Shown here: positions 1-35,093 of the stretch, one piece after another
Numbering within the stretch: position 1 is the stretch's first letter
Layout of the letters: each line of letters begins with the position of its first letter
Assembly: GCA_036163815.1 (NCBI GenBank)
Contig: JAYZKD010000048.1
Span: 1-35,093, forward strand
DNA length: 35,093 bases
Direction of reading: 5' to 3'
From: Pseudomonadota bacterium
GTDB lineage: Bacteria > Pseudomonadota > Alphaproteobacteria > MED-G09
The notes under the pieces: model-generated
What the model was told of the DNA's origin: nothing
Database searches by the model: none
Seen by the model: the letters and a program-made list of their open reading frames with translations, nothing else
Program-made: the position numbers and the translations under genes

Positions 1-588
1 CACTCACGAATACCCGTGTATAAGGAAACTTTAGATGATCCTATAGGAATGCTTCATATGAAAGACTTAATTAGCGTATTCACTGATAATGACTTTAATA
101 AAATAAAGTTGGAAAATTTCTTAAGAGAAATCTTATTTGTTCCTCCCTCAATGAAGTCACGTGATTTGTTAGTTAGAATGCAAACCTCAAGAATACATAT
201 GGCCTTAGTGATTGATGAATATGGAGGAACAGATGGTTTGGTTACAATTGAAGATCTAATTGAAGAAATTATTGGGGAAATTGAAGACGAATTATTTGAG
301 GAGGATTTAGATAGGATAAAAATATTTGAAAATCATATAGATACTTTAGCAAGAACCTCTATTGAAGAAATAAATAAAATAATAGGTGAATCATTATTCA
401 CTGAAGACATCGATGAAGAGATTAATACCATTGGTGGCTTAGTTTTTGTTTTAGCTGGAAGAGTACCCCAAAGAGGGGAGTTAATAAAACATCCCTTAGG
501 CTTTGAGATAGAAATTACTGATGCGGACTCAAGAAAAATAAAGAAAGTAAGATTAAGAACAAAAGCCAAAAAAAGGCTTGATGATTGA
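1..588 (+). CDS. corC: CBS-domain/CorC-HlyC family protein (Mg/Co efflux CorC-like), 5'-truncated
   Basis: The frame is open from base 1 (HSRIPVY). It has the CBS-pair motif HMALVIDEYGGTDGLVTIEDLIEEIIGEIEDE and a C-terminal CorC_HlyC domain (TIGGLVF..AGRVP). It lies directly upstream of lnt, the usual position. Confidence 0.88.
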   Translation, partial: HSRIPVYKETLDDPIGMLHMKDLISVFTDNDFNKIKLENFLREILFVPPSMKSRDLLVRMQTSRIHMALVIDEYGGTDGLVTIEDLIEEIIGEIEDELFEEDLDRIKIFENHIDTLARTSIEEINKIIGESLFTEDIDEEINTIGGLVFVLAGRVPQRGELIKHPLGFEIEITDADSRKIKKVRLRTKAKKRLDD

Positions 589-611
589 TAAAATTATAAT
601 TCTTTCCCATT

Positions 612-2093
612 ATGTTTAAAGCATTTTTAATATCTTGTTTGTTAGGAGCACTTCTTGTTCTTTCGCAAGCTCCTTGGAATTATTTATTCCTTGTTTTTCT
701 TATATTCCCTATCCTATTTATTATAATTGACTCAAAAATAAATAATCAGGCAAAACTTAGTAGATTTTGTCGTTTAGTTATTTTGTTAGGCGGATTTCTT
801 TATTTTTATTATCTTTTTGGCTTCTCGTGGATCATATCTGCTTTTGAATATAAACAGGAGCTTGAAGCATTTAAATATGTAACATTGTTCGGCCTCCCTT
901 TGTTAATGTTACTATTTGTAATGCCTAGCTTTTTATTTCCTGTATTTTTTTGGGATAACAAAATAAGTAAATGTATTTCTTTGGCAGCTTGTTTAGCTTT
1001 TGGTGAATATCTCAGAAGCAACATTTTAACAGGTTTCTCATGGAATATTTTTTCACATTCCTTATTGTTTAATGAAAATTTGATGCAAATTTTTTCAATC
1101 ACTGGACAATATTTGGCAAGTTTTCTTTTAATATTATCAGCTCAATTTATTCTATTTTATGGAAGTAAAAAAAATCTTTTATACTCACTTTCATTATTGA
1201 GCATCATTCCCATGATATATATTTTTGGAATTTATAAAATTGATACAAATAAATTTGCTGTAAGTGAAAGAATTGCAATAATTCAACCCAATGTTTCTCA
1301 AAATGATAAGATTTATAAAAAAGATTTATCCGAAACAATTTCTAATCTTGTAGAGCTATCCCGACATGAGGATATAGATTTAACTATTTGGCCAGAAAGC
1401 GCACTGCCAATTTTATTGGAGCAAAATCAAGAAACAATAAATTTAATTGTAAAAAATATCTCTACCGATTCACAACTTTTAGTTGGCAATATTACATATA
1501 GAAAAAATTCATTCAGGAATTCTGCATTACTAATTAATAATAAATCAAATATTCAAAATACTTATCATAAAGTACATCTTGTCCCATTTGGTGAATTTAT
1601 ACCCTTTAAACACCTTTTGTCTAAGATTCCATTTATTAAAATTGTTACTGGTGATATTGGTTTTGAAAAAGGAAAAGATATTAAACTTATTGATACCTCA
1701 ATAGGGAAATCAAGGGTGGCTATTTGCTATGAAATAATTTTTTCAGAAGAAATTAATCCCTATAATGAAGACTTAGATTTAATCATTAATATTACTAATG
1801 ACGCATGGTTTGGCCAAAGTTCTGGACCATACCAACATTTAAATATTGCTAGGATTAGAGCAATTGAACAAGGAGTTCCAATTTTGAGATCGGCTAATAC
1901 AGGAATATCGGCACTAATTGATCCTTATGGAAAAATTATTAAAAAAATTGGTTTAAATATGAGGGGTTCAATTGTTTCTCTTCTTCCTAAAAAAATTAAC
2001 AAAACAATATACTCTAAAATTGGTGATTATTTGTTTTTTGGTGTATTGATACTATCCTTGTTAATTTTATTTATATCAAAAAGAAGAAATTAA
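612..2093 (+). CDS. lnt: Apolipoprotein N-acyltransferase
   Basis: Multi-TM N-terminus, then a nitrilase-fold triad: WPES (Glu), KVHLVPFGE (Lys), ICYE (Cys). Also QPN, TNDAWFG and RSANTGIS motifs. Confidence 0.95.
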   Translation: MFKAFLISCLLGALLVLSQAPWNYLFLVFLIFPILFIIIDSKINNQAKLSRFCRLVILLGGFLYFYYLFGFSWIISAFEYKQELEAFKYVTLFGLPLLMLLFVMPSFLFPVFFWDNKISKCISLAACLAFGEYLRSNILTGFSWNIFSHSLLFNENLMQIFSITGQYLASFLLILSAQFILFYGSKKNLLYSLSLLSIIPMIYIFGIYKIDTNKFAVSERIAIIQPNVSQNDKIYKKDLSETISNLVELSRHEDIDLTIWPESALPILLEQNQETINLIVKNISTDSQLLVGNITYRKNSFRNSALLINNKSNIQNTYHKVHLVPFGEFIPFKHLLSKIPFIKIVTGDIGFEKGKDIKLIDTSIGKSRVAICYEIIFSEEINPYNEDLDLIINITNDAWFGQSSGPYQHLNIARIRAIEQGVPILRSANTGISALIDPYGKIIKKIGLNMRGSIVSLLPKKINKTIYSKIGDYLFFGVLILSLLILFISKRRN

Positions 2094-2094
2094 T

Positions 2095-3270
2095 ATGAGC
2101 ACAAAAAAGAGAAATTATTTTTTTACCTCTGAATCAGTTTCTGAAGGCCACCCTGACAAAATTTGTGATAAAATTTCTGATACTGTATTAGATGCCTATT
2201 TAACAATAGATAAGAATTCACGGGTAGCAGTTGAAACTTTGGTAACAACAAATTTAGTTGTTGTATCAGGTGAAATTAAATCAGAAATTATTATTCCTGA
2301 GGAAGAAATCATTTCTTTAATAAGAAATGTTATAAGGGATATAGGTTATGATTTTGGAGATTTTAACTGGGAAAATTTAGAGATAAAGATATTTCTCCAT
2401 GAGCAATCGGCCGATATTGCAATTGGCGTAGATGCAAAAGAGGGTAATTCTGAAGGAGCCGGTGATCAAGGCATCATGTTTGGATATGCATGTACTGAAA
2501 CCCAGGAATTAATGCCTGCTACATTACATTATTCTCATTGTATTTTACGTGAATTAGCTAGAATGAGACACAATAATGAGATTCAAGGAATTCTTCCAGA
2601 TTCAAAGTCTCAGATAACGCTTTATTATGAGGAAGAGAAACCAATTTACATAGATTCAATCGTCGTTTCTTCTCAACACACCGAAGAAACATCCCAAGAA
2701 TACATTAAATCAAAAATAGATGAATTGTGTAAAAAAGTTATGCCTGATAATTGGTATAATGATGAAACAAAATTATTAGTTAATCCAACTGGTAAATTTG
2801 TTATTGGGGGGCCGGTTGGCGATACAGGTCTAACCGGTAGAAAAATTATTGTTGATACTTATGGCGGAGCTGCACCACATGGGGGAGGTGCATTTTCTGG
2901 CAAAGATCCAACAAAGGTTGATCGTTCAGCAGCTTATGCGGCGAGATATTTGGCTAAAAACATAGTTCATAGTGGTGTATCGGAAAAATGCATTATCCAA
3001 TTATCCTATGCGATTGGGGTAGCAGAACCTTTATCTGTTTATATTGATTTATTCGGTTCAAATAAGGTTGATTCCGATAAAATAGAATCTTTTATTAAAA
3101 ACAGATTTGATCTTTCGCCTCGTGGAATAATTGATATGTTGGGCCTAAATAATCCCATTTATTCAGAAACATCTACATATGGCCATTTTGGAAGAAAACC
3201 AGATAAAAATGGTAATTTTAGTTGGGAAAAACTTGATATAGCTAAAGAATTTCAAGATGAACTACTCTAA
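2095..3270 (+). CDS. metK: S-adenosylmethionine synthetase
   Basis: FTSESVSEGHPDK, GAGDQG and GGGAFSGKDPTKVDRSAAY motifs. Confidence 0.98.
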   Translation: MSTKKRNYFFTSESVSEGHPDKICDKISDTVLDAYLTIDKNSRVAVETLVTTNLVVVSGEIKSEIIIPEEEIISLIRNVIRDIGYDFGDFNWENLEIKIFLHEQSADIAIGVDAKEGNSEGAGDQGIMFGYACTETQELMPATLHYSHCILRELARMRHNNEIQGILPDSKSQITLYYEEEKPIYIDSIVVSSQHTEETSQEYIKSKIDELCKKVMPDNWYNDETKLLVNPTGKFVIGGPVGDTGLTGRKIIVDTYGGAAPHGGGAFSGKDPTKVDRSAAYAARYLAKNIVHSGVSEKCIIQLSYAIGVAEPLSVYIDLFGSNKVDSDKIESFIKNRFDLSPRGIIDMLGLNNPIYSETSTYGHFGRKPDKNGNFSWEKLDIAKEFQDELL

Positions 3271-3937
3271 GAGCATTGATTTTAAAAAATTTTTCACTTC
3301 AAGAAATAGACCATTAACCACTAAACAAAAGTTAATCTTTAAAAAAAACTATCACAAACTTTGTATCGAATCTTTTTGCAATATCAAAAAAATAAAGGAT
3401 TATGATAAAAAAATTTTAGAAATTGGTTTTGGAACTGGAGAAATTCTTTTTAAAAATGCTCTTTATAACCCTGATAAACTATATATTGGCATAGAATATT
3501 ATAAAAAAGGTATTGCCCAATTATTATTAAAAATAGAAAAATATAAAATAAAGAATTTACAATTATATTATGGAGATGCATTAGATTTTATAGAAAAAGC
3601 AAATGATTCATTATTTGATGATATATTATTAATGTTTCCAGATCCCTGGCCAAAGAAAAAACATTGGAAAAGACGTTTTCTTAATAATAAAAGCGTTAGA
3701 GAAATTTCAAGATGTCTAAAAGTTAAGGGTAGTATTTTTTTCTATACCGATGACCGTAATCTAGCTTTTTGGGGGTTAAGATATTTAATTAATAGTAAGA
3801 ATTTAATTTGGGATGTTGAAAAGCCTATAGATTGTAGAAGTAATAATTTTTTGTATTCTAATTCAAAATATGAAATCAAGGCTATAAAAGACAAGAAGAA
3901 TCCCTATTATTTTAAATTCATAAAATTTGAAAATTAA
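3257..3937 (+). CDS. trmB: tRNA (guanine-N7)-methyltransferase
   Basis: LEIGFGTGE SAM-binding motif and FPDPWPKKKHWKRR; metK-trmB-rimP synteny. Confidence 0.93.
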   Translation: MNYSKSIDFKKFFTSRNRPLTTKQKLIFKKNYHKLCIESFCNIKKIKDYDKKILEIGFGTGEILFKNALYNPDKLYIGIEYYKKGIAQLLLKIEKYKIKNLQLYYGDALDFIEKANDSLFDDILLMFPDPWPKKKHWKRRFLNNKSVREISRCLKVKGSIFFYTDDRNLAFWGLRYLINSKNLIWDVEKPIDCRSNNFLYSNSKYEIKAIKDKKNPYYFKFIKFEN

Positions 3938-4018
3938 ATCTTTAAATTCTCTCTTTTTAAATTCTTGATTTTTATCTATTTATTTGCAATATATAACCCA
4001 TATTTCGGGTTTATTACG

Positions 4019-4050
4019 AAGTGGGCGAATAAAAATCACCCGCTTTTTTT
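4019..4050 (+). ncRNA. rimP leader: terminator-like attenuator hairpin upstream of rimP-nusA-infB
   Basis: AAGTGGGCGA (4019-4028) pairs with TCACCCGCTT (4036-4045), with one G-U and one mismatch, followed by T7 (4044-4050), 18 nt before the rimP ATG. The position and GGG/CCC core match the known rimP leader. Confidence 0.75.
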
Positions 4051-4068
4051 ATTATTTGGAAGATAATT

Positions 4069-4599
4069 ATGGACTATGATTTTAAACATTTATTGGTACC
4101 TCAAGGACAAGATAATATTGTTGAGGAGATTGTAGATATTTTTTCTAACTCTGAATATAATCTTGTAAGGGTTTTGATTAAGGGAAACAAAAAGATTCAA
4201 ATCCAAATTCTAGCAGAAAATGATAATTTTAATATGTCACTCAACGATTGCGAAATTGTTTATGATATTGTTAAAGATCAATTAGATAAAAATCCAAATT
4301 TATATGATAATTATTCTCTAGAAATTTCATCGCCGGGTATTGAAAGACCGCTTACTAGAAAGAAAGATTTCAATATTTGGTCAAATAATTATGTTAAGGT
4401 TAAATTATTCAGACACGATAATCTACCCAGAAGATTTGAAGCAAAATTAATGGGTTTATCTGAAGAAGGCATCAATATATTTATTGAAGATGATTCTCAG
4501 GAAATTTCGGGAGAATATGATTTACAACCACTTGATGTGAAAGAAATTATTTTATCTTGGGTTTCTGATAAACCACCTATACCAAATGTGATTGGTTAA
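4069..4599 (+). CDS. rimP: Ribosome maturation factor RimP
   Basis: YSLEISSPGIERPLTR motif; first gene before nusA. Confidence 0.93.
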   Translation: MDYDFKHLLVPQGQDNIVEEIVDIFSNSEYNLVRVLIKGNKKIQIQILAENDNFNMSLNDCEIVYDIVKDQLDKNPNLYDNYSLEISSPGIERPLTRKKDFNIWSNNYVKVKLFRHDNLPRRFEAKLMGLSEEGINIFIEDDSQEISGEYDLQPLDVKEIILSWVSDKPPIPNVIG

Positions 4600-4621
4600 T
4601 TTATGTTGAAAGGAAATTTTT

Positions 4622-6256
4622 ATGTCACCGACAGGAATAAGTGCTAACAGATTAGAATTATTACAAATAGCTGAAGCGGTAGCAAAAGAGAAATCTATAG
4701 ATAAAGAAGTAGTAATTTCTGCTATGGCTGAGGCTATAGAAAAGGCCGCTGCTTCTAAATATGGCGCTGAAAATAAGATCAGAGTTGATATTGATGAGAC
4801 AACTGGAACTATTAAGCTTTTACGTTTATTGGATGTTGTTGATGAGGTAGAAGATAATTTTCGCCAAATTAATCTAAAAGACGCCAAAAAAATCACTAAG
4901 GAGGCTTCAGTTGGAGGTCTTCCTGTTGAGGAGGAATTACCCCCAATTGATTTTGGTCGGGTAGCTGCTCAGAGTGCAAAGCAAGTTATTGTTCAAAAAG
5001 TGAGAGATGCCGAACGTGAAAGGCATTATGAAGAATTTAAGGATAGAGTCGGTGAAATAATAAGTGGTGTAGTAAAAAGAGTAGAATATAATTCTGTAAT
5101 TGTTGATTTAGGAAGGGCTGAAGCAATAATTAAAAGAGATCAACTGTTACCAAGAGAAGCTTATAGGCCGGGTGATAGAGTAAGGGCTTACATTTATGAG
5201 GTTAGAAGAGAATTAAGGGGTCCTCAAATCTTTTTATCAAGAACTCATTCTGATTTTATGGCAAATCTTTTTGCTCAAGAGGTTCCGGAGATCTATGACG
5301 GGATTATTGAAATTATTGGTGTCGCAAGGGACCCAGGAAGTCGAGCAAAAATTGCTGTATTTTCTAAAGAAACTAGTATTGACCCTGTGGGAGCATGTGT
5401 TGGTATGCGTGGTAGCCGAGTACAAGCTGTAGTCAATGAATTACAAGGTGAAAAAATAGATATTTTATCATGGACAGACAATATAGCGGACTTCGTTGTC
5501 AAAGCCCTTCAACCAGCTGAGGTTCAAAAAGTAGTACTATATGATGAAGATGAAAGGTTAGAGGTTGTAGTTCCAGAAGAGCAATTATCTTTAGCTATAG
5601 GCAGAAGAGGCCAAAATGTAAGATTAGCATCTGAGTTATCAGGATGGGAGATTGATATACTCACTGAAGATCAAGAATCTGAAAGAAGGCAAAACGAATT
5701 CCAGGAAAGAACGAACTTATTTATAGATGCATTAGATGTTGATGAGCTACTAGCACAATTACTAGTTACCGAGGGGTTTTCTGAAATTGAAGAAGTAGCA
5801 ATGGTTGAAGTTGAAGAAATAACCAATATTTCTGGATTTGATGAAGAAACTGCTCAAGAAATTCAAGCTCGAGCAAATGAATATTTAGAGAAAGAAAACT
5901 TATTACTTGAAGAAAAAAGAAAAGAGCTAAATGTTCAAGATGACCTATTAGAGATTGAAGAATTAAATATGAAAATGATAATTAAATTAGGTGAAAATGA
6001 TGTAAAAAGTCTCGAAGACTTTGCTTATTGTTCCACTGATGATCTTATTGGTTGGGATGAATATGTTGATGGGGAAAAAATACATGAGTCTGGTATTTTG
6101 GAATCATTTGATTTAAGTGAAGATTATGCAAATGAATTAATAATAAAAGCTAGGAAAATAATTGGAATTATAGAAGAAGATATTTCAGAAGAAAATAATC
6201 TTGATGAAGATGATGAATTGGAATCTTCTGATAATCAAGATCCTTTTTCTATATAG
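4622..6256 (+). CDS. nusA: Transcription termination/antitermination factor NusA
   Basis: FGRVAAQSAKQVI, ARDPGSRAKIAV, DPVGACVGMRGSRV and SLAIGRRGQNVRLA motifs; C-terminal acidic repeats. Confidence 0.98.
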   Translation: MSPTGISANRLELLQIAEAVAKEKSIDKEVVISAMAEAIEKAAASKYGAENKIRVDIDETTGTIKLLRLLDVVDEVEDNFRQINLKDAKKITKEASVGGLPVEEELPPIDFGRVAAQSAKQVIVQKVRDAERERHYEEFKDRVGEIISGVVKRVEYNSVIVDLGRAEAIIKRDQLLPREAYRPGDRVRAYIYEVRRELRGPQIFLSRTHSDFMANLFAQEVPEIYDGIIEIIGVARDPGSRAKIAVFSKETSIDPVGACVGMRGSRVQAVVNELQGEKIDILSWTDNIADFVVKALQPAEVQKVVLYDEDERLEVVVPEEQLSLAIGRRGQNVRLASELSGWEIDILTEDQESERRQNEFQERTNLFIDALDVDELLAQLLVTEGFSEIEEVAMVEVEEITNISGFDEETAQEIQARANEYLEKENLLLEEKRKELNVQDDLLEIEELNMKMIIKLGENDVKSLEDFAYCSTDDLIGWDEYVDGEKIHESGILESFDLSEDYANELIIKARKIIGIIEEDISEENNLDEDDELESSDNQDPFSI

Positions 6257-6294
6257 AAATGGTTAATTTTTAATTTATGTTTATTGGTTAAAAA

Positions 6295-8742
6295 ATGTCT
6301 GAAGATAGTAAAAAAGAAAAGAAAGAAAAAAAAGAAAAGACTCTTTCTTTAAAATCCAGCTCTTTATCTTCTAAACCTTCTATAGGATCAAGGAATAGAG
6401 GTTCTAGAGTTTCTACTGTAGTGGTAGAATCTAAAAGAGGAAAAATATCTAAAACCAGAAAACCTAGTGCGCCAAAAATCAAAACTAGATCAAGTTCAAT
6501 AACCTCAAGGAAAGTTCGAGAACCAATCGACACAGAACTTACAAGTAAATTAACCGATAAAGAGAGAATAGCTAGAGAAAAAGCTCTTCAAGAAGCAGAC
6601 GATAGGAAGAAAAACAAAGAAGAAAAAATAAAAAAGACTTCAAAAACTAAGAGTAAAAGAATTGAAAAACATCAAGAAGAAGGAGAAATAATTACCGACA
6701 TACCTACTGATAACGAATTTGAGAAGGGTATTAAGAAAAAATCTTATTCAACAAAACAAACAGAAGATAAATCATCATCAACTAAAAAGAAAGAATCAAA
6801 AAAGGATGAACAAGGTAAAACAGATAAAAAATCTAGAAAAGAACCTCAAAAAAGAAGAAAAGGGAAACTAACCATTTCCGAAGCTTTGAATGAGGAAGAA
6901 AGACAAAGATCTTTGGCATCAATTAGAAGAAGACAAGAAAAGGCTAAAAAGAAAACTCTTTCACCTGATACACCTAAAGAAAAGATAGCAAGGAATGTAA
7001 TTGTACCTGAGTCGATTACTGTTCAAGAATTATCTAATAGAATGACTGAAAGAGGAGTGGATGTAATTAAATCACTAATGCAACAAGGTGTTATGGTTAA
7101 AATTAATGATTATCTTGATGCTGACACAGCTGAACTAATAGCAGAAGAGTTTGGCCATACTGTAACAAGAGTTTCTGAATCAGATGTTGAAGAAGGTTTA
7201 TCAGTCGATGAAGATACCGAGGAAAGTAAGAAAACAAGACCTCCGGTGGTTACAATAATGGGCCATGTTGACCATGGAAAAACTTCATTGTTAGATGCTA
7301 TAAGGGAAACAAGTATTGTTTCATCAGAGGCTGGTGGTATTACTCAACACATAGGCGCATACCAAATAAATTCAAATGATAATAATAAGATTACATTTAT
7401 AGACACCCCAGGCCATGCAGCATTTACCTCAATGAGAGCTAGAGGAGCGAAAGTTACAGATATTGTTGTTTTAGTCGTTGCTGCTGATGATAGTGTTATG
7501 CCGCAAACAATTGAAGCCATCAATCACTCTAAAGAAGCTGATGTACCAATTATAATAGCTATCAATAAAATTGATAAGCCTGAAGCAAATCCTACTAAAA
7601 CAAAGAATGATTTATTAGAACATGAATTGATTGTGGAAGACTTAGGGGGAGATATTCAATGTATAGAACTTTCTGCACAAACAAAAGATGGAATAGAAAA
7701 TTTAATTGAAGCTATAAATCTTCAGGCTGAAATTTTAGATTTGAGAGCAAATCCCGATAGGCAAGCAGAAGGTTTTGTTATTGAATCTAAATTAGATAAA
7801 GGTCGTGGCCCGGTAGTAACGACAATCATCCAAAAAGGAACATTAAAAAAAGGGGATATAATAATAGTGGGACAATTTTGGGGGAAAGTTAGATCATTGC
7901 TGAATGATAGAGGAGAACAAATCGATAGATGTTATCCTGGCGATCCAATTGAGGTATTGGGCTTAAATAATACACCAAACGCAGGAGATTTTTTATCTGT
8001 AGTAGAAAATGAAGCTCGAGCTAGAGAAATTTCTGATTATCGAGAAAGAAAAATCAAGAAATCTTCTCCGAATGTTCCTCAGTCAAACATTGAGCAAATG
8101 TTATCAAAAATTAAAGATGATGTTAAACAAGAATTACCTGTAATAATTAAGGCTGATGTACATGGATCCACTGAAGCAATAAAAGATGGTGTGGTTAATC
8201 TTGGGAATGAAGAAATTTCTTGTAGAGTTGTACATTCAGGTGTTGGGGCTATTTCGGAAAGTGATATTTCATTAGCAGAAACATCTAATTCTATAGTTTT
8301 TGGTTTCAATGTAAGAGCCAATAATCAGGCAAAAGATTTAGCGGAAAAATCAGATATTAATATTATTTATCACTCTATTATTTACGATTTGTTGGATGAT
8401 ATTAAAGTTATTTTAGAAGGAAAACTTGATCCTGAAATTAAAGAAACAATTATTGGTAATGCCAAAGTTCTAGAGGTATTTAAAATATCTAAAACTGGGA
8501 ATATAGCTGGATGTCTTGTCTCTGATGGAACGGTTAAAAAAGGTGAGCATGCAAGATTAATTCGAGATGGTGTAGTGATTTATGATGGAAAAATTTCTGA
8601 ACTCAAAAGATTTAAAGATGATGCAAAAGAGGTTCAATCTGGACAGGAGTGCGGATTAGCATTTGATAATAATGAAGATATTAAGGTTGATGATGTTATT
8701 GAGTGTTATGAAGTTAAAGAAATAAAGAAGAAAATTAGCTAA
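6295..8742 (+). CDS. infB: Translation initiation factor IF-2
   Basis: [20 protein letters not shown] and [11 protein letters not shown] motifs; Lys-rich N-terminal region. Confidence 0.98.
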
Positions 8743-8753
8743 ATTATATCAAA

Positions 8754-9152
8754 ATGAATGAAAATGGTTTTATCCGAAGTAATGAGGCTTCACAAAGACA
8801 AATGAGAGTTCAAGAAATTCTCAGGGCAGCTCTCAATGAAATTTTGTTCAGAGGAGAGAGTAAAAATTATATTTTGGATGAAAATATAATAACAATAACT
8901 CATGTAGATGTTTCACCTGACCTTAGAAAAGCAAAATTTTTATTTATACCTTCTGATGCAAAACAAATAGATAAGTTTACCGATGCATTTAACTCGGCAA
9001 AGAAAGTTATAAGGAAAAAAATTGCCGAAAAAGTTCAACTTAAATATGTTCCAGAAATTTCCTTCCATTTTGATGAATCGATTGATGAGATTGAGAAATT
9101 AGATAAAATTTTTTCTTCTGAAAAGGTTAAAAATGACACAAGGATTAAATGA
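8754..9152 (+). CDS. rbfA: Ribosome-binding factor A
   Basis: RQMRVQE, ITITHVDVSPDLRKA and LKYVPEISFHFD motifs; lies between infB and truB. Confidence 0.93.
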   Translation: MNENGFIRSNEASQRQMRVQEILRAALNEILFRGESKNYILDENIITITHVDVSPDLRKAKFLFIPSDAKQIDKFTDAFNSAKKVIRKKIAEKVQLKYVPEISFHFDESIDEIEKLDKIFSSEKVKNDTRIK

Positions 9153-10101
9153 AGATAATCTTTTGGGGAAAAGCCATTTTTCTGGAGGATGGATGTCTAT
9201 ATATAAACCGAAGGAAATTAGTTCGTTTTCAGCTTTAAAAAAAATCAAAAAAAAATTTTTGATAAAAAAAATTGGCCATGCAGGTACACTAGACCCACTT
9301 GCTTCAGGTGTTTTGCCAATCGCATTTGGGGCAGCTACAAAAACTATTCCTTATTTAATAGCTTCTAAGAAGAAATATAAATTTTCTATACAATGGGGAA
9401 TAAAAACTTCTACACATGATTTGGAGGGTGAAGTTATTGATAGGTCTGATTTAAGGCCTTCCAAAGAAAACTTATTAAAAGTCATAAAGGGCTTTGAAGG
9501 TGAAATTTATCAGAGGCCGCCAAGGTTTTCAGCAGTTAAAGTTAATGGAAAAAGAGCCTATCAATTAGCTAGGAATGGAGAGCATTTTTCTCTGGATATG
9601 AAAAAAGTCAAAATTTACGACATAATTCTTTCTAATTACAATAAAAACAATGACTCAGAATTTATAATTACTTGTAGTAAGGGATTTTATATTAGATCTT
9701 TAGTAAGGGATATATGTAAAAAATTAGGTGTTTTAGGCACAGTTAATATGCTGGAAAGACAAGAAGTTGGCCCTTTTTCATTAGAAAACACTTTTTCACT
9801 AGAAAATATTGAAAATTTAGTCCATATTGCGCCAGCTGGAATGGTTGGAGGAAATCTTCTTATTCCTTTAAGTGAAGTGCTGGACGACATCCCGGCGTTA
9901 CCTATAAGTGATTTAGAAGCTAAAAGATTCCAACAAGGTCAAATTATTTTGAATAATAATTTAATTAAGTTTTCTGGTTTGGGAAGTGAGGTTCTTTTAT
10001 TAAATAATAAGAAACCTATTGGACTTGCCACTGTTAGTGAAAATTCTTTCAAACCTAAGAAAGTATTTTCTGAGGAAATTTTTAATCTAAGGAGTATTTG
10101 A
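9133..10101 (+). CDS. truB: tRNA pseudouridine-55 synthase
   Basis: [31 protein letters not shown] and [13 protein letters not shown] motifs. The start codon is uncertain. Confidence 0.96.
9800..9828 (+). promoter_or_regulatory. Candidate internal sigma70 promoter within truB driving rpsO-pnp
   Basis: TAGAAA (9800-9805), 17-bp spacer, CATATT (9823-9828), then GC-rich GCGCC. It sits immediately before the structured element. Confidence 0.4.
9835..9899 (+). ncRNA. Candidate structured cis-regulatory RNA (S15-leader-like) overlapping the truB CDS
   Basis: Hairpin AGTGCTGG (9876-9883)/CCGGCGTT (9892-9899); an upstream GGAAT..ATTCC hairpin (9838-9866); seven consecutive G/C-ending codons in an AT-rich gene. 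Confidence 0.55.
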
Positions 10102-10370
10102 TGTCGATTAATTCAGATAGAAAAAGTGAAATAATAAAAGAATTTGCTATCAAGGAAGGTGACACAGGTTCACCTGAAGTGCAAGTAGCAGTTTTAACTG
10201 AAAGAATTAAGAATCTAACTGAGCACTTTAAAGATCACAATAAAGATAATCACTCAAGACAAGGATTGTTAAAATTGGTCAATCAAAGAAGAAATATTTT
10301 AGACTACATTAAATCTAAAGATGAAGCTCGTTATGAGGATTTAAGAAAAAGATTAGGTCTTAGAAGATAG
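10101..10370 (+). CDS. rpsO: 30S ribosomal protein S15
   Basis: [22 protein letters not shown] and LGLRR motifs. The ATG at 10101 overlaps the truB TGA; SD AAGGAG at 10089-10094. Confidence 0.98.
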
Positions 10371-10430
10371 TTTTATTCAGTAATATTATTAAGTTGGAAG
10401 ATCTGACAAAAGATCAATATAGGAAAATAA

Positions 10431-12635
10431 ATGTTTGATATTCAAAATGAAGTTATAGAATGGGGTGGAAAAAAATTAACCATAGAAACTGGCAGAGTGG
10501 CTAGACAAGCTCACGGATCTGTTATCGCAACTTATGGAGGTACTTCGGTATTGGCTACAGTAGTGGCAGATAGAGAAGAAAAAAAAGATTTAGACTTCTT
10601 TCCTTTAACCGTTAATTACCAAGAAAAAGCTTATGCAGCGGGAAAAATACCTGGTGGTTTTTTTAAAAGAGAAGGTAGACCTTCAGAAAAGGAAACACTA
10701 GTTTCTCGTTTAATAGATAGACCAATCAGGCCATTATTTGCAGATGGTTTTAAATGTGAAACTCAAGTTATTGCTACAGTTATTAGCTATGATACAGAAA
10801 ATGATGCAGATATTGTTGCTTTGATTGCCTGTTCTGCGGCGTTAACTCTTTCTGGGGTGCCTTTTATGGGTCCAATTGGCGCAGCAAGGGTTGGTTATAA
10901 GGATGGAGAATATATTCTTAATCCTACAAAAACAGAAATGGATAATTCGGAATTAGATTTAGTTGTTGCTGGGACTAAAGATGCAGTTCTTATGGTAGAA
11001 TCTGAAGCAAAAGAATTATCGGAAGAAATTATGCTTGGTGCGGTAACCTTTGGTCAAAAGAATTTTTCTCCAATTATAGAATCAATAATTAGTTTGGCTG
11101 AAAAGTCTGCAAAAGAACCTAGAGATTTTGAAAAGAAAGATCTTTCTGAATTAGAGAAAAGGGTTAATTCAATAATTCAGGACAAGCTAGAAAACGCATA
11201 CAAAGAAGCAGATAAACAAAAAAGAACAGAACTGATTGCAGAAATAAAAAGTGAAGTTATTGAGGAGCTCGCTTCAGATAATGTTGATGAACAAGATGAG
11301 CTTAGTGAGACTTTAATAGGATCCGCTTTCAAAAATATAGAAAAGAATATTGTTAGGAATAGTATATTAAATACTGGTGAAAGAATTGATGGGAGAGATC
11401 TTGAAACCGTAAGGCCAATACAATCTGATGTTAGTATATTACCACTAACTCATGGGTCGGCACTTTTTACAAGAGGCGAAACACAAGCTTTAGTTGTAAC
11501 TACTCTTGGAACAGGAGATGACGAAAAATTTGTTGATGGTTTGGACGAAACTTATAAAGAACAATTTATGTTACATTATAATTTTCCTCCATATTCTGTT
11601 GGAGAAACAGGACGAACAGGTTTTACTGGAAGGCGTGAAATTGGTCACGGAAAATTAGCTTGGAGAGCATTAAAGGCTGTGATGCCAGAATATGAAAAGT
11701 TTCCTTACACCATAAGGTTGGTGTCTGAAATTACCGAATCAAATGGATCTTCATCAATGGCTACTGTTTGTGGATCTTCTTTATCAATGATGGACGCAGG
11801 AATTCCGATTACTAAACCTGTTGCTGGAATAGCCATGGGCCTCATTAAAGAAGAAGAAAGGGTTGCTGTATTATCAGATATTCTTGGCGATGAGGATCAT
11901 CTTGGAGATATGGATTTTAAGGTTGCCGGTACAAATGATGGAATTACTTCATTACAAATGGATATCAAGATAACAGGAATTACTAAAGATATTATGGAAA
12001 CGGCACTTAGTCAGGCAAAAAAAGGAAGAATACATATTCTTAACGAAATGGCTAAAGCAATAGATACAGCAAGAGAAACAGTAAATGCAAATGCCCCAAG
12101 AATCGAAACCATTAATGTACCCACTGACAAGATTAGAGAGGTTATTGGAGCTGGAGGGAAAGTTATAAGAGAAATTGTAGAGGAAAGTGGAGCAAAAGTA
12201 GATATTAATGATGAAGGAATTGTAAAAATTGCCTCAAATAATGCTGAGGCAATAGAAAAGGCTCTCGAAATGATTAATTCAATTGTTGCAGAACCTGAAG
12301 TGGGGACAATTTATGAAGGAAAAGTAGTTAAAATTATGGACTTTGGTGCGTTTGTAAATTTCTTTGGAAAAAGAGATGGGCTTGTTCATATATCACAGCT
12401 TTCAAATGAAAGAGTAAACAAAGTAACGGATATGGTTAATGAGGGGGACATAGTAAAAGTTAAGTTTGTTGGTTTTGATAGAGGCAAAGTTAAACTTTCT
12501 ATGAAAAATATTAATCAAGAAACCGGGGAAGAAGAATTAAAAGCCAAAGAAGATAAATCTAAAAAGGAAGATAAACCCAAAACAGAAAAGAAAAATAAAC
12601 CAAAAAAAGATAAACCAAAAGAAGAGAAAGAATAG
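10431..12635 (+). CDS. pnp: Polynucleotide phosphorylase
   Basis: [36 protein letters not shown] and [12 protein letters not shown] motifs; KH and S1 domains. Confidence 0.98.
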
Positions 12636-12641
12636 ATTTTA

Positions 12642-13439
12642 TCAAAGATGATCGGTTTTGGGCATTCCTATAATATTATAGCCTTGATCAACATAATGTA
12701 TTTCACCAGTTACACCATTTGATAAATCAGATAATAAATATAAGCCCGAAGAACCTATGTTTTCCAATGTAAGAGGAATCTCCATCAATGGTTTGTGTTT
12801 TTCTGCAAATTTAAACATTTCACGAGCATTTTTCACAGCTGATCCAGCTAAAGTTCTCATCATACCTGCTGATAGAGCATTAATACGAATTCCTCGTTCA
12901 CCTAAATCTGATGCCAGATATCTCACAGAAGATTCAAGAGCTGCTTTAGCGACACCCATTACATTATAATTAGGAATTACTTTTTCTGATCCGCCGTAAG
13001 TTAATGTTAATATTGCCCCATTATCATTAATGATAGGTTCAAATACCCGCACAATATTTGTAAGAGAAAAACAAGATATTTCAAGGGTATTAAGAAAATT
13101 TTCTCTTGAAGTATTTATATATTTTCCATTAAGTTCATTTTTATCTGAGTGTGCTATAGAGTGAACAATAAAATCAATACTTCCCCAATCATCCTTTATT
13201 ATATTAAAGGCATTTTCTAATTCATCTTGGTTTAATACATCACAGTTTATAAGATGTTTCTTACTATTAATTTTTTCAGCTAGGGGTTCAATTCTTTTTT
13301 TGAAGGTATCACCTTGGTATGTAAAAGCTAGCTTTGCTCCATGATTGTATAAAGTTTGAGCAATACCCCAGGCAATTGAATGGTCGTTAGCAACTCCCAT
13401 TATTAGTCCCTTTTTGTCTTTCATTAAATTAGTATTCAT
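12642..13439 (-). CDS. fabI: Enoyl-ACP reductase (NADH)
   Basis: GVANDHSIAWGIA and catalytic YNVMGVAK motifs. The ATG at 13439 is preferred over the TTG at 13448. Confidence 0.95.
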   Translation of the reverse strand: MNTNLMKDKKGLIMGVANDHSIAWGIAQTLYNHGAKLAFTYQGDTFKKRIEPLAEKINSKKHLINCDVLNQDELENAFNIIKDDWGSIDFIVHSIAHSDKNELNGKYINTSRENFLNTLEISCFSLTNIVRVFEPIINDNGAILTLTYGGSEKVIPNYNVMGVAKAALESSVRYLASDLGERGIRINALSAGMMRTLAGSAVKNAREMFKFAEKHKPLMEIPLTLENIGSSGLYLLSDLSNGVTGEIHYVDQGYNIIGMPKTDHL

Positions 13440-13453
13440 TTTATTCAATTATT

Positions 13454-14671
13454 TTACAAATTAGGGTTTTTAAACACCAATGAAGCGTTAGTTCCACCAA
13501 ACCCAAAACTATTTGAAAGTAAGCACCCTATATTAGCGTTTTCAATCGTTTCCTTATTTATTGGCAGGTCTTCAAATTTTGGATCAATATTTTCAATATT
13601 AGCTGACTTAGCTATAAATCCATTATGCATCATTAAAATCGAATATATAGCTTCCTGGACCCCAGCTGCCCCTAAACTATGACCTGTTAAGGATTTTGTA
13701 GCGCTAATAGCTGGTATTTTCTCTTTAAATGTTTCTCTAATAGCTTCAACTTCTTTTTCATCGCCAATAGGAGTAGATGTCGCGTGAGGATTAATATAAT
13801 CTACTTCACAATCTATATTTTCCATAGACATTTGCATGCATCTTACTGCACCTTCTCCTGAAGGTTGAACCATATCATGTCCATCTGATGTGGCTCCATA
13901 ACCAACAACTTCGGCATATATTTTTGCACCCCTTGCTTTTGCTTTTTCCATTTCTTCAAGAACAAGAACACCTGCTCCACCTGCTATTACAAATCCATCT
14001 CGATCTTTATCATATGCCCTGCTTGAAGTTTCAGGTGTGCTATTATATTTAGAAGACATAGCTCCCATAGCATCAAATAAGACAGATAAAGCCCAATTTA
14101 ATTCTTCACCTCCTCCAGCAAACATAGTGTCCTGTTTTCCATATTGGATTAGTTCATATGAGTTTCCAATGCAATGTGAAGAGGTCGCACAAGCTGATGA
14201 AATTGAATAATTTACCCCTTTTATTCCAAAAGGAGTCGCTAATGTAGCAGAGTTGGTTGAGGACATTGCTTTAGGAACAGCAAAAGGTCCAACGCGTTTA
14301 GGACCTTTTTCCCTTGTTATATCAGCAGATTCAACAAGTGTTTTTGTAGATGGTCCGCCAGATCCCATAATAATTCCGGTTTTTTCATTAATAATATCTT
14401 TTTCCTCCAAGCCTGAATCATCTATAGCTTGCTGCATAGAAATATAATTCCATGCAGCACCCATGCCCATAAACCTTCTTGTTTTTTTATCAAGATATTC
14501 TTCTGGGTCGAGACTCGGTTTACCATATATCTGGCTTCTAAACCCTAAATCTACATGCTCTTCAGATTTAGTGATTCCAGATTTCCCTTCTCTCAAACTT
14601 GCTGTGACTTCTTGAGTATTATTACCTATACAAGATACAATACCCATACCTGTTATTGCTACACGTCTCAT
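13454..14671 (-). CDS. fabB: Beta-ketoacyl-ACP synthase I
   Basis: ISSACATS (Cys), [16 protein letters not shown] and [10 protein letters not shown] motifs; clustered with fabA. Confidence 0.95.
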
Positions 14672-14691
14672 AATTTCCCTTTTAAAATTAA

Positions 14692-15192
14692 TTACTTAAA
14701 TAAAGCAACCCGCAAATCAGTCGCTTCATATATGTTTTCTCCATCGGCTGATAATATTCCATCAGCTATACCAAGAACTAATTTACTTGTTAATACCCTC
14801 TTAAGATTAATTGTATACTCTAATTTTTTAGTATTAGGTAAGATCATTCCAGAAAATTTAACATTACCTACAGAAATTGCTCTTCCTTTACCCTTTTCTC
14901 CAATCCAACCAAGATAAAACCCTAATAATTGCCACATGGCATCTAACCCAAGGCAACCTGGCATAACAGGATCACCAACAAAATGGCAATCAAAAAACCA
15001 TAGATCTGGCTTAATATTTAGTTCAGCTGAGATAACACCTTTATTATTTTTACCGCCATCAGAAGAAATATTTTTAATTTTATCAAACATTAACATTGGA
15101 GGCATTGGTAATTGAGCATTCCCTGGTCCAAATAAATCACCTTTTGCACATGCTATAAGATCATCATAACTATAATTATCTTTTTGATTCAT
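14692..15192 (-). CDS. fabA: 3-hydroxyacyl-ACP dehydratase/isomerase
   Basis: [10 protein letters not shown] and [24 protein letters not shown] motifs (FabA-type catalytic Asp). Confidence 0.97.
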
Positions 15193-15373
15193 TTTCTTAT
15201 CTCATTTGAGACCTTTACCATATTAAGCTGGTGTTAGTAAGGAAAAGATTAATTTTCTAGTTTATATTGAAATACAGTAGAAAAAAGTTAATAATAATGC
15301 ATGCCCAAATCCATAATATTTTTTAAAAAAGTGGATAAATTTTTTATAATCCAGGTTTAAATAATGATTTTAG

Positions 15374-17518
<2,145 letters not shown>

Positions 17519-17521
17519 ATT

Positions 17522-17569
17522 TTAATATTGATGGAGCAGTTTATTTTCAAATTGTTCTATCAATATTAA
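17522..17569 (+). terminator. Long 21-bp stem-loop downstream of katG (terminator or 3' stabiliser)
   Basis: TTAATATTGATGGAGCAGTTT / AAATTGTTCTATCAATATTAA with loop ATTTTC; fully paired as + strand RNA using three G-U pairs. Confidence 0.7.
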
Positions 17570-18039
17570 TTGATACCCCATAAGAATTTTTTTTCTACAA
17601 ACCCTTCCACTTGATAAAAATCTATTTTGCAAAATAAATTTTTACACCCTATTAACTCGCCAGTAATATTTTTACCTGCTTTGGCTATTACTTCAGAATC
17701 TGATGATTCTTTTTTATAAATATTGACTAATTGTTCGTGCAATATAATTACTTTCCTTTTCTTTGAAATTTGACTTTCATTAACCCAGCCATTGACATTA
17801 TCCGGCATTAATACTTCATACCAATCACCTTTTTTTCTAATTTTTTTGATTGGTAAGCCACTCTTCTTGTAAGCCCATAATACCTTATGCATTTTAGAAG
17901 GGCCTGTTCTTATATAAGTTTTGTTATATTTCAAAGATAACCACTCATTCGATGTATTTTGAGAATAAATAGGGGTATTAAAGAGAATGAAACCTAACAA
18001 GATAAAATTTCGTAATATTATTATACTAATTATTTTCAT
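17566..18039 (-). CDS. Exported bacterial SH3-domain protein (SH3_4-like)
   Basis: Signal-like N-terminus, then WLSLKYNKTYIRTGP...GLPI...DWYEV...GWV and terminal FLWG. The start could be 18039 or 18060. Confidence 0.8.
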   Translation of the reverse strand: MKIISIIILRNFILLGFILFNTPIYSQNTSNEWLSLKYNKTYIRTGPSKMHKVLWAYKKSGLPIKKIRKKGDWYEVLMPDNVNGWVNESQISKKRKVIILHEQLVNIYKKESSDSEVIAKAGKNITGELIGCKNLFCKIDFYQVEGFVEKKFLWGIN

Positions 18040-18811
18040 TTTTTTTGGAGTCTTTTCCATTTAAAATATTATTCGGGTCCCATTTCAATTTTAAAATTTT
18101 ATTTTGCAGAGTTAATAAATCAAAAATTAAAATCTTATTAATTAAATTATCTTTGTTATTAGTGATAATTTTCAATATTTCTGTAGTTTGTAGGGCTCCC
18201 ATTGTTCCTGCAACAGAGCCTAAGATACCAATATGACTACAATCATCTTCAATAAATTTTTTATCATTTGTTAGACATCTATAAGAAGGAAAAGGGTCAT
18301 TGTTTTTATCTAACATATGTGATTGAAAAGTTGATATTTGCCCAAAAAAACCTGCAACAGAGCACATGACCCAGGTTTTTTTTTGATAAAAACACGCATC
18401 ATTAATGACTAATCTTGTTTCATAATTGTCTGAACAATCTGCTATGTAATCATAATTATTTATTATTTGATTTATATTTTCTGAATCTACTTTTGTATTA
18501 AAGGTATTTATCTTTAATGATGGATTAAGTTTAATAGAAAATTCTTTAGCAACATCGACTTTATTTTTTTTAATATCATCATGTTTATAGATAACCTGAC
18601 GATTTAAATTAGAAAGCTCCACTTTGCCATGATCTACTAATCCTATTTCTCCAATCCCTGAAGCAGATAGATATTGTAGGACTGATGATCCTAGACCGCC
18701 TAATCCAATTATAATAACACTTGAATTTTTAATTTTTTCTTGCCCTTTAGGGCCTATTTCTTTGAGAATTAATTGACGAGAGAAGTTTTCAAGATAATAT
18801 TCATCTTTCAC
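18026..18811 (-). CDS. moeB: MoeB/ThiF/HesA family adenylyltransferase
   Basis: FSRQLIL..IG..GQ, GLGGLG, SNLNRQ and DCSDN motifs. The GTG start overlaps the coaBC stop. MoeB versus ThiF is not resolvable here. Confidence 0.82.
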   Translation of the reverse strand: MKDEYYLENFSRQLILKEIGPKGQEKIKNSSVIIIGLGGLGSSVLQYLSASGIGEIGLVDHGKVELSNLNRQVIYKHDDIKKNKVDVAKEFSIKLNPSLKINTFNTKVDSENINQIINNYDYIADCSDNYETRLVINDACFYQKKTWVMCSVAGFFGQISTFQSHMLDKNNDPFPSYRCLTNDKKFIEDDCSHIGILGSVAGTMGALQTTEILKIITNNKDNLINKILIFDLLTLQNKILKLKWDPNNILNGKDSKKNENN

Positions 18812-20013
18812 TAAGCAGCCTCATTAAAGAATTTCGAAATTTTCAAACAAATTTTATCTGCCACATCATCTTTACTAAGATAACCCCAGTCTTCAAGATT
18901 ATTTTCATCTATAAATTTTACCGAATTCATTTCGCTATTAAAAACACTTTCTTTGCCATTAAAATGTTTGTTAGCAATTATCCAATCACAAGATTTATCA
19001 TTTAGTTTATTTTTAGCAGAATCAATTAGATTTTCGGTTTCTAATGAGAATCCAATTACTAATTTTGGTCTATTATTTGATGAAGAGCTGATTTCTTTTA
19101 AAATATCTTTATTTTGTGAAAAATTAATTGTTAAGAGATCATTTTCTTGTGATCTTTTTTTGATTTTGTGATCGGTTAGATTTGATGCTTTCCAGTCTGA
19201 TACTGCAGCAGCAAAAACAGCAATATCCACTGGTAAGCTTTTTCTACAGGTTTGTAGCATTTCTTCTGCAGATTTTATTTTTTTAACTTTAATGTCCTCT
19301 GGATCTTTAATACTTACTGGTCCAGAAATTAGAGTAGTATCGGCACCAAAACGCCTAAGAGCTTTAGCAATAGCATGACCTTGTTTACCTGATGATTCAT
19401 TGGAAATAAATCTAACAGGGTCAATTTTTTCAACTGTAGGGCCTGAAGTAACTAAAGCTTTTTTGCCCAATAAAGGTCCAGGTTTTAGAAGGTATTTTAT
19501 TTCATTACTTATTTCCTTGATAGAGGCCATTTTTCCATAACCTATTTCCCCACAGGCCATTTCACCCTTATTTGGACCTACAAAATAGAAACCCTCTTCC
19601 TTTAATTTTAAAACATTTTTTACTGTGTTTTCATTTTCCCACATTTTTACATTCATTGATGGGACAATTAATATTGGTTTATTTGATGCTAACAAAACTG
19701 TACTTGCCAAATCATCTGCTACGCCATTGGCAGTTTTAGAAATGATATTTGCAGTTGCAGGGGCAATAACAATCAAATCTGATTCTCTTGAAAGGTTAAT
19801 ATGGCCAATTTCTGATTCACTACTTAAGTCGAAAAGTTCAGTGTAAACTTTGTTCTTAGAAAGTGTCGCAAAAGAAATTGGTTGTACAAATTCGCAAGCA
19901 CTTTTTGTCATTAGGCATGTAATATTGTTACCTGCTCTCTTTAATTCCCTTACAAGATCAAGAGAACGATAAGCGGCAATTCCGCCAGTAATTATAAGTA
20001 AAATATTTTTCAT
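18811..20013 (-). CDS. coaBC: Bifunctional phosphopantothenoylcysteine decarboxylase/synthetase
   Basis: TGGIAAY, HINL, APATAN, PSMN, ACGE.G.G, DPVRFISNESSGKQG and AAVSDW motifs. Confidence 0.97.
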   Translation of the reverse strand: MKNILLIITGGIAAYRSLDLVRELKRAGNNITCLMTKSACEFVQPISFATLSKNKVYTELFDLSSESEIGHINLSRESDLIVIAPATANIISKTANGVADDLASTVLLASNKPILIVPSMNVKMWENENTVKNVLKLKEEGFYFVGPNKGEMACGEIGYGKMASIKEISNEIKYLLKPGPLLGKKALVTSGPTVEKIDPVRFISNESSGKQGHAIAKALRRFGADTTLISGPVSIKDPEDIKVKKIKSAEEMLQTCRKSLPVDIAVFAAAVSDWKASNLTDHKIKKRSQENDLLTINFSQNKDILKEISSSSNNRPKLVIGFSLETENLIDSAKNKLNDKSCDWIIANKHFNGKESVFNSEMNSVKFIDENNLEDWGYLSKDDVADKICLKISKFFNEAA

Positions 20014-20079
20014 AATTTTTTTTAATAATGAAAAGGAATATAAATCTATTATTTTTAAATGTGTAGAATATTTTAATAT

Positions 20080-21627
20080 TTATATTAATGAAATAATTAT
20101 TAATAAAATTAAAAGAATAATAATTATATAAAACAGTAAGTTAGTATTTTTATTTTTTAAAATATTAATGCTTTCTGGATGAATTTTAACCCCTTGATAA
20201 TCTGCTATTTTTCCTAATTGATTGATATTTTTTTTAACTCCTTCAATATTATTAGGTAGGTTGAGAATAGTTTCTTTTGCACGGTTTATAATTTCTTCAG
20301 CCCCTTTTGGCATTTTTTTTGAGAAATTATAATCTAAAGAATTAAGTTCATTTAGTATTGGTTTAGATTCAGTCCATATATTTAAATTAGGATCATATTC
20401 TCTTGCAACTCCTTCAATTACCACCATTGTTTTTTGAAGAAGAAGAAGTTGAGGTTGAGTTTTCATATTGAATTGATTTGTAACTTCAAAAAGTTGAGTT
20501 AAAAGATTGCCGATTGATATTTTATTAGCTTCCTTGCCTTGGATAGGTTCGCCGATAGACCTAAGTGCTTGAGAAAATTTTTTTCTATCTTCGCCTTGAG
20601 GTACATATCCAGCATCAAAATGGACTTTAGCAATTCCATCATAATCCCTGTTTACAAAACCTAATAAAATATTATTTAAATATTGTTTACTATCAAAATC
20701 AAGATACCCAACTATTCCAAAATCTACTGCAATAATTATTTCATTTTCTTTTATAAATAAATTACCTTGGTGCATATCAGCATGGAAAAGGCCATCTCTA
20801 ATAGACAGAGTAAGAAAAGTTTTAAGAATATTTTTTCCTATCTTTTTAAAATTATAACCGGCTTTATTTAACTCATTCATATTCTTTGCTGGTATTGCAT
20901 CTACCCATTCAGAAACTAAAATATTTTTTCTTGCTAAGTCCCATAAAATTGAAGGTACATAGAAATAATTATCATTAATTGTATTTTCTTTAATTTCTGA
21001 CTGAGCCGCAGCTTCTAGTCTCAGGTCAATTTCTATACTCAAACTTCTTTCTAATGTTTCTATAACCTCTACTAATCTAAGTCTCCTTGCTTCATGAGAT
21101 ATTTTTTCTAAGATTCTCGCCGCCGCATAGAAACTGTTTAGATCTCTTTTAATCTTTTTTTCAATATTTGGTCTTAAGATTTTAATAGCAACATCTATCT
21201 TTTTTCCATTTAAAAAAACTTTTCCTTTATGAACTTGGGCTATTGATGCAGCTGTCTTTGAAGGTTCGATACTTAAAAAGATTTTATTGTATTGATCTCC
21301 AAATTCATTCTCCAATATTTTTTTAGCTTTTTCTATTTCAAATGGTTCAATCTTGTCTTGGAGATCTTTAAGTTTTAAAGATAGATCAGAACCAATAATA
21401 TCTGGCCGAGTTGATAAAAATTGACCTAATTTTGTCCATGTTGGCCCAAGTTTTTGTAATGCTTTCGATAAATCTCTGTTTTTATTATTTCTTATAAATA
21501 GGATTATTTTTATAATTCTAATTGGAAAATGAATATTCTTTCCTGCATTTTTAGGTAATAAAGATTCTTCTGCAATTAAAGATCTTAAACCATTAATGAG
21601 TCTAAAGATTCTAAAAAAGTCATACAT
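20080..21627 (-). CDS. ubiB: Ubiquinone biosynthesis atypical kinase UbiB
   Basis: KLGQFLSTRPD, AASIAQVH, FHADMHQGN, DFGIVG and QPQLLLLQKT motifs. Confidence 0.95.
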   Translation of the reverse strand: MYDFFRIFRLINGLRSLIAEESLLPKNAGKNIHFPIRIIKIILFIRNNKNRDLSKALQKLGPTWTKLGQFLSTRPDIIGSDLSLKLKDLQDKIEPFEIEKAKKILENEFGDQYNKIFLSIEPSKTAASIAQVHKGKVFLNGKKIDVAIKILRPNIEKKIKRDLNSFYAAARILEKISHEARRLRLVEVIETLERSLSIEIDLRLEAAAQSEIKENTINDNYFYVPSILWDLARKNILVSEWVDAIPAKNMNELNKAGYNFKKIGKNILKTFLTLSIRDGLFHADMHQGNLFIKENEIIIAVDFGIVGYLDFDSKQYLNNILLGFVNRDYDGIAKVHFDAGYVPQGEDRKKFSQALRSIGEPIQGKEANKISIGNLLTQLFEVTNQFNMKTQPQLLLLQKTMVVIEGVAREYDPNLNIWTESKPILNELNSLDYNFSKKMPKGAEEIINRAKETILNLPNNIEGVKKNINQLGKIADYQGVKIHPESINILKNKNTNLLFYIIIILLILLIIISLI

Positions 21628-22361
21628 TAGGATTTCCTACATTTATATATACAAACAATATTGCCACTTAATTGTCTTATGGATGTTTTGCTAAAATTAT
21701 TTTGTTCAAGCATTTCAACAAATTCGTTAGGTTTTGGAAATGTTCTAATACTGTCTACTAAATATTGATATGATTCTTCTGAATTATTAATTAACTTGCC
21801 TAGTTTTGGTATTACAAAAAAAGACCATGCATCATATAAATTTCTTAATGTGTAGTTTTCTGGCATAGAGAATTCCATGCATAGGAAAATACCATTAGGT
21901 TTTAAAATTCTATAGCACTCTTTTAAACACTTATTTCTATCAGACATATTTCTTATTCCAAATGATACTGTTATTAAGTCAGTAGAATTATCGCAAATGG
22001 GAATATTTTCTCCATCTCCACATATAAATTGGACTTTTTTTGGCGAATTAATTTTATCAATCCCTCCATTAATCATATTTATATTTTTATCAATAATTCT
22101 AATTGAGCTATTCGGAAATTTCTTAGAAATCTTTTCAGCGATATCCCCAGTTCCTCCAGCTAAATCTACAATGTTTAAATTTTCTTTATCATCAATATTT
22201 ATCAAATTTATAAACTCTTTTTTCCAAGAACGATGTAATCCTAAGGACATTAAATCATTCATTAGATCATAATTTTTGGCAACTTCATTGAAAACATTTT
22301 GTATTAGATCGTAATGCTCTCTTTTGTTTACTTGTTCATATCCAAAATCATTTTTTTTCAT
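21627..22361 (-). CDS. ubiE: Ubiquinone/menaquinone C-methyltransferase
   Basis: YDLMNDLMSLGLHRSWK, DLAGGTGD, SFGIRN and YQYLVDSIRTFP motifs. Confidence 0.96.
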   Translation of the reverse strand: MKKNDFGYEQVNKREHYDLIQNVFNEVAKNYDLMNDLMSLGLHRSWKKEFINLINIDDKENLNIVDLAGGTGDIAEKISKKFPNSSIRIIDKNINMINGGIDKINSPKKVQFICGDGENIPICDNSTDLITVSFGIRNMSDRNKCLKECYRILKPNGIFLCMEFSMPENYTLRNLYDAWSFFVIPKLGKLINNSEESYQYLVDSIRTFPKPNEFVEMLEQNNFSKTSIRQLSGNIVCIYKCRKS

Positions 22362-22430
22362 TGAAATAAAAACCTCTTCAGGCGAACATAACTCGTAGAT
22401 TTAATTTGTTCCAGATAGAAAGGAAAAATT

Positions 22431-23285
22431 ATGCCTGAATTGCCAGAGGTTGAAACCATTAAAGAGGGATTAAGAAATTCCCTTATAGGTCAGAAAATTT
22501 TAAAAGTTAATTTATCAAAAAAAAAGTTAAGGTTTCCTTATGATAAAGATTTTAAAAGAAGCATAAGTAACAAAAAGATCATCGATATAACCCGAAGAGC
22601 AAAATATATTCTTTTTAGTTTATCCAATGGATTTACTATAATCTCACATTTGGGAATGTCAGGTAGTTACCGGATAATAGAAAAATCTGAAAAAAGAGAT
22701 TTAAAAAGACTTAAACACGATCATGTCATTATCAATTTGGAAGACTTTATAGTTATATACAATGATCCAAGAAGATTTGGTTATATTTTATTAACAAATA
22801 AACCATTATCAGAATATAAATTAATAAATTACTTAGGTTTTGAACCATTATCTAAAGATTTTAATGCTGAAAATATCGCAAAAGTATTTCATAATAAAGA
22901 TAGAAATATTAAAAATGCTTTGATGGATCAAAAAATCATTGCTGGTTTAGGTAATATTTATGTTTGTGAAGCAATGTTTAGAGCAAAAGTATCACCTTTT
23001 TTATTAGCAAAAGATTTGGTTTGTGAAAATTTAAAGCCTAAAAGACATCTCAAAGAGCTAGTAGATAATATCAAAATAATTATCAAAGAAGCAATTAATA
23101 TGGGAGGCTCTTCTTTAAGGGATTATACTCAAACTGATGGTAGAATGGGGTATTTTCAAAATACATTTGATGTTTATGGGCGTGAAGGTAAAATTTGTTC
23201 TTCTAAAAATTGTTCTCATTTAATTATGAGAATTACTCAATCAAATCGCTCAACATTTTTTTGTCCAGGATGTCAAAAAAACTGA
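22431..23285 (+). CDS. mutM: Formamidopyrimidine-DNA glycosylase
   Basis: MPELPEVET, HLGMSG, DPRRFG and AGLGNIY motifs; C-terminal Cys4 zinc finger. Confidence 0.97.
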   Translation: MPELPEVETIKEGLRNSLIGQKILKVNLSKKKLRFPYDKDFKRSISNKKIIDITRRAKYILFSLSNGFTIISHLGMSGSYRIIEKSEKRDLKRLKHDHVIINLEDFIVIYNDPRRFGYILLTNKPLSEYKLINYLGFEPLSKDFNAENIAKVFHNKDRNIKNALMDQKIIAGLGNIYVCEAMFRAKVSPFLLAKDLVCENLKPKRHLKELVDNIKIIIKEAINMGGSSLRDYTQTDGRMGYFQNTFDVYGREGKICSSKNCSHLIMRITQSNRSTFFCPGCQKN

Positions 23286-23361
23286 GATTAAATAAATAAT
23301 TTATGGTTATAATTTATAATCCTTATATATAATTAACTTATAATAATTTTAAGAGGAACTT

Positions 23362-24138
23362 ATGACAGAAAAAAATGTTTTAACAAAAACAAAAGGAACT
23401 ATAATTCTAGCTACACTTAATAGACCTGAAGCTCTTAATGCGCTTAATGATGAATTAATGGATGAGCTTTCATCAGTTGTAAATAAATATGAGGAAAATC
23501 CTGATCTTAAGTGCCTAGTTCTTACTGGATCTGAAAAAGCTTTTGCCGCAGGTGCAGATATTAAAGAAATGCAACCTAAATCTTATATGGATGTTTATAA
23601 AGAGGATTTTATAACAAGGAATTGGGAAAGAGTTTCAAGATGTAGGAAGCCAACTATTGCGGCTGTTTCTGGTTATGCATTGGGAGGTGGATGTGAGTTA
23701 GCAATGATGTGCGATTTTATAATTGCATCAAATTCAGCTAAATTTGGACAACCAGAGATTAATCTTGGTGTAAGTCCTGGCGCAGGAGGGACTCAAAGAC
23801 TTACTAGATTTATAGGTAAATCCAAATCAATGGATATGTGTTTGACTGGTCGAATGATGGATGCCAAAGAGGCAGAAAGTATTGGCTTAGTTAGTCGTAT
23901 TTTGGAAGAAGAAGGTTTTATCAATAATGTTATGGATATTGCACAACAAATTGCCGATAAATCTTTAATTGCAACAATGATGACAAAAGAGAGTGTTAAT
24001 AGATCTTATGAAACTACGCTTTCTGAAGGAGTTAGGTTTGAAAGGAGATTATTTCATTCAATGTTTGCCACAGAAGATAAGACTGAAGGAATGGCTGCAT
24101 TTATAGATAAGAGGAAACCTAATTTTAAAGATGAATAA
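23362..24138 (+). CDS. Enoyl-CoA hydratase (crotonase family)
   Basis: AFAAGADIKEM, ALGGGCELAMMCD, FGQPE and PGAGGTQRL motifs; usual alphaproteobacterial position between mutM and rpsT. Confidence 0.94.
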   Translation: MTEKNVLTKTKGTIILATLNRPEALNALNDELMDELSSVVNKYEENPDLKCLVLTGSEKAFAAGADIKEMQPKSYMDVYKEDFITRNWERVSRCRKPTIAAVSGYALGGGCELAMMCDFIIASNSAKFGQPEINLGVSPGAGGTQRLTRFIGKSKSMDMCLTGRMMDAKEAESIGLVSRILEEEGFINNVMDIAQQIADKSLIATMMTKESVNRSYETTLSEGVRFERRLFHSMFATEDKTEGMAAFIDKRKPNFKDE

Positions 24139-24146
24139 CTGAGTAC

Positions 24147-24175
24147 TTGACGCTTTATTATTAAGCAAATATAAA
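24147..24175 (+). promoter_or_regulatory. sigma70 promoter of rpsT
   Basis: TTGACG (24147-24152), 17-bp spacer, TATAAA (24170-24175). Confidence 0.75.
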
Positions 24176-24203
24176 ACCTACCAATATAACAAAAGGTTAT
24201 TTT

Positions 24204-24467
24204 ATGGCTAATTTATCTTCTTCCAAAAAAATGGTAAGAAAAATAATTAAAAGGACTGAAAGAAACAAGTCTTTGAAAACTAATGTAAGAACTTATATTA
24301 GAAGATTTGAGGAAGCAATCGATGCCGGTAAAATTAATGAAGCGCAAGATGCTTTAAAAATTGTCCAACCTAAACTAATGAAACTTGCACAAAAAGGTAT
24401 TTTACATAAAAAAAATGCTTCAAGAAAAATTTCCAGACTTCAAAAGAAATTAAAATCCTTAAATTAA
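24204..24467 (+). CDS. rpsT: 30S ribosomal protein S20
   Basis: MANLSSSKK and KGILHKKNASRKISRL motifs; directly upstream of dnaA. Confidence 0.96.
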   Translation: MANLSSSKKMVRKIIKRTERNKSLKTNVRTYIRRFEEAIDAGKINEAQDALKIVQPKLMKLAQKGILHKKNASRKISRLQKKLKSLN

Positions 24468-24522
24468 TAATTAAGTCTACAAAAAAAAATTTAAATTTAT
24501 TTATATTTTTTGATGAATCATG

Positions 24523-24551
24523 TTGCATCATCCTCAAGTCGAGGCTAGTCT
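24523..24551 (+). promoter_or_regulatory. Candidate dnaA promoter
   Basis: TTGCAT (24523-24528), 17-bp spacer, TAGTCT (24546-24551), within a GC-richer patch of an AT-rich spacer. Confidence 0.55.
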
Positions 24552-24623
24552 AATTTATAATTTTTTTTCTTTAAAAAATTTTAAAATCATTTGGTACTTA
24601 TACCAGATTTAAGGGCGATCAAA

Positions 24624-26033
24624 TTGGAAGAAAATACATCTTATCAAAATCAGTTTAAAGAATGTTGGCAACGTTCTCTATCTGTATTAAGAGCAGAGAT
24701 TGGTGAAGCTACATTTAAGAGTTGGTTTAAGAATATTCAATTTGGAGAGTTTAAAAATAGTCAATTATATTTGTATGTTCCAACGAGGTTTATGCGAGAT
24801 TGGATTGACAGTCATTATGCAGAAAGAATATTAACTTTACTGCTGAGAGAATCTAAAGAAATAAAATCAGTTGTTATTGAAGTTTCTTCTATAAATATAA
24901 AGGATAAACAAACAGATAGTGAAAATGTTTCTCAAGTAAACAATAATGTTTCTTTAAAAAATTCAGAAAAAGGGCTATTAGATCATAATTCTTCTGTTGG
25001 CGCCCCTTTAGATGAAAAGCTTTCCTTTAAGAATTTTGTTGTTGGTCCTTCAAATGAACTTGCTTATGCTGCAGCTAGAAGAATAACTGAATCAAGAAAT
25101 GTATCATTCAATCCCTTATTCCTATATGGTGGTGTTGGCCTTGGTAAAACGCATCTATTACACGCAATGGCACTTGAAATTAACAAAAATTGGCCCGAGA
25201 GGAAGGTCCTATATTTATCGGCCGAAAAGTTTATGTATCAATTTATTAAGGCCCTAAGATTTAAAGATACCATGGCATTTAAACAACAATTTAGATCCGT
25301 TGATGTATTAATGATAGACGACATACAATTTATTGCTGGAAAGGATTCTACTCAGGAAGAATTTTTTCATACTTTCAATACTCTAGTTGATCATAATCAT
25401 CAGGTGATTATATCAGCTGATAGATCGCCTGTTGATTTGGATGGGATTGAAGAAAGAATTCGATCTCGTTTAGGTTGGGGGTTGGTTGCGGATATTCATC
25501 CTTCGGATTATGAGTTAAGATTGGGTATTTTGCAGTCTAAAGCAGAATCTCATATTAATGAAAACTCTGAAATTATAATTCCTGATAATCTGTTAGAATT
25601 TTTAGCACAAAGAATTGACTCAAATATAAGGGTTTTAGAAGGAGCTCTAAACAGAGTTATAGCTTATTCCTCTTTTGCAAATAGACCATTAAGTATTGAC
25701 ATGGCTAAGGAGGTTTTAAAAGATCTTATCAGGGCTTCACAAAGAAAAATTACAATCGATGATATTCAACGAAAGGTCGCAGATTATTATAATCTTAGAC
25801 TATCTGATTTACTCTCAGCGAGAAGGTCACGAACAATTGCCAGACCAAGACAAATTGCTATGTATTTATCCAAGATTTTGACTACTCGTTCTTTACCTGA
25901 AATAGGTAGAAAATTTGGCGGCAGGGATCATACTACTGTTATTCATGCAGTAAAAAAAGTTGAAGATTTAAGGGTAAATGATGTTGCAATTGATGAAGAA
26001 GTAGAAGTTCTTCGACGTTCCCTCGAAAATTGA
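24624..26033 (+). CDS. dnaA: Chromosomal replication initiator DnaA
   Basis: GGVGLGKTH, MIDDIQF, TQEEFFHTFN and FGGRDHTTV motifs. The TTG at 24624 after AAGGG is preferred; the TTG at 24591 is the alternative. Confidence 0.97.
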   Translation: MEENTSYQNQFKECWQRSLSVLRAEIGEATFKSWFKNIQFGEFKNSQLYLYVPTRFMRDWIDSHYAERILTLLLRESKEIKSVVIEVSSINIKDKQTDSENVSQVNNNVSLKNSEKGLLDHNSSVGAPLDEKLSFKNFVVGPSNELAYAAARRITESRNVSFNPLFLYGGVGLGKTHLLHAMALEINKNWPERKVLYLSAEKFMYQFIKALRFKDTMAFKQQFRSVDVLMIDDIQFIAGKDSTQEEFFHTFNTLVDHNHQVIISADRSPVDLDGIEERIRSRLGWGLVADIHPSDYELRLGILQSKAESHINENSEIIIPDNLLEFLAQRIDSNIRVLEGALNRVIAYSSFANRPLSIDMAKEVLKDLIRASQRKITIDDIQRKVADYYNLRLSDLLSARRSRTIARPRQIAMYLSKILTTRSLPEIGRKFGGRDHTTVIHAVKKVEDLRVNDVAIDEEVEVLRRSLEN

Positions 26034-26059
26034 TTCTTAAGTGATTTTTCTCAGTTTTC

Positions 26060-26068
26060 TGCTATAAT
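26060..26068 (+). promoter_or_regulatory. Extended -10 promoter element upstream of dnaN
   Basis: TGCTATAAT, matching TGnTATAAT, in the dnaA-dnaN spacer. Confidence 0.5.
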
Positions 26069-26129
26069 TTAGAAGTGATTCGTAAATTAATTTAGTTTAA
26101 TTACTATAATAATAAGGAGTATTAAATTT

Positions 26130-27236
26130 ATGAAGATATCAATTGAACGAGATATTCTTCTTAAAAGTCTTAACCATGTACAAAGTGTAGTAGAGAGAAG
26201 GAATACTATTCCGATTTTATCTAATGTTAAAATTATTGCTGATGATAATGGGATAACACTAACTGCTACGGATCTAGACTTAGAAATTATTGAAAAACTA
26301 GAAAAGGCAAACACTTTAGAGGGTGGCGCGATAACAACTTCTGCCCATACACTTTATGATATTGTAAGAAAATTACCCGAAGAATCTTCTGTTGATATCT
26401 CTACTAAAGAAAACGAAAAACTAGATCTTTCATGTGGGCAATCTAATTTTGAGTTATCAACATTGCCTATTGAAGACTTTCCTGAGATGTCTGCAGGTGA
26501 AATGCCCTGTAATTTTATTATAGATTCGGAAGAATTAGCAAATATGATAGACAAATCTAAATTTGCAATCTCAACTGAAGAAACAAGATATTATTTAAAT
26601 GGTATTTTTTTTCATGCTATTAATGATGAATTAAGAGGTGTAGCAACTGATGGGCATAGATTAGCATGCATTAAGTCTAAACTACCTTCAGGTGCTGATG
26701 ACATACCAAGTATAATAATCCCAAGAAAGACAATTGGTGAAGTAAGAAAGCTAATTGAGGATATTGAAGGAAATATAAATTTATATGTTTCTGATACAAA
26801 AATTAGATTTGAAGTAACAAATATTTCTTTAACTTCTAAACTAATAGATGGAACCTTTCCAGATTATGAAAGAGTAATACCTAAAACAAATTCTAAAACC
26901 ATGGAAGTTAAAACAAAAGATTTCTCTTCTTCAATTGATAGAGTTGCAACAATCTCTTCTGATAAATCTAAAGCAGTAAAATTTGCTTTAGATAATAATT
27001 CTTTAACCTTGACAGTGACTAACCCAGATGCAGGAACTGCAGTGGAAAAAGTCGATGTTATATATGAATCTGAAGATTTAGAGGTTGGGTTTAATGCTAG
27101 ATATTTATTGGATGTTGCTAGTCAAATTGATGGTGATACGATGACTTTTAATCTAGAAGATCCCGGAGCCCCAGCATTAATTAAAGATTCTGCCCATGAA
27201 AATACAACTTATGTATTAATGCCAATGAGGGTTTAA
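26130..27236 (+). CDS. dnaN: DNA polymerase III beta clamp
   Basis: VERRNTIPILSNV, EETRYYLNG, ATDGHRL and YVLMPMRV motifs. Confidence 0.98.
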   Translation: MKISIERDILLKSLNHVQSVVERRNTIPILSNVKIIADDNGITLTATDLDLEIIEKLEKANTLEGGAITTSAHTLYDIVRKLPEESSVDISTKENEKLDLSCGQSNFELSTLPIEDFPEMSAGEMPCNFIIDSEELANMIDKSKFAISTEETRYYLNGIFFHAINDELRGVATDGHRLACIKSKLPSGADDIPSIIIPRKTIGEVRKLIEDIEGNINLYVSDTKIRFEVTNISLTSKLIDGTFPDYERVIPKTNSKTMEVKTKDFSSSIDRVATISSDKSKAVKFALDNNSLTLTVTNPDAGTAVEKVDVIYESEDLEVGFNARYLLDVASQIDGDTMTFNLEDPGAPALIKDSAHENTTYVLMPMRV

Positions 27237-27255
27237 TTAAAAGGTCTTTTAAAGA

Positions 27256-28398
27256 GTGTCTCAAGATATAAATATAGAAATCACAAAGAAAGATAAATCC
27301 TGTGATCAAATAAAATCTATTAAAATTATCAATTTTCGGTCTTATGAGGATTTCAGTTTAGATTTTTCTGGAAAACCTGTTGCAATGATTGGTGACAATG
27401 GAATTGGAAAAACAAATATTCTAGAAGCAATTTCATTATTTTCGCCTGGAAGAGGAATAAGAAATGCTAGTTTTTCAGAAATGATTAAAGATAATAATTC
27501 TAAACCATGGGGGATAAGCTCGGATGTTTTATCCGATGATAAAAAATTTAAGATATCATCAGGAATTAAAGAGCATCTTAAAGGTAGGGATATTAAGGTT
27601 AATGAAAAAAAAGTTTCCGGATCTAGTGTTTTACCAGAAATTATTCTGATTTCCTGGTTAACCCCATCTATGGATCAAATATTTAATGAAACACCTTCAT
27701 ATAGAAGGAAATTTATTGATCGCTTATGCGCTGTCTATGAAAAGGATCATACTAAAAATCTTAAAATGTATGAAAAACTTATGAGAGAAAGAAATTTATC
27801 CTTTAAAAATGAAAGAATTGATAATGTATGGTTAGAAGCCATCGAATATCAAATGGCAAATATATCTATCTTAATAGCTGAGACAAGATTAATATTCATA
27901 AGTAATCTTAATAAAATATTAGAATCTAATCTTCATAGTGCTTGGCCAAAAGCATATTTAGAACTTTCAGGTTTTGTTGAGGATTTAGTTGCATCATGGA
28001 ATGAAGAAAAAGCCAAAAGAATTCTTTGTGAGACATTAAGAAATAATAGAGAAAAAGATTATCTTTCAAAAAGAACAAATAAAGGAGTCCATATAAGCGA
28101 TTTAATCGTTACTGAGAGAAATAAGAAAATTGAAGCTAAGAAATGTTCTACGGGTGAACAAAAATCTTTATTAATGGGAATAGTATTATCACATCTAGAG
28201 TTGGTATCTAATTTAACTAGTAGATATCCTGTTTTATTATTAGACGAAGTGTTGGCACATTTTGATAAAATTAGAAGACAATCATTCTTTGAACAGATTC
28301 TCGATATTGGTTCACAAATTATGATGACAGGAACAGATATTTCAATTTTTGAAAATTTAGACGATTTAGAAATTATTCATATGAATGAAATAAATTAA
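27256..28398 (+). CDS. recF: DNA replication/repair protein RecF
   Basis: NFRSY, Walker A GDNGIGKTN, STGEQK and Walker B LLLDE; lies between dnaN and gyrB. Confidence 0.94.
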   Translation: MSQDINIEITKKDKSCDQIKSIKIINFRSYEDFSLDFSGKPVAMIGDNGIGKTNILEAISLFSPGRGIRNASFSEMIKDNNSKPWGISSDVLSDDKKFKISSGIKEHLKGRDIKVNEKKVSGSSVLPEIILISWLTPSMDQIFNETPSYRRKFIDRLCAVYEKDHTKNLKMYEKLMRERNLSFKNERIDNVWLEAIEYQMANISILIAETRLIFISNLNKILESNLHSAWPKAYLELSGFVEDLVASWNEEKAKRILCETLRNNREKDYLSKRTNKGVHISDLIVTERNKKIEAKKCSTGEQKSLLMGIVLSHLELVSNLTSRYPVLLLDEVLAHFDKIRRQSFFEQILDIGSQIMMTGTDISIFENLDDLEIIHMNEIN

Positions 28399-30909
<2,511 letters not shown>

Positions 30910-31548
30910 TTACAATTTGAGGTTGGGTACAATTTTAGTTAATTTATCAATTATTTCTTCAGCTTGAGTATTGGGTTTAATGAAATCGATAAATTCTCCA
31001 TTTTTGTTAGCAATAAATATTATATCAAGATGATTTACAGTGTAGTTATCGGGCATATCAGAATTTTCTTCTTTCTTGTAGTAGACTTTCCAGTCAGAAG
31101 TTACTTTTTTGATATCTAAGGACGATCCCGTTAAACCAATAATTTTCTCATGAAATGCGGAAACATAATTTGAAAGAATTTCTTCATTATCTCTTTCAGG
31201 GTCAACTGTAATAAATAGAGGAGTTACGAGATTATCAATATTATTAACTTTAAGGAGTTCCAGAACATTCGCCATAGTTAACAAAGTCGTTGGGCAGACA
31301 TCTGGGCAAAAAGTGAATCCAAAATATATTAATTTTATTTTTTCATCTTCTTCTGAATTATAAATTTTACCATTATGTGTTTTAAGTGTGAAATGACCCC
31401 CAGGTATCCCATCTTGATTTTCCACCTGTGTAACCACTTGATCCTGATGATAATTTCGGTTTGAGGAAATGAAAAATGTACCAAATCCATATAATATTAA
31501 AGAAACTAATCCCGCAGTTAACAAAATTAAAAGATATTTCTGAAACAT
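30910..31548 (-). CDS. SCO1/SenC family copper chaperone
   Basis: N-terminal TM, YFGFTFCPDVCP (CxxxC), ITVDPERD and a conserved His in YTVNH. Confidence 0.93.
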   Translation of the reverse strand: MFQKYLLILLTAGLVSLILYGFGTFFISSNRNYHQDQVVTQVENQDGIPGGHFTLKTHNGKIYNSEEDEKIKLIYFGFTFCPDVCPTTLLTMANVLELLKVNNIDNLVTPLFITVDPERDNEEILSNYVSAFHEKIIGLTGSSLDIKKVTSDWKVYYKKEENSDMPDNYTVNHLDIIFIANKNGEFIDFIKPNTQAEEIIDKLTKIVPNLKL

Positions 31549-31606
31549 GTATATAGGTGTATAATAAGACCTAATAAAAATCTATAAAATTAATAAGTCT
31601 TAAAAA

Positions 31607-32212
31607 ATGGAAAGAAAGATAAACATAAAGCTTCATATAAAATTAATTTTTCTATTTATTCTATTGACCATTCAGCCAATTTATAAAGCCCATGGTCAAT
31701 ATGGAAATAGTTTAAATAACAGTCCTTTTAAAGAAGGGGCGCTTGTCACAGCTGTTAAAACTGGAAGATTACAGGATTTAGTAGCAGCACTTAATTCAGG
31801 CGCATCAATTAATGAGAAAGATTTTGACGAAGTTCCCGCTTTGTTGTTGGCTATAGAAAGATCTAGAGTAGATATGGCATTATATTTATTAAAACAAGGG
31901 GCAAGGGTTAATATAAAAGATCAGGAGAATAGAACAGCCTTATCTTTAGCTGTCTTTAGAAATGACCCTAATTTAATTAAGACATTAATTAGCTATGGTG
32001 CCGATCCAAATAAATTAGGGCCAAATAGACAAACTCCATTAATTATTGCCTCTAGAGAAGGGAAATATAACTCAGTAAAAGCCTTAATAGAGGGTGGGGC
32101 TTACCCTGATGATACTGATTTAACTGGTAGGACTGCGCTAGATTGGGCAAAGATAAAAAGATTTAAAAGGATTGAAGATCTTTTAATAGAGAATGGGGCT
32201 TATAGTAATTAA
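31607..32212 (+). CDS. Exported ankyrin-repeat protein
   Basis: Signal-peptide-like N-terminus and about 4-5 repeats of T(A/P)L..A ... LL..GA.(V/P)N. Confidence 0.88.
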   Translation: MERKINIKLHIKLIFLFILLTIQPIYKAHGQYGNSLNNSPFKEGALVTAVKTGRLQDLVAALNSGASINEKDFDEVPALLLAIERSRVDMALYLLKQGARVNIKDQENRTALSLAVFRNDPNLIKTLISYGADPNKLGPNRQTPLIIASREGKYNSVKALIEGGAYPDDTDLTGRTALDWAKIKRFKRIEDLLIENGAYSN

Positions 32213-32233
32213 CATCTTATTCATGGAGTTTGA

Positions 32234-33619
32234 ATGGGCTTATTATACAAGAAAAGTGCTTCAGAATTAGCAAATTTGATTAGTAAAAAAGAAGTATCAA
32301 GCAAAGAGGTTGTTGAGGCTCATTTAAATAGAATTTCTGAGGTAAATCCTCATATAAATGCAATTACTATTACTTTAGAAAAGTCTTCATTAGAAGCAGC
32401 TAATGTTGCAGATAATGCTTCAGATGAAGATCGTGAGAGACCATTACATGGCGTTCCCTTCACTGTTAAAGAAAATATAGATTTGAAAGGGACTCCTACA
32501 ACTCAAGGGTTACCAATTTTAGCTGAAGCTATGCCCCCTAGTAATGCTCCAATTGTTGATAGAATGATTCAGGCCGGAGCAATTCCAATTGCTCGAACAA
32601 ATTTACCGGAATTGGGTTTACGACTCGATACAGATAATCCATTGCGTGGAAGAACTAAAAATCCTTGGAACCCAAATTTAACTCCTGGTGGATCAAGTGG
32701 TGGAGAAGCTGCTGCAATCGCTACGGGTATGACCCCTTTTGGATTAGGAAATGATATTGGTGGGTCGCTTCGGAATCCAGCTTATTGTTGTGGCATTGCT
32801 TCATTAAAACCATCTGTTGGTAGGATTCCATTTGTAATGTCTATGGAACCAAAGGATATAGGTATTGCTCGATCTTTTTTAAGTGATGGACCAATGGCTA
32901 GGTCAGTTAATGATCTTAAAATAGGGTTATCCATCTTGTCGGGAAGGCACATTTCTGATCCTTCTTCGGTTGATGTTCCATTAAATGGCCCTATCCCAAA
33001 GAAACCTAAAGCAGCAATTGTAAAAAACATATCCGGATTTGATATTGCTCAAGCTACTATAGAGGAATTAGAAAGAGCTAAGGAAATATTATCTGATACA
33101 GGTTGGATAGTAGAAGAAGTTGAAGTCCCTGAGTTAGATCGTGTCTTTGAAGTTTGGGCTAGTATATTGAATGCTGGATTTGTCCAAGCTCCACCTAAGG
33201 AAGTATTTAAGAAGGAAACTGCAGATTATTTAAAGCGATTAGAAGGAGAGCTAGTTGAGAATATTATACCTTTAGGTGAAGCTTTGATCGAAAGACAAAG
33301 ATTAAGAAGGTTATGGTCAAAATTTTTAAATAAATACTCAGTATGTATTGGTCCTACCTGGACAAATCTGCCTTGGCCGATAGATACAGATCTAGATCCA
33401 GATATTGGTATAAATACTACAAAAAAGAGTTTTGCTTTTATTGTTCCAGGAAATTGTCTTGGTCTTCCCTCTGTAGCTTTACCTATGGGGGTTTCAGATG
33501 GACTACCCACGGGTATTCAAGTTTATTCAGAATTATATAGAGAGGATCTTTGTTTCTTAGCTGCAGAAATCATTGAAAAAGAATCTGTGTGTCCTACACC
33601 AATAGATCCAATTGTATAA
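32234..33619 (+). CDS. Amidase-signature family hydrolase
   Basis: GVPFTVKENI (Lys), GGSSGGEAAA (cis-Ser) and GNDIGGSLRNPA (nucleophile Ser). No adjacent gatC or gatB, so probably not GatA. Confidence 0.92.
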   Translation: MGLLYKKSASELANLISKKEVSSKEVVEAHLNRISEVNPHINAITITLEKSSLEAANVADNASDEDRERPLHGVPFTVKENIDLKGTPTTQGLPILAEAMPPSNAPIVDRMIQAGAIPIARTNLPELGLRLDTDNPLRGRTKNPWNPNLTPGGSSGGEAAAIATGMTPFGLGNDIGGSLRNPAYCCGIASLKPSVGRIPFVMSMEPKDIGIARSFLSDGPMARSVNDLKIGLSILSGRHISDPSSVDVPLNGPIPKKPKAAIVKNISGFDIAQATIEELERAKEILSDTGWIVEEVEVPELDRVFEVWASILNAGFVQAPPKEVFKKETADYLKRLEGELVENIIPLGEALIERQRLRRLWSKFLNKYSVCIGPTWTNLPWPIDTDLDPDIGINTTKKSFAFIVPGNCLGLPSVALPMGVSDGLPTGIQVYSELYREDLCFLAAEIIEKESVCPTPIDPIV

Positions 33620-33628
33620 GAAAATTAT

Positions 33629-34744
33629 TTATTCTGCTGCAATACTTCTTTTAGGGTTTTTGAAGTTAATTTCTTTAAGATATTCTAGACCTTCATCAGC
33701 AATGTCATCTCCAATCATTCTATCACCCTCTGCTCTTAGTTCGTCTAAATTCACATAAACTGAGTAAAAATCTTTTGTTCTATCAGTAATAATACCAGCC
33801 TTTAGGAGGGTTTTAACAAGGACTCGAAATATATCTGTAGATTCGCTCATAGCTTCTCTACGTGCGTCGTCAGTAATAATTTCATGTAACTCATCAAGTA
33901 CTTGTTTCCAATCAAGATCAAATTGCTTATAAATAATTTTTTTCTGTTCTGGGTTTACAAGATTAAATAGAAGGATTTGAAAGCAATTTGCCGCCCAATC
34001 TTCAATAATATTTTGTTCTTTCTCATCTAGTTTTGGGATTGTCTTATCAGCCCAAATTTTTCCGAATTTATGATGAAAGGCTTCGTCAGTCATTACTAAT
34101 TGCATTAGTTTCACTAAAACTGGATCATTTGAATGTTGATAAATAGTTGCAAAAGCACCCATTGCTAATCCTTCAACGAGAATTTGCATTCCAACAATTT
34201 TTTTATAAACTTCTGGTGCATTTACCAACTCAGCTAAAAGATCGCCTAATGTTTGACCGATAGGAAGGGGTTTACCCCAACGTGATTTGATATATTTGGC
34301 AAATCCAGTTACATGTCTAGCTTCTTCACGAGTTTGATTTGCTGCATATTCTTGAGCTCCTTGATCTTTTAGAATATGACAAAGACTTGCGGATAAATTA
34401 AGAGCACCCTGTTCACCGTGCAGAATAGAAGACATTTGCCATCTAAAACTTTCATTTGCTAGTTTTATTTTAGATTTTTCATCTAATTTCATAACGGAGG
34501 GACACTGAAGTTCAGGAAGAAATTCTTCAGGCATAAGACGTTTATTTTCGACATCAAAATTTTCTGAAAAATCAATATATTTTGTATCTAATGGATCCCA
34601 AAAATGATCATGAGTGGCGGAGATAATTTTATCAAAATCATTTGATCTATTTCCATAACGATCAACTTCCAGCATGGAAGCAAAATCATCTGGTGCCACG
34701 GCTTCATAAACTTCATTCTTTGTTATTTGATCCGATTTACTCAA
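33629..34744 (-). CDS. Ferritin-like diiron-carboxylate protein (AurF/R2-like fold), function unknown
   Basis: Ligand pattern HGE ... EEARH ... VEG ... DEAFH (two ExxH motifs); TTG start with strong SD AAGGAG. Confidence 0.8.
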   Translation of the reverse strand: MSKSDQITKNEVYEAVAPDDFASMLEVDRYGNRSNDFDKIISATHDHFWDPLDTKYIDFSENFDVENKRLMPEEFLPELQCPSVMKLDEKSKIKLANESFRWQMSSILHGEQGALNLSASLCHILKDQGAQEYAANQTREEARHVTGFAKYIKSRWGKPLPIGQTLGDLLAELVNAPEVYKKIVGMQILVEGLAMGAFATIYQHSNDPVLVKLMQLVMTDEAFHHKFGKIWADKTIPKLDEKEQNIIEDWAANCFQILLFNLVNPEQKKIIYKQFDLDWKQVLDELHEIITDDARREAMSESTDIFRVLVKTLLKAGIITDRTKDFYSVYVNLDELRAEGDRMIGDDIADEGLEYLKEINFKNPKRSIAAE

Positions 34745-34820
34745 TTTAGCTCTCCTTATTTAGCAAACTCTTATAAATTATACCTATGATAAATATTAAA
34801 AAAATTCAAGTATTTATAAG

Positions 34821-35093
34821 TTACAAATAATTGATTGCTCCTTCAATTATACAGGCGATAAGCAAAAGTCCTAATTGTATAAATGATGCAAAAAAATTAG
34901 ATAGGGCATTTTTTTTAGTAGTATCAATGACTAAAATGATACTTTTCCATAAAAAATATATTCCCCCAACAAGGACTAAAGCTAAATAGATTTTTCCCAT
35001 ATTAAACAACAAAGGAACAAAGGAAATTATAACTAGCAATATAGTCTGAGATAAAATGACATATGCAGAACTTTTGGCTCCTATTAAATTTGG
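34821..35093 (-). CDS. ctaB: Protoheme IX farnesyltransferase (heme O synthase), C-terminal part
   Basis: The frame is open to the window edge (PNLIGAKSSAYVILSQT...GKIYL...GGIYFLWKS...NFFASFIQL). The hydrophobic pattern resembles the CtaB/CyoE C-terminus; catalytic motifs lie outside the window. Confidence 0.65.
   Translation of the reverse strand, partial: PNLIGAKSSAYVILSQTILLVIISFVPLLFNMGKIYLALVLVGGIYFLWKSIILVIDTTKKNALSNFFASFIQLGLLLIACIIEGAINYL

Follow-up and report, generated by a model that had tools for sequence, protein, structure and literature searches.

The 3′ end of truB probably doubles as promoter and S15 leader of rpsO in a marine alphaproteobacterium

A 35,093-nt stretch of an alphaproteobacterial genome, referred to here as the window, carries the tRNA pseudouridine-55 synthase gene truB directly upstream of rpsO, the gene for ribosomal protein S15. 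We find that the final 300 nt of truB probably also provide rpsO with its promoter and 5′ leader. At the center of this region is a stem-loop, H1, translated in the truB frame as V-L-D-D-I-P-A, which, judged by its sequence, is very likely a “long-linker” member of the S15 autoregulatory leader family known from Alphaproteobacteria. The features of the locus are as follows.

9133..10101, + strand: truB (tRNA pseudouridine-55 synthase), 322 aa; ORF call and Pfam
9800..9805, + strand: −35-like hexamer TAGAAA; sequence and homology to a Caulobacter motif
9823..9828, + strand: −10-like hexamer CATATT (CATAGT in most relatives), 17-nt spacer from the −35-like hexamer
9833..9837, + strand: predicted rpsO transcription start (~9835), placed by homology
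9838..9866, + strand: 5′ hairpin, GGAAU 9838-9842 with AUUCC 9862-9866, tentative role; family-level covariation
9877..9898, + strand: H1, candidate S15-binding stem-loop; stem 9877-9883/9892-9898, loop ACGACAUC at 9884-9891
9899..10065, + strand: linker from H1 to the ribosome-binding region, coding for truB throughout (what the published family calls a “long linker”)
10066..10070, + strand: U-rich tract UUUUC, candidate Shine-Dalgarno partner and possible, weak H2 equivalent; wobble pairing
10089..10094, + strand: Shine-Dalgarno sequence AAGGAG of rpsO, within the final truB codons; invariant in 22 family sequences
10099..10103, + strand: TGATG, overlap of the truB stop with the rpsO ATG (10101); sequence
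10101..10370, + strand: rpsO (ribosomal protein S15), target of the regulation and presumed regulator; Pfam Ribosomal_S15, E 3.4e-35

The TGATG overlap between the two genes, claimed in an initial annotation made from the sequence alone, is present at 10099-10103, and across the first 30 loci compared the truB-rpsO spacer ranges from −23 to +59 nt. Pfam assigns residues 39-187 of the truB product to TruB_N and 188-233 to TruB_C_2, and truB was detected in 38 of 40 relatives searched. As to the class of the host, its relatives at the same-class level and the named TruB relatives are Alphaproteobacteria.

The main hairpin described in the initial annotation is present, with 9877-9883 paired to 9892-9898, and H1 starts 222 nt upstream of ATG 10101. 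The core of this hairpin, the 18-mer GCTGGACGACATCCCGGC at 9879-9896, is letter-identical to H1 of the published alphaproteobacterial S15 leader alignment (Slinger 2014, PMC4137082, Additional file 1), which reads GCUGG ACGACAUC CCGGC under the structure line <<<<<<< ________ >>>>>>>; the leader core named in the initial annotation was the right one. The stem places U9881-G9894 beside G9882-C9893, forming a GU/GC motif, which in the Rhizobium RNA falls where conservation is highest (PMC4684408). Elsewhere in the 1.28-Mb genome the 18-mer has no second copy, allowing up to 3 mismatches. A covariance-model search, which had been suggested as a check, points the same way: model R1, trained on 18 intergenic examples and on no truB-encoded sequence, matches 9879-9896 with 22.6 bits (E 6.2e-4; there is no Rfam model for this leader family and so no curated threshold for the score), and this is the sole significant match in the window on both strands.

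The pairing of H1 is maintained among relatives. Across 92 sequences, 87.2% of cells are paired vs 78.1 ± 0.8 in shuffles (0/500), a significance that is overstated because the shuffle controls used related sequences, and the value falls to 26-50% when the pairing is slid. Seven of nine pairs change on both sides in these 92 sequences, covariation of the kind that the initial annotation proposed to look for, and Leu codons in place of CCG (TTG, CTA, TTA) preserve the pairing. H1 does not appear in the minimum-free-energy fold of 9830-10115 (single-sequence fold z −0.49, of ordinary stability), in which GCUGG pairs with CCAGC of 9832-9836. This alternative pairing, CGCCAGC (9830-9836) with GCUGG, was rejected, being lost in sister genera, which read CCCGCAGG.

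The alphaproteobacterial S15 leader has been validated as Rra-RNA in Rhizobium radiobacter, where S15 binding and repression were reported (PMC4137082; PMC4684408). In Rra-RNA, mutations in H1 abolish S15 binding, H1 and H2 are both required, and the 3′ half of H2 contains the ribosome-binding site (PMC4137082). The window element shares with the leader of Slinger 2014 an identical H1 core and loop, the GU/GC step, a position on the same strand upstream of rpsO, and an alphaproteobacterial host; its distance from rpsO also lies within the published linker range, a linker being present, at lengths up to 400 nt, in ~50% of published examples (PMC4137082). The Rhizobium leader is, however, wholly intergenic (−108 to +10), with H2 ~20 nt after H1, whereas in the window H1 belongs to the translated truB frame, 222 nt upstream of the ATG, the putative promoter likewise falls within truB, and nothing resembling H2 stands out. 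A 360-nt row of the published alignment, read by eye, continues past H1 as TruB-like codons. The main text of Slinger 2014 (PMC4137082) nowhere mentions truB, pseudouridine, or open reading frame, and overlap of an S15 leader with coding sequence finds no mention in the searchable papers.

Rfam 15 gives 0 matches in the window at gathering score and, within 9500-10500, only a chance snoRNA match at E up to 10. None of its families matches 18 related loci, nor does anything match in loci of Rhizobium or Neorhizobium bearing the validated leader type. Because the alphaproteobacterial S15 family is absent from Rfam, these null results say nothing against membership.

A further line of evidence comes from synonymous sites. 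The initial annotation had read codons 9877-9897 (GTG CTG GAC GAC ATC CCG GCG), seven consecutive G/C-ending codons in a gene with a GC3 of 0.22, as a sign of constraint at the nucleotide level. The codons are as described, but the run alone is no evidence: 6 runs of at least seven G/C-ending codons were found vs ~4.2 expected in the 366,455 codons of the genome, and we rejected it as a statistic. Constraint is nevertheless seen across relatives, in which the synonymous sites are frozen. Synonymous-codon identity, another of the suggested checks, reaches 0.993 at 9874-9894 and 0.992 at 9871-9891, the two highest values among 138 windows of a gene that averages 0.507, and CTG GAC GAC ATC CCG is identical in 22/22 family genomes with GC3 of 0.16-0.31. 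In the linker (9899..10065), synonymous sites are free to vary. The significance of the element thus comes from the comparison with relatives, as single-sequence statistics give no more than chance.

The hairpin follows rpsO rather than truB. We grouped loci by truB-rpsO distance with a cut-off of 110 nt, independently of the motif. Where rpsO lies within 110 nt, the exact 12-mer CTGGACGACATC occurs at homologous truB codons in 60/73 loci and with at most 1 mismatch in 69/73; where rpsO is more than 110 nt from truB, it occurs in truB at 0/17 loci. The embedded hairpin is found in 71 loci, in a single truB frame and 198-310 nt upstream of the rpsO ATG, although this class, used in other counts below, is defined by the motif and hence circular, only the distance grouping being free of circularity. 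A further 18 loci have the hairpin in the spacer, 51-108 nt upstream of the ATG, and where rpsO does not adjoin truB the sole genomic copy lies 54-76 nt upstream of rpsO (5/5 genomes tested). In these far or unlinked lineages the truB peptide drifts (LSSLP, LADLP, LTELP, and others), and LDDI appears in 1/36 loci, encoded by other codons. Because the peptide drifts where the hairpin sits outside truB, LDDIP appears dispensable for TruB and imposed by the RNA. The dual coding proposed in the initial annotation is thereby backed both by the distance grouping and by the peptide drift elsewhere.

Upstream of H1, the initial annotation had also proposed an internal promoter, a claim that stands in part: the hexamers are in place and homologous to a Caulobacter start site, but in a consensus promoter scan the pair matches 8/12 positions, below threshold. 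Promoter-like sites in the region number 9 vs 5.7 ± 2.5 in shuffles, which is equal to shuffles, and a terminator scan of the region returned none. In Caulobacter crescentus, Dataset S1 of Zhou 2015 (PMC4287350) lists TSS 38746 (−), category IP, assigned to S15. The entry lies within truB (38495-39427), 266 nt before the rpsO ATG, with +TAP 319 vs −TAP 49, an RNA-seq coverage of 275 before and 9899 after the site (a 36-fold step), and a 25-nt sigma-70-type motif reported at −35 (PMC4287350). Caulobacter truB has 2035 RPKM of RNA but only 132 RPKM of ribosome footprints, the corresponding values for rpsO being 6086 and 5535. The operon order rbfA-truB-rpsO-pnp is common to both organisms, with a spacer of 14 nt in Caulobacter, and the Caulobacter start lies inside truB with its motif on homologous truB codons (PMC4117421 Fig. 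6D legend; PMC4287350 Datasets S1, S4), on the segment homologous to window positions 9800-9824; unlike there, where the start was experimentally mapped, here it is predicted from sequence. The legend and datasets cited from Schrader 2014 and Zhou 2015 draw no link between the start site and an S15 leader, and the S15 leader and the Caulobacter truB start site are not linked in the searchable texts.

The −35-like region aligns through the truB frame (L-E-N-I-E-N-L-V-H vs L-E-T-L-E-N-L-S) with the TGGAAA that starts the 25-nt Caulobacter motif. Because that motif begins at −35, the start would fall at 9800 + 35, or ~9835. In a Caulobacteraceae locus of our set, a start 7 nt beyond the −10-like hexamer would lie 263 nt before the rpsO ATG; with the 3 nt by which the spacers differ in length added, this becomes 266, equal to the mapped Caulobacter TSS. 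The bases CT.GA (9799-9803) are conserved, but likewise in lineages without the embedded hairpin. The −10-like element is more selective: by distance grouping, CAT(A) is present at 52/73 close vs 0/17 far loci. Among embedded loci the His codon at this position is CAT in 53/71 and CAC in 0; in the GC-rich ones it is CAT 25 and CAC 0, while the other His codons of these genes divide 118:88. His occurs at this −10 position in 1/36 loci with the hairpin outside truB, and the third-ranked window for synonymous identity, 9811-9831 (0.923), spans the −10-like element. It is homology that supports the putative promoter at 9800-9828 and a start near 9835 in this organism.

Of the remaining elements, the 5′ hairpin noticed in the initial annotation is present and covaries at the family level. 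Among 22 family sequences, 93.6% of cells are paired vs 82.0 ± 2.1 in shuffles (0/500; again with related sequences) and 46-75% when slid, with changes from U-A to G-C in 7 sequences and from A-U to U-G in 3; RNAalifold predicts the hairpin unaided. Inspection by eye of GC-rich embedded lineages revealed no obvious counterpart. The UUUUC tract can pair with AAGGAG in 22/22 family sequences, mostly through U-G wobbles; this pairing shows no covariation because all positions are invariant, and the tract also codes a conserved TruB V-F. Beyond this wobble pairing we found no convincing H2 at the locus, and the 3′ part of the R1 model matches only the Shine-Dalgarno/ATG region (E 0.29). No closing helix conserved outside the family was found: a linker-closing helix from RNAalifold, GGU 9937-9939 with ACC 10053-10055, which could bring H1 close to the Shine-Dalgarno sequence, falls on Gly and Pro codons that do not vary; where its positions are free, they are paired in 39/70 embedded vs 15/36 other loci, and the helix was rejected as unsupported beyond the family.

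These observations favor, with good though not full confidence, an explanation in which the truB 3′ end is the rpsO promoter and S15 leader. A sigma-70-type promoter within truB (TAGAAA 9800-9805, CATATT 9823-9828) would start an rpsO transcript at ~9835, whose ~266-nt untranslated leader would consist of the truB 3′ part and bear the 5′ hairpin (9838-9866) and H1 (9877-9898). H1, with its U-G/G-C step and loop ACGACAUC, would mimic the site that S15 occupies in 16S rRNA helix 22, and S15 in excess over free 16S rRNA would bind both H1 and a further element close to the Shine-Dalgarno sequence (10089-10094), blocking initiation at AUG 10101. For this organism, we infer S15 binding as well as communication between H1 and the ribosome-binding site, which are 190 nt apart. 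Translational coupling at TGATG would yield S15 from operon-length transcripts started at promoters further upstream. Sharing their bases with truB codons, the RNA and the promoter would fix both the TruB peptide (H at −10, V-L-D-D-I-P-A at H1) and the synonymous sites.

Other bacteria offer partial parallels. The E. coli S15 leader sits in the truB-rpsO spacer, and its pseudoknot is presumably the Rfam family S15 (RF00114). In the E. coli pseudoknot, Geobacillus, and Thermus leaders, as in our proposal, an rRNA mimic lets S15 repress translation of the mRNA that encodes it, although their structures are unrelated to the window element. The E. coli infC-rpmI-rplT operon combines a promoter inside the upstream gene with an L20 operator that acts at long range. 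By analogy, it may be likened to the present locus: in each, the operator of a ribosomal protein would act over a few hundred nt, and an internal promoter would lie in the coding sequence ahead of the regulated gene; protein, fold, and lineage differ, and the analogy extends only to distant control of initiation.

We weighed this explanation against three others. It is unlikely, although worth considering, that H1 is a true S15 site acting only in an operon-length truB-rpsO mRNA with no internal promoter, where S15 bound in the truB frame might slow ribosomes or alter RNase cleavage and thereby change TGATG coupling, and possibly TruB synthesis. The TGATG overlap permits such coupling, the promoter hexamers are weak (8/12), and RNAalifold predicts an invariant complementarity between 9817-9833 and the rpsO SD-AUG region that is possible solely in read-through mRNA. 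RNA contigs of this organism, moreover, begin at 9919 or later. The expression data, from 17 runs, comprise assembled metatranscriptome contigs only, with shares of at most 0.14; the four compared with the window span 9919-10489 (28 differences), 10089-10475, 10070-10220, and 10239-10510, leaving 9408-9918 uncovered. Contigs cannot show starts and are therefore neutral on a start near 9835. Against a purely operon-borne site stand the primary, TAP-enriched start with its 36-fold coverage step at the homologous place in the Caulobacter dataset, the retention of the −10-like CAT(A) only where H1 is in truB, and the expectation that translating ribosomes would unfold H1 repeatedly.

We regard it as very improbable that the conserved bases serve another nucleic-acid function, such as a regulator DNA site, an RNase processing signal, or a small-RNA target, and that the likeness to the S15 leader is not functional in this reduced genome. 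No H2 was found at the locus, and the published survey had the RNA in 1/58 “Rickettsiales” genomes (PMC4137082), both of which would fit such a view; yet the 18-mer is identical to a validated S15-binding helix, the hairpin precedes rpsO on the rpsO strand in every case, even where rpsO has relocated, and base-pair covariation in H1 indicates an RNA structure, not a DNA site. The third alternative, in which there is no nucleic-acid element and LDDIPA is a TruB protein motif with codons set by chance or inheritance, is scarcely credible and is already contradicted. Leu, Asp, Ile, and Pro are plausible for an interdomain linker, and the seven-codon run is no rarer than expected, but the synonymous sites are invariant in 22/22 AT-rich genomes vs 0.507 identity elsewhere in the gene, the peptide is lost where the hairpin is outside truB, and the identical 18-mer is found in non-coding spacers.

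If the dual role of the truB end is correct, tiny AT-rich marine alphaproteobacterial genomes without a truB-rpsO spacer retain S15 feedback control overlaid on coding sequence, and the S15 leader family extends to a group almost absent in the original survey (PMC4137082). In most Alphaproteobacteria, the segment of the TruB C-terminal linker with the strongest conservation would then be kept for rpsO, not TruB, the “conserved protein motif” being the shadow of an RNA, and the locus would offer a clean, datable case of a regulatory RNA constraining protein evolution across a bacterial class. This is relevant to inferences from TruB conservation, to synonymous-rate methods, and to codon-optimizing or recoding truB, and it implies that leader searches ending at the preceding gene miss such operators. 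It also connects the S15 leader literature with the Caulobacter start site inside truB.

On balance, we consider that the S15 operator and promoter have lain within the truB frame since early alphaproteobacterial evolution, dictating TruB residues (His at −10 and the H1 peptide), and that lineages moving the hairpin or rpsO out released TruB, after which the motif decayed. The lineages that seem to have placed the hairpin in the spacer or relocated rpsO include many Rhizobiales (Hyphomicrobiales), the sampled Rhodobacterales, and the Marinicaulis, Parvularculaceae, and Glycocaulis loci, an assignment we hold to be reasonably probable. The flanks of the spacer copies still resemble truB codons (GACC..GCTGG...CCGGC..GGCC), which suggests that these copies may have arisen by copying of the truB end.

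This analysis establishes, inside truB, the identity of the S15-binding stem-loop of the alphaproteobacterial rpsO leader (H1), its covariation, the frozen codons that encode it and its linkage to rpsO. The genome is small and AT-rich (1.28 Mb, 96 contigs, GC 32.5%, GC3 0.20).

Genes and signals of the truB-rpsO region
6295-8742, + strand: infB
8754-9152, + strand: rbfA
9133-10101, + strand: truB (TruB confirmed by Pfam)
10089-10094, + strand: Shine-Dalgarno sequence of rpsO, AAGGAG, within truB
10099-10103, + strand: TGATG, overlap of truB stop and rpsO start
10101 (ATG) to 10370, + strand: rpsO (S15 confirmed by Pfam)
10431-12635, + strand: pnp

An S15-binding leader occurs in most Alphaproteobacteria (Slinger et al. 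2014, PMC4137082). H1, its most conserved element, reads GCUGG ACGACAUC CCGGC in the alignment and consensus line of that report's Additional file 1, and window 9879-9896 is identical to it; the leader core named in the initial annotation is correct. In a 360-nt row of the same alignment, TruB-like codons, read by eye, continue 3′ of H1. For the Rhizobium radiobacter leader RNA (-108 to +10), the report describes S15 binding at about 15 nM, its loss with H1 stem mutations and partial recovery in a compensatory mutant, a requirement also for H2, the helix carrying the ribosome-binding site, and S15-dependent repression of a reporter. A GU/GC motif mimicking the S15 site of 16S rRNA helix 22 is apparent in the leader's most conserved part (PMC4684408); its window counterpart is U9881-G9894 adjoining G9882-C9893.

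The initial annotation had proposed an S15 regulatory RNA and promoter hidden in truB, and every sequence feature it named was found where it had been placed. Judged from the single sequence, these features are not beyond chance. Runs of at least seven G/C-ending codons, taken there as a sign of constraint, number 6 against ~4.2 expected among 366,455 genome codons and do not serve as one. A promoter scan found 9 sites (5.7 ± 2.5 in shuffles) and did not list TAGAAA-N17-CATATT, the proposed promoter, which matches consensus at 8/12 positions; the single-sequence fold of 9830-10115 has a z of -0.49 and lacks H1; and an Rfam search matched no family in the window. Rfam 15 holds no model for the alphaproteobacterial S15 leader and gave no match even at Rhizobium and Neorhizobium loci; our own covariance model accordingly drew on 18 truB-rpsO spacer examples and excluded truB-encoded sequence. 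In this search, of a kind suggested initially, the model matches the window significantly at 9879-9896 alone (22.6 bits, E 6.2e-4), and the genome has no second copy of the H1 18-mer even with 3 mismatches allowed.

Comparison across genomes places the constraint at the nucleotide level, as had been claimed for the codons at 9877-9897. A search of 40 related genomes found truB in 38 and supplied 30 loci, to which a further 80 named alphaproteobacterial loci were added from a scan of genome contigs. In codon alignment, 29 of those first 30 loci share an identical CTG GAC GAC ATC, including class-level relatives at just 39-42% TruB identity, and CTG GAC GAC ATC CCG is identical in all 22 genomes of the window's family (GC3 0.16-0.31). 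Between-genus synonymous-codon identity reaches 0.993 at 9874-9894 and 0.992 at 9871-9891, ranks 1 and 2 of 138 windows, against 0.507 for the whole gene; third is 9811-9831 (0.923), spanning TTA GTG CAT AGT GCG. Covariation, proposed as a check, is evident in the nine-pair H1: across 92 aligned sequences (86 distinct), 87.2% of cells are paired against 78.1 ± 0.8 in shuffles (0/500 as high) and 26-50% with the partner slid, controls that overstate significance because the sequences are related. Both sides change in 7 of the 9 pairs, and the Pro codon CCG is replaced only by TTG, CTA or TTA, all preserving pairs.

The hairpin goes with rpsO rather than with truB. It lies within truB in one constant frame, 198-310 nt upstream of the rpsO ATG, at 71 loci (embedded), and in the spacer, 51-108 nt upstream, at 18, comprising many Rhizobiales/Hyphomicrobiales as well as the Marinicaulis, Parvularculaceae and Glycocaulis loci; rpsO is absent within 1.5 kb of truB at another 18 (unlinked), and at 3 the copy is degenerate, differing at 4 positions. 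In 5/5 unlinked genomes tested, the genome's only copy (at most 1 mismatch) sits 54-76 nt upstream of rpsO, with 0 for reversed-pattern controls. These classes are defined by the motif, and we therefore regrouped loci by truB-rpsO distance alone, leaving out one (L099) whose truB frame extends beyond the rpsO start.

Occurrence of CTGGACGACATC at the homologous truB codons, by truB-rpsO distance
rpsO at most 110 nt from truB: 73 loci; exact in 60, at most 1 mismatch in 69
rpsO more than 110 nt from truB: 17 loci; exact in 0, at most 1 mismatch in 0
rpsO not in locus: 19 loci; exact in 1 (L100, truncated by a contig edge), at most 1 mismatch in 1

The LDDIP residues lie beyond the TruB_C_2 domain (188-233), preceding the C-terminal part of TruB. 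In spacer and unlinked lineages this peptide drifts (LSSLP, LADLP, LTELP and others), LDDI occurring in 1/36 with different codons, so LDDIP is dispensable for TruB. In some Rhizobiales (L051:2190-2207 and 2812-2829; L059; L074), an exact spacer copy is accompanied by a decayed hairpin at the old truB position with 2-4 mismatches (e.g., LGDIP, LEDLP, LDDLP), consistent with the spacer hairpin having arisen by duplication of the end of truB. At L099:1501-2811 (Peteryoungia ipomoeae), where the hairpin is 60 nt upstream of rpsO, truB stays open for ~270 nt beyond the start of rpsO; its stop codon may be missing, or a frameshift or alignment effect may be responsible.

The second frozen patch, 9811-9831, contains the proposed -10 hexamer. 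At 9823, 53/71 embedded loci encode His as CAT and none as CAC; in the 40 GC-rich ones the counts are 25 and 0, against 118:88 elsewhere in those truB genes. His occurs there in 1/36 spacer or unlinked loci, and CAT follows rpsO distance (52/73 at up to 110 nt, 0/17 beyond, 2/19 with rpsO not in the locus). Sequence comparison thereby shows lineage-specific conservation of a -10-like element. For Caulobacter crescentus (truB 38495-39427, rpsO 38211-38480, minus strand, 14-nt spacer), Datasets S1/S4 of Zhou et al. (2015, PMC4287350) place a start site of category IP at 38746 and attribute it to S15, with +TAP 319 versus -TAP 49, RNA-seq coverage rising from 275 upstream to 9899 downstream, and a sigma-70-type motif at -35 that begins TGGAAA and ends GAGCTA. 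This site falls inside truB, 266 nt upstream of the rpsO ATG, and the motif reads L-E-T-L-E-N-L-S in the truB frame, the homologue of L-E-N-I-E-N-L-V-H at window 9799-9825. This aligns TGGAAA with TAGAAA (9800-9805), giving a predicted start of 9800 + 35, or ~9835. The promoter and the start near 9835 proposed initially are supported by this homology and are predictions for this organism. At locus L032 (Caulobacteraceae), counting 7 nt on from the -10-like hexamer gives a point 263 nt upstream of the ATG, in agreement with 266 once a 3-nt difference in spacer length is added.

Schrader et al. (2014, PMC4117421) use the rpsO operon as an alternative-TSS example and list, for Caulobacter, truB at 2035 RPKM of RNA and 132 of ribosome footprints, and rpsO at 6086 and 5535, a pattern that untranslated rpsO leader would produce if it made up much of the truB-sense RNA. 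Assembled metatranscriptome contigs cover rpsO and extend back to 9919, beginning 3′ of H1 and of the predicted start. An in-frame ATG (9841-9843, a Met of TruB) lies ~6 nt past that start; leaderless initiation there is unlikely because sister genera have AAG, AGG or AGC. A polyA-selected contig covers 10089-10475 followed by 15 A; the genomic A7 run at 10469-10475 makes oligo-dT priming or assembly the likely cause and disfavours a real 3′ end at 10475.

An internal truB promoter would most likely produce an rpsO mRNA starting near 9835, with the untranslated truB end as its 266-nt leader; surplus S15 would bind H1 through its GU/GC mimic, together with a putative second element near the Shine-Dalgarno sequence, and block initiation, while translation on read-through operon mRNA would be coupled via TGATG. 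S15 binding and repression are established in Rhizobium and the truB-internal start in Caulobacter; for the window's organism we infer all function, and likewise the route by which a site 190 nt upstream would reach the Shine-Dalgarno sequence. The leader family has already been published, as has the Caulobacter start site; the window locus adds to that family a representative from a lineage whose truB-rpsO spacer has almost vanished. The main text of PMC4137082 lacks the words truB, pseudouridine and open reading frame, and in the non-subscription papers searched we found no statement of H1 and promoter as truB codons shaping TruB.

No convincing H2 emerged; UUUUC at 10066-10070 is able to pair with the Shine-Dalgarno sequence in 22/22 family sequences, all positions being invariant, and a candidate linker-closing helix is without support outside the family. 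RNAalifold predicts unaided the other hairpin initially noted, 9838-9842/9862-9866, in which 93.6% of cells pair against 82.0 ± 2.1 in shuffles and U-A becomes G-C in 7/22 family sequences. This hairpin, which would open the proposed transcript, is restricted to the family, whose truB carries a 5-codon insertion at that place. RNAalifold also pairs 9817-9833 (frozen patch UUAGUGCAU..CC) with 10091-10111, covering the Shine-Dalgarno GG and start region AUGU..AUUAA, at invariant positions without covariation; lying upstream of the predicted ~9835 start, this modelled pairing could form only in read-through operon mRNA.

Contigs labelled 'Candidatus Binatia' (L036) and 'Flavobacteriaceae' (L072) show the alphaproteobacterial truB-H1-rpsO order with the exact 18-mer and are probably mis-binned. 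In the Caulobacteraceae MAG, a long hairpin-like sequence 3′ of rpsO (L032:2710-2843), probably a terminator or repeat, gives plant microRNA matches below the Rfam threshold (E 4e-4, 32 bits versus a gathering score of 66).
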